Translations under genes and position numbers: made by a program
Source of the DNA: a virus
Lineage: Duplodnaviria > Heunggongvirae > Uroviricota > Caudoviricetes
Direction: 5' to 3' (one strand)
DNA: 39,834 nt
Virus record (IMG/VR): IMGVR_UViG_2713896832_000004
In this document: piece after piece, positions 1 to 39,834 of the stretch
Layout of the letters: each line of letters begins with the position of its first letter
Numbering within the stretch: position 1 is the stretch's first letter
Notes under the pieces: model-generated
Database searches by the model: none
What the model was told of the DNA's origin: nothing
What the model saw: the letters and a program-made list of their open reading frames with translations, nothing else

Positions 1-141
1 ACGCAGCGAATTGAGCGGCATAACCTGAATCTGAGGCAGCACCTGGCACGACTGGGACGGAAGTCGCTGTCGTTCTCAAAATCGGTGGAGCTGCATGACA
101 AAGTCATCGGGCATTATCTGAACATAAAACACTATCAATAA
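1..141 (+). CDS. insB: IS1 transposase InsB, C-terminal fragment (5' end outside window)
   Basis: Open frame from the window edge to TAA at 139..141; the translation matches the remembered InsB C-terminus. Confidence 0.75.
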
Positions 142-156
142 GTTGGAGTCATTACC
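1..156 (+). mobile_element. IS1 right-end fragment (3' part of insB plus terminal inverted repeat); the element continues left of the window
   Basis: Frame-1 translation of 1..141 reads [46 protein letters not shown]-stop, which matches the C-terminus of IS1 InsB as I remember it. The sequence then ends ...ctatcaataagttggagtcattacc at 156, the reverse complement of the IS1 terminal repeat GGTAATGACTCCAACTTATTGATAG. Confidence 0.8.
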
Positions 157-259
157 GAAGACGCAAAAAAAATAATATAATAACAAAAATCCTCCAGCCT
201 TGTAGGCCAGAGGATAAAATACTTAATTGAGGAAAATATCAGGGAAAAGTATTTCTGAT

Positions 260-1444
260 TTAACTTTCCCGGCTGGAGAGTGAATCAATGTAATCAGCGT
301 ACCATTGCATCATTTCACGGCGGCCATCGAGATACAGGGCATGATTATAGGTACCCCTGATGGAATTTTTATCCACATGAGCTAACTGCATTTCAATCCA
401 GGCGGAATTAAAGCCTTGTTCATGCAGAATTGTACTCATGGTGTGTCTGAAACCGTGCCCTGTGAGTCTTCCCTTATATCCAAGTAATTCAATTACTTGG
501 TTAATGCTTTCCTTACTAATTGGTTTGCGGGGATCATTTCTACCGATAAAGACTAGGGGATGATGTTTTGAGATTGGTTCAAGCTGCTTAAATAGCATAA
601 TGACCTGCTCAGAGAGCGGCACAATATGAGGTCGCTTCATCTTCATTACTTCTGCCGGGATCTCCCACAATTTTGTCTCAAAATCGATATCTTCCCAGCG
701 TGCAAAACGCAGTTCTTGTGTTCGTACGCCGGTTAACATAATGATCTGAGTAGCTGTCTTAGTGATTATACTTCCGGTATAACCCGCCAGATCGTTGAGG
801 AAGTGGGGAAGTTCATTAGCAGTAAGAAAGGGAAAATGTACTTTTTTCGGTGTAGCTAAAGCACTGGCAAGATCGGGGGCTGGGTTATAGTCTGCCCGGC
901 CAGTAACAATTGCATAGCGGAACACCTCACCACAGCGCTGGCGGACCTTGCGCATTTTCTCCAGAGCTCCACGTTTTTCCATTTTACGCAGTGCTTCCAG
1001 TAACTCCATTGGTTTGATTTCGGCAATAGGGCGCTTGCCAATGTAGGGAAAAATGTCTTTTTCAAAGGTATCAATGATTTCATCACGATAGCGTAATGAC
1101 CACCGATCAGCTTTTGACTGGTGCCATTCGCGAGCAATAGCCTCGAACGTATTTTTCAGACTCATTTGCTGCGCGATTTTTTCTTCCTTTTTTGCCTCCC
1201 CTGGATCGCCTCCAGCAGCGAGGAGTTTCCTGGCTTCACTGCGTTTCTCGCGAGCATCGGCTAACGTTACATCGGGGTATACGCCAATAGAAAGCATCTT
1301 TTCTTTACCAGCAAAGCGGTACTTCATGCGCCAGTATTTAGAACCATTAGTGTTAATCAGTAGATACATACCGCCGCCATCAGCAAGCTTATAGGGTTTG
1401 TCTTTGGGTTTTGCGGTTTTCACTTTGATATCGGTTAATGCCAT
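260..1444 (-). CDS. Tyrosine recombinase, P4-family integrase of a selC-associated genomic island
   Basis: 394-aa ORF with ATG at 1444..1442 and stop at 262..260. The C-terminal half carries the tyrosine-recombinase signature (…GHGFRHTMST…, …HVDKNSIRGTYNH…). It sits about 300 bp from the 3' end of tRNA-Sec, the typical layout for tRNA-integrating islands. Confidence 0.85.
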   Translation of the reverse strand: MALTDIKVKTAKPKDKPYKLADGGGMYLLINTNGSKYWRMKYRFAGKEKMLSIGVYPDVTLADAREKRSEARKLLAAGGDPGEAKKEEKIAQQMSLKNTFEAIAREWHQSKADRWSLRYRDEIIDTFEKDIFPYIGKRPIAEIKPMELLEALRKMEKRGALEKMRKVRQRCGEVFRYAIVTGRADYNPAPDLASALATPKKVHFPFLTANELPHFLNDLAGYTGSIITKTATQIIMLTGVRTQELRFARWEDIDFETKLWEIPAEVMKMKRPHIVPLSEQVIMLFKQLEPISKHHPLVFIGRNDPRKPISKESINQVIELLGYKGRLTGHGFRHTMSTILHEQGFNSAWIEMQLAHVDKNSIRGTYNHALYLDGRREMMQWYADYIDSLSSRES

Positions 1445-1743
1445 GACATCCTCCGGCTTTTGATGAATTCATCTTCCTGAGGGGGATTTCTGCCAGTAAC
1501 TAACCTGATACCCCCAATACACCCCTTGTATAACAAAGATATTGTTAAAAGCCGTTGTTATGTATCATATTTTTCCTATTATGGGGGTGCTTGTATTTCA
1601 ATAGGAAATAACACCCCCTAAAGTACCCCCAAAAGAAACTTGATATGGGGTGAAGTAGGTTGACCTCAGGATACAAATAAATACTGATATACAAGGGATT
1701 AGAAGAGATTTATTGACATTGGGAGAGTTCAGAAGAGGTAAAC

Positions 1744-1838
1744 TGGCGGAAGATCACAGGAGTCGAACCTGCCCGGGACCGCTGGCGGCCCCAACTGGAT
1801 TTGAAGTCCAGCCGCCTCACCGGAGACGACGATCTTCC
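1744..1838 (-). tRNA. selC: tRNA-Sec (selenocysteine, anticodon UCA)
   Basis: The reverse complement of 1744..1838 is GGAAGATCGTCGTCTCCGGTGAGGCGGCTGGACTTCAAATCCAGTTGGGGCCGCCAGCGGTCCCGGGCAGGTTCGACTCCTGTGATCTTCCGCCA, which is the 95-nt E. coli selC sequence as I remember it, including the encoded CCA. Confidence 0.95.
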
Positions 1839-2130
1839 GCGCCTCGATTGCTACATGGAGGCGGGGCGCATTATAGCTACTTCCTTGAGTTTCTACATCC
1901 CCCAGATCAGTTTTTTCCGCCTAATACACGCAGCGTATTATCACGAAAGCATTATAGTTCATATAAAACCCATATTTTACAATGATATATGAGCGGAATT
2001 AACGCTACCACGATCACATAAAACAAGAATCATAAATTAATAACCAGATATCGGAATATTCGCTCTCACAGGGATGGTTTACAAAATGCGTTATCGGTCT
2101 CAGCACCCCTATAGCATCAAGGAAAAGCAG

Positions 2131-3513
2131 ATGAAGAGTGAAGTGTTGTCCGTTAAAGAGAAAATTGGTTATGGCATGGGAGACGCCGCCAGCCACATTA
2201 TTTTCGATAACGTAATGTTATATATGATGTTCTTTTATACCGATATTTTTGGCATTCCTGCCGGTTTTGTCGGAACCATGTTTTTGGTCGCTCGTGCACT
2301 GGATGCGATTTCCGATCCTTGCATGGGGTTGTTGGCCGATCGAACGCGCTCTCGCTGGGGTAAATTTCGTCCGTGGGTACTGTTTGGCGCACTGCCATTC
2401 GGGATCGTCTGTGTACTGGCCTATAGCACGCCAGATCTCAGTATGAACGGCAAAATGATCTATGCAGCAATTACTTACACCCTACTTACCTTACTTTATA
2501 CCGTCGTCAATATCCCTTACTGCGCATTGGGTGGTGTAATCACCAATGACCCGACTCAGCGTATCTCGCTGCAATCCTGGCGTTTTGTGCTGGCGACCGC
2601 GGGAGGCATGCTTTCTACTGTTCTGATGATGCCACTGGTTAATTTAATTGGCGGTGATAATAAACCACTCGGTTTCCAGGGCGGTATCGCGGTCCTTTCC
2701 GTGGTGGCATTCATGATGCTGGCATTTTGTTTCTTCACCACTAAAGAACGCGTTGAAGCACCACCTACAACAACGTCTATGCGGGAAGATTTACGTGATA
2801 TCTGGCAAAACGACCAGTGGCGGATTGTCGGTTTACTAACCATTTTCAATATCCTGGCGGTGTGCGTACGCGGTGGGGCGATGATGTATTACGTCACATG
2901 GATTTTGGGCACGCCGGAAGTGTTTGTCGCTTTTCTCACCACTTATTGCGTGGGTAACCTGATTGGTTCCGCACTGGCAAAACCTCTGACCGACTGGAAA
3001 TGTAAAGTCACTATCTTCTGGTGGACGAACGCCCTGCTGGCAGTGATTAGCCTCGCGATGTTCTTTGTTCCCATGCAGGCCAGCATCACTATGTTTGTCT
3101 TCATCTTCGTGATTGGTGTGTTGCATCAACTGGTGACACCTATCCAGTGGGTAATGATGTCCGATACCGTCGACTACGGCGAGTGGTGCAATGGTAAACG
3201 CCTGACCGGGATCAGTTTTGCTGGCACGCTGTTTGTGCTCAAACTGGGGTTGGCCTTCGGCGGCGCTCTTATCGGCTGGATGCTGGCTTATGGCGGATAT
3301 GATGCGGCAGAAAAAGCGCAGAACAGCGCCACGATTAGCATCATTATTGCGCTATTCACGATTGTTCCGGCGATCTGTTATTTGCTGAGCGCGATTATCG
3401 CTAAACGCTACTACTCACTCACGACGCACAATCTGAAAACCGTTATGGAACAGCTGGCTCAGGGTAAACGCCGTTGCCAGCAACAATTCACCTCTCAAGA
3501 AGTGCAGAACTAA
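2131..3513 (+). CDS. yicJ: Putative sugar:cation symporter (GPH family) YicJ
   Basis: Track ORF 2074..3513. I prefer the internal ATG at 2131 (MKSEVLSVKEKIGYGMGD…) because AAGGAA lies 8 nt upstream and it gives the 460-aa length I recall for YicJ. Multi-TM permease-like sequence. Confidence 0.85.
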   Translation: MKSEVLSVKEKIGYGMGDAASHIIFDNVMLYMMFFYTDIFGIPAGFVGTMFLVARALDAISDPCMGLLADRTRSRWGKFRPWVLFGALPFGIVCVLAYSTPDLSMNGKMIYAAITYTLLTLLYTVVNIPYCALGGVITNDPTQRISLQSWRFVLATAGGMLSTVLMMPLVNLIGGDNKPLGFQGGIAVLSVVAFMMLAFCFFTTKERVEAPPTTTSMREDLRDIWQNDQWRIVGLLTIFNILAVCVRGGAMMYYVTWILGTPEVFVAFLTTYCVGNLIGSALAKPLTDWKCKVTIFWWTNALLAVISLAMFFVPMQASITMFVFIFVIGVLHQLVTPIQWVMMSDTVDYGEWCNGKRLTGISFAGTLFVLKLGLAFGGALIGWMLAYGGYDAAEKAQNSATISIIIALFTIVPAICYLLSAIIAKRYYSLTTHNLKTVMEQLAQGKRRCQQQFTSQEVQN

Positions 3514-3522
3514 GGAACGGCA

Positions 3523-5841
3523 ATGAAAATTAGCGATGGAAACTGGTTGATTCAACCTGGCCTCAATTTGATTCACCCGCTTCAGGTATTCGAGGTTGAA
3601 CAGCAGGGTAATGAAATGGTGGTCTATGCTGCCCCCCGTGATGTGCGTGAACGTACCTGGCAGCTTGATACGCCTTTATTTACGCTGCGCTTTTTCTCCC
3701 CACAGGAAGGTATTGTCGGTGTGCGGATTGAGCATTTTCAGGGGGCGCTGAATAACGGTCCTCATTATCCGCTCAATATTTTGCAGGACGTGAAGGTCAC
3801 AATCGAAAACACAGAACGTTATGCTGAGTTTAAAAGTGGCAACTTAAGCGCGCGTGTCAGCAAAGGTGAGTTCTGGTCACTGGATTTTCTGCGCAACGGC
3901 GAACGTATTACCGGTAGTCAGGTGAAAAATAATGGCTACGTGCAGGACACGAATAATCAACGCAATTATATGTTTGAGCGGCTTGATCTTGGCGTTGGCG
4001 AAACAGTTTACGGTCTGGGAGAGCGCTTTACTGCCCTGGTGCGCAATGGCCAGACGGTAGAGACCTGGAACCGGGACGGCGGCACAAGTACTGAACAGGC
4101 GTATAAAAATATCCCGTTCTACATGACTAACCGTGGTTATGGGGTACTGGTCAATCATCCCCAGTGTGTCTCTTTTGAAGTGGGATCGGAGAAAGTCTCC
4201 AAAGTGCAGTTCAGCGTTGAGAGTGAATATCTCGAATACTTTGTTATCGACGGCCCGACGTCGAAAGCGGTACTTGATCGTTATACCCGCTTTACTGGTC
4301 GTCCGGCGCTGCCGCCCGCGTGGTCCTTCGGCCTGTGGCTAACCACTTCATTTACCACCAACTACGACGAAGCGACGGTAAACAGCTTTATCGATGGTAT
4401 GGCGGAACGCAATCTGCCGCTGCATGTTTTCCACTTTGACTGTTTCTGGATGAAAGCCTTCCAGTGGTGCGATTTTGAGTGGGACCCGCTGACTTTCCCT
4501 GACCCGGAAGGGATGATCCGCCGCCTGAAAGCGAAAGGGCTGAAAATCTGCGTCTGGATTAACCCCTATATCGGTCAAAAATCCCCCGTCTTTAAAGAGT
4601 TACAAGAGAAAGGCTATTTACTCAAACGCCCGGACGGTTCGCTATGGCAGTGGGATAAATGGCAGCCAGGTCTGGCGATTTATGACTTTACCAATCCGGA
4701 TGCTTGCAAATGGTACGCCGACAAACTGAAAGGTCTGGTCGCGATGGGCGTTGATTGCTTTAAGACCGACTTTGGCGAACGTATCCCAACTGATGTTCAG
4801 TGGTTTGACGGTTCCGATCCGCAGAAAATGCATAACCATTATGCGTACATCTACAACGAACTGGTGTGGAACGTGCTCAAGGACACCGTTGGTGAGGAAG
4901 AAGCTGTCTTGTTTGCCCGCTCGGCCTCCGTCGGTGCGCAGAAATTCCCGGTACACTGGGGTGGCGATTGTTACGCTAACTACGAATCAATGGCGGAAAG
5001 CCTGCGCGGTGGTTTGTCTATTGGCCTTTCAGGTTTTGGCTTCTGGAGCCACGATATCGGCGGCTTTGAAAATACCGCTCCGGCACACGTTTACAAACGC
5101 TGGTGCGCGTTTGGTTTGCTCTCCAGCCATAGCCGTTTACATGGCAGTAAATCTTATCGTGTGCCGTGGGCCTATGATGATGAGTCCTGTGATGTGGTGC
5201 GCTTCTTCACGCAACTGAAATGCCGCATGATGCCGTATCTGTATCGTGAAGCTGCGCGTGCAAACGCGCGGGGTACGCCGATGATGCGGGCCATGATGAT
5301 GGAGTTCCCGGACGATCCGGCTTGTGATTACCTTGACCGTCAATACATGTTAGGCGACAACGTGATGGTTGCTCCGGTGTTCACTGAAGCGGGCGATGTG
5401 CAGTTCTACCTGCCAGAAGGTCGCTGGACACACCTGTGGCACAACGATGAGCTCGACGGTAGTCGCTGGCATAAACAGCAGCACAGCTTCCTGAGTCTGC
5501 CCATTTATGTGCGTGATAACACCCTACTGGCGCTGGGCAACAACGATCAACGTCCCGATTACGCGTGGCACGAAGGCACGGCATTCCACCTCTTTAATCT
5601 GCAAGACGGGCATGAAGCCGTCTGTGAAGTGCCCGCTGCTGACGGTTCGGTGATCTTTACTCTAAAAGCAGCACGTACTGGCAACACGATTACTGTGACT
5701 GGTGCGGGCGAGGCGAAGAACTGGACACTGTGCCTGCGCAATGTTGTGAAAGTAAATGGTCTGCAAGGCGGTTCGCAGGCTGAAAGTGAGCAGGGGCTGG
5801 TGGTGACGCCTCAAGGGAATGCGCTGACAATTACGTTGTAA
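3523..5841 (+). CDS. yicI: Alpha-xylosidase, glycoside hydrolase family 31
   Basis: 772-aa ORF starting 9 nt after yicJ (operon arrangement). GH31-like motifs are visible (…WINPYI…, …KTDFGE…, …HWGGDC…). Confidence 0.9.
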
Positions 5842-5854
5842 TCTATTGAAGAAT

Positions 5855-5881
5855 GCCGGGTACGTCTGAGTCGTACCCGGC
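5855..5881. terminator. Bidirectional hairpin between convergent yicI and yicH
   Basis: Perfect inverted repeat GCCGGGTACG-tctgagt-CGTACCCGGC between the stop codons of two convergent genes. Confidence 0.5.
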
Positions 5882-5892
5882 GAGATTGATGT

Positions 5893-7602
5893 TTACTGCA
5901 CCGGCTCTGTCGATGTAACTTCGCTACTGGAAACGACGCCCGCATTCATGGTTTGAGTCACTTGCTGCTTTTCAGCATTTACGGCGTGGAGTTGCCCGTT
6001 AACGGTAGGTTTCAGCGTGGCATTGGCCTGAATCGCACCGCTGGCAACCAGTTGAATATTGCCATCGCCAGTTATGGGTAACTCAGGCCATCCCCACTGT
6101 TGCAGAATATTCACCGGAACACCGCGTCCGTTCAGACTGATATGGGTCTGACGTTGTGGCGTTTGGGATACGCTGGCGGTGGCTTCCAGAATGCCTTTTT
6201 CAGTAAATGCACTCAGTTCGCTGATATTCACCGTGCTGCTGTTGGCGGTCAGCGCCAGCGACGGGCGACGAACATCAACACGATTGAATGTCGCGGCGGC
6301 GGCATTCAGATTCGCCGAGCCACTCCAGACGCCCCATTTATGATCGGTAACCAGCGTCAGGTTGGCACCGTAACCATCGAGCGCGGTGAGCTGCCACGGG
6401 AAGTCAGGGTCGATATCAATGATCAGATTGCGGCTGGCGCTAAATCTCTTCAGTTGCAGGCTGTTTAACCAACCGGGTGTCGTTTCCATCCACAACTGTT
6501 GCCAGTTTTTCGGCAAGGTATATTCCAGCCCGGCAATTGCCGCATCATCAAGGATCAACGTTTTCCCGTCACGCAGCCAGTTCCCTGACGTTCTGACCAT
6601 ACCCCCTTCCCAGCGGCTGGTGAACTGGCGCAGCGCTACGCCCTGCGGGGAAAATTCCGCGTTTATAATCGGGTCAAATAAATGCAGCGAACCATAAATG
6701 AACTCGCTAGCGTTCATCGACAGTTTGCCTTCCTGTGTCTGCCAGTCATCTTTACTGAAGGTCATGTTGCGCAAGCTGAGATCGAGGTCGGTCACCGCCC
6801 AGTCCGGACCTTGCAAACGAGCATCGATCACTTCCAGGCGACCAATCTGCAACGACGGGACAGAGCGTAATGGCGCAAAGAAGTCGGTTAGCGATTTTTC
6901 GCTTTGTAGACGTATATCCGCCATGCGCAGGTTTTCCACTTGCCAGCTGCCGTCGGCGTTACGCTGCGCGTTTCCGGTTAATGTCCCGCGGGCGATGTCG
7001 GCACCCAGGTTAGTCAGCGTAACGCGATCATTATCAATACTGCCTTCAATCAGTACATTGGTGGCAGGAACATCATTGAGCGAAAGCGATCCGGCACTAA
7101 ACTGAATCTGCGCCTTCGTACCCAGCACTTTACCGGCTTCTGGTGACCACGGAACCACGCCGCCATTTACCCGCTGCGCGCTCAGTTTCCATTCGCTATT
7201 CGGGCTATTAAACGCCATATCACGCAGTTGCAGACGATCGGCTTTGAACGGTAGCGGCGCGGTCTGGTCGGTGAGATTCAGCGTCCCGTTTTCCAGCAGG
7301 ATGGTATCGACATGGCGTGGTTCGGTCAGTTGCCGACTGCTTAGCGCAATGTCGACACTTTTTGCCACCAGGGTCGCGGGCTGACCATCACGACCAAACG
7401 TGACGTTCTCCAGCACGATATGAGATGGCGCGGAAAAACGGTGATCCATCGCCCCGAAGGCCAGATGATAGTCGCTATTCTCGGAAACCCATGCGCTGAT
7501 ATGTTCTGCTCCCCAGCGGGTTTGCAGAAGAAAATAGAGGCCAGCGATCACCACTAACAGAGCGATGAGAATGTAGAGAAGCAGCTTCCCAATAAATTTC
7601 AT
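5893..7602 (-). CDS. yicH: AsmA-family outer-membrane assembly protein YicH
   Basis: Track ORF 5893..7626. I take the start at 7602 (MKFIGKLLLYILIALLV…, N-terminal membrane anchor), giving about 569 aa. Confidence 0.85.
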   Translation of the reverse strand: MKFIGKLLLYILIALLVVIAGLYFLLQTRWGAEHISAWVSENSDYHLAFGAMDHRFSAPSHIVLENVTFGRDGQPATLVAKSVDIALSSRQLTEPRHVDTILLENGTLNLTDQTAPLPFKADRLQLRDMAFNSPNSEWKLSAQRVNGGVVPWSPEAGKVLGTKAQIQFSAGSLSLNDVPATNVLIEGSIDNDRVTLTNLGADIARGTLTGNAQRNADGSWQVENLRMADIRLQSEKSLTDFFAPLRSVPSLQIGRLEVIDARLQGPDWAVTDLDLSLRNMTFSKDDWQTQEGKLSMNASEFIYGSLHLFDPIINAEFSPQGVALRQFTSRWEGGMVRTSGNWLRDGKTLILDDAAIAGLEYTLPKNWQQLWMETTPGWLNSLQLKRFSASRNLIIDIDPDFPWQLTALDGYGANLTLVTDHKWGVWSGSANLNAAAATFNRVDVRRPSLALTANSSTVNISELSAFTEKGILEATASVSQTPQRQTHISLNGRGVPVNILQQWGWPELPITGDGNIQLVASGAIQANATLKPTVNGQLHAVNAEKQQVTQTMNAGVVSSSEVTSTEPVQ

Positions 7603-7690
7603 GGTCTTCCATCCCGTGAAATGCACATAAGGGAGTTATGCACGATTTACGCGCAATCCTCAAGGCGGGAATGGTGAAAGAGGTGAGACT

Positions 7691-7715
7691 GCGGCGGTAA
7701 TTATCTTACCGCCGC
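7691..7715. terminator. GC-rich hairpin just downstream of xanP, no T-tract (possible rho-dependent or REP-like element)
   Basis: Inverted repeat GCGGCGGTAA-ttatc-TTACCGCCGC, 8 nt beyond the xanP stop. Confidence 0.35.
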
Positions 7716-7722
7716 CAGTGAA

Positions 7723-9114
7723 TTACTGTTTTTCTGGTGGGAAAATCAGATTCAGCACGATGGCAGTAATACCGCCCGCGGCGATCCCGGAGGAGAGCAG
7801 GTTTTTCAGCCATTCAGGGGCAAACTGCAAAATCAGCGGCTGCTGAGACACGCCCAGACCAACCGCCAGCGACAGCGCGATAATCAGAATCGCCCGACGG
7901 TTCAGCGGCTCACGAGAAACGATACGCACACCGGAGGCGGCGATGGTGCCAAACATTACAAGCGTTGCGCCGCCCAGAACCGGTTCTGGAATGTGTTGTA
8001 CAAAACCGCTCACTGCCGGGAACAGACCCAGCACGATCAACATCAGCGCGACGACAAAACCGACATAGCGGCTGGCAACACCAGTCAACTGGATCACTCC
8101 GTTGTTTTGCCCGAAGCAGGAGTTCGGGAAGGTGTTAAACACCGCCGAAACAAACGAGTTCAGGCCGTTTGCCAGCACGCCGCCTTTCAGGCGTTTCATG
8201 TACAGCGGACCGGACACTGGCTGTTCGGAAACGTCAGAGGTCGCCGTGATATCGCCAATGGTTTCCAGCGAAGTGATCATAAAGACCAGCATCAGCGGCA
8301 GCAGCAGACTCCATTCAATGCCAAGACCGTAATAGAGCGGCGTTGGCACCATAATCAGTTCTTGCGTCATCGGTTCGTTGCTTTCTGGCAACATGCCCAT
8401 AAACCACGCCAGCGCATATCCGGCCGCCATCGCAATCACCAGTGAGGCCACGCGTAAGTAAGGGTTACGTTGACGGTTAAGCAGGATAATTAAGGCTAAG
8501 ACCACGCCTGCCAGCAGCAGATTTTTCGGTGCGCCGAAGGTGTTATCGCTCATGGCTGCGTAACCGCCGCCAATGGACGTTAACCCAACCTGAATTAGCG
8601 ACAGGCCGATAATCATCACCACAACGCCAGAAACCAGCGGCGTAATAATGCGGCGCGCCAGATGCAGAACGCGGGAGAGCACCATCTCGGTGCAACTTGC
8701 CAGCATCAACGTGCCGAACAAAGCCGCCATCATGGTAGGAACATCAGCACCACCGGTTTTCAGCGCGGTACCGCCCATAATCAGCGGGGCAACAAAGTTG
8801 AAGCTGGTGCCCTGAATAGACAACAGCCCGGAGCCAACCGGACCCCAGGCCTTAATTTGAATAATCGATGCCACACCGGAGGCAAACAGCGACATACTAA
8901 TAATGTGTTGCGTGTCTTGTGCCGGTAAACCCAGCGCCTGGCAGATTAATAGCGCTGGCGTGATCACCGCAACGAACATCGCCAGCAGATGCTGACAGGC
9001 GGCAAACAGGGTTTGAGGAAGCGGCGGACGATCTTCAAGACGGTAAATCAGTTCGCTGTTTTGAGTCTGCGCAACCGGTTGCGCATTTTCTGACTCGAGG
9101 GTGGAAACAGACAT
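7723..9114 (-). CDS. xanP: Xanthine permease (NCS2 family)
   Basis: Track ORF 7723..9123. The start [12 protein letters not shown]… at 9114 gives 463 aa; multi-TM NCS2-like sequence matching XanP (YicE) as remembered. Confidence 0.9.
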
Positions 9115-9393
9115 CGAAAACAATCCCGTGGTAGCAAAGCGGGCATTTTAGCTGACCGAAAGAGAAAAGCAAACGTTTGCCACATCCTCATCTAAATATT
9201 TAAATGAGATAAATGCACTTTTTTATATAACTTTTGGTATTTTTCTGCTTAAAATCCATGCCATTTGTTCATTAACAGCTGAGAATTTGACCCAGGAAAG
9301 CATAACTCGATACCCGTCATAGTTCATGAAGTTGCCACTGCGCGATGAAGTATGACGAGTATGAAAGAGTGATGCGGATACAAAGGAGTAACT

Positions 9394-10599
9394 ATGTTTC
9401 ATCTCGATACTTTAGCAACGCTTGTTGCCGCAACGCTGACGTTGCTGCTCGGGCGTAAGTTGGTCCATTCCGTCTCCTTTTTGAAGAAATACACCATACC
9501 GGAACCTGTTGCGGGTGGTTTGTTGGTGGCGCTGGCGCTACTAGTACTGAAAAAAAGCATGGGCTGGGAAGTCAACTTTGATATGTCCCTGCGCGATCCG
9601 TTAATGCTGGCTTTCTTCGCCACCATTGGCCTGAACGCCAACATTGCCAGTTTGCGTGCCGGTGGGCGTGTGGTTGGCATCTTCTTGATTGTGGTTGTTG
9701 GTCTGTTGGTGATGCAAAATGCCATTGGCATTGGTATGGCTAGCCTGTTAGGGCTTGATCCGCTGATGGGGCTGTTGGCCGGTTCTATTACGCTTTCCGG
9801 CGGTCACGGTACGGGCGCTGCGTGGAGTAAATTGTTCATTGAACGTTATGGCTTCACCAATGCGACGGAAGTGGCGATGGCCTGTGCAACGTTCGGTCTG
9901 GTGCTGGGCGGCTTGATTGGCGGTCCGGTGGCGCGCTATCTGGTGAAACACTCCACCACGCCGAACGGTATTCCGGATGACCAGGAAGTCCCGACGGCGT
10001 TTGAAAAGCCGGATGTGGGCCGCATGATCACCTCGCTGGTGCTGATTGAAACTATCGCGCTGATTGCTATCTGCCTGACGGTGGGGAAAATTGTTGCGCA
10101 ACTTTTGGCTGGCACTGCTTTTGAACTGCCGACCTTCGTCTGTGTCCTGTTTGTTGGCGTGATTCTGAGCAACGGTCTGTCAATGATGGGCTTTTACCGC
10201 GTCTTTGAGCGTGCGGTATCCGTGCTGGGTAACGTAAGCCTGTCGTTGTTCCTGGCGATGGCGCTGATGGGGCTGAAACTGTGGGAGCTGGCTTCGCTGG
10301 CGCTGCCGATGCTGGCGATTCTGGTGGTACAGACCATCTTCATGGCGTTGTATGCCATCTTCGTTACCTGGCGCATGATGGGCAAAAACTACGATGCGGC
10401 AGTGCTGGCTGCGGGTCACTGTGGTTTTGGCCTCGGTGCAACGCCAACGGCAATCGCCAACATGCAGGCGATCACTGAACGCTTTGGCCCGTCGCACATG
10501 GCGTTTTTGGTGGTGCCGATGGTCGGTGCGTTCTTTATCGATATCGTCAATGCGCTGGTGATTAAGCTGTATTTAATGTTGCCGATTTTTGCCGGTTAA
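9394..10599 (+). CDS. gltS: Sodium/glutamate symporter
   Basis: 401-aa polytopic membrane protein beginning MFHLDTLATLVAATLTLLLGRKLV…, divergent from xanP. Confidence 0.9.
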   Translation: MFHLDTLATLVAATLTLLLGRKLVHSVSFLKKYTIPEPVAGGLLVALALLVLKKSMGWEVNFDMSLRDPLMLAFFATIGLNANIASLRAGGRVVGIFLIVVVGLLVMQNAIGIGMASLLGLDPLMGLLAGSITLSGGHGTGAAWSKLFIERYGFTNATEVAMACATFGLVLGGLIGGPVARYLVKHSTTPNGIPDDQEVPTAFEKPDVGRMITSLVLIETIALIAICLTVGKIVAQLLAGTAFELPTFVCVLFVGVILSNGLSMMGFYRVFERAVSVLGNVSLSLFLAMALMGLKLWELASLALPMLAILVVQTIFMALYAIFVTWRMMGKNYDAAVLAAGHCGFGLGATPTAIANMQAITERFGPSHMAFLVVPMVGAFFIDIVNALVIKLYLMLPIFAG

Positions 10600-10601
10600 A
10601 A

Positions 10602-11468
10602 ATGAAAAAGCGTCGGAAGGAACCGGAAACGCTACGTGAACACTGTCGCCATATTTTTGGTGATGAGCCGCCAGTGCTCTGTGTATGGGAAACGGAATTT
10701 GATTACGCAGATGCCGAACTCAAGGCGCTGGCGGCTAAAGAGTGGCAGCAGATCAGCGAATGGGATTTGAGTGCTTACTATGTACTCAATCTCGTTTATA
10801 ACGAACCGATGCAAATAGAGTTGTTTCGCTATCTGTTTCCGCTCTGCCTGGCGCAATGGCATGAAACCATTTTAGCTGGCGGTTATGGTGATCACTTCGA
10901 AGAATCCTTAATGAAGGCATTGTGTCGGCCCTATCTCTGGCAGGAGATGATGAATGCTTCCCAACGCCAGCAGGTACGGCAATTTTTACTGGACACCGCG
11001 TTGCAGCGTATGGATAACGAGCGTGGTTTCAATAACGTTCTTTGCTGGCTGGCGGTGTTCAATACTCTGGGTGGGGCCGCGCCGTTAATTCGTTCTCTCT
11101 GGTCGCGCTGGTGGGCGCTGGATACGCCAGGAAAAGCGGTGTGTGCTATTCAGTATGCCGCGCATCTAATTTATCCCATAGAAGCCAATCCGTTATGGTC
11201 GCAAGAATGGATAGGCTGGGGGCATCCATTAGGCCATAAAGATGGCTGGTCCTCTGATAATCGCGCTTTTCTTCGCCAAATGTTAACACCTGAAATGATT
11301 GTGGCTGGCGTACAGGCAGCGGCTGAAATTCTGCGTGGTGAACCGGAAGGCGCAATGGCGGCGCGAATTGCACAGGATGCGTATGAGGCAATGGATATCC
11401 TCACTATCCAGATTGAAGATTTACTGCGTGACTTGTCTTGTGATGAGTCTGGTCATGCGTTGGAGTAA
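10602..11468 (+). CDS. Hypothetical protein, 288 aa, Trp-rich, soluble-looking, no recognisable domain
   Basis: ATG 3 nt after the gltS stop, and the stop codon overlaps the recG 3' end by 16 bp. Codon usage looks native (CTG, GCG, CCG, CGT rich). No family recognised by eye. Confidence 0.6.
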   Translation: MKKRRKEPETLREHCRHIFGDEPPVLCVWETEFDYADAELKALAAKEWQQISEWDLSAYYVLNLVYNEPMQIELFRYLFPLCLAQWHETILAGGYGDHFEESLMKALCRPYLWQEMMNASQRQQVRQFLLDTALQRMDNERGFNNVLCWLAVFNTLGGAAPLIRSLWSRWWALDTPGKAVCAIQYAAHLIYPIEANPLWSQEWIGWGHPLGHKDGWSSDNRAFLRQMLTPEMIVAGVQAAAEILRGEPEGAMAARIAQDAYEAMDILTIQIEDLLRDLSCDESGHALE

Positions 11469-13534
11469 CGTTCCGTCTCCGGCATCCAGCGTTCTATCAG
11501 GGCTTTTGCTTGTTGTGGGTAACGTTCGTGAATATGTCGCGCCAGGCGCTGAACTTCCGGGATCATCGCCTGATCGCGCAGTAAATCCGCCACTTTAAAT
11601 TCAGCATTACCCGTCTGACGCGTGCCTAACAATTCGCCAGGGCCGCGAATCTCCAGATCTTTTTGCGCAATCACAAAACCGTCGTTACTGTCGCGCAGCA
11701 CTTGCAGGCGAATTTGCGCCGTTTTGGAGAGCGGCGTTTTGTAGAGCAGCACGCAGTGAGAAGCCACCGCGCCACGACCTACGCGCCCGCGCAGCTGGTG
11801 TAACTGCGCTAGACCCAGACGCTCAGGGTTTTCGATAATCATCAGACTGGCGTTAGGCACATCAACGCCGACTTCAATAACGGTAGTGGCAACCAGCAGT
11901 TGTAGCTCACCTTGTTTAAACGACGCCATCACCGCCTGTTTCTCGGCTGGTTTCATCCGCCCGTGTACCAGGCCAACATTCAATTCTGGTAGCGCCAGTT
12001 TCAACTCTTCCCAGGTAGCTTCCGCCGCCTGCGCTTCCAGTAACTCTGACTCTTCAATCAACGTACAAACCCAGTACGCCTGACGACCTTCAGTCATGCA
12101 GGCGTGGCGCACGCGGTCAATGATGTCGGTACGGCGGGTATCAGGAATAGCGACCGTAGTCACTGGCGTGCGGCCTGGCGGCAGCTCATCTATCACCGAG
12201 GTATCGAGATCGGCATACGCCGTCATTGCCAGCGTGCGGGGGATCGGCGTGGCGGTCATGATCAACTGATGCGGATGGAAGCCCTGCTGCTGGCCTTTCT
12301 CCCACAATGCCAGACGCTGATGCACGCCAAAACGATGCTGTTCGTCGATAATCACCAGCGCCAGACCGTTAAACTGCACCTGTTCCTGGAAGATGGCGTG
12401 TGTACCGACAATCATCTGCACCTGACCGCTGGCGATGGCTTCCTGCTGTGCCAGTCGCGCTTTACCTTTCTGCTTACCGGCGAGCCAGCCCACTTCGATA
12501 CCGAGCGGTGCAAACCAGTTGCGGAAGTTATTGGCGTGCTGCTCGGCGAGTAATTCGGTTGGTGCCATCAGGGCCACCTGTTTGCCGTGGGCAATCGCAC
12601 GCAGCGCGGCGAGGGCGGCGACCAGTGTTTTACCGGAACCTACATCGCCCTGCACCAGGCGCATCATTGGAACATCCAGCGCCATATCATGCTCGATCTC
12701 CGCCACTACGCGTGCCTGTGCGCCCGTTGGCTTGAACGGTAAGGCGGCGAGGAGTTTATTTTTCAGCGCGTCATTGGCGCTCAGCGGCTGGGCATGAAAA
12801 CGCTGTGCTCCGGCACGTAAGGCTAACATGCTGAGGTTGTGCGCCAGCAGTTCTTCCAGAATCAGACGACGTTGCGCCGGATGCTGCCCGGTTTCCAGAT
12901 CGCTAAGCTGTAGCGTCGGCGGCGGGCGGTGCAAAGTGCGCAACGCTTCCGGTAGCGTCATCATTCCTTGTGACAGTTCCGGCGGCAGGAGTTCTTCAAT
13001 GGCGCAGGTGTCGAGCAGATCCAGCGCCTGGTCGGTTAATTTACGCAGCGTGGCCTGCTTTACGCCTTCCGTTGTTGGATAAACCGGCGTGAGCGTTTCC
13101 TGTAATTCTGGCGTGCTGAGATCGCCCTGCACGCGGTATTCCGGGTGGATCATCTCCGCACCATATTTACCGCGCTTTGCTTCGCCATAAGCCAGTACAC
13201 GGCGGCCCGTCGCCAGGCTATTTTTCATTGCCGCGCTGAAATTGAAAAAGCGCATGGTGAGGATGCCGGAACCGTCGCTGATCTGGCAGGTCATCATCCG
13301 CCGACCGCCGAAGGAGATATTGCAGTTCAGCACTTCGCCTTCCACCGTGGCATAAACGCCCGGCAGTAGTTCTCCGATGGGGTAGAGATGGGTGCGATCT
13401 TCGTAGCGCAGGGGAAGGTGTAAGAGTAGATCCTGCACGGTATGCAGGTTGATTTTCGCCAGTTTGTTACTAAGTGCTGCGCCAACGCCCGTTAGGGAAC
13501 TGAGTGGGACAGCATCTAACAGGCGACCTTTCAT
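11453..13534 (-). CDS. recG: ATP-dependent DNA helicase RecG
   Basis: Track ORF 11453..13567. The start MKGRLLDAVPLSSLTGVG… at 13534 gives 693 aa. Walker A (GDVGSGKT) and the DEQH box (IIDEQHRFG) are present. Confidence 0.95.
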   Translation of the reverse strand: MKGRLLDAVPLSSLTGVGAALSNKLAKINLHTVQDLLLHLPLRYEDRTHLYPIGELLPGVYATVEGEVLNCNISFGGRRMMTCQISDGSGILTMRFFNFSAAMKNSLATGRRVLAYGEAKRGKYGAEMIHPEYRVQGDLSTPELQETLTPVYPTTEGVKQATLRKLTDQALDLLDTCAIEELLPPELSQGMMTLPEALRTLHRPPPTLQLSDLETGQHPAQRRLILEELLAHNLSMLALRAGAQRFHAQPLSANDALKNKLLAALPFKPTGAQARVVAEIEHDMALDVPMMRLVQGDVGSGKTLVAALAALRAIAHGKQVALMAPTELLAEQHANNFRNWFAPLGIEVGWLAGKQKGKARLAQQEAIASGQVQMIVGTHAIFQEQVQFNGLALVIIDEQHRFGVHQRLALWEKGQQQGFHPHQLIMTATPIPRTLAMTAYADLDTSVIDELPPGRTPVTTVAIPDTRRTDIIDRVRHACMTEGRQAYWVCTLIEESELLEAQAAEATWEELKLALPELNVGLVHGRMKPAEKQAVMASFKQGELQLLVATTVIEVGVDVPNASLMIIENPERLGLAQLHQLRGRVGRGAVASHCVLLYKTPLSKTAQIRLQVLRDSNDGFVIAQKDLEIRGPGELLGTRQTGNAEFKVADLLRDQAMIPEVQRLARHIHERYPQQAKALIERWMPETERYSNA

Positions 13535-13539
13535 GGCAC

Positions 13540-14229
13540 TTACCCTGCAGCCTGCATAGTAGCCCACCAGTCGGCATCAGCTTCGATCTCGCCTTGCTGA
13601 TTGACGTGGGGATAAGGCAGGCCTTTGCGTTTTGCGACTTTCGCCAGCACCGGATAGCCGCCTTCAAACAACAGGCGTTGTTGCTCTGCTTCCGGCAACA
13701 TGCTGTTTTCACGCAGGTACATGCCTGCATTTTGCCGCTGACGCTGGGCTTCGTAAAGAATGAGGGCTGAGGCAACGGAAACATTCAGCGACTGCACCAT
13801 GCCGATCATCGGAATGATGATGTCCTGATCCGCCAGGGCCAATGCTTCCTGCGTGATGCCCGTTTTCTCCTGTCCCATCAAAATGCAGGTCGGGCGAGTG
13901 TAATCAATTTCGCGGAAATCGACAGCGTTATCAGAAAGATGGGTTGCCAGAATCTGCATGCCCTGGCCTTTGAGATGAGCGACGGCATCGCCAATGGTGC
14001 GGTGTGTTTTCACCTGTACCCAGCTGTTACTACCCGCCGCTGCCGAAGCCATGGTGCGCATGCGGCTACCAGGCCAGACGGCGTGAACTTCATGTACGCC
14101 AACGGCATCTGCGGTACGAATAATCGCAGAAACGTTATGAGGTTTGTGGACCTGCTCCATGCAGACGGTCAGATCAGGCTGCCGCCTGGCGAGCATTTCG
14201 CAGATGCGTGCATAACGTGTTGGGTTCAT
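13540..14229 (-). CDS. trmH: tRNA (guanosine18-2'-O)-methyltransferase
   Basis: 229-aa SpoU-family methyltransferase lying between spoT and recG, as in the spoT operon. Confidence 0.9.
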   Translation of the reverse strand: MNPTRYARICEMLARRQPDLTVCMEQVHKPHNVSAIIRTADAVGVHEVHAVWPGSRMRTMASAAAGSNSWVQVKTHRTIGDAVAHLKGQGMQILATHLSDNAVDFREIDYTRPTCILMGQEKTGITQEALALADQDIIIPMIGMVQSLNVSVASALILYEAQRQRQNAGMYLRENSMLPEAEQQRLLFEGGYPVLAKVAKRKGLPYPHVNQQGEIEADADWWATMQAAG

Positions 14230-14235
14230 AAAACA

Positions 14236-16344
14236 TTAATTTCGGTTTCGGGTGACTTTAATCACGTCTGGCATCACGCGGATTTTGCGCATGATATTCG
14301 CCAGATGCACACGGTCACGGGCGGTCAGACGAATAAAGGCGCTGTAGACGCGACCATCTTTCTCTTCCGTATTCAAACTTTGAATATTCGAAGTCGTGGT
14401 GTTAATTGCCGCCGTCAGGTTTGCCAGCGCGCCCTGATGATTGAACATCTCCACCTTGATTTCGGTGATGAACTCCTGCGCCGTCTCTTTATCCCATTCC
14501 ACAGCCATAAACTTCTCTGGCTCTTTCTGGTAGCCACGGATATTACGGCAGGATTCATGGTGGATCACCAGACCTTTACCGGGGCTGACGTGGGCGATAA
14601 TCGGGTCGCCAGGAATAGGGCGGCAGCATTTCGCAAAGGTGATCAGCACGCCATCGGCACCTTTAATGGGCAGATGTCCGTGGCTTTGGGTTGCCGGTGG
14701 AATGGAGGCGTCCCCATGTTGCAGATTTTTCGCGACCACCACGCTCATTGCGTTACCAAGTCCGATTTCTGCCAGCAGATCGTCAAGCGTTGCCAGCTTC
14801 ATGCGATCCAGCTCGCGCTGAATATTTTCCTGCGGGATTTCATTCAGCTTACGGCTACCACCCAAAGCATGGTTGAGCAGACGACGGCCCAGGCTTACAG
14901 AATCATCACGCTTGAGGTTTTTCAGCAACTGACGAATTTTGGCGCGCGCTTTTGAGCTAACGACAAAGTTCAGCCACGCGGCATTCGGGCGAGCGCCCGG
15001 TGCGGTAATGATTTCAACGGTTTGACCGCTGGTAAGCGGCTGCGACAGCGGGTAAGGCTGGCGGTCAACGCGTGCGCCCACGCAGGCATGACCGATATCG
15101 GTATGCACTGCATAAGCGAAGTCGACGGGCGTTGCACCGGCAGGCAGCTCGACAATTCGCCCTTCCGGTGTGAAAACGTAAATCTCATCCGGGAAGAGAT
15201 CGGATTTAACGCTCTCGATAAATTCAAACGAACTACCGGCGCTCTGTTGCAGCTCCAGCAGGCTTTGCATCCAGCGCTGGGCGCGGATTTGCGCGGTGGT
15301 GCTGGTTTCGCCGTGCTCTTTATAAGCCCAGTGCGCGGCAACACCCATCTCCGCCATCTGATCCATATCTTCGGTACGGATCTGGACCTCAACCGGCACA
15401 CCGTGCGGGCCGATCATCGAGGTGTGCAAAGACTGATAGCCGTTCGCTTTTGGAATGGCGATGTAGTCTTTCACGCGACCCGGACGCGGCTTGTACAGGC
15501 TATGCATTTGCCCGAGCACGCGATAACAGGTGTCAGAATCATTGACGATCACGCGGAAAGCGTAGATGTCCATGATTGAGTGAAAACGCTGCTCTTTGAG
15601 CACCATTTTGCAGTAAATCGAATAAAGATGCTTTTCGCGACCACTGACGCGGCACGGTATTCCCGCTTCCTGCAAACGCCCTTCGATTTCAGAGAGGATT
15701 TTTTGGATCATCTCTTTACGGTTGCCGCGCGCGGCTTTCACCACTTCTTTAATTACGCGGTAACGATTGGGATACAGCGCCTCAAAACCCAGCTCTTCGA
15801 GTTCGGTTTTAATGTGGTGGATACCTAAACGGTGCGCCAGCGGGCTATAAATTTCGAGAGTTTCACGGGCGATGCGGCGACGTTTGTCCGGGCGAAGTGA
15901 GCCCAGCGTGCGCATGTTGTGGGTACGGTCGGCAAGTTTGATGAGGATGACGCGGATATCCTGCACCATCGCCATAATCATCTTGCGAAAGTTTTCGGCC
16001 TGCGCCTCTTTCTTATCGCGGAACTTGAGTTTATCAAGTTTCGACACCCCCTCTACCAGCTCGGCGACGCTTTTACCAAAAAGCTGTTCCATATCCTGGT
16101 AGGTGGCGGGAGTATCTTCAATCACGTCATGCAGCAGCGCCGCCATCAGCGTTTCATAGTCGAGTTTCATCTCGGCCAGAATGCAGGCAACCGCTACCGG
16201 GTGCGTGATATAGGGTTCACCGCTTGAACGTGTTTGCCCCTCGTGAGCATCACGTGCAACGAGATACGCCTGCCGCAGACGCTTGATTTGGTCTTCCGGC
16301 AGGTAGGTTTGAATCAGTTGATTCAGGCTTTCAAACAGATACAA
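14236..16344 (-). CDS. spoT: Bifunctional (p)ppGpp synthetase/hydrolase SpoT
   Basis: 702 aa, begins MYLFESLNQLIQTYLPEDQIKRL… from a TTG start codon at 16344..16342, with HD hydrolase and RelA/SpoT synthetase regions. Confidence 0.95.
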   Translation of the reverse strand: MYLFESLNQLIQTYLPEDQIKRLRQAYLVARDAHEGQTRSSGEPYITHPVAVACILAEMKLDYETLMAALLHDVIEDTPATYQDMEQLFGKSVAELVEGVSKLDKLKFRDKKEAQAENFRKMIMAMVQDIRVILIKLADRTHNMRTLGSLRPDKRRRIARETLEIYSPLAHRLGIHHIKTELEELGFEALYPNRYRVIKEVVKAARGNRKEMIQKILSEIEGRLQEAGIPCRVSGREKHLYSIYCKMVLKEQRFHSIMDIYAFRVIVNDSDTCYRVLGQMHSLYKPRPGRVKDYIAIPKANGYQSLHTSMIGPHGVPVEVQIRTEDMDQMAEMGVAAHWAYKEHGETSTTAQIRAQRWMQSLLELQQSAGSSFEFIESVKSDLFPDEIYVFTPEGRIVELPAGATPVDFAYAVHTDIGHACVGARVDRQPYPLSQPLTSGQTVEIITAPGARPNAAWLNFVVSSKARAKIRQLLKNLKRDDSVSLGRRLLNHALGGSRKLNEIPQENIQRELDRMKLATLDDLLAEIGLGNAMSVVVAKNLQHGDASIPPATQSHGHLPIKGADGVLITFAKCCRPIPGDPIIAHVSPGKGLVIHHESCRNIRGYQKEPEKFMAVEWDKETAQEFITEIKVEMFNHQGALANLTAAINTTTSNIQSLNTEEKDGRVYSAFIRLTARDRVHLANIMRKIRVMPDVIKVTRNRN

Positions 16345-16362
16345 GGGCGACCCGCTTTGTGA

Positions 16363-16638
16363 TTAACGACGACCTTCAGCAATAGCGGTAACGGCTTGTA
16401 ATTCAGCGGCTTCCTGCTCTTGCTGTTCCTGGCGTTCGCGAACGTCGAGGATCTGGTTGTTGATCAGACCTTCTTCGATTTCGCGCAGCGCGATTACAGT
16501 GGTTTTATCGTTTTCTTCCGGTACCAGCGGATCCTTTCCGCCTACCTGCATCTGACGAGCGCGACGCGCGGCGACCAGTACCAGGTCAAAACGGTTACCA
16601 ATTTTCTCTACAGCGTCCTGAACAGTTACGCGTGCCAT
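16363..16638 (-). CDS. rpoZ: RNA polymerase omega subunit
   Basis: 91-aa [34 protein letters not shown]… immediately upstream of spoT. Confidence 0.95.
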
Positions 16639-16692
16639 ACTTAAAAAGCTCCACAGGTGAAGAAATGACTGGGCATGATACTGAAATCAGGT

Positions 16693-17440
<748 letters not shown>

Positions 17441-17459
17441 TTTCCGCATTTGCCTGTGA

Positions 17460-19866
<2,407 letters not shown>

Positions 19867-20156
19867 GGTTCTCTCCCTAAAAATCTGTCTGGCAGGGTAG
19901 CGATTTGTGCGTATTGTCACGATTGAGATTTTTTAAGGTGAGAGGAAATTGATAACTTGTAGTTATGTGAAATCGCTATTTTCTGTAGCGTAGATGCATT
20001 CTTCTGACTTCTTGTCTGAGAAAATGCATAAGAAAAAATAGGTTAAAACTGAGGGGGGAAAAGAAAGGTGCAATGTTTAGCCATTGTGTTCACTGCACCT
20101 GGACCTTGGCTTACGCATCGGGTGTCTCAATCAACAAAAAGAGTTTTTCGTTTCTG

Positions 20157-20759
20157 CTATTTCTTCTCTGTAATTTTTACACTGTTTTCCAACTGCTTGA
20201 TGCTGACCTGCGGGGTCGGCAACTCCTCAGGCATGGTTCCGCCAAGTTCCTGAATGGTTTGCCTCACCTTGCTACCCACGTCAAAGTGTGTGGTATTAGC
20301 TTGCTGTGCTGCCTCAACCAATTGTTTGTTATGTTCTTTCAACTCATTTCTCAGAAACAGACGCTTTTCGTCTTCACGAAGTTGCTTAAATGCTTCATCG
20401 TCAGCAAGCTCCTGCCGTCGGGTCTGGATAGCAAAATAAGTCTGCCCTGCCGCAATGACCGGTTTCGCGGGGTCGCCGTTTTGTACTACCAGGTAACAGG
20501 CATAGCGGGAGAGTACGATGTCTTTTAATGCTCTTTTGGCATTTGAGCCAATTTTGACCATATCGAGGATCTCCTCGAAATGGTCATCAATTGTGTGACC
20601 ACTGTTCTCACAGGCCTCTTTGGCGCGCGTTAATACAGGTATAAAGTGACGATACTCTGAATAACCCAGTAGTTTCCCAAGTTGTCTTGCTGACCATTGT
20701 TCTGCTCCGTTTGCATTAATCAGTTTTATCTCTTCAAAAGGTTGATGATGTTCGTTCAT
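20157..20759 (-). CDS. dinD: DNA-damage-inducible protein DinD-like
   Basis: ORF in the dinD position between yicG and yicC, with a LexA box in its promoter. I prefer the start MNEHHQPFEEIKLI… at 20759 (GGAG 8 nt upstream). At about 200 aa it is shorter than the roughly 274 aa I recall for K-12 DinD, which I cannot verify. Confidence 0.65.
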   Translation of the reverse strand: MNEHHQPFEEIKLINANGAEQWSARQLGKLLGYSEYRHFIPVLTRAKEACENSGHTIDDHFEEILDMVKIGSNAKRALKDIVLSRYACYLVVQNGDPAKPVIAAGQTYFAIQTRRQELADDEAFKQLREDEKRLFLRNELKEHNKQLVEAAQQANTTHFDVGSKVRQTIQELGGTMPEELPTPQVSIKQLENSVKITEKK

Positions 20760-20804
20760 TGCCCACTCCATGTGATATCGATTGCAAAGAAAGTAAATCT
20801 GTAA

Positions 20805-20820
20805 CTGTATTTATATACAG
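20805..20820. promoter_or_regulatory. LexA operator (SOS box) upstream of dinD
   Basis: CTGTATTTATATACAG fits the CTGT-N8-ACAG consensus and lies about 45 bp upstream of the dinD start. Confidence 0.65.
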
Positions 20821-20910
20821 TTGTGAGTATCTCACGTTCTCAGTGTGCTGGGCAAAAAAACATCGCAAAATCTGGAGCAGGCACGCAAAACAGAATTGAA
20901 GTTGCGGGGA

Positions 20911-20945
20911 AGAAAAATGCCGCTCTGTTTGAGTGGGCGGCATTT
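20911..20945 (-). terminator. Rho-independent terminator downstream of yicC
   Basis: Inverted repeat AAATGCCGC…GCGGCATTT, followed on the minus strand by a T-rich run. Confidence 0.45.
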
Positions 20946-20979
20946 GTGAAGGCTGAAAAGTAAGAATTAGTGTTACAAG

Positions 20980-21843
20980 TTACTCAATATTCTGAATCTG
21001 CTCGCGCATCTGCTCAATCAACACTTTCAGCTCGATGGCGGAGTTTGTCACTTCGGCATTGATAGATTTCGACGCAAGAGTGTTCGACTCGCGGTTGAAT
21101 TCCTGCATCATAAAGTCCAGACGACGACCAACGGCTTCTTTTTTCTTCAGAATGTTGTAGGTCTCTTTGACATGCGCTTCCAGGCGGTCCAGTTCTTCGG
21201 CAACGTCAATTCGTTGTGCCAGCAGAACCAACTCCTGCTCCAGACGGTTGTTTTCCAACTGAACCTGAGCATCTTCCAGCTTCGCGACCAGACGCTCACG
21301 CTGCCATTGCAGGATTTCCGGCATATGGGCGCGGACTTTGACCACTTCGGCGGTGACGCCTTCCAGACGCTGCTCGATCAATGCTTTCAGCGCCTGACCT
21401 TCGGTTTCGCGCGCGACGATAAAGTCGTCCAGGGTACCATCCAACGCCGCGAGAATTTCAGCGGCAATCGCGTCGAGATCCTGCTCCTGGGCTGCCATCA
21501 CGCCCGGCCAGCGTAGAATATCAACCGGGTTGATTTCCCCTTCGTCACTCTGCATTTTTACCCAGTTCGCGGCAGTTACCAGCTGTTTAGCCAGTTTTTC
21601 GTTGAGGATCAGCTCACCTTGTGCGCTAACATCTGGCTCATAGCGCAGGGTACATTCCACTTTACCGCGCGTCAGGCGAGAACGAATACGCTCGCGAACG
21701 ACAGGTTCAAGGCTACGGAACTGCTCCGGCAGACGAAAGTAAGTTTCCAGATAACGCTGGTTTACCGAGCGCATTTCCCAGGTTGCGCTCCCCCATTCAC
21801 CCTTGATTTCACGCCGGGCGTAGGCGGTCATACTGCGGATCAT
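20980..21843 (-). CDS. yicC: YicC-family protein (stress-induced, YicC-like endoribonuclease family)
   Basis: 287-aa ORF MIRSMTAYARREIKGEWGSATWEMRSVNQRYLE…, divergent from rph. Confidence 0.9.
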   Translation of the reverse strand: MIRSMTAYARREIKGEWGSATWEMRSVNQRYLETYFRLPEQFRSLEPVVRERIRSRLTRGKVECTLRYEPDVSAQGELILNEKLAKQLVTAANWVKMQSDEGEINPVDILRWPGVMAAQEQDLDAIAAEILAALDGTLDDFIVARETEGQALKALIEQRLEGVTAEVVKVRAHMPEILQWQRERLVAKLEDAQVQLENNRLEQELVLLAQRIDVAEELDRLEAHVKETYNILKKKEAVGRRLDFMMQEFNRESNTLASKSINAEVTNSAIELKVLIEQMREQIQNIE

Positions 21844-21969
21844 AGACGTTCCTGTTTATAAAAGGAGAGGTGGGAGGATTATAGCCATCGATGCCTTGTC
21901 AGGATAGGAATAACCGCCGGAAGTCCGTATAATGCGCAGCCACATTTGTTTCAAGCCGGAGATTTCAAT

Positions 21970-22686
21970 ATGCGTCCAGCAGGCCGTAGCAATAATCAGG
22001 TGCGTCCCGTTACCCTGACTCGTAACTATACAAAACATGCAGAAGGCTCGGTGCTGGTCGAATTTGGCGATACCAAAGTGTTGTGTACCGCCTCTATTGA
22101 AGAAGGCGTGCCGCGCTTCCTGAAAGGTCAGGGCCAGGGCTGGATCACCGCAGAGTACGGTATGCTGCCGCGTTCTACCCACACCCGTAACGCTCGTGAA
22201 GCAGCGAAAGGTAAGCAGGGTGGACGCACAATGGAAATCCAGCGTCTGATCGCCCGTGCACTTCGCGCGGCAGTAGATTTGAAAGCGCTGGGTGAGTTCA
22301 CCATTACGCTGGACTGCGACGTGCTTCAGGCTGATGGTGGCACGCGTACCGCTTCGATTACGGGTGCCTGTGTGGCGCTGGCAGATGCGCTACAGAAGCT
22401 GGTGGAAAACGGCAAGCTGAAAACCAATCCAATGAAAGGGATGGTAGCCGCGGTTTCTGTCGGTATTGTAAACGGTGAAGCAATTTGCGATCTGGAATAC
22501 GTTGAAGACTCAGCCGCAGAGACCGACATGAACGTAGTGATGACCGAAGACGGGCGCATTATTGAAGTGCAGGGGACGGCAGAAGGCGAGCCGTTCACCC
22601 ATGAAGAGTTACTCACCTTGTTGGCGCTGGCCCGAGGGGGAATCGAATCCATTGTAGCGACGCAGAAGGCGGCGCTGGCAAACTGA
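21970..22686 (+). CDS. rph: Ribonuclease PH, full length (no rph-1-type truncation)
   Basis: Track ORF 21946..22686. The start [27 protein letters not shown]… at 21970 gives 238 aa, ending …ATQKAALAN. Confidence 0.9.
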
Positions 22687-22692
22687 TTTTTA

Positions 22693-22720
22693 AGGCGACT
22701 GATGAGTCGCCTTTTTTTTT
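22693..22720 (+). terminator. pyrE attenuator / rph terminator hairpin
   Basis: AGGCGACTGATGAGTCGCCT hairpin followed by a T9 run, between the rph stop and the pyrE start. Confidence 0.65.
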
Positions 22721-22752
22721 GTCTGTAGAAAAGTAAGATGAGGAGCGAAGGC

Positions 22753-23394
22753 ATGAAACCATATCAGCGCCAGTTTATTGAATTTGCGCTTAGCAAGCAG
22801 GTGTTAAAGTTTGGCGAGTTTACGTTGAAGTCCGGGCGCAAAAGCCCCTATTTCTTCAACGCCGGGCTGTTTAATACCGGGCGCGATCTGGCACTGTTAG
22901 GCCGTTTTTACGCTGAAGCGTTGGTGGATTCCGGCATTGAGTTCGATCTGCTGTTTGGCCCTGCTTACAAAGGGATCCCGATTGCCACCACAACCGCCGT
23001 GGCGCTGGCGGAGCATCATGACCTGGACCTGCCGTACTGCTTTAACCGCAAAGAAGCAAAAGATCACGGTGAAGGCGGCAATCTGGTTGGTAGCGCGTTA
23101 CAAGGACGCGTAATGCTGGTAGATGATGTGATCACCGCCGGAACGGCGATTCGTGAGTCGATGGAAATTATTCAGGCCAATGGCGCGACGCTTGCTGGCG
23201 TGTTGATTTCGCTCGATCGTCAGGAACGGGGGCGCGGCGAGATTTCGGCGATTCAGGAAGTTGAGCGTGATTACAACTGCAAAGTGATCTCTATCATCAC
23301 CCTGAAAGACCTGATTGCTTACCTGGAAGAGAAGCCGGAAATGGCGGAACATCTGGCGGCGGTTAAGGCCTATCGCGAAGAGTTCGGCGTTTAA
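22753..23394 (+). CDS. pyrE: Orotate phosphoribosyltransferase
   Basis: Track ORF 22738..23394. The start [36 protein letters not shown]… at 22753 gives 213 aa, with a GAGG ribosome-binding site. Confidence 0.95.
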
Positions 23395-23691
23395 AAATAT
23401 GCGCTGTGCAGGGTTTTTGCTGTGCGCAGCGTGATGCGCTTCAAGATATCGTGTTAATCTGCTTTCGCCAGCAGTGGCAATAGCGTTTCCGGCCTTTTGT
23501 GCCGGGAGGGTCGGCGAGTCGCTGACTTAACGCCAGTAGTATGTCCATATACCCAAAGTCGCTTCATTGTACCTGAGTACGCTTCGCGTACGTCGCGCTG
23601 ACGCGCTCAGTACAGTTACGCGCCTTCGGGATGGTTTAATGGTATTGCCGCTGTTGGCGCCTCTTTTGGCCGCCGTGATGTGGAGAGTGGA
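23395..23691 (+). ncRNA. Putative retron msr-msd non-coding region (boundaries approximate)
   Basis: About 300 bp of non-coding sequence directly upstream of a retron-type RT, rich in local dyad symmetries (GCGCA-n6-TGCGC near 23424..23439, GTACGC-ttc-GCGTAC at 23577..23591, GCGCTGACGCGC). Exact a1/a2 and msd boundaries were not resolved by eye. Confidence 0.45.
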
Positions 23692-24651
23692 ATGGATGCT
23701 ACCCGGACAACCCTTCTGGCGCTCGATTTGTTCGGCTCGCCGGGCTGGAGCGCCGATAAAGAAATACAGCGACTGCATGCGCTCAGTAATCATGCCGGAC
23801 GCCATTACCGACGCATTATTCTTTCTAAACGCCACGGTGGTCAGCGGCTGGTGTTAGCCCCTGATTACTTGCTCAAAACCGTACAGCGCAACATTCTTAA
23901 GAACGTCCTTTCACAATTTCCGCTTTCCCCTTTTGCTACAGCCTACCGACCAGGTTGCCCAATCGTCAGCAACGCGCAGCCACACTGCCAACAGCCGCAG
24001 ATCCTGAAACTCGATATCGAAAACTTTTTCGATAGCATTAGCTGGTTACAGGTCTGGCGTGTGTTTCGCCAGGCCCAGTTGCCACGTAATGTGGTAACCA
24101 TGCTGACCTGGATTTGTTGTTATAACGACGCGTTACCGCAGGGGGCACCAACTTCGCCAGCCATTTCCAATCTTGTGATGCGCCGTTTTGATGAACGCAT
24201 AGGGGAATGGTGTCAGGCTCGGGGAATTACCTACACCCGCTACTGCGATGACATGACCTTTTCAGGTCACTTCAATGCCCGCCAGGTTAAAAATAAAGTG
24301 TGCGGATTGTTAGCGGAGCTGGGCCTGAGCCTCAATAAACGCAAAGGCTGCCTGATAGCTGCCTGTAAGCGCCAGCAAGTAACCGGGATTGTTGTTAATC
24401 ACAAGCCACAGCTTGCCCGTGAAGCGCGCCGGGCGCTGCGTCAGGAGGTGCATTTGTGCCAAAAATATGGCGTTATTTCGCATCTTAGTCATCGTGGTGA
24501 ACTTGATCCTTCTGGCGATCTCCACGCACAGGCAACGGCGTATCTTTATGCTTTGCAGGGAAGAATAAACTGGTTATTGCAAATCAACCCTGAGGATGAG
24601 GCCTTTCAACAGGCGAGAGAGAGTGTAAAGCGAATGCTGGTTGCATGGTAA
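23692..24651 (+). CDS. Retron-type reverse transcriptase (RT-only retron, Ec107-like)
   Basis: Track ORF 23680..24651 (GTG). I prefer the ATG at 23692 (GGAG 6 nt upstream), giving 319 aa. RT motifs are present: LDIENFFDSI, QGAPTSPAISNL, YTRYCDDMTF (YxDD box), and the retron-typical VTGIVVN. Confidence 0.85.
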   Translation: MDATRTTLLALDLFGSPGWSADKEIQRLHALSNHAGRHYRRIILSKRHGGQRLVLAPDYLLKTVQRNILKNVLSQFPLSPFATAYRPGCPIVSNAQPHCQQPQILKLDIENFFDSISWLQVWRVFRQAQLPRNVVTMLTWICCYNDALPQGAPTSPAISNLVMRRFDERIGEWCQARGITYTRYCDDMTFSGHFNARQVKNKVCGLLAELGLSLNKRKGCLIAACKRQQVTGIVVNHKPQLAREARRALRQEVHLCQKYGVISHLSHRGELDPSGDLHAQATAYLYALQGRINWLLQINPEDEAFQQARESVKRMLVAW

Positions 24652-24658
24652 GAAAAGC

Positions 24659-24682
24659 GTCAGGCAGACGTTTCTGCCTGAC
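24659..24682. terminator. Palindromic hairpin at the RT/slmA junction (probable slmA terminator)
   Basis: Perfect 10-bp inverted repeat GTCAGGCAGA-cgtt-TCTGCCTGAC, followed on the minus strand by CGCTTTTCTT. Confidence 0.45.
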
Positions 24683-24696
24683 CGTTTAGGGGAGAA

Positions 24697-25293
24697 TTAC
24701 TGCAACTGCGCGGCAATTAGCGGCCAGCGGGCGTCAAAATCATCCGTCGGGCGGTATTTAAACTCGCTGCGGACAAAACGTGACAGCATACCTTCACAGA
24801 AGGCCAGGATCTGGCTTGCCAGCAGGGTTTCATCGGTGGTGTAACCTTCACCCTCACGCATTCTCTTTTCACGCAATACCTGACGCAGCTGCGCTTCAAT
24901 ACGCTCGAACAGCTGGTTGATGCGCCCTTGCAGGCGATCCTGTTCAAACATTAGCGCATGCCCGGTAAGGATGCGGGTCAGGCCAGGATTACGCTCACCA
25001 AAACCGAGAAGCAGCAACACAATCAGACGCAGGCGCGCTGTGGTGTCTTTCTCATCTTTCAGAATCAGGTTGATGCGAGTAATCAGGCTATCTTCGATAA
25101 ACTCAATCAGGCTATCGAACATGCGGGTCTTACTGGGGAAGTGGCGATATAGTGCCGCTTCGGAAACGCCGACAGAGGCAGCCAGTTTTGCCGTCGTGAT
25201 ACGTTGGCTTCCATCGCTGGATTCCAGCATCAGCGCCAGAGACTGAAGTATTTCCTCGCGACGGTTCCTTTTCGCAGTTTGTTTTTCTGCCAT
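24697..25293 (-). CDS. slmA: Nucleoid occlusion factor SlmA (TetR family)
   Basis: Track ORF 24697..25335. The start [24 protein letters not shown]… at 25293 gives 198 aa. Confidence 0.9.
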
Positions 25294-25399
25294 GTTACAA
25301 AATACCCCTGAAAATAAGCACTTGCCAGGCGGCACCCACGCTATGACCGCAAACGAAATGTTTGCGGCTATGTTATGACGTTATTCGGATGCGTATGTG

Positions 25400-25858
25400 T
25401 TACTGACGACCAGAGTGACCAAAGCCGCCTTCACCGCGGTCGGTGGCGTCGAAATCTTCCACCAGATTAAATTCAGCCTGTACTACCGGAACAAAAATCA
25501 TCTGGGCGATGCGTTCGCCAGGTTGAATGGTGAAGCTGTCCTGACCACGGTTCCACACGGAAATCATCAACTGGCCCTGATAGTCGGAATCGATCAATCC
25601 TACCAGGTTACCAAGCACGATACCGTGCTTATGTCCCAATCCGGAGCGCGGCAGCATCATTGCCGCCAGTGAAGGATCGGCAATATGAATCGCCAGCCCG
25701 GTCGGAACCAGCGTAGTATCACCCGGAGCCAGTTCTACGGCGTCGTCGAGACAGGCACGCAGGTCAAGTCCGGCAGAGCCAGAGGTGGCATAAGTCGGGA
25801 GCGGAAATTCCTTCCCAACGCGCGGGTCCAGAATCTTAACGTCGATTTTTTTCATCAT
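25400..25858 (-). CDS. dut: dUTP diphosphatase
   Basis: 152-aa [38 protein letters not shown]…. Confidence 0.95.
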
Positions 25859-27056
25859 AACGGGTCACGATCTCGTCGAGTAATAATTGGCCAAGGAGCT
25901 CTTTGCGCTCAAGCGGTAAGACTTTATCTCCGTCCTGCCAGAAAAGGTGTAATGCGTTGTTGTCGCTGTTAAATCCTTGAGTTGGCTGGGAAACATCGTT
26001 CGCGCAGATCAGATCAAGGTTTTTACGGATACGTTTTTGCCGGGCGTATTCTTCCACATTATTTGTTTCGGCGGCAAATCCAACGACGTAGGGTCGATGG
26101 TCTTTTAGTGCGGCAACGCCTGCGACGATATCGGGGTTTTTAACCATTTTTATTGTGAATTCATCACCCTGCGTGGCCTGCTTTTTGATTTTTTCTGGGG
26201 CCACGGTAGCTGCGCGATAATCCGCCACGGCGGCGCAACCGATAAAAATATTTTGCTGCTGTACAGAAGCATTCACGGCGGCTTCCATTTCCAGCGCGGT
26301 CATCACATCAACACGTTTAACAAACGGTGGTGTCGGTAGTGAAACTGGACCTGATACCAGCGTGACGTTCGCGCCACGACGGGCAGCGGCGGCAGCGATA
26401 GCAAAACCCATCTTGCCGGAGCTGTGATTAGAGATATAACGCACCGGATCGAGCGGTTCACGCGTCGGACCGGCGGTAATCATAATGTTCAGATGTTTCA
26501 GGTCGTTGACGGGCGAAAAATGCGCTACCGCCATATCCACAATGGTTAACGGATCGAGCATTCGCCCAGGGCCGATATCACCACAAGCCTGACTGCCACT
26601 GTCTGGCCCCCAGATGAGCAAACCACGGGAGGCAAGCACCTCTAAATTATGCTGCGTGGCAGCGGCACGGTACATCTGCTGGTTCATGGCGGGGAGCACG
26701 GCTACACGCGCAGGTGTAGCCAGACAAATCGTCGATACCAGATCATTTGCCATTCCGGCAGCAACACGGGCAATCAAATCTGCCGTGGCAGGGGCGAGAA
26801 TCACTAAATCAGCCCATTTACCCAGCTCAATATGGCCCATAGCGGCTTCGGCTGCCGGGTCCAGCAGACTGTCGGAAACGGGATAACCAGAAACCGCCTG
26901 CAAACTAAGTGGGGTGATAAAGGCTTTTGCCGCTTCGGTCATGGCTACGCGGACGTCGGCCCCGCGATCGCGCAAACGACGCACCAGTTCAGGGGTTTTA
27001 TAGGCAGCAATACCGCCGCTAACGCCGAGAACGATTTTTTTACCGGCCAGGCTCAT
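25836..27056 (-). CDS. coaBC: Bifunctional phosphopantothenoylcysteine decarboxylase / phosphopantothenate-cysteine ligase
   Basis: Track ORF 25836..27128. The start [20 protein letters not shown]… at 27056 gives 406 aa. Overlaps the dut start by 23 bp. Confidence 0.9.
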
Positions 27057-27227
27057 GATGATTTTTCCTGTTGGGTGACACCAGAAGTTGGCGATTTTAT
27101 CACAATACTTTTGTTGTCGTGCCTTCACCTGAGATTCACTTTGCGAGGCGCTTTCCAGGATTGAAAACTGGCCGTCGATTTAACGGAACGGCTATGACAG
27201 GATGCGAGCACCACAAAGGAGGTGAAG

Positions 27228-27896
27228 GTGAAAAACAATGCACAGCTGTTGATGCCGCGCGAAAAAATGCTGAAGTTTGGTATTAGCGCCTTAACGGATG
27301 TCGAGCTGCTGGCGCTATTTCTGCGTACCGGAACGCGCGGTAAAGATGTATTAACCCTGGCAAAAGAGATGTTGGAGAATTTCGGCTCTCTTTATGGCTT
27401 GTTAACCTCTGAATATGAACAATTTAGTGGTGTTCATGGAATTGGCGTAGCGAAATTTGCCCAGTTAAAGGGGATTGCTGAACTGGCGCGGCGTTACTAC
27501 AACGTGCGGATGCGTGAAGAAAGCCCTTTACTCAGCCCGGAGATGACGCGGGAATTTTTACAAAGCCAGCTCACGGGTGAGGAGCGGGAGATCTTTATGG
27601 TGATCTTTCTCGACTCACAACACCGGGTTATAACGCATAGCCGACTTTTTTCCGGCACGCTAAACCATGTTGAAGTCCATCCTCGGGAAATTATCCGCGA
27701 AGCGATAAAAATAAACGCCTCGGCGCTGATCCTTGCACATAATCACCCTTCGGGTTGTGCTGAACCCAGTAAAGCGGATAAACTCATTACTGAACGGATA
27801 ATAAAGAGTTGTCAGTTCATGGATTTACGCGTGCTCGACCATATCGTGATTGGGCGTGGAGAGTATGTTTCTTTTGCCGAACGCGGCTGGATTTAA
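27228..27896 (+). CDS. yicR: UPF0758 / RadC-like JAB-domain protein
   Basis: Track ORF 27222..27896. AGGAGG precedes a GTG at 27228 ([24 protein letters not shown]…). The JAMM-like motif HNHPSG is present. Confidence 0.85.
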
Positions 27897-28091
27897 CCCG
27901 CTATGCGCGATCCTTCGGGATCTTTGTCTGTTCGGGACTTGAGCACATCGCTGAGTCAGCGTATACTACGCCACCTTTGAGAATCTCGGGTTTGGCATTT
28001 GGGCCTGGCAATCGAGAGTTCACATAGAACTGCGATGACCGGGCTGTAAAGCCTGACGAGGCGCCAATACCCCATACGAAGCTCGAGCTAA

Positions 28092-28349
<258 letters not shown>

Positions 28350-28366
28350 GTACTTAGAGGAAATAA

Positions 28367-28537
<171 letters not shown>

Positions 28538-28552
28538 TTCTCGCTTTGATGT

Positions 28553-28585
28553 AACAAAAAACCTCGCTCCGGCGGGGTTTTTTGT
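28553..28585 (+). terminator. Rho-independent terminator after rpmB-rpmG
   Basis: A-tract, then the CCTCGC-tccg-GCGGGG stem, then a T6 run. Confidence 0.55.
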
Positions 28586-28634
28586 TATCTGCTTGCCCCC
28601 ATATTGATTGCATCTGTTCATTCCTGGAGATGCT

Positions 28635-29444
28635 ATGCCTGAATTACCCGAAGTTGAAACCAGCCGTCGCGGCATAGAACCGCATCTCGTTGGTGCAACC
28701 ATTCTTCATGCAGTGGTGCGCAACGGACGCTTGCGCTGGCCGGTTTCAGAAGAGATCTACCGTTTAAGCGACCAACCAGTGCTTAGCGTGCAGCGGCGGG
28801 CTAAATATTTGCTGCTGGAGCTGCCTGAGGGCTGGATTATCATTCATTTGGGGATGTCTGGCAGCCTGCGCATCCTTCCAGAAGAACTTCCCCCTGAAAA
28901 GCATGACCATGTGGATTTGGTGATGAGCAACGGTAAAGTGCTGCGCTACACCGATCCGCGCCGCTTTGGTGCCTGGCTGTGGACCAAAGAGCTGGAAGGG
29001 CATAATGTGCTGGCCCATCTTGGACCGGAGCCGCTCAGCGACGATTTCAATGGTGAGTATCTGCATCAGAAGTGCGCGAAGAAAAAAACGGCGATTAAAC
29101 CGTGGCTGATGGATAACAAGCTGGTGGTAGGGGTAGGGAATATCTATGCCAGCGAATCACTGTTTGCGGCGGGGATCCATCCGGATCGGCTGGCGTCATC
29201 ACTGTCGCTGGCAGAGTGTGAATTGTTAGCTCGGGTGATTAAAGCGGTGTTGCTGCGTTCGATTGAGCAGGGTGGTACAACGCTGAAAGATTTTCTGCAA
29301 AGTGATGGTAAACCGGGCTATTTCGCGCAGGAATTGCAGGTTTACGGGCGAAAAGGCGAGCCGTGTCGGGTGTGCGGTACGCCGATTGTGGCGACTAAAC
29401 ATGCGCAGCGGGCAACGTTTTATTGTCGGCAGTGCCAGAAGTAA
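28635..29444 (+). CDS. mutM: Formamidopyrimidine-DNA glycosylase
   Basis: Track ORF 28608..29444. The start [20 protein letters not shown]… at 28635 gives 269 aa, with a C-terminal zinc finger (CRVCGTPI…CRQCQ). Confidence 0.9.
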
Positions 29445-29453
29445 TTCATGCGC

Positions 29454-29476
29454 GCCGGATGGCATACCATCCGGCA
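29454..29476. terminator. Bidirectional hairpin between convergent mutM and coaD
   Basis: Inverted repeat GCCGGATGG-catac-CCATCCGGC. Confidence 0.5.
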
Positions 29477-29482
29477 TAAACG

Positions 29483-31247
<1,765 letters not shown>

Positions 31248-31598
31248 AGTAAATAGCTGACTTATGGATGTGCTGGGGATTCTATGTATTTAGCTGTGGC
31301 TTTACCATTACTTTTCCCGTTTTTGACTTAAATAGCAATTTACCCGCCAATTCTTGCTGAACATCTATACTTTTTTTGTATTTTTATGCGATTCATTGAT
31401 TTCTGCTGTACGTGCAGGAAGGAATCGCAGAGCAACAGTGAAAGAATATGGTTGCTAATGATTTTATTTGATTGATTTCTTTATTGAAAATCAACAATGT
31501 GCTTAAAAATCATTCGGGTCGGATTGCCGCGAAAGAAGTGATACACTAGCGCGTCAATATCAGTGCGGTATCAGTATTCAGGTAGCTGTTGAGCCTGG

Positions 31599-31610
31599 GG
31601 CGGTAGCGTG
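31599..31610 (+). promoter_or_regulatory. ops element (RfaH recruitment site) in the waaQ operon leader
   Basis: GGCGGTAGCGTG found about 50 bp upstream of the waaQ start, within the long AT-rich divergent waaA/waaQ leader. Confidence 0.6.
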
Positions 31611-31659
31611 CTTTTTCTGCTTCACCTTAATCGGATAATCTCAACAAAAAGAGTTACTT

Positions 31660-32718
31660 GTGGATAAGCCATTTCGAAGAATTTTGCTCATTAAGATGCG
31701 TTTTCATGGGGATATGTTATTAACTACTCCCGTCATTAGTTCGCTGAAAAAAAATTACCCTGACGCAAAAATCGATGTGCTGCTTTATCAGGACACCATC
31801 CCGATCCTGTCTGAAAATCCAGAGATTAACGCGCTCTACGGCATAAAAAATAAAAAAGCAAAAGCCTCAGAAAAAATTGCCAACTTTTTTCATCTCATCA
31901 AGGTATTACGTGCCAATAAGTATGACCTTATCGTCAATCTTACCGATCAATGGATGGTTGCTATACTGGTTCGCTTATTAAATGCCCGTGTGAAAATTTC
32001 CCAGGATTATCATCATCGGCAGTCTGCTTTTTGGCGTAAAAGTTTCACCCATTTGGTGCCGTTGCAGGGTGGAAATGTGGTGGAAAGTAACTTATCCGTG
32101 CTGACACCATTGGGACTTGATTCGTTGGTGAAGCAGACAACCATGAGTTACCCGCCTGCAAGCTGGAAACGTATGCGTCGCGAACTTGATCACGCTGGTG
32201 TTGGACAAAATTATGTGGTTATCCAACCTACGGCGCGGCAAATCTTCAAATGCTGGGACAACGCCAAGTTTTCCGCTGTGATTGATGCCTTACATGCTCG
32301 TGGTTATGAAGTCGTTCTGACGTCCGGCCCGGATAAAGACGATCTGGCCTGCGTCAATGAAATTGCGCAGGGATGCCAGACGCCACCAGTAACGGCGCTG
32401 GCTGGAAAGGTGACCTTCCCGGAACTTGGTGCGTTAATCGATCATGCGCAGCTGTTTATTGGCGTTGATTCCGCACCGGCGCATATTGCCGCTGCAGTTA
32501 ATACGCCGCTGATATCGCTGTTTGGTGCGACAGACCATATTTTCTGGCGTCCCTGGTCAAATAACATGATTCAATTCTGGGCGGGAGATTACCGGGAAAT
32601 GCCAACGCGCGATCAGCGTGACCGAAATGAGATGTATCTTTCGGTTATTCCGGCGGCAGATGTCATTGCTGCTGTCGATAAATTACTGCCCTCCTCCACG
32701 ACAGGTACGTCGTTATGA
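31660..32718 (+). CDS. waaQ: LPS heptosyltransferase III
   Basis: 352-aa ORF from a GTG start; the N-terminus RILLIKMRFHGDMLLTTPV is typical of GT9 heptosyltransferases. The start codon choice is uncertain. Confidence 0.8.
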   Translation: MDKPFRRILLIKMRFHGDMLLTTPVISSLKKNYPDAKIDVLLYQDTIPILSENPEINALYGIKNKKAKASEKIANFFHLIKVLRANKYDLIVNLTDQWMVAILVRLLNARVKISQDYHHRQSAFWRKSFTHLVPLQGGNVVESNLSVLTPLGLDSLVKQTTMSYPPASWKRMRRELDHAGVGQNYVVIQPTARQIFKCWDNAKFSAVIDALHARGYEVVLTSGPDKDDLACVNEIAQGCQTPPVTALAGKVTFPELGALIDHAQLFIGVDSAPAHIAAAVNTPLISLFGATDHIFWRPWSNNMIQFWAGDYREMPTRDQRDRNEMYLSVIPAADVIAAVDKLLPSSTTGTSL

Positions 32719-33839
32719 TCGTTGCTTTTTGTTTATATAAATATTTTCCCTTTGGCGGTTTGCAGCGTGATTTTATGCGTATTGCTCAGACAGTCGCCGC
32801 CCGAGGTCATCATGTTCGGGTTTATACCCAGTCGTGGGAAGGCGAATGCCCTGATGTATTTGAACTGATCAAAGTGCCGGTTAAATCGCATACCAATCAC
32901 GGGCGCAATGCGGAGTATTTTGCCTGGGTGCAAAAACATTTACGCGAACATCCCGTCGATAAAGTCGTTGGATTCAACAAAATGCCGGGGCTGGACGTTT
33001 ATTATGCCGCTGATGTTTGTTATGCCGAGAAAGTAGCGCAGGAAAAAGGCTTTTTCTATCGCCTGACGTCACGTTATCGCCATTATGCCGCCTTTGAGCG
33101 GGCAACCTTCGAACAGGGTAAGCCGACACAGTTGCTGATGCTGACAGATAAGCAAATCGCCGATTTCCAGAAACATTATCAGACTGAAGCGGAGCGTTTT
33201 CATATTCTGCCACCGGGGATTTATCCTGATCGTAAATATAGCCAGCAGCCAGCCAATAGCCGTGAAATCTTCCGTAAGAAGAATGGAATAACCGAACAAC
33301 AATATTTATTGTTGCAGGTCGGTTCAGACTTCACGCGTAAAGGTGTCGATCGTTCCATTGAAGCACTTGCTTCGTTACCGGATTCGCTGCGCCACAACAC
33401 ATTGCTATATGTTGTTGGGCAGGATAAACCGCGAAAATTTGAGGCGCTGGCAGAAAAACGCGGCGTGCGCAGTAATGTTCACTTTTTCTCGGGGCGCAAT
33501 GATGTCTCGGAATTAATGGCGGCGGCGGATTTATTACTGCATCCTGCCTACCAGGAAGCGGCGGGAATTGTGCTGCTGGAAGCGATTACTGCAGGATTAC
33601 CGGTACTAACAACAGCCGTTTGTGGCTATGCGCATTATATTGTCGACGCCAATTGCGGCGAGGCTATTGCTGAGCCATTCCGCCAGGAAACATTGAATGA
33701 GATTTTACGCAAAGCGTTAACGCAATCTTCATTGCGCCAGGCCTGGGCGGAAAATGCGCGACATTATGCTGATACACAAGATTTATACAGTCTGCCAGAG
33801 AAAGCGGCGGATATCATAACGGGTGGTCTGGATGGTTGA
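32715..33839 (+). CDS. waaG: LPS core alpha-1,3-glucosyltransferase I
   Basis: 374-aa GT4-like ORF whose start overlaps the waaQ stop (ATGA). Confidence 0.9.
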
Positions 33840-34629
33840 ACTTAAAGAGCCGTTTGCCACGTTATGGCGCGGCAAAGATCCTTTTGAGGAAGTTAAAACC
33901 TTGCAGGGTGAGGTATTTCGTGAACTGGAAACTCGCCGTACTCTGCGCTTTGAAATGGCGGGCAAAAGCTATTTTCTCAAATGGCATCGCGGCACGACCC
34001 TGAAAGAGATAATCAAAAATTTACTCTCATTGCGGATGCCAGTATTAGGCGCAGACCGCGAATGGAATGCGATTCATCGACTGCGGGATGTCGGCGTTGA
34101 TACTATGTATGGGGTGGCATTCGGCGAAAAAGGCATGAATCCGCTGACCAGAACCTCGTTTATTATTACCGAAGATCTGACACCAACCATAAGTCTGGAA
34201 GATTACTGTGCTGACTGGGCGACTAACCCTCCAGATGTTCGCGTAAAGCGTATGCTTATTAAGCGTGTCGCGACGATGGTGCGCGATATGCATGCTGCGG
34301 GCATTAACCACCGTGACTGTTATATCTGTCATTTCCTGCTGCACTTGCCTTTTTCCGGTAAGGAAGAGGAGTTAAAAATTTCGGTAATTGACCTGCACCG
34401 GGCGCAGCTTCGCACGCGCGTTCCACGTCGTTGGCGGGATAAAGATCTTATTGGGCTTTATTTTTCTTCGATGAATATCGGCCTGACTCAGCGGGATATC
34501 TGGCGGTTTATGAAAGTGTATTTTGCCGCCCCGCTTAAAGACATTCTCAAGCAGGAACAAGGACTGCTGTCGCAAGCAGAAGCAAAAGCCACAAAAATCA
34601 GGGAAAGAACGATTCGAAAATCGTTGTAA
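33832..34629 (+). CDS. waaP: LPS core heptose(I) kinase
   Basis: Track ORF 33823..34629. The ATG at 33832 ([21 protein letters not shown]…) gives 265 aa and overlaps the waaG stop by 8 bp. Confidence 0.85.
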
Positions 34630-34644
34630 TTTCCGGAGAGAAAT

Positions 34645-35661
34645 ATGAGTGCCCACTATTTTAATCCACAAGAGATGATCACTAAGACAATCATCTTCGA
34701 TGAAAGGCCAGCGGCGTCAGTGGCATCATCATTCCATGTTGCTTATGGCATTGATAAAAACTTTCTTTTTGGTTGTGGTGTTTCAATCACGTCAGTTTTG
34801 TTACATAACAACGACGTGAGTTTTGTTTTCCACGTTTTTATTGATGATATCCCTGAAGCCGATATCCAGCGTTTAGCCCAATTGGCGAAAAGCTATCGTA
34901 CCTGTATCCAGATCCATCTGGTAAATTGTGAACGGCTTAAGGCATTACCGACGACCAAAAATTGGTCTATTGCCATGTATTTCCGTTTTGTAATTGCAGA
35001 TTACTTTATTGATCAACAAGATAAGGTTCTTTACCTGGATGCTGATATCGCCTGTCAGGGAAACTTAAAGCCGCTGATAACAATGGATCTTGCCAATAAC
35101 ATTGCTGCTGTTGTTACTGAACGCGATGCTAACTGGTGGTCGTTACGGGGTCAAAGTCTGCAGTGTAATGAACTTGAAAAGGGTTACTTTAATTCAGGTG
35201 TCCTGTTAATTAATACACTAGCGTGGGCGCAGGAGTCCGTTTCTGCTAAAGCGATGTCGATGCTTGCTGATAAAGCCGTCGTTTCCCGTTTAACCTATAT
35301 GGATCAAGATATACTTAATCTTATCCTGTCAGGGAAAGTTAAATTCATTGATGCTAAATACAATACGCAATTTAGTTTAAATTATGAATTAAAAAAATCA
35401 TTTGTTTGTCCAATTAATGATGAAACCGTATTAATTCATTATGTCGGCCCGACAAAACCCTGGCATTACTGGGCCGGTTATCCAAGTGCGCGACCTTTTA
35501 TCAAAGCCAAAGAGGCATCGCCCTGGAAAAATGAACCGTTAATGCGGCCAGTTAACTCAAACTATGCTCGTTATTGCGCCAAGCATAATTTTAAACAAAA
35601 TAAACCAATTAACGGGATAATGAATTATATTTATTATTTTTATTTAAAGATAATAAAATGA
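34645..35661 (+). CDS. waaO: GT8-family LPS outer-core alpha-glycosyltransferase (R1-type WaaO position)
   Basis: 338 aa with GT8 motifs (VAYGIDKNFLFG…, YLDADI…, YFNSGV…, LIHYVGPTKPW). Named from its position in the R1-type gene order. Confidence 0.65.
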   Translation: MSAHYFNPQEMITKTIIFDERPAASVASSFHVAYGIDKNFLFGCGVSITSVLLHNNDVSFVFHVFIDDIPEADIQRLAQLAKSYRTCIQIHLVNCERLKALPTTKNWSIAMYFRFVIADYFIDQQDKVLYLDADIACQGNLKPLITMDLANNIAAVVTERDANWWSLRGQSLQCNELEKGYFNSGVLLINTLAWAQESVSAKAMSMLADKAVVSRLTYMDQDILNLILSGKVKFIDAKYNTQFSLNYELKKSFVCPINDETVLIHYVGPTKPWHYWAGYPSARPFIKAKEASPWKNEPLMRPVNSNYARYCAKHNFKQNKPINGIMNYIYYFYLKIIK

Positions 35662-35677
35662 AATTGAGAAAAGTTAA

Positions 35678-36673
35678 ATGAATGAATTTATAAAAGAACG
35701 GTTTTCGTATTTAGCAGATAATAAAAAAGAAAACGCCCCAGAGCTAAATGTTTCCTACGGTATCGATAAGAATTTTTTGTATGGTGCTGGCGTTTCAATT
35801 TCTTCCGTTTTGATTAATAATTCAGATATTAATTTTGTCTTTCATGTTTTCACTGATTATGTGGATGATGATTATTTAAAGTCATTTAATGAAACAGCAA
35901 AACAATTTAATACCTCAATTATTGTATATTTAATTGACCCCAAATACTTTGCTGATCTGCCGACGTCACAGTTTTGGTCGTACGCGACATACTTCAGGGT
36001 ATTGTCTTTTGAATATCTGAGTGAAAGTATTTCCACACTGCTGTATCTGGATGCCGATGTTGTTTGTAAAGGAAGCCTGAAACCTCTCACAGAAATTATA
36101 TTTAAAGATGAGTTTGCTGCGGTCATTCCTGACAATGATAGTACGCAGGAGGCATGTGCAAAACGCCTCAACATTCCCGAAATGAATGGACGTTATTTCA
36201 ATGCAGGCGTTATCTATGTCAATCTTAAAAAATGGCATGAAGCAAATTTGACACCGTATTTACTCAAGCTTTTACGAGGGGAAACTAAATATGGCTCTCT
36301 TAAATATTTAGATCAGGATGCGTTGAATATCGCATTTAATATGAATAATATCTACCTCGGGAAGGATTTTGATACTATTTATACCCTGAAAAATGAACTT
36401 CATGATCGTAGTCATCGAAAGTTTCAGCAAACCATTACCGATAAAACAGTATTGATTCACTATACAGGGATAACTAAACCATGGCATAGCTGGGCTGGAT
36501 ATCCGTCTGCATCATACTTTAATATCGCGCGTGAACAATCTCCCTGGAAGAAATATCCTCTTAAAGAGGCGCGGACTGTTGCAGAAATGCAGAAACAATA
36601 TAAGCATCTGTTTGCCCATGGTGAGTATATAAAAGGCATAACTTCATTAATTAAGTACAAGCTTAAGAAATAA
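35678..36673 (+). CDS. waaT: GT8-family LPS outer-core alpha-glycosyltransferase (R1-type WaaT position)
   Basis: 331 aa, paralogous to the previous ORF (VSYGIDKNFLYG…, YLDADV…, YFNAGV…, LIHYTGITKPW). Confidence 0.6.
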   Translation: MNEFIKERFSYLADNKKENAPELNVSYGIDKNFLYGAGVSISSVLINNSDINFVFHVFTDYVDDDYLKSFNETAKQFNTSIIVYLIDPKYFADLPTSQFWSYATYFRVLSFEYLSESISTLLYLDADVVCKGSLKPLTEIIFKDEFAAVIPDNDSTQEACAKRLNIPEMNGRYFNAGVIYVNLKKWHEANLTPYLLKLLRGETKYGSLKYLDQDALNIAFNMNNIYLGKDFDTIYTLKNELHDRSHRKFQQTITDKTVLIHYTGITKPWHSWAGYPSASYFNIAREQSPWKKYPLKEARTVAEMQKQYKHLFAHGEYIKGITSLIKYKLKK

Positions 36674-36682
36674 ATTACTCTT

Positions 36683-37375
36683 ATGATTACAAGTATACGT
36701 TATCGCGGCTTCTCATTTTATTACAAAGATAATGATAATAAATATAAAGAAATCTTTGATGAAATACTGGCCTATAATTTTAAAACAGTAAAAGTATTAC
36801 GTAATATTGATGATACCAAAGTATCGTTGATTGATACGAAATATGGTCGCTATGTTTTTAAAGTCTTTGCTCCGAAAACGAAAAGGAATGAACGTTTTTT
36901 AAAATCTTTTGTAAAAGGTGACTACTATCAGAATTTGATCGTTGAAACCGATCGTGTCAGAAGTGCAGGTCTTACTTTTCCTAATGATTTTTATTTTCTG
37001 GCTGAGCGTAAAATTTTCAACTATGCCAGTGTTTTTATCATGCTTATCGAGTATGTCGAGGGCGTAGAGCTCAATGATATGCCGATTATTCCAGAAAATG
37101 TTAAAGCAGAAATTAAGGCTTCAATGGAAAAATTGCATGCCTTAAATATGCTATCGGGCGACCCACACCGGGGTAACTTTATCGTTAGTAAAGATGGTGT
37201 CAGGATAATTGACCTATCCGGTAAAAGCTGTACGGCAGAGCGTAAAGCTCGTGATCGCCTGGCCATGGAACGTCACCTGGGTATTGCCAACGAAATAAAA
37301 GATTATGGCTACTATTCAGTAATCTACAGAACCAAACTACGCAAATTTATTAAAAAATTAAAAGGCAAAGCGTAA
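36683..37375 (+). CDS. waaY: LPS core heptose(II) kinase
   Basis: 230-aa kinase-like ORF in the conserved waaY position between GT8 genes (…GDPHRGNFIV…IIDLSG…). Confidence 0.75.
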   Translation: MITSIRYRGFSFYYKDNDNKYKEIFDEILAYNFKTVKVLRNIDDTKVSLIDTKYGRYVFKVFAPKTKRNERFLKSFVKGDYYQNLIVETDRVRSAGLTFPNDFYFLAERKIFNYASVFIMLIEYVEGVELNDMPIIPENVKAEIKASMEKLHALNMLSGDPHRGNFIVSKDGVRIIDLSGKSCTAERKARDRLAMERHLGIANEIKDYGYYSVIYRTKLRKFIKKLKGKA

Positions 37376-37400
37376 ACCACACAGTCAAAACGGAACCAAC

Positions 37401-38426
37401 ATGGATTTATTAGCTGAGAGTATTACTGAAGTCGCTGTCTCTGGGGAAATTGCTAACACCGATCGTGTGTTAAATATCGCTTACGGTATTGACCGTAACT
37501 TTTTATTTGGTGCGGCAGTATCTATGCAATCAGTTGTTATGCATAACCCGGACCTTGCGGTTAAGTTTCATCTCTTTACCGACTACATTGATGAAGATTA
37601 TCTACAACGTGTTAATGCTTTTACCAGCAAAAATGCTAACGTTGAAGTAATAATTTATAAAGTCTCCAATGCCTTTATTGATATCTTCCCCAGCCTGAAA
37701 CAGTGGTCTTATGCAACATTCTTCCGTTTAGTTGCGTTCCAGTATTTGAGTGAAACTATTGAAAATCTGTTATATATCGATGCTGATGTCATCTGTAAAG
37801 GCTCATTAGCTGGATTGCTTGATATTAATTTTGATGAGGATAAGTTCGCAGCTGTTATTAAAGATGTGCCTTTTATGCAGGAAAAACCAGCGAAGCGTCT
37901 GGCTATAGAGGGACTTCCAGGGAATTATTTCAACGCCGGTGTAGTATATCTGCAGCTTGAAGCATGGGCGAAAAATGATTTTATGAATAAAGCCATTGCT
38001 ATGCTGGCAAGTGACCCGCAGCACACGAAGTATAAATGCCTTGATCAGGATATTTTAAATATTCTGTTCTTTGGTCATTGTATTTTTATTAGCGGCGATT
38101 ATGATTGCTTTTATGGCATTGACTATGAGTTAAAAAATAAAAGCGATGAAGATTATAAAAAGACCATTACCGATGATACTAAGCTGATTCATTATGTTGG
38201 CGTAACGAAGCCCTGGAACGACTGGACGAATTATCCCTGCCAGAAGTATTTTAATGAGGCTTATCAGGCTTCTTGCTGGAATGATGTGGCGTTTATTCCA
38301 GCCACGAATGAAAAGCAGTATCAAGTGAAATATCAACATGCAAAGAAAAATGGTGATACGTTTAACGCTTTTATTTACTTCATTAAATTTAAATTAAATA
38401 AGTATAAAAGAAAACTATTTGGATAA
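37401..38426 (+). CDS. waaW: GT8-family LPS outer-core alpha-glycosyltransferase (R1-type WaaW position)
   Basis: 341 aa, a third GT8 paralog (IAYGIDRNFLFG…, YIDADV…, YFNAGV…, LIHYVGVTKPW). Confidence 0.6.
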   Translation: MDLLAESITEVAVSGEIANTDRVLNIAYGIDRNFLFGAAVSMQSVVMHNPDLAVKFHLFTDYIDEDYLQRVNAFTSKNANVEVIIYKVSNAFIDIFPSLKQWSYATFFRLVAFQYLSETIENLLYIDADVICKGSLAGLLDINFDEDKFAAVIKDVPFMQEKPAKRLAIEGLPGNYFNAGVVYLQLEAWAKNDFMNKAIAMLASDPQHTKYKCLDQDILNILFFGHCIFISGDYDCFYGIDYELKNKSDEDYKKTITDDTKLIHYVGVTKPWNDWTNYPCQKYFNEAYQASCWNDVAFIPATNEKQYQVKYQHAKKNGDTFNAFIYFIKFKLNKYKRKLFG

Positions 38427-38510
38427 TAATAAAAATCATGGATGTCTGAGTTACAATAATAATTAAGGATGAGTACTATCATATTTTATTAGTTCAGGCA
38501 AGAGAACACG

Positions 38511-39494
38511 ATGAGCAATGATTACCCTTTAGTATCCATAATAATACCGACGTATAATTCATCTGATTACATTACTGAAACTCTAACGAAATTAGAAAAA
38601 CAAACTTACCCAAATTTTGAAATTGTTATTGTTAATGATGGTTCTAAAGATAACACATCAAACGTTTTGAGAGAGTATGGGTTAACCCACTCTCGATTAA
38701 TTATTATCAATAAAGAAAATGGCGGTGTTTCGTCTGCCAGGAATACAGGTATCCGCAAGGCGCAAGGACAGTTTATATGTTTTATGGATGATGATGATGA
38801 GATAGATCCTAACTATCTGCTGAAGATGCATTCCAGACAACATGAGACGGGAGGAGATGCCATTTATTGTGGGCTTTATGGCCATCATATAAAAAATGGT
38901 GTTACTTACTCACCTATAAATACAGAGTTTAATGAAGGATCTTTACTTTTCGACTTTTTTTATAAAAAGGTTAGATTCCATATAGGGTGCTTGTTTATAA
39001 GAAAACAACTTCTGGAAGAGAATAATCTTTTTTTTGATGAAGATTTACGACTAGGAGAAGATCTGGATTTTATCTATCGACTGCTAATTACATGCGATAT
39101 GTATGCGGTTCCATATTATATGTATAAGCATAACTATAGAGAAAATTCCTTAATGAACTCATGTAGAACCATCAGTCATTATCGACATGAGTCATTTGCG
39201 CACGAAAAAATCTACTCTTCTGTGATGCAGTTATACAAAGGTAACCGGAAAGAAGAAATTCATACATTATTGAGTCAAAATAGAGCTTATCATAAAACTC
39301 GTTATTTGTGGAATGTTCTACTTAATGGTGATTTTAAACAATTGAATCAATTAGTTGAAAGCAATGAAAAAGAATTAAAAGATTGTAATCTTCCTGGCAA
39401 GAGAGATAAGAGACGAGCAAAAATATTAGCATCAAAAAATTATATTATCTGGAGGATGGTAAGACTGGTAAATAGAAAAAAGAATAAACGTTAG
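38511..39494 (+). CDS. waaV: GT2-family LPS outer-core beta-glycosyltransferase (R1-type WaaV position)
   Basis: 327 aa with a GT2 N-terminal signature (VSIIIPTYNSSDYI…, VIVNDGSKDNT…, DDDDE). Confidence 0.6.
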   Translation: MSNDYPLVSIIIPTYNSSDYITETLTKLEKQTYPNFEIVIVNDGSKDNTSNVLREYGLTHSRLIIINKENGGVSSARNTGIRKAQGQFICFMDDDDEIDPNYLLKMHSRQHETGGDAIYCGLYGHHIKNGVTYSPINTEFNEGSLLFDFFYKKVRFHIGCLFIRKQLLEENNLFFDEDLRLGEDLDFIYRLLITCDMYAVPYYMYKHNYRENSLMNSCRTISHYRHESFAHEKIYSSVMQLYKGNRKEEIHTLLSQNRAYHKTRYLWNVLLNGDFKQLNQLVESNEKELKDCNLPGKRDKRRAKILASKNYIIWRMVRLVNRKKNKR

Positions 39495-39539
39495 ATCTTG
39501 CATTAAATAACCCATCCTCGTAGCATAGGTTGAAACTAT

Positions 39540-39834
39540 ATGTCGTTTTGTTGGAATGAAATTAATTCTGGTATAAAGTCTTTAATTCTCATATTATGTA
39601 TTTTTTCTTTAATGACTTTGTCTTTATGGGATGATGTTGCAACAAAGTTTCTTCATGCAGCTGGAATTATATCTGCATTGTATTTTCTTGTGACACCAAA
39701 AAAAACAATAACTAATAATCCTACTTTGTTAATTTTCATCTCATTATGTCTTTTGGGTATCGTAAATATCATCTGGTATTCACATTATAAAATTTCAGGC
39801 TCTGTTTATACCAATGCATATCGTGGCCCAATGT
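39540..39834 (+). CDS. Partial polytopic membrane protein, probable O-antigen ligase WaaL N-terminus (3' end outside window)
   Basis: An ATG at 39540 opens a frame that runs to the window edge, MSFCWNEINSGIKSLILILCIFSLMTLSLWDD…, hydrophobic and TM-rich, in the position where R1-type clusters carry waaL. Confidence 0.4.
   Translation, partial: MSFCWNEINSGIKSLILILCIFSLMTLSLWDDVATKFLHAAGIISALYFLVTPKKTITNNPTLLIFISLCLLGIVNIIWYSHYKISGSVYTNAYRGPM

Follow-up and report, generated by a model that had tools for sequence, protein, structure and literature searches.

The window analyzed in this work is a stretch of 39,834 nucleotides, the left edge of which (positions 1 to 1838) holds the tRNA-Sec gene selC, a tyrosine integrase gene, and the end of an IS1 element (Table 1). 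This layout is no chance pattern: over its first 22,100 bases, the window matches NZ_CP033401.1 with 0 mismatches. The exact tRNA-Sec of the original prediction was borne out by ARAGORN, which assigned it the anticodon UCA, by Rfam model RF01852 (83.8 bits, with a gathering score of 47), and by comparison with selC of Escherichia coli K-12, with which 95 of 95 positions are identical.

Table 1. Features at the left edge of the window
Feature	Position	Strand	Basis or remark
IS1, right-hand 156 bp	1..156	+	InsB C-terminus, terminal inverted repeat at 134-156
Integrase 3' flank	157..259	-	terminator-like hairpin and T-run at 215..189 (-)
P4-type (CP4-like) tyrosine integrase, 394 aa, intact	260..1444	-	ORF, Pfam domains, catalytic residues
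Integrase-proximal att arm and int upstream (promoter) region	1445..1743	-	7 putative arm-type repeat cores
24-nt att core = selC 3' end	1744..1767	-	exact copy at the distal island boundary
selC, tRNA-Sec (UCA), intact, integration target	1744..1838	-	ARAGORN, Rfam, K-12 identity

The integrase gene had been described as intact, located about 300 bp from the tRNA gene and reading away from it, and this description holds: the ORF starts with ATG 299 bp from the tRNA 3' end, is oriented away from it, and is of full length, without frameshift. The encoded protein has an N-terminal Arm-DNA-bind_3 domain (DUF4102, PF13356), followed by a SAM-like core-binding domain and a C-terminal catalytic domain; the matches to Arm-DNA-bind_3, Phage_int_M (PF22022), and Phage_integrase (PF00589) are all well above their cut-offs, and the PDB matches correspond to the N-terminal and core-binding domains of CP4-like integrases. 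The catalytic residues R241, H330, R333, H356, and Y366 are all present, each of them aligned to an identical residue in P4 Int, so no inactivation is seen at these positions. Comparison with the integrases of known selC islands, which had been suggested along with the original prediction, returned amino acid sequence identities of 95% with IntI of PAI I536 and of 96% with the O157:H7 homolog, whereas 45% identity was obtained with P4 Int (over 405 aligned positions) and 40% with IntA of K-12. The closest phage integrases, of the Sf6/IntS type or from Klebsiella or Erwinia phages, are only about 50% identical; the island described below is therefore not a recognizable prophage. The gene is followed by the terminator-like hairpin listed in Table 1, which was found in a terminator scan and is a consensus match only. 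No minus-strand sigma-70 promoter was found upstream of int in a simple promoter scan, and the same scan gave two plus-strand matches, a number below chance expectation. Among 5,426 genomes, int was detected in 1,503.

The 24 nucleotides at the 3' end of selC, TGGCGGAAGATCACAGGAGTCGAA, are repeated exactly 26,613 bp to the left, which is the distal direct repeat that was to be sought there according to the original prediction. No match was obtained in 100 shuffles, and no further copies of the repeat were found inside the island. Past the distal repeat, the sequence is colinear with the selC-setC empty site of K-12, up to and through the repeat, and the DNA between the repeats is accessory, consisting of IS elements, a glycan cluster, and CP4-type genes (YeeU/CbtA, RadC-like, DUF4942, and others). 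A 24-bp selC repeat is also known from other selC islands (PMC6174562). Positions 1 to 1838 thus very probably represent the integrase-proximal edge of a 26.6-kb island that was site-specifically recombined into the 3' end of selC, and the accessory island with cargo to the left that had been predicted is indeed present, extending 26.6 kb leftward in identical ST410-type E. coli genomes. The high prevalence of int is the sole support for the opposite reading, according to which there is no island, selC being flanked by an integrase and IS1 that belong to the ordinary core genome. This reading is refuted by the colinearity with K-12 up to the repeat and by the contiguous empty site, with selC joined directly to the setC-side sequence, in 2,462 of the 5,426 genomes (the distal junction is present in 726 of the 5,426); the plasmid-derived cargo with its GC content of 38% equally argues against it, and we give it practically no credence. 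The island is a further member of the well-known selC family with P4-type integrases, which includes PAI I536 and the LEE-associated element of O157:H7. Such selC islands are textbook genome plasticity in E. coli and Shigella, and the boundary itself therefore teaches nothing new.

According to the mechanism that we propose, the integrase would recombine the 24-nt core common to the tRNA 3' end and the element, which would regenerate an intact selC and place a direct repeat of these 24 nt at the opposite end of the island. The reconstructed empty site was matched at 1300 of 1300 positions in several genomes. One of these strains with a perfect empty site shows 1 difference from the window in 20,657 bases of right flank and is identical over the 643 bp of setC-side flank tested, this left flank having been compared by a 1300-bp junction query and protein accessions only. 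Given a relative that is one base apart in 20.6 kb and whose site is perfectly empty, the site-specific gain or loss is recent; the relative shows that one of these events took place, without telling which of the two. It is conceivable that this pattern of presence and absence in close relatives arose instead by homologous recombination, through import of a selC-spanning segment from another strain and with no integrase-mediated move. Recombination was reported to be a major driver of the emergence of the ST410 clone (PMC10786849), and flanks that are highly conserved among many E. coli would support such an exchange. However, an incoming segment would usually bring flanking SNPs, whereas the flanks of the island-free relative are as good as identical on both sides, and the 24-nt core is exactly where the junctions fall. 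We thus consider homologous import unlikely and retain the site-specific event.

The region between int and selC contains 7 copies of the core motif ACCCC(C)/GGGG(G), at approximately 1481, 1511, 1522, 1583, 1614, 1626, and 1647, including two pairs with a spacing of 11 to 12 bp. In this integrase-proximal arm, ACCCC occurs 6 times (0.23 expected; 0 of 20,000 shuffles reached 6) and ACCCCC 4 times (0.015 expected). Paired P4-like repeats of the form ACCCCC(A/T) are present on both arms of the island, and the annotated arm repeats of the P4 attP agree with them in core and in 12-bp pairing. To judge from these sequence features, the repeats are likely to be arm-type binding sites for the N-terminal domain of Int, and we infer that Int would bind to them. 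Between selC and int, the intergenic sequence shares about 90% identity with that of PAI I536, 6 of the 7 repeat copies are unchanged in strains 536 and 50579417, and PAI I536 has kept arm repeats on both of its arms; this conservation among islands could result from shared ancestry rather than from function. In strain 536, IntI autorepression has been measured and an IHF site of the PintI promoter published (PMC7286903). Since the ACCCCC repeats are also located upstream of int, they can account for this autorepression by the 95% identical IntI, and in their conserved form they offer a concrete and testable explanation of the published behavior of that promoter. Within 1445-1743, no match to the exact IHF consensus WATCAANNNNTTR was found; the only one nearby is inside IS1.

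The window opens with 156 bp from the right end of IS1, including the terminal inverted repeat GGTAATGACTCCAACTTATTGAT, and the annotated end of the IS1 transposase coding sequence corresponds to window position 141. Of the IS1 fragment originally predicted, the right end with the InsB C-terminus and terminal repeat stood, but it is a fragment only by the cut of the window: in the 100% identical source genome, the element is complete, with 768 bp (positions 19389-20156 of locus L001) and both inverted repeats (L001 19389-19411 and 20134-20156), and is annotated as an IS1 family transposase with programmed frameshift (InsAB'). A 9-bp IS1 target duplication was not found in the flanks, GACACGATG versus GAAGACGCA, which is consistent with one end of a larger IS1-bounded module or with a rearrangement product. 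The exact IS1-int junction is present in 231 of the 5,426 genomes, and in genomes without this IS1 the homology starts exactly at window position 157, at about 97% identity. In other lineages, a TPR/LacI/MFS/GH31 module neighbors int. Rather than a simple insertion, this IS1 forms the outer end of a plasmid-derived module that is bounded by IS1.

The island is riddled with IS1, IS5, and IS66 copies as well as pseudogenes, and its only cargo other than mobile elements is a plasmid-derived cluster for polysaccharide export and synthesis. This IS1-bounded cluster of 9 kb encodes proteins with Wzm, Wzt_C, GT4, and WsaF domains, together with proteins of 676 and 705 aa without Pfam domain. It shares 99.4 to 99.7% identity (around 99.5%) with DNA on IncX5 and other enterobacterial plasmids, where the homology is likewise bounded by IS1, and is clone-restricted among E. 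coli chromosomes. No swapped or inverted target duplications were found between the two IS1 copies of the cargo, and a composite-transposon origin cannot be confirmed by target duplication because the other outer IS1 end has been destroyed by IS5. The island is thus a decayed mosaic, in which the ancestral genes directly after the int terminator were replaced. The replacement is a module with two inverted IS1 copies at its ends, carrying the Wzm/Wzt ABC-transporter and glycosyltransferase cluster, and this glycan module has displaced the integrase-proximal part of the ancestral island.

Whether such a mosaic may have remained excisable is, on the available sequence, an evenly balanced matter. 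Excision is plausible because the precise excision of PAI I536 depends on IntI, the 95% identical homolog (PMC7286903). Also in favor of excision competence are the intact state of Int and of the cis sites and the perfect empty site in a near-identical strain. Somewhat less probable is that the island is fixed and immobile, its int ORF being intact and excision having been lost when an IS1-mediated rearrangement removed integrase-proximal genes, including any recombination directionality factor; the island-free relatives would then never have acquired the island. A directionality factor of the AlpA, Vis, or Xis type is common in this family and not defining. With K-12 AlpA and P4 Vis as tblastn queries, no credible homolog of an AlpA- or Vis-type excisionase was found in L001 1-21900, as expected of a fixed island, and the best match, of 19 aa with an E value of 0.009, is located within an IS66 transposase; a more divergent factor may nevertheless be present. 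The distal 5 kb of the island is, as judged from annotation only, fully taken up by other annotated genes. Loss of mobility would also fit with the IS1 that abuts the int terminator without target duplication, at a position where other genes follow int in other lineages, with the IS copies and pseudogenes throughout the island, and with the retention of the identical junction in 231 genomes. However, both att cores are exact and the paired repeats have been kept on both arms, and the empty site of the strain with 1 SNP in 20.6 kb is perfect. Furthermore, the inspected neighbors of int in PAI I536 and other lineages are also devoid of an AlpA-like gene, yet PAI I536 excises precisely.

Clear similarities exist between this island and PAI I536 of the uropathogenic E. 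coli 536. Apart from the selC target, the integrase, and the upstream repeats, the two share an identical paired repeat on the distal arm and the same type of distal module (antirestriction, JAB/RadC-like, DUF987, YeeU/CbtA, DUF5983, DUF957, and DUF4942). They differ in the direct repeat, which has 16 bp in PAI I536 and 24 here, and in the genes downstream of int, namely, methyltransferase and HNH genes in PAI I536 and the IS1-bounded glycan module here; in addition, excision of PAI I536 was measured (PMC7286903), whereas that of the present island is putative. PAI I536 has a size of 77 kb and carries alpha-haemolysin and fimbriae (PMC7545054). Another example is the selC/LEE integrase of O157:H7, which at the DNA level is 89.5% identical but is adjoined by a P4-like satellite prophage. 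The integrase of SHI-2 of Shigella is almost identical to that of LEE, and SHI-2 is rich in IS remnants (PMC7545054). Both LEE and SHI-2, the latter likened here by description only, have a different cargo, namely, a type III secretion system and aerobactin, respectively. None of haemolysin, fimbriae, type III secretion system, or aerobactin was found among the annotated genes of the island. With phage P4, the integrase has the domain architecture and catalytic residues in common, and P4 also integrates at a tRNA 3' end, with arm repeats of CCCCC core that form 12-bp tandem pairs to either side of its att core; however, its target is a leucine tRNA gene, and it encodes Vis as well as replication and helper-exploitation genes, none of which is present in the island. 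Similar by description are GIselC17584/1 and other "CP4-int" selC islands of LEE-negative STEC, with a 24-bp distal selC repeat, a CP4-type integrase, a mosaic make-up, Ag43, KlcA, and a type IV toxin-antitoxin, whereas their size of about 50 kb and their cargo are, by description, different (PMC6174562). With the named islands PAI I536, LEE, and SHI-2, the present island has no more in common than its integration module and its distal CP4-type module, and it is therefore a relative, but no member, of any named PAI.

As to the cargo, no discussion of the cluster was found in the ST410 literature searched. There is no mention of a selC island in the main ST410 genomics paper (PMC10786849); a literature search combining ST410 and selC gave nothing relevant, and a search by strain name returned plasmid papers only. 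It is a speculative and rather improbable scenario that conjugative IncX5-type plasmids of environmental Citrobacter, Enterobacter, or Serratia were the source from which the cluster entered the selC island of the carbapenem-resistant ST410 H24RxC clone, and that its product there is a second, undescribed surface glycan, to which the clone would owe part of its success, for example, by phage or immune evasion. In this scenario, the module could also be lost or transferred in one piece, being situated in an island whose integrase and att sites are intact. A contig of a "Pluralibacter" metagenome-assembled genome with a 100% identical Wzt has the same IS1-cargo junction, beside Tn3 and mer genes; as it may stem from a plasmid or from E. 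coli and have been mis-binned, we do not take this contig as evidence for a donor species. The island variant is characteristic of one sublineage within a high-risk clinical clone, and because an almost identical strain is without the island, it is a possible typing marker and could provide a naturally occurring test of gain or loss by the integrase.

The 3' end of selC recurs as an exact 24-nt copy, TGGCGGAAGATCACAGGAGTCGAA, directly past the DUF4942 gene, so that the distal direct repeat anticipated for this island exists, at 26,613 bp from the copy at selC. The repeat gave no matches in 100 shuffles, and no further copies were found within the island. Between setC and the end of the distal repeat the sequence can be aligned colinearly to the selC-setC interval of K-12, after which the two diverge abruptly. 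Because the repeat is exact and the K-12 colinearity ends there, the island is a clean insertion, by site-specific recombination, into the 3' end of selC. This 24-bp repeat has also been reported from other selC islands (PMC6174562), and the distal junction is common to 726 genomes. As the original prediction held, the window starts inside the island and the cargo lies to the left, where IS elements, a glycan cluster and CP4-type genes are annotated. Leftward from the integrase gene (int), the order is IS1, two degenerate IS5-family genes, a six-gene cluster (GT4 glycosyltransferase, ABC-2 permease, ABC ATPase with Wzt_C, 705-aa protein, WsaF-like glycosyltransferase and 676-aa protein), a second, inverted IS1, and an IS5 plus an IS66-family element. 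The CP4-type genes follow, namely, YagK/YfjJ-like, zinc-ribbon proteins, a frameshifted hha, fragments of a GTPase, of Ag43 and of an antirestriction gene, a JAB/RadC-like gene, DUF987, a YeeU/CbtA toxin-antitoxin pair, DUF5983, DUF957 and, at the distal end, DUF4942.

Features of the island and of the window, with their positions
Feature	Position	Strand	Details
IS1 right end	window 1-156		terminal inverted repeat 134-156
Hairpin	window 189-215	-	12-bp stem and T-run
Integrase ORF (int)	window 1444->260	- (same as tRNA)	394 aa; ATG start, 299 bp past tRNA 3' end
tRNA-SeC (selC)	window 1744-1838	-	anticodon UCA; ARAGORN
ORF, hypothetical	window 10602-11468	+	866 bp; between gltS and recG
ligB	window ~17625-19252	+	annotated frameshifted
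Reverse transcriptase	window 23692-24651	+	319 aa; between pyrE and slmA; PADLOC best match RT_Ec107-like, 437 bits
JUMPstart RNA element (RF01707)	window 31572-31610	+	Rfam, 55 bits; upstream of waaQ (rfaQ) LPS-core (waa) operon
Glycan cargo	L001 (source-genome locus) 8244-17426		outside window, 2.6-11.8 kb left of its base 1; between inverted IS1 copies
RhuM-family pseudogene fragment	L002 (distal-boundary locus) 41161-41289		between setC and distal repeat
Distal 24-nt repeat	L002 41368-41391		

With respect to the distal repeat, the RhuM-family fragment is on the "core" side; island-free K-12 carries it too, as yicT (2926-3057 of the K-12 locus, L003). In Salmonella SPI-3, rhuM adjoins selC. 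The fragment could be left over from an earlier insertion at selC that is common to E. coli.

The predicted tRNA-Sec was recovered by ARAGORN and by the Rfam tRNA-Sec model, which matches window 1748-1838 with 83.8 bits, the gathering score being 47, and it is identical to K-12 selC at 95 of 95 positions. Bases 1-22,100 of the window show no mismatches to E. coli WCHEC020031 (NZ_CP033401.1), and bases 1-2100 are 100% identical in 25 of 25 complete genomes among the matches listed, including 020026 and 19-7, which served as ST410 B4/B5-H24RxC references in one study (PMC10786849). The integrase has the expected length and distance from the tRNA, and it can be called P4-like and intact, as had been proposed, since it combines the three domains of P4-type tyrosine integrases (Arm-DNA-bind_3, Phage_int_M and Phage_integrase) with 45% amino acid identity to phage P4 Int and retains R241, H330, R333, H356 and Y366, each aligned to the same residue in P4 Int; no inactivating catalytic change was detected. 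Its identity at the amino acid level is 95% to IntI of PAI I536, 96% to an O157:H7 homolog (89.5% at the nucleotide level), about 50% to the nearest phage integrases and 40% to K-12 IntA (CP4-57). The gene was found at at least 80% of its length in 1,503 of 5,426 complete E. coli genomes, and at at least 99% identity in about 930, including O104:H4, ST131 EC958 and one E. coli B strain. The hairpin 45 bp past the int stop codon is likely to be the int terminator; the IS1 end lies just 33 bp beyond it.

The 299-bp spacer between selC and int (39% GC) contains ACCCC six times, both strands counted together, against 0.23 expected from the remaining window, a count equaled in none of 20,000 shuffles, and ACCCCC four times, against 0.015 expected; with a more degenerate CCCCC run near the int start, the total rises to seven. 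Two motif pairs in the spacer have a spacing of 11-12 bp, and the distal arm carries one pair, TAACCCCCATAA/GAACCCCCAAAT, about 55 bp from the core. These motifs share both core and layout with the attP arm repeats of phage P4, which are annotated in GenBank as 12-bp tandem pairs on either side of the core (GATGCCCCCAAT/TATGCCCCCAAT and ATATGCCCCCTT/TTGTGCCCCCAC). In strain 536, the spacer shows about 90% identity, with six of the seven motifs unchanged, and PAI I536 bears at its distal end an identical motif pair at an equal distance from its 16-bp repeat. The ACCCC-type motifs are thus putative arm-type sites, to which the N-terminal domain of Int would bind.

The element would integrate, and may excise, through Int-catalyzed recombination of the 24-nt cores, helped by arm-site binding and host IHF. 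In PAI I536, loss is precise, integration and excision require the P4-like integrase that the island itself encodes, the intI promoter is strongly repressed by IntI, and IHF binds upstream of intI, stabilizing the island (PMC7286903). Arm repeats across the int upstream region could provide a simple physical basis for this autorepression. Int, both cores (exact) and both arms are intact in the present island. A hypothetical empty site built from the strain's own two flanks was matched at 1300 of 1300 positions in several genomes. One of these, UK_Dog_Liverpool, differs from the window right of selC at 1 of 20,657 bases, so the island state was altered very recently, by gain or loss, at precisely the att core. 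Neither an AlpA- nor a Vis-type excisionase was found by tblastn of K-12 AlpA and P4 Vis against L001 1-21900 or by annotation in the distal 5 kb, and we consider the chances evenly balanced that the island is competent to excise.

Of the IS1 fragment proposed at the window edge, the right end is present, but it is a fragment only through the window cut, a complete 768-bp copy being found in NZ_CP033401.1. This copy is not a simple insertion, since it has no 9-bp target duplication. The IS1-int junction occurs in only 231 genomes, and in lineages with the integrase but without this IS1 the homology begins exactly at window 157. In the two IS1-less genomes inspected (L004 and L005), int is followed by a TPR protein, a LacI-family regulator, an MFS transporter, a GH31 glycosidase and ykgR. 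Beyond the TPR/LacI/MFS/GH31 module, strain E4 has SSB and F-type TrbC transfer genes, which suggests a larger, possibly conjugative selC element.

The glycan cluster, which encodes Wzm, Wzt (with its Wzt_C domain), the GT4 and WsaF-like glycosyltransferases and the 676- and 705-aa proteins, neither of which has a Pfam match, has a GC content of 38%. Among E. coli chromosomes, it is confined to about 190-200 genomes (identity of at least 99%). Plasmids from Citrobacter, Serratia, Enterobacter and E. coli, one of them a conjugative IncX5, carry it with 99.4-99.7% identity. The plasmid homology covers L001 8244-17426, beginning within the island's inner IS1, and another IS1 lies at the plasmid's far side. 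Given this identity, the GC content and the IS1 bounds in both island and plasmid, the cargo is an IS1-bounded module of plasmid origin that took the place of the integrase-proximal portion of an older selC island, and the window IS1 is its outer end. An identical IS1-cargo junction (36-mer) and a 100%-identical Wzt were also seen in NZ_JAFAGS010000139.1, labeled as a Pluralibacter sp. MAG, with a Tn3-family transposase, a resolvase and a MerA-like gene on the other side of the junction; this is probably a plasmid or mis-binned contig and adds a third setting for the module.

On all available sequence tests, the element belongs to the selC-integrated islands with CP4/P4-type integrases. Membership in PAI I536, LEE, SHI-2 or Tia-PAI was rejected because none of their cargo is present among the annotated genes. 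A description of this particular variant was not found in the searchable literature, a hint that it may be new. In O157:H7 BB24-1, a P4-like satellite prophage (primase, Icd-like, delta-like and psu-like) lies upstream of a 96%-identical integrase, with an IS3-family element and a decayed CbtA/YeeU module on its other side, which looks like elements in tandem.

Elsewhere in the window, the position of the reverse transcriptase fits retron Ec107, which takes the place of a short palindrome between pyrE and ttk; for the msr/msd RNA expected nearby, there was no Rfam match at the gathering threshold. The JUMPstart element is placed as expected for the waaQ locus. The hypothetical ORF overlaps the recG 3' end, and ligB is likewise annotated as frameshifted in island-free relatives.

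Follow-up and report, generated by a model that had tools for sequence, protein, structure and literature searches.

Substitution patterns among its homologues demonstrate that the 288-codon open reading frame (ORF) between gltS and recG is a genuine protein-coding gene under purifying selection. It lies in a viral record of 39,834 nucleotides, and "the window" denotes that whole stretch of DNA. Overall, we read it as a real accessory gene of an uncharacterised family, probably coupled to gltS and perhaps encoding a non-enzymatic, solenoid-type binding protein, and we give this reading a probability of a little over one half (about 0.55).

The gene is already known by annotation as an ordinary, dispensable accessory "hypothetical protein". 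It is ECs_4528 in O157:H7 Sakai (NP_312555.2) and, in EC4115, BL21 and other strains, the RefSeq "hypothetical protein" WP_000747329 or WP_000747337; these entries represent one gene, 99–100% identical within E. coli and likewise placed between gltS and recG. The RefSeq locus tags of the gene in EC4115 and BL21 break the numerical series of the neighbouring genes, which suggests that a later round of annotation introduced it. We took STM3745 of strain LT2 as the Salmonella orthologue because length, description and organism match; it has been described as an 852-bp gene for a "cytoplasmic protein" of unknown function (PMC3853940). Searches of the literature with accessions, locus tags and gene pairs returned that incidental mention and one other, a 2026 typing paper that refers to "a variable intervening gene" between recG and gltS as "hotspot C" (PMC13185298), and no functional or expression study was found.

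Coding evidence and boundaries

The first-pass annotation had described an intact ORF, and both the ORF list and the sequence bear this out (Table 1). Codon usage in frame scored -1.08, compared with -1.27 to -1.49 in the other frames and on the antisense strand. This score is close to those of the neighbouring genes, in keeping with the native codon usage originally noted, yet GC3 is 0.50 versus 0.60–0.65 in the neighbours, and usage therefore appears only roughly native. Between genera, dN/dS was 0.15–0.19 for pairs with measurable dS, and pN/pS between the two E. coli allele classes was approximately 0.25–0.3. Because these ratios are far from ~1, a spurious or overprinted ORF was rejected. 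All eight full E. coli alleles examined were intact, and the few differences within the main E. coli allele class were mostly non-synonymous.

Table 1. Features of the gltS-recG interval, with positions in the window and, for protein motifs, residue numbers in the ORF product.
Feature	Position	Strand	Evidence or conservation
288-aa ORF, ECs4528/STM3745 family	10602..11468	+	ATG start, intact; ORF list and sequence
gltS, sodium/glutamate symporter, upstream cistron	9394..10599	+	ORF list; RefSeq annotation of identical or near-identical loci
gltS stop/ORF start junction, TAA-AA-ATG	10597..10604	+	sequence; without Shine-Dalgarno
recG, convergent with the ORF	11453..13534	-	ORF list, sequence; annotation of related loci
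ORF C-terminal tail SGHALE and stop	11448..11468	+	mostly antisense to the last recG codons
VWETEFD motif, residues 28-34	10683..10703	+	two family alignments
Q-x-x-LFRYLFPLCLAQW core motif, residues 71-86	10812..10859	+	family alignments
W-x-x-WW...PGKA motif, residues 167-179	11100..11138	+	W170 95%, G177 94%
W...N motif, residues 216-220	11247..11261	+	W216 94%, N220 98%

Homologues aligned with the ORF protein end to end, with identities of 69–71% for Salmonella orthologues in the same position, 64–66% for Superficieibacter and 37% for a Zoogloeaceae MAG, and family members were full-length homologues with E-values from 1e-131 to 1e-54 over 94–100% of the length. A profile search of 1.84 billion representatives gave 445 proteins at E up to 1e-3; among the matches listed, nearly all were about 300 aa long with a single matched stretch over most of the protein. 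Every protein from a second profile search carried the source name "hypothetical protein". Members were located in genomes of Cupriavidus, Planctomycetes, Acidobacteria (Bryobacterales), Armatimonadota and cyanobacteria and, by these homologies, the ECs4528/STM3745 family is conserved across phyla. We also observed that 90%-identity protein clusters containing the ORF protein hold GltS sequences, one of them with GltS as its representative. Such mixed clusters would explain why the window's own protein is missing as a separate match in the homology searches; they might stem from gene calls that fuse gltS with the ORF or read through from one into the other.

The upstream boundary is tight. The start codon had been placed 3 nt after the gltS stop, and the TAA indeed ends at 10599, with two spacer bases before the ATG at 10602; the identity of the upstream cistron is supported by a Glt_symporter Pfam match on the Salmonella gltS orthologue. 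Similar junctions were found wherever gltS lies upstream: TAA-AA-ATG in E. coli, TAA-G-ATG in Salmonella, and a TAATG overlap in a MAG whose protein is 48% identical, whereas a GGGAGG Shine-Dalgarno sequence precedes the gene in orthologues without upstream gltS. The two reading frames are 2, 1 or -1 nt apart, with no Shine-Dalgarno sequence, and from this we infer that in E. coli and Salmonella the ORF would be the distal cistron of a gltS-ORF transcript, expressed by translational coupling.

At its other end the ORF overlaps recG by the 16 bp originally reported (11453–11468), the recG stop codon TGA occupying 11453–11455 on the minus strand. The ORF tail covers the last five recG codons (Y-S-N-A-stop), which read TAC TCC AAC GCA TGA, with four synonymous differences from the TAC TCG AAT GCG TAA of ORF-less alleles. 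The SGHALE tail has low confidence in the structure model (pLDDT 60 for the last block) and is missing from the Salmonella, Klebsiella and Superficieibacter orthologues; it is probably an incidental, non-functional extension with a sequence dictated by the recG Y-S-N-A codons. The overlap itself is not conserved, since the Salmonella gene and that of the MAG at 48% identity stop 2 and 1 nt short of the recG stop, and gaps of 2 to 358 nt separate the two genes in Salmonella, Klebsiella sp. and S. electus.

It had also been pointed out that this arrangement leaves no room for terminators between the two convergent units, and this held up: neither a pattern scan nor folding (z = +0.9 and +0.2) revealed a terminator-like structure after either stop in the ORF allele. 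In the same place, an ORF-less allele has a GC-rich terminator hairpin followed by U5 (-19.9 kcal/mol, z = -3.9). Since the convergent units leave no space for an intrinsic terminator, transcription of gltS-ORF and of recG presumably ends inside the coding region of the opposite unit, by the action of Rho. A search against Rfam of window positions 9000–25000 found no RNA. The locus offers a natural example of convergent units without terminator room beside alleles with a canonical hairpin, and comparing these alleles could reveal differences in the way the 3' ends of recG and gltS form.

The predicted protein and its conserved positions

The product contains 13 Trp residues (4.5%), one more than the 12 first counted. 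As had been anticipated, it has no predicted transmembrane segment (maximum 19-residue Kyte-Doolittle mean 1.46), and structure prediction, a check proposed in the first-pass annotation, gave a soluble, all-helical model that may be of the alpha-solenoid type. Nor was the earlier failure to recognise a motif or a known function overturned by database searches. Scans of the ORF protein against Pfam (E up to 1), NCBIfam, PADLOC and PHROGs assigned no family, including zero families among the PADLOC-DB 2.0 profiles at E up to 1; the sole library match, an NCBIfam line at E = 0.13, was dismissed as chance. A Pfam scan of 85 diverse members (E up to 0.1) found no consistent family and no Imm domain, queries of PDB sequences, run both with the ORF protein by itself and with a profile of the 85 members, returned only chance matches (E at least 0.5), and Foldseek with the model of the ORF protein found nothing at E below 0.2. 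The family combines a confidently predicted fold with the lack of a Pfam model and of any solved structural relative, which makes it an attractive subject for structural and functional genomics.

Four motifs, VWE.EFD, LFRYLFP.CL..W, W..WW...PG.A and W...N, are shared by the family, invariant in the first of two family alignments and largely kept in the second, deep one; the homologues described above, down to the Zoogloeaceae MAG, have VWE.EFD, LFRYLFP.CL..W, W..WW and PG.A unchanged. Within the first motif, V28, W29, E30, F33 and D34 are invariant in enterics, and F33 and D34 are retained in approximately 88% of the deep family. P80 is the sole invariant position among the 85 diverse members; besides M1, conservation of at least 90% is seen at Y60, Q71, W86, W170, G177, W216 and N220, with Q71 and W86 reaching at least 94%, while D34 and D63 stand at 84–88%. 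The conserved positions do not form a typical catalytic signature; they would fit a structural core and possibly an aromatic- or amide-binding surface.

Distribution and evolutionary history

A match over at least 80% of the ORF was found in 1912 of 5426 complete E. coli genomes, in each case on the chromosome and never on a plasmid, and 1873 of the 1918 matching genomes were at least 99% identical to the window ORF. Among the carriers listed are O157:H7, O111:H8, strain B and BL21. Its suspected absence from K-12 is real, as MG1655 has no gene between recG and gltS but only a 168-bp gap. Of the two options offered at first, strain-variable or overlooked, the former stands and the latter does not, since the gene is annotated in Sakai and by RefSeq. 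One carrier, NZ_CP026085.1 (L001), is a 4.83-Mb record labelled "DH5alpha", whereas K-12 MG1655 (4.64 Mb) lacks the ORF; the strain label is probably wrong. Compared with this record, the window differs at 3 of 867 bp in the ORF and at 17 positions in an adjacent 200 bp of recG (window 11600–11800), a step in divergence that may mark a recombination breakpoint immediately past the ORF.

Approximately 65% of complete E. coli genomes, K-12 included, are ORF-less. Two types of spacer were found in such genomes. One (L003) is 33 bp long and consists of the hairpin mentioned above, with an 11-bp GC stem followed by UUUUU; the other, the K-12 type (L002/L004), is about 165–168 bp long, with two hairpin-forming segments flanking a REP-like sequence. 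The K-12-type spacer can be described as the 33-bp spacer plus an insert of approximately 135 bp; the insert includes a REP-like palindrome and has the direct repeat GGCGGT on either side, and this shared structure indicates that the two alleles are related by one insertion or deletion at GGCGGT. We considered whether the spacers are remnants of a deleted ORF, but the resemblance of ATGAAGCGGCGG to the ORF start was not significant (shuffle fraction 0.04–0.24). Because neither type of spacer significantly resembles the ORF, the sequences are compatible with gain as well as with loss in E. coli.

Alignment of the gltS-recG interval across Enterobacteriaceae, as the first-pass annotation had proposed, revealed a reading frame that is present and clearly conserved, with some copies frameshifted or truncated. 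In every Enterobacteriaceae locus examined the gene converges on the 3' end of recG, while the gene upstream differs. This position was found in Salmonella, Klebsiella sp., Pseudocitrobacter, Superficieibacter, Intestinirhabdus and "Enterobacter" sp. kpr-6, and its sharing by several enterobacterial genera supports the initial impression of an old resident. The upstream gene is gltS in E. coli, Salmonella and the MAG at 48% identity, and xanP in Intestinirhabdus and "Enterobacter" sp. kpr-6; in Klebsiella sp. MISC125 and Superficieibacter it is a glpX-like gene (named from translated sequence), followed by an fpr-like gene, and the Pseudocitrobacter locus has the same block. In Leminorella, a member of the Enterobacterales outside Enterobacteriaceae, the gene lies between gapA and yeaD (both named from translated sequence), and non-enteric homologues are not near recG.

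The ORF has diverged from its Salmonella orthologue with a dN of 0.22, compared with 0.03–0.04 for xanP, gltS and recG. Thus, its amino-acid sequence diverges roughly 5–10 times faster than those of its neighbours, still under purifying selection. Synonymous sites are saturated, with pS of 0.74–0.84 versus 0.50–0.63 in the neighbours (0.74 versus 0.55–0.59 in the comparison with Salmonella). Fast evolution may reflect either weak constraint with weak expression, or alleles that are older than the flanks or exchanged independently of them. Because pS of the ORF exceeds that of its neighbours, ancient residency and repeated allelic replacement through conserved flanks look alike in these data.

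Among E. coli-type sequences inactivated copies are frequent: frameshifts and truncations have arisen independently, one in-frame deletion removes 31 aa, and the E. coli H101 record has a split copy. In S. Typhimurium, DT99, DT9 and D23580 have in common an early stop in STM3745 (PMC3853940). In addition, the family member of a Planctomycetales MAG (L021) was observed to be split (5959–6480 and 7677–8111) by an intervening gene that, judged by eye from its translation, resembles an IS630-type transposase. The simplest reading is that the gene would be an old, dispensable resident that has been lost repeatedly. It was not found on phage records, viral contigs or genuine plasmids; three "plasmid" matches proved to be chromosomal sequence, in records that carry recG or are 1.0–4.8 Mb long. 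No recurrent partner emerged from all-against-all clustering of 354 neighbouring ORFs at approximately 45 loci or from a Pfam scan of about 50 neighbours from distant loci. The sole recurrent neighbour sets were those of near-identical Cupriavidus-type loci and the enterobacterial recG/trmH/spoT block.

Elsewhere in the window, a 1.3-kb insertion relative to O157 Sakai lies between pyrE and slmA (23395–24696). Its ORF (23680–24651, plus strand) encodes a reverse transcriptase of 323 aa, with a match to Pfam RVT_1 (E = 3.6e-21) and the annotation "reverse transcriptase family protein", and the insertion is present in 382 of 5426 complete E. coli genomes. The size and solitary position of the enzyme suggest a retron, and the approximately 285 nt upstream could encode the msr/msd RNA; no Rfam family reached its gathering threshold in the insertion. 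At the left edge, a P4-type tyrosine integrase (260–1441, minus strand; Arm-DNA-bind_3, Phage_int_M and Phage_integrase) adjoins tRNA-Sec (selC; 1744–1838, minus strand), and a genomic island inserted at selC therefore starts there; the integrase region is approximately 89% identical to that of the Sakai LEE (SpLE4). The dinD locus (approximately 20157–20759, minus strand) aligns to Sakai dinD only over nucleotides 1–33, 247–462 and 675–825, and its longest ORF is 204 aa versus 274 aa for the 825-nt Sakai gene, indicating an internally deleted or diverged dinD allele in the window strain.

Possible functions

Function is unassigned in the existing annotation of the gene. Because the family shows no catalytic signature and its fold resembles binding scaffolds in a generic way, we tentatively propose, as a possibility well short of even odds, that the product is a cytoplasmic, non-enzymatic alpha-solenoid that acts alone and binds a protein or a small ligand. 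Binding might involve a surface rich in Trp, Tyr, Asn and Gln, and the trait might be conditionally useful and accessory rather than housekeeping. The same residues admit a different interpretation, in which the product would be a novel all-alpha enzyme, or a binder of small molecules such as a sugar, a nucleobase or an aromatic compound, with catalytic Asp residues. The many conserved positions (W86, W149, W167, W170, W171, W216, Y60, Y185, Y191, N196, N220, Q71, D34 and D63) would by analogy resemble carbohydrate- or base-binding pockets, and D34 and D63 could be catalytic; we consider such an enzyme or ligand binder improbable. A protein of conflict systems, either an orphan immunity protein that binds an interbacterial toxin or a single-gene defence or anti-defence factor, is also unlikely, if less so. 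It would account for fast evolution under purifying selection, for patchy presence and absence with recurrent loss, and for a predicted fold that is binder-like. A minority of the distant contexts is also variable or conflict-like: Cupriavidus neighbours include McrBC with small DUF6869 and DUF6714 genes, at single loci the gene lies directly downstream of a TIR-domain protein (L045) or beside RlaP and R2K ATP-grasp genes (L041), and others have ORF6N genes, transposase genes or IS elements nearby (among them L036, L021 and L029). However, neither PADLOC nor PHROG profiles matched, no Imm, SUKH or other Pfam family was found in the 85 members, and phages, viral contigs and genuine plasmids lack the gene. 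In enterics it is flanked by housekeeping genes (gltS, xanP or glpX; recG), and genes for toxins or mobility are absent from the vicinity; most distant contexts are likewise housekeeping (SecA, efflux, KAS, LysR), and a TIR protein is directly upstream in 1 of approximately 20 distant loci. A more specific version seems improbable to us: the whole family would consist of alpha-solenoid conflict proteins that act alone, as an orphan immunity factor or a single-gene defence or tolerance factor, and the gene, established beside the 3' end of recG in an enterobacterial ancestor, would be polymorphic because the antagonist is only sometimes present. If a conflict role were true, presence in BL21, O157:H7 and Salmonella versus absence in K-12 would explain a strain-specific phenotype missed by K-12-centred genetics.

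Two further proposals derive from the neighbours. The product could assist or regulate the GltS glutamate symporter as its partner, with translational coupling keeping the two proteins in fixed proportion, and retention of the tight junction in E. coli, Salmonella and the MAG at 48% identity is what such a partnership predicts. We nevertheless hold it to be highly improbable: six other enterobacterial genomes keep the recG position with no gltS upstream and with a Shine-Dalgarno sequence of the gene's own, distant homologues never adjoin a Glt_symporter gene, and the ORF-less majority of E. coli genomes has an intact annotated gltS. A tie to recG or to the spoT operon, as a DNA-repair accessory or through convergent transcription that modulates formation of the recG 3' end, would make sense of the constant adjacency to recG despite upstream rearrangements and of the antisense overlap in the window. 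The genes are convergent and so not co-transcribed, the overlap varies as described, the Leminorella and non-enteric homologues lie away from recG, Rfam found no RNA in the region, and no DNA-repair Pfam family matched, HEAT-like DNA glycosylases included; we give such a tie very little credence. Finally, many independent inactivating mutations and deletions, and the preponderance of non-synonymous changes among the few within the main E. coli allele class, are what one would expect of a non-functional relic that merely stays open. The dN/dS and pN/pS values, the intact state of all eight full alleles, the near-identity of most carriers and conservation of the family across phyla speak against this, and on the selection data a relic appears largely refuted and scarcely credible.

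Whatever its role, the gene lies in the uncharacterised part of the genomes of important strains (BL21/B, O157:H7 and other STEC, and many Salmonella), and it is invisible to K-12 work because K-12 lacks it.

Compared with known proteins, the model may in a generic way resemble alpha-solenoid scaffolds of the HEAT/ARM type, such as the Rtt103 CTD-interacting domain (2km4), HEAT subunits of condensin and cohesin, and importins. Sequence identity to these is 4–14%, Z never reaches 8, and Pfam repeats of the class (HEAT, HEAT_2, Arm and similar) are absent from the ORF protein and from the 85 family members; the likeness would be one of fold class rather than demonstrated homology. Variable hypothetical genes between core genes are common. 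As with the "hotspot C" gene between recG and gltS (PMC13185298) and other strain-variable insertions, the ORF is present or absent at a fixed site between core genes. Unlike other such insertions, its locus has no mobility genes, repeats or att-like sites and is syntenic across genera, which suggests an old gene in the course of loss rather than the gain of an island.

Follow-up and report, generated by a model that had tools for sequence, protein, structure and literature searches.

The element between pyrE and slmA matches retron Ec107, with a stand-alone reverse transcriptase and a predicted msr–msd RNA

Retron Ec107 (Retron-Eco5) was reportedly described by Herzer, Inouye and Inouye in 1992, with an msr said to be 75 nt long; we take its branch point to be G18 and the protein entry Q05804 to be the original 1992 deposit. 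The reverse transcriptase (RT) of Retron-Eco5 has a YCDD core, and the element stands in place of a 34-bp intergenic palindrome, where no mobile element lies close by (PMC6868368). It adjoins an orotate phosphoribosyltransferase gene and has no associated effector (PMC7736814). Its product, msDNA-Ec107, is a branched, RNA-linked molecule joined by a 2'-5' bond that is made in vivo, varies in length with RNase H and is expressed more strongly on starvation (PMC6868368, PMC8989520). Ec107 was not among the retrons that Millman et al. tested for defence (bioRxiv 10.1101/2020.06.21.156273), and the stand-alone, effector-free nature of its lineage has been reported by Mestre 2020 (PMC7736814) and in the SPIRE preprint (10.64898/2026.05.14.725207).

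Three other groups serve for comparison. Type III-A1 retrons, in which the RT is joined by a phosphoribosyltransferase (PRTase)-like protein and a winged-helix protein, form the sister RT lineage, and are so called in the SPIRE preprint also (10.64898/2026.05.14.725207). Ec86 (Eco1, type II-A), which has been studied more than any other retron, has a nucleoside deoxyribosyltransferase-like effector, a prophage location and a YADD box, whereas Ec107 has neither effector nor prophage and carries YCDD. Clade 11 resembles Ec107 in consisting of (msr-msd)-RT cassettes without an associated protein, but by its published description it forms another RT clade, differs in its ncRNA families and occurs mostly in Actinobacteria (PMC7736814).

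The pyrE–slmA locus and its reverse transcriptase

We analyzed a window of 39,834 nucleotides in which pyrE and slmA are separated by a spacer of 1302 nt (23395..24696, Table 1), filled by a 297-nt non-coding leader and an RT open reading frame of 319 aa. In K-12 (RP437) the spacer is 36 nt and, with both stop codons included, reads TAA, AGAAACTCGCCGGATGAAAAGTCATCCGGCGTCATA, TTA. One A at each end is common to both alleles, thus 1300 nt take the place of the 34-nt palindrome. These measurements agree with the initial annotation, which had proposed a 1.3-kb gap, a structured leader of about 300 bp and the replacement of a short palindrome. It had also placed the two genes in one operon; they are indeed neighbors, but they are the convergent ends of two operons, rph-pyrE and dut-slmA. 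Its description of the retron as inserted is less secure, because the same site is occupied in Pseudocitrobacter.

Table 1 Features of the pyrE–slmA element and its flanks, in window coordinates.
Feature	Position	Strand	Basis
pyrE, orotate phosphoribosyltransferase	22753..23394	+	Left flanking core gene, outside the retron; ORF list; RefSeq annotation of a genome with 100% identity
Hairpin just past the pyrE stop	23401..23432	+	Paired in the MFE fold; no T-run; not called by terminator scan
Candidate extended -10 promoter TGtTAATCT, ncRNA-RT transcript	23452..23460	+	Weak: 3/6 to TATAAT plus TG
a2 inverted repeat, 5' arm of closing stem	23466..23482	+	Inverted-repeat scan, folds (17 bp including G-U); 17/17 pairs covary in the family
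msr	23466..23540	+	Hairpins ~23487-23507 and ~23508-23528; folds; helices 3 and 4 covary; 3' end approximate
Candidate branching (priming) G	23483	+	Unpaired directly after a2 in the MFE fold, opposite G23642; inferred
msd, msDNA template	23535..23641	+	Fold, covariation; ends inferred, within ~2 nt
a1 inverted repeat, 3' arm of closing stem	23643..23659	+	Inverted-repeat scan, fold, covariation
Ec107 retron RT	23692..24651	+	319 aa from ATG (323 aa from upstream GTG); GGAG Shine-Dalgarno 7 nt upstream
10-bp GC-rich hairpin between RT stop and slmA stop	24659..24682	.	Terminator scan; sits where the K-12 palindrome is
slmA (ttk)	24697..25293	-	Right flanking core gene, convergent with RT, outside the retron; ORF list and RefSeq annotation

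The RT translation contains DIENFFDSI, QGAPTSPAISNL, YCDD, VTG (as QQVTG, region Y) and NAQPH (region X, NAxxH), and hence every motif that had been quoted for it (YCDD, QGAPTSPAISNL, VTG and DxxxFFxSI). It matched RVT_1 in Pfam (3.5e-21) and, over its full length, the PADLOC model RT_Ec107-like as its top family (E 7.3e-132, 437 bits), followed by the RT_III-A models (4.9e-94, 313 bits) of the published sister clade. In UniRef100 the sequence belongs, as an exact member, to the cluster that Q05804_ECOLX represents. The AF2 model of the RT (pLDDT 94.3) has retron RTs, aligned over the whole chain, as its best 18 fold matches in the PDB. Comparison with the Ec86 RT aligned 313 columns end to end (TM 0.71-0.72, 26% identity) and revealed no extra domain, and a PDB sequence search gave 4e-40 for the Ec86 RT vs 1e-7 for the GsI-IIC RT. 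Retron models thus head the PADLOC, NCBIfam and PDB results, as the proposed retron family would have it.

We found no difference from Ec107/Eco5 (RT clade 2 "Ec107-like" in Mestre 2020) in any feature compared. The site, the 34-nt palindrome, the 319-aa YCDD RT and its sequence cluster are all alike, as are a predicted upstream msr-msd long enough to hold an msDNA of 107 nt and the lack of an accessory ORF or prophage context. RT model, cluster, YCDD box, position and palindrome all support the earlier recognition of Ec107, and the label "Ec107-like" was too cautious. We are highly confident that the element is retron Ec107 itself, making its msDNA by the retron mechanism. It is already known, and hence no discovery. 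Other E. coli alleles differ from that of the window by up to ~6% of nucleotides; strain E2348/69, a carrier like WCHEC020031, has a 94% allele.

The msr–msd RNA and the element edges

Compared with shuffled sequence, the leader folds far more stably: z is -4.3 over 23395..23700 and -5.9 over 23466..23659. Its minimum free energy (MFE) fold has a 17-bp a2/a1 stem, an unpaired G23483, two msr hairpins and a long msd hairpin, so that by prediction the leader is a textbook msr–msd RNA. The same logic of a1/a2 stem, priming G, msr hairpins and msd hairpin is found in Ec86, where the priming G similarly lies opposite a G beside the a1/a2 stem. A structure search had been suggested as a check on the leader. 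Rfam returned no retron or msr family, either for 23000..25000 at E up to 1 or for the whole window at the gathering threshold, and we therefore built a covariance model, R1, from the leader and its relatives, and the family evidence for the RNA comes from this model.

In other genomes, R1 matched an RNA upstream of the RT and on the same strand in ~65 of 80 related loci. Covariation was counted on the alignment fitted to R1, in which 58 of 64 base pairs show double changes and 90.3% of cells are paired, vs 27-50% with the partners slid. The seven close relatives, taken alone, contribute six compensatory pairs in the leader RNA. G is the commonest base across the family in the column of position 23483 (alignment pair 24/347).

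The msd length of 107 nt was taken from the name of the element (nomenclature of PMC6868368). Counting 107 nt from 23641, the base beside a1, places the other end at about 23535 and gives an overlap of 6 nt with a 75-nt msr. The predicted msDNA is the reverse complement of the msd, 107 nt with its 5' end probably opposite 23641, and would form a long DNA hairpin (-22.9 kcal/mol, z = -3.75). The msd itself folds as a three-way hairpin. Across 60 distant relatives its core, GUAC..GCACA..UGUGC..GUAC in the RNA, shows conservation of 90% or more, and as GTAC..GCACA/TGTGC..GTAC it is kept across phyla.

We then examined the signals around the RNA. A sigma-70 scan called no promoter for the retron. 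Among 66 related loci, 34 have a TGn-extended -10 element that precedes the start of the ncRNA by 7 to 17 nt, vs 1.8% of random positions. The hexamer of the window lies below the threshold of that test, and its TGtTAATCT aligns with TGcTATGCT in Pseudocitrobacter. An extended -10 is therefore a candidate here by comparison within the family. At the left edge of the element, the hairpin after pyrE probably serves to terminate or insulate pyrE; Escherichia sp. and Pseudocitrobacter have a hairpin at the same place with a different stem sequence. The hairpin between the two stop codons resembles a terminator of slmA on the minus strand, and it probably ends the retron transcript as well.

Distribution, neighbors and rival explanations

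The pyrE–slmA interval is polymorphic in E. coli, as the initial annotation had suggested checking. The retron is carried by 382 of 5426 complete genomes and absent from 93%, and all 382 copies are single, chromosomal, full length and annotated as intact. Among E. coli alleles the RT has a dN/dS of 0.15–0.23, with dS up to 0.19, similar to the flanking genes, and these rates indicate purifying selection on the RT. An RT that keeps the catalytic box was found in 523 species genomes. The same pyrE–slmA site is occupied in Escherichia sp. and Pseudocitrobacter, with the retron always more diverged than its flanks. As judged from these comparisons, the retron and rph-pyrE/slmA-dut have diverged together between Escherichia and Pseudocitrobacter.

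No ORF of at least 40 aa in the insert is free of overlap with the RT or ncRNA. In the 80 related loci we found no recurrent effector gene beside the RT and no neighbor cluster in more than 15 loci. Recurrent neighbors there encode DAHP synthase, prephenate dehydrogenase, EF-G, TyrRS and a response regulator, a sample of further neighbors is likewise metabolic or regulatory, and those characterized are mostly housekeeping, metabolic or regulatory genes. Neither a linked accessory gene nor a fused effector domain, as expected of a tripartite defence system (types I-XIII), was found in the insert, the RT or the 80 loci. Type III-A retrons differ in having a PRTase-like accessory gene, with or without a winged-helix gene; the insert and the 80 loci have none, and the neighboring pyrE encodes an ordinary housekeeping enzyme. 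The element is thus an RT-only retron without a second ORF, as had been claimed. Of the two places proposed for an effector, within the RT or elsewhere, the former is unlikely because the 319-aa RT aligns end to end with retron RTs that contain no effector.

Two sets of candidate genes were considered and rejected. Two clusters of antisense ORFs overlap the RT, in 25 and 21 of the 80 loci, and could have been a hidden second gene. We do not regard them as genes, since they fall within the RT segment of highest conservation, most loci lack them, and in the window the frame is cut short (71 aa). In Lachnospiraceae, a 535-550-aa ORF overlaps the RT end in 8 loci, and ORFs of 130-216 aa and then 702 aa lie downstream in ~11 loci. 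These encode an AraC-type response regulator, a choline-binding-repeat protein and EF-G, and reflect host synteny of related species, not effectors. PADLOC found nothing significant for these candidates; the EF-G-like ORF alone gave a match, a marginal one to LeoBC (E 6e-4).

We weighed four other explanations of the locus. There is next to no probability of the RT being other than a retron RT (a group II intron maturase, or an RT of the DGR, Abi or DRT type). The RT does match group_II_RT_mat weakly (61.9 bits, cut-off 300), as well as Drt2 and Drt3a, but retron models score 3 to 7 times higher, the NCBIfam group II intron, Drt2 and Drt3 models fall far below them, and in the fold search the group II, DRT2, DGR and AbiP2 structures trail the 18 leading retron RTs with much weaker E-values. 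Moreover, a predicted msr-msd RNA lies upstream, and neither intron RNA domains (Rfam) nor DGR repeats (repeat scan) were found. We regard this reading, which the initial annotation had named as one that could overturn it, as refuted. A role for pyrE as the effector, making a type III-like system with a genuine phosphoribosyltransferase, is highly improbable. The idea was raised by Mestre 2020 (PMC7736814) and draws on the sister type III-A1 clade, which pairs with PRTase-like proteins and supplies the second-best PADLOC models, and on pyrE adjacency being kept in Escherichia sp. and four Pseudocitrobacter-group genomes. However, 5425 of 5426 E. coli genomes have pyrE at this site, whether or not they carry the retron. 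Retron-free K-12 and the retron-bearing strains share the PyrE accession WP_000806177.1, and PyrE thus shows no sign of adaptation. A pyrE homologue lies beside the RT in only 5 of the 80 loci (one neighbor cluster, c30), and Mestre 2020 counted such adjacency in only 2 of 59 (PMC7736814). This reading is largely refuted.

An ordinary tripartite anti-phage retron with its effector elsewhere in the genome, a split system, is a possibility that we take seriously while judging it to fall short of an even chance. All retrons of proven function are abortive-infection systems that include an effector (PMC7736814; bioRxiv 10.1101/2020.06.21.156273), the RT is under purifying selection, and the conserved msd core would suit recognition by a partner protein. 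Against this, no known protein is a candidate partner, and most host genomes of orphan retrons have no homologues of known retron-associated proteins (Mestre 2020, PMC7736814). The family spans Bacillota and Proteobacteria with no common neighbor, so a co-inherited trans effector would need separate upkeep in hundreds of species. The loci characterized sit among housekeeping and metabolic genes, not in defence islands or prophages. A decaying or neutral relic, which lost a PRTase effector and drifts on only because it lies between essential genes, would fit both the loss of an associated protein in this branch suggested by Mestre 2020 (PMC7736814) and the absence from 93% of E. coli genomes at no obvious cost. 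The low dN/dS, the 382 intact copies, the catalytic box kept in 523 species genomes and the compensatory changes that keep the ncRNA structure all speak against decay; we disfavor this reading and consider it improbable.

Proposed mechanism and role

We propose that a transcript starting near 23466 would pair a2 with a1, as the predicted structure and covariation suggest. The 319-aa RT, translated from the same RNA, would prime DNA from the 2'-OH of the unpaired G23483 and copy the msd leftwards from ~23641 for ~107 nt. Host RNase H1 would then trim the template, leaving a branched RNA-linked msDNA hairpin, a small single-stranded DNA. The priming and copying chemistry is established in the literature for Ec107 and other retrons.

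Our reading is that Ec107 is an old, largely vertical and selectively kept msDNA producer, and we hypothesize that its RT-msDNA complex acts through a host or phage partner encoded elsewhere. For the role itself, phage defence with a trans-encoded effector is conceivable, though we would not bet on it, and a non-defence cellular role, for example one linked to starvation or stationary phase, is about equally likely. Other roles, or none, take up the remaining probability. Also short of an even chance is the stronger proposal that Ec107-like retrons are not abortive-infection modules and instead form a domesticated, mostly vertical, effector-free msDNA system. The conserved msd core, a candidate promoter of their own in many relatives, the housekeeping and metabolic setting and the co-divergence together suggest the msDNA as the working part. 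Perhaps in starved cells, it could engage, as a decoy or ligand, a widely conserved enzyme of host or phage that binds or modifies DNA. If the domesticated-system proposal were true, the 34-bp palindrome allele of most E. coli could be the derived one and the retron the older occupant of the site.

Ec107 has been in the literature since 1992, and publications of 2020 and 2026 both record it as stand-alone, so the locus carries little weight as a discovery. New here are the same-site occupancy in Pseudocitrobacter with its co-divergence, the conservation of the msd core across phyla and the frequent extended -10 element. In a large metagenome survey the Ec107-like lineage is reported to rank second in abundance among retron groups; it has no known effector or function, and thus the model of a retron as a tripartite toxin/antitoxin defence does not cover this lineage. 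The conserved msd core, a candidate promoter of the retron's own, the purifying selection on the RT and the cross-genus syntenic site provide experimental handles on it in a genetically easy host.

Identity of the reverse transcriptase

The reverse transcriptase (RT) encoded between pyrE and slmA contains all the motifs quoted in the initial annotation (YCDD, VTG, QGAPTSPAISNL and DxxxFFxSI, here DIENFFDSI), and its retron "region X" motif, NAxxH, reads NAQPH. Pfam assigned RVT_1 alone. The best PADLOC model was RT_Ec107-like (7.3e-132, 437 bits, model positions 3-307 of 307), followed by RT_III-A models, and retron models also led in NCBIfam (170–230 bits, against 62 for group II maturase, 57 for Drt2 and 50 for Drt3a). 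The exact sequence, present on at least 1000 contigs, is in the public protein collection, where it belongs to the UniRef100 cluster whose representative is Q05804_ECOLX; we take Q05804 to be the original Ec107 RT entry. Cluster members at 90% identity or more come from E. coli, Escherichia fergusonii and "unclassified Escherichia" (cryptic clades), thus the retron is genus-wide rather than E. coli-specific. A protein search matched thousands of retron RTs, the top matches being 45–86% identical and from Enterobacterales and many gut Firmicutes. Scanning one genome per species for relatives with an R[YF]CDD[ML]TFS box gave 523 genomes, of which the best 80 were kept.

We built an AlphaFold2 model of the RT on a 40-sequence family alignment (mean pLDDT 94.3). 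The best 18 matches among solved structures were all retron RTs (Ec86, Eco7/Ec78, Ec83, Eco2/Ec67 and Eco8), with the Ec86 RT aligned over 313 columns. Lower in the ranking, with E-values weaker by many orders of magnitude, came group II intron RTs, DRT2, DGR RT and AbiP2, and the sequence-level search was equivalent; a closer match to group II, DGR or Abi RTs was thus not seen in either fold or sequence. Since the model aligns with Ec86 RT over this length and its top matches are all retron RTs, it appears to leave no room for an effector domain, which speaks against the RT-intrinsic partner offered earlier as one option. The window element is the already-known retron Ec107 (Retron-Eco5), as had been recognized from the sequence, and the checks proposed at that point gave the predicted outcomes.

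The msr-msd RNA and its candidate promoter

The leader folds considerably more stably than shuffled controls (z = -4.3 and -5.9) and adopts the standard retron architecture, the parts of which are tabulated. By analogy to Ec86, synthesis presumably starts opposite 23641. If so, a 107-nt product would end at 23535, and this putative product (23535..23641) would form a stable hairpin as DNA (z = -3.75).

Positions of the retron parts and of other features in the window
Feature	Position	Strand	Length	Basis or detail
pyrE	end at 23394	same as RT ORF		
Candidate extended -10, TGtTAATCT	23452-23460			
a2/a1 stem	23466-23482 (a2) with 23643-23659 (a1)		17 bp	fold and inverted repeat
Unpaired G	23483			fold; opposite G23642
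Two msr hairpins	3' of G23483			fold
Long msd hairpin	last part of leader structure			fold
RT ORF	23692..24651		319 aa	
slmA	end at 24697	opposite to RT ORF		
P4-type tyrosine integrase	260..1444	-		Arm-DNA-bind_3, Phage_int_M and Phage_integrase domains
selC (selenocysteine tRNA)	1744..1838	-		adjoins the integrase
ORF between gltS and recG	10602..11468	+	288 aa	no Pfam match; 16-nt overlap with recG 3' end
ligB (NAD-dependent DNA ligase B)	about 17625..19252	+		
JUMPstart RNA element	31572..31610	+		Rfam RF01707, 55 bits

No Rfam family matched the leader, therefore we built a covariance model, R1, from a seed alignment of the window leader, another E. coli allele, Escherichia sp. and four Pseudocitrobacter-group genomes, which already held compensatory changes at six pairs. 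R1 found the RNA in about 65 of the 80 related loci, on the RT strand and ending a few tens of nucleotides 5' of the RT start. In the R1-derived alignment, which is fitted to R1 itself, 90.3% of cells are paired, compared with 27–50% when partners are slid, and 58 of 64 pairs show changes on both sides. Both the fold and the covariance search uphold the structured non-coding leader of the initial annotation.

In 34 of 66 loci a TGn-extended -10 precedes the RNA start by 7–17 nt (random positions, 1.8%), which argues that the retron RNA is transcribed from its own promoter and starts near a2. The window version is weaker and is not among the counted loci.

Across 60 distant family members from Bacillota and Proteobacteria (among the compared loci L010–L083), the msd core A.GUAC..C.GCACA(N5)UGUGC...GUAC...U.C.C shows conservation of 90% or more; just 2 of 53 msr positions reach that level. 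This core folds into a three-way hairpin with a second arm of variable sequence, and E. coli Ec107 carries the compensated variant GUACG/CGUAC. Such conservation is unusual for msd sequences, which are commonly considered variable. The frequent promoter and the msd-core conservation are additions of this analysis; the latter may already show in Mestre's supplementary structure drawings.

The pyrE-slmA site

The order pyrE, RT, slmA with a 1.3-kb gap was correctly described, the spacer spanning 23395..24696 (1302 nt). Its counterpart in the retron-free K-12 strain RP437 is 36 nt (AGAAACTCGCCGGATGAAAAGTCATCCGGCGTCATA, flanked by TAA and TTA). One A at each side is common to both spacers, thus 1300 nt in the window take the place of a 34-nt palindrome in K-12, in agreement with the described replacement of a short palindromic intergenic sequence. 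The genes do not, as first supposed, share one operon context: pyrE belongs to the rph-pyrE operon and slmA to the dut-slmA operon, and the two converge, which places the retron in a shared terminator region.

Among 5426 complete E. coli genomes, 5425 have the junction; the suggested presence/absence comparison revealed the retron in 382 of these. Every carrier has a single, full-length chromosomal copy with the RT annotated intact; 271 genomes match the window at 99% identity or above, 107 at 95–99% and 4 at 90–95%. The RT dN/dS of 0.15–0.23 (four alleles) indicates purifying selection, while an RT dS (0.05–0.19) comparable to that of pyrE/slmA in the same strains (0.08–0.14) places the age of the retron alleles close to that of the core genome around them.

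The rph-pyrE-retron-slmA-dut position is kept in Escherichia sp. MOD1-EC7003 and four Pseudocitrobacter-group genomes, a shared site in other genera that this analysis adds. Nucleotide identity to the window is 86% for the RT and 95–98% for the flanks in the former, and 69–71% and 80–87% in Pseudocitrobacter. The retron is more diverged than its flanks in every case, and its divergence scales with that of the host, as the identities drop together. Simple deletion does not convert either allele into the other, thus the classic "insertion replacing palindrome" may run in either direction, and long residence with repeated loss fits the data at least as well as repeated insertion. The replaced palindrome agrees with the initial annotation, but "inserted" is one of two possible histories, the same site being filled in Pseudocitrobacter. 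The Pseudocitrobacter-group loci (L005–L008; Pseudocitrobacter spp. and Enterobacteriaceae bacterium G50) hold a diverged Ec107-type retron at about 9780..10930, with RT amino acid identity of ~69%; the RT stop overlaps the slmA stop and the hairpin between is absent.

The window has further features. The integrase adjoins selC, a classic island insertion site, and a selC-integrated genomic island appears to run off the left window end. The 288-aa ORF (RefSeq, hypothetical protein) is a second presence/absence polymorphism: 1911 of the 5426 complete E. coli genomes have it, and K-12-like genomes have a short spacer in its place. ligB is frameshifted according to the annotation of L003 (14526..16153), a genome with 100% identity to the window across the 1851-nt retron region (23100..24950 of the window), in which a 258-nt "hypothetical protein" is annotated across the ligB start. 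The JUMPstart element precedes the waaQ (rfaQ) LPS-core operon, as expected ahead of RfaH-dependent operons.

Neighbouring genes and possible roles

In the best 80 loci, we grouped all ORFs lying up to 5 kb from the RT into clusters. No recurrent effector neighbour emerged, no cluster exceeding 15 of 80 loci save the RT and two antisense ORF clusters within it, which are artefacts and not genes. Recurrent neighbours were DAHP synthase, prephenate dehydrogenase, EF-G, tyrosyl-tRNA synthetase, a response regulator and a choline-binding-repeat protein; PADLOC gave no significant match to them, with one marginal LeoBC match (E 6e-4) to the EF-G-like ORF. A sample of 20 other immediate neighbours comprised adenylate cyclase, CdaR, galactarate dehydratase, FtsX-like permease, topoisomerase, GMP synthase, DAP dehydrogenase, regulators and similar. 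The neighbours examined are mostly housekeeping, metabolic or regulatory genes.

In L046, a Candidatus Egerieimonas MAG, an ORF at 7510..9195 (+) overlaps the RT stop by 4 nt and encodes a predicted AAA-ATPase with a PD-(D/E)XK nuclease domain (PF09820 + PF08011). It is the sole nuclease-like immediate neighbour among the sampled loci and may be either a locally acquired effector or a mobile gene that is unrelated.

The effector-less status of Ec107-type retrons is already published. Mestre et al. 2020 (PMC7736814) found the Ec107 branch of RT clade 2 without any associated protein, and a 2026 SPIRE preprint (10.64898/2026.05.14.725207) scored the accessory architecture of its 192 "clade2_Ec107like" retrons (93% Bacillota, 91% host-associated) as "absent". 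Ec107 was left out of the defence assays by Millman et al. (bioRxiv 10.1101/2020.06.21.156273).

Retron msDNA synthesis is established biochemistry (summarised in PMC6868368, PMC8989520). Judging by its anatomy, Ec107 would prime from the 2'-OH of the branching G, the RT would then copy the msd, and RNase H1 would trim the template. We rejected pyrE as the effector: the gene occurs whether or not the retron is there, has an identical protein accession in carriers and non-carriers, and adjoins the RT in just 5 of the 80 relatives. The purifying selection on the RT and the conserved RNA structure make a decaying relic unlikely. About equally plausible are a split defence system with a putative partner acting in trans and a domesticated non-defence role, the latter perhaps tied to the starvation-induced expression attributed to Herzer 1996 as cited in PMC6868368.

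Follow-up and report, generated by a model that had tools for sequence, protein, structure and literature searches.

Retron-Ec107 (Retron-Eco5) was described by Herzer, Inouye & Inouye (1992), as cited in PMC6868368 and PMC7736814, and is counted among the retrons with experimentally validated msDNA. In the literature the element takes the place of an intergenic palindrome of 34 bp and has no prophage context; Mestre places it beside an orotate phosphoribosyltransferase, and its reverse transcriptase (RT-Eco5) is reported with a YCDD box. Expression of Ec107 rises on starvation, RNase H affects the length of its product, and the element has served as an antisense and editing scaffold. It was omitted from the published defence tests, and a 2026 survey found the Ec107-like lineage to be abundant in host-associated Bacillota and devoid of accessory modules. 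How such effector-less retrons function is a question already posed in the literature.

Two other described systems are useful for comparison. Type III-A1 retrons (RT clade 2; Mestre et al. 2020) form the sister RT lineage and carry a PRTase-like effector together with winged-helix genes. Retron-Ec86 (Retron-Eco1), the structural paradigm, is laid out as a2, a TAGC priming G, msr hairpins, an msd hairpin, a1 and RT; it has an NDT-type effector, a prophage context, an RT with a YADD box and an msd that is a simple 86-nt hairpin.

Here we analyzed an interval of 297 nt (23395-23691) in a stretch of 39,834 nt from the IMG/VR virus record IMGVR_UViG_2713896832_000004, referred to below as the window. 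The interval is almost certainly the msr-msd gene of Retron-Ec107 (Retron-Eco5), equipped with its own promoter and with the ribosome-binding site of the RT gene, an identification made because the insertion site, the insert size and the RT all match. The element is thus already known, and the present finding is a rediscovery with no discovery value in itself, Retron-Ec107 having been known since 1992 and used in antisense and genome-editing work. The likeness extends to the pyrE-slmA (ttk) site with replacement of a palindrome of ~34 bp, an insert of ~1.3 kb holding msr-msd plus one RT only, a 319-aa YCDD RT whose best PADLOC model is RT_Ec107-like, and the lack of a prophage and of an effector gene. 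No difference from Retron-Ec107 was detected in site, size, content and RT, the features on which the comparison was made. The layout is also that of Ec86, whereas the NDT-type effector and the prophage context of the latter are absent from the Ec107 locus, the Ec86 RT has YADD where YCDD is found here, and the simple 86-nt msd hairpin of Ec86 contrasts with the 107-nt, fork-tipped msd of Ec107.

Insertion site and reverse transcriptase

The window is a piece of E. coli chromosome, with yicC (minus strand), rph (plus), pyrE (plus) and the RT gene (plus) followed by slmA, dut and coaBC (all minus). The pyrE gene (22738-23394, plus strand) terminates at a stop codon at 23392-23394, from which the 297 nt of the interval lead to the RT start codon (ATG at 23692). 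The whole retron insert spans 1302 bp from the pyrE stop to the slmA stop (23395-24696, plus strand). In K-12, the counterpart between these two stop codons is only a 36-nt palindromic spacer, AGAAACTCGCCGGATGAAAAGTCATCCGGCGTCATA; with the flanking A on either side shared, ~34 bp have been replaced by the insert relative to K-12.

Of 5426 complete E. coli genomes, 382 carry the insert, in single copy on the chromosome. Over the full 1302 bp, identity reaches 99% or more in 271 complete genomes and lies at 95-99% in a further 107. RefSeq labels the RT gene 'reverse transcriptase family protein' and has no annotation of any kind over the ncRNA interval in all 382 carrier genomes, a gap that the coordinates given here fill.

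Alleles at the same site were seen in other lineages. A derivative of E. coli O127:H6 E2348/69, the EPEC reference lineage, has a 94% identical retron allele there (locus L083, 801-2099), in which the changes in the ncRNA mostly concern unpaired positions or convert G-U to G-C pairs. Pseudocitrobacter vendiensis (L003) and Enterobacteriaceae bacterium G50 (L004) have a homologous retron between pyrE and slmA (3700-4960 in both loci); identity to the window is 94-96% for PyrE and SlmA and only 68-69% for the RT. Either the retron evolves at a far higher rate than the flanking sequence, or a different allele has since filled the site again.

The RT gene (23692-24651, plus strand) encodes a retron RT of 319 aa with the motifs NAQPH (NAXXH, region X), YCDD and VTG (region Y) and a match to Pfam RVT_1 (3.5e-21). 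Its best PADLOC model, RT_Ec107-like, matches over the full length (7.3e-132), and the next-best matches are RT_III-A models (4.9e-94), in keeping with the position of type III-A1 as the sister lineage. The protein is exactly UniRef Q05804_ECOLX; among solved structures the closest is the Ec86 RT (4e-40), and its relatives in the PDB are retron RTs. The gene directly adjoins the ncRNA on the same strand, as in a retron, the two being joined by a spacer (23660-23691, plus strand) in which the ribosome-binding site GGAG can be read at 23682-85, 6 nt 5' of the ATG.

A hairpin, GTCAGGCAGACGTTTCTGCCTGAC (24659-24682), lies where the RT and slmA genes converge, at the 3' end of the insert; it is terminator-like on the minus strand (fold z -2.75) and is kept in Pseudocitrobacter and Enterobacteriaceae G50. 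It may act as a terminator.

Architecture of the msr-msd region

The interval had been proposed in an initial annotation to be a noncoding, structured leader upstream of the RT and a candidate msr/msd, a reading borne out by the presence of an a2/a1 stem, a TAGC priming G, two msr hairpins and a long msd, all of them conserved. The inverted repeats and the branching guanosine, which that annotation had left unplaced, can now be assigned. The a2 repeat forms the 5' arm of the terminal stem (23466-23482, plus strand); it was located by folding, and compensatory changes occur in each of its 13 modelled pairs, with 93.4% of cells paired. The a1 repeat, found by folding, inverted-repeat search and covariation alike, forms the 3' arm (23643-23659, plus strand) and is followed by CCTCTTTTGG. 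Together they make a helix of 17 bp (23466-82 / 23643-59), a length that was reached in 1 of 300 dinucleotide shuffles; the a1 stem plus T-run scores as terminator-like. Directly after this stem, the priming (branching) guanosine, G23483 on the plus strand, lies unpaired in T-A-G-C (23481-23484). TAGC is the commonest priming-G context among validated retrons in the literature. In 71 aligned relatives this position is G in 99%, in an A-G context.

The msr, the RNA part of the msDNA, is placed at 23466-23540 (plus strand), its 5' end being the start of a2, which is also the predicted transcription start, and its 3' end being provisional. The RNA of msDNA-Ec107 is reportedly 75 nt long with the branching G at residue 18. 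The model fits these values, as 23466 + 17 gives 23483 (residue 18) and the RNA would end at 23540. That end would overlap the 3' end of the DNA by about 5 bp; a review gives 5-10 bases for the RNA/DNA 3' overlap in retrons. Two hairpins follow the priming G on the plus strand, within the one to three described for a retron msr. In msr hairpin 1 (23487-23507), 23487-92 pairs with 23502-07, with compensatory changes in 6 of 6 pairs. In msr hairpin 2 (23508-23528), 23508-16 pairs with 23520-28, with covariation in 8 of 9 pairs and 95.6% of cells paired; its core, GCGAGUCG (G-C-G-A-G-U-C-G, 23514-23521), has bases conserved at 95-100%. Hairpin 2 is likely the hairpin that the RT recognizes.

The msd, template for the 107-nt msDNA, is predicted to occupy about 23536-23642. 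Its DNA product corresponds to the minus strand and would start opposite 23642 or 23641; the ends, good to ~2 nt, were set from the name of the element (107 nt) together with the reported 75-nt RNA and its G at residue 18. G23642, just 5' of a1, is 97% conserved. Folded as DNA, the predicted 107-nt product (23642 back to 23536) reaches -22.9 kcal/mol (z -3.5) and adopts a long stem with a forked tip. The long stem (23552-72 / 23610-30, plus strand) comprises helices 4-6 of the covariation alignment. Tip hairpin A, GTACGC-TTC-GCGTAC (23577-23591, plus strand; 23577-82 / 23586-91), is helix 7, with compensatory changes in 6 of 6 pairs and 96.7% of cells paired. Tip hairpin B, GCGC-TGAC-GCGC (23595-23606, plus strand; 23595-98 / 23603-06), is helix 8, in which 3 of 3 modelled pairs covary and 89.9% of cells are paired; relatives differ in the length of this hairpin.

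A GTAC/GTAC bracket in the msd stem (23569-23572 and 23610-23613) was observed to be 94-100% invariant across ~70 loci in Proteobacteria and Bacillota. The near-invariance of this bracket and of the GCGAGUCG core suggests that both may be recognized in a sequence-specific manner, the msr by the RT and the msd by some partner.

Upstream of a2, the interval holds a leader. A hairpin just 3' of the pyrE stop (23401-23432, plus strand) has a 10-bp stem in the minimum free energy fold, with a z of only -1.6, and Pseudocitrobacter and Enterobacteriaceae G50 have a hairpin at the equivalent post-pyrE position with changed stem bases. It lies outside msr/msd and probably stands in for the pyrE terminator or 3' hairpin displaced by the insert; plausibly, this hairpin and the one at 24659-24682 together replace the displaced bidirectional palindrome. 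The retron promoter (23431-23460, plus strand) consists of a weak probable -35 element, GTGATG (23431-36), and an extended -10 element, TG-t-TAATCT (23452-60). A strict sigma-70 scan of the window did not flag the promoter at 23452-60, which was recognized by comparing relatives: a TGnTAnnnT element stands at equal distance upstream of a2 in most of the 70 related loci, in both phyla. The predicted transcription start is at ~23466-23467.

Three short palindromes had been cited in the initial annotation in favor of msr/msd. All three exist, each one base to the left of where its text had put it, and two of them, GTACGCTTCGCGTACG (23577-23592) and GCGCTGACGCGCTCAG (23595-23610), are the msd tip hairpins. 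The remaining one, GCGCAGCGTGATGCGC (23424-23439), lies outside msr/msd: the post-pyrE hairpin takes its 3' arm from the left half of this palindrome, and GTGATG in the middle is the likely -35 element. As a part of the msr it was rejected, lying as it does upstream of the conserved promoter.

From this anatomy and from the Ec107 literature a pathway can be proposed for the locus, in line with the standard mechanism of retrons. The extended -10 promoter (23452-60) would start a transcript at ~23466 covering msr, msd and the RT gene. Pairing of a2 (23466-82) with a1 (23643-59) would set G23483 (TAGC) at the inner end of the stem, and the RT would bind the msr hairpins, probably the GCGAGUCG hairpin at 23508-28. 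Priming on the 2'-OH of G23483, the enzyme would copy the msd leftwards from ~23642 to ~23536 and stop at a fixed point, while host RNase H would remove the copied template. The predicted product is msDNA-Ec107, a 107-nt DNA with a long stem and a forked tip that is attached to the msr RNA by a 2'-5' link. Production of msDNA is reported for Ec107 in the literature and is predicted for the present locus.

Conservation of the fold and competing readings

Folding of both strands, a search for a1/a2 inverted repeats and a covariance-model scan had been suggested as checks in the initial annotation. The plus-strand RNA fold of 23460-23665 has a free energy of -93.6 kcal/mol against a shuffle mean of -70.0 (sd 4.4), giving a z of -5.4, and 0 of 200 shuffles were as stable. 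It is 14.5 kcal/mol more stable than the minus-strand fold, whose weakness is expected when G-U pairs matter. The inverted-repeat search returned the 17-bp flanking helix described above. In the Rfam scan of the region no family reached its gathering score, and only chance-level matches were listed at E values up to 10. The absence of an Rfam match is weak counter-evidence, since retron ncRNAs are too diverse for curated models.

A protein search with the RT yielded thousands of relatives, from 98% down to ~45% identity, and scanning one genome per species provided 80 related loci; most belong to gut Bacillota, the others to Enterobacterales and Neisseria. When the sequences upstream of the RT in eight of these were aligned with MAFFT alone, RNAalifold predicted a consensus with 52 pairs, and compensatory double changes were present at 32. 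The covariance model built from this eight-relative alignment found full-length matches in ~70 of the 80 loci, all on the RT strand and immediately before the RT gene; on the minus strand the model matched only over part of its length, within the palindromic msd. In the loci aligned to the model, 91.6% of cells are paired, compared with 32-46% when the partners are slid by 1-3 columns, 50 of the 52 pairs have changed on both sides, and covariation scores 0.465, where the controls do not exceed 0.088. Being fitted to the model, this large alignment is biased towards the structure; the independent eight-sequence MAFFT alignment agrees with it. The comparative set provides a clean, strongly covarying structure for Ec107-like ncRNA.

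One related locus (L061) had two separate partial matches to the covariance model upstream of its RT (3524-3631 and 3861-3926), with a tandem AAGATTATATA repeat just before the first. The ncRNA at this locus may be duplicated or rearranged.

These data bear directly on the readings that compete with an msr-msd gene. The initial annotation had itself named one, a plain promoter or leader for the RT; put in full, the interval would amount to no more than the promoter and 5' untranslated leader belonging to the RT gene, its palindromes would be incidental or regulatory (attenuator-like), and no product would be reverse-transcribed. Such a description holds at the two edges, as the first ~70 nt (23395-23465) contain the promoter and the post-pyrE hairpin and the last ~32 nt (23660-23691) the ribosome-binding site, and the terminator-like score of the a1 arm with its T-run also speaks for it. 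For the interval as a whole we consider it extremely unlikely in view of the complete architecture of a2/a1, G, msr and msd, which covaries strongly across ~70 loci, of the retron-type RT next to it, and of the place that the literature gives Ec107 among retrons with experimentally validated msDNA. Protein coding by the interval can practically be dismissed. Two open frames exist, one of 102 aa with a GTG start (23527-23835, minus strand) and one of 96 aa with a TTG start (23567-23857, plus strand), and the initial annotation had rightly found neither credible: both start at codons other than ATG, have no Pfam match and extend into the RT gene. A 1-nt indel between E. coli and Pseudocitrobacter within the interval would break the frames, and this indel and the lack of a Pfam match led us to reject coding by the two ORFs. 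More broadly, the indels of relatives are not multiples of three, the paired substitutions preserve RNA helices and not codons, and where ORF clusters in other loci overlap the RT, they represent shadow frames of that gene.

A further reading grants that the sequence is retron-derived and holds that the retron has decayed, so that msDNA is no longer made in this strain. No effector gene accompanies it, and sequence data alone cannot show activity. Against decay stand an intact RT ORF with all catalytic motifs, identical to the reference protein Q05804, and the preservation of the insert at 99% identity or more in 271 complete genomes and at 95-99% in 107 more. In addition, variants such as the allele of EPEC E2348/69 alter mostly unpaired bases or turn G-U into G-C, and the stand-alone arrangement is the norm for the Ec107 lineage. 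Loss of function in this strain is, in our judgement, very unlikely, and an msr-msd gene of Retron-Ec107 is the reading that we retain. The case also shows that a retron ncRNA can be recognized from the bare nucleotide sequence by a first-stage reader.

Gene neighborhood of the Ec107-like lineage

The only neighbors of the RT are pyrE and slmA, so that two of the components of a tripartite defence system (ncRNA, RT and effector) are found at the locus, namely the ncRNA and the RT. In a search for an effector, clustering of all ORFs of 70 aa or more from the 80 related loci revealed no conserved neighboring gene. The widespread clusters were only shadow frames inside the RT gene; the others were housekeeping genes of the host, comprising ABC ATPases, DapA and an AraC-type response regulator, in 4-6 loci each, and none occurred in more than 6 of the 80 loci. 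The locus and its relatives differ in this respect from type III-A1, with its PRTase-like effector and winged-helix genes. The pyrE gene here encodes a housekeeping OPRTase that is present with or without the retron. A stand-alone, effector-less lineage fits these observations, in agreement with the literature; the comparative set confirms the lineage as stand-alone and bears on what effector-less retrons do, without answering that question.

Tentatively, the Ec107 lineage might be a truly two-part retron, in which the msDNA itself would be the working product or would act with a partner encoded elsewhere. We regard this proposal as rather unlikely. A speculative version, restricted to E. coli and Pseudocitrobacter, is that the retron might be read through from the housekeeping pyrE gene or might work with it; it is raised by the position of the retron immediately 3' of pyrE on the same strand, by the identity of pyrE as a phosphoribosyltransferase and by the use of PRTase-like effectors in the sister type III-A1. 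As context for a two-part arrangement, the GTAC...GTAC bracket of the msDNA stem is almost unchanged among relatives, and the forked tip is conserved.

Two further elements were recognized in the window by Rfam. The selenocysteine tRNA gene, selC, lies at 1748-1838 on the minus strand (83.8 bits); selC is a well-known island integration site. On the far side of the retron, a JUMPstart element is found at 31572-31610 on the plus strand (55.2 bits), as is expected upstream of the LPS-core (waa/rfa) operon in this chromosomal region.
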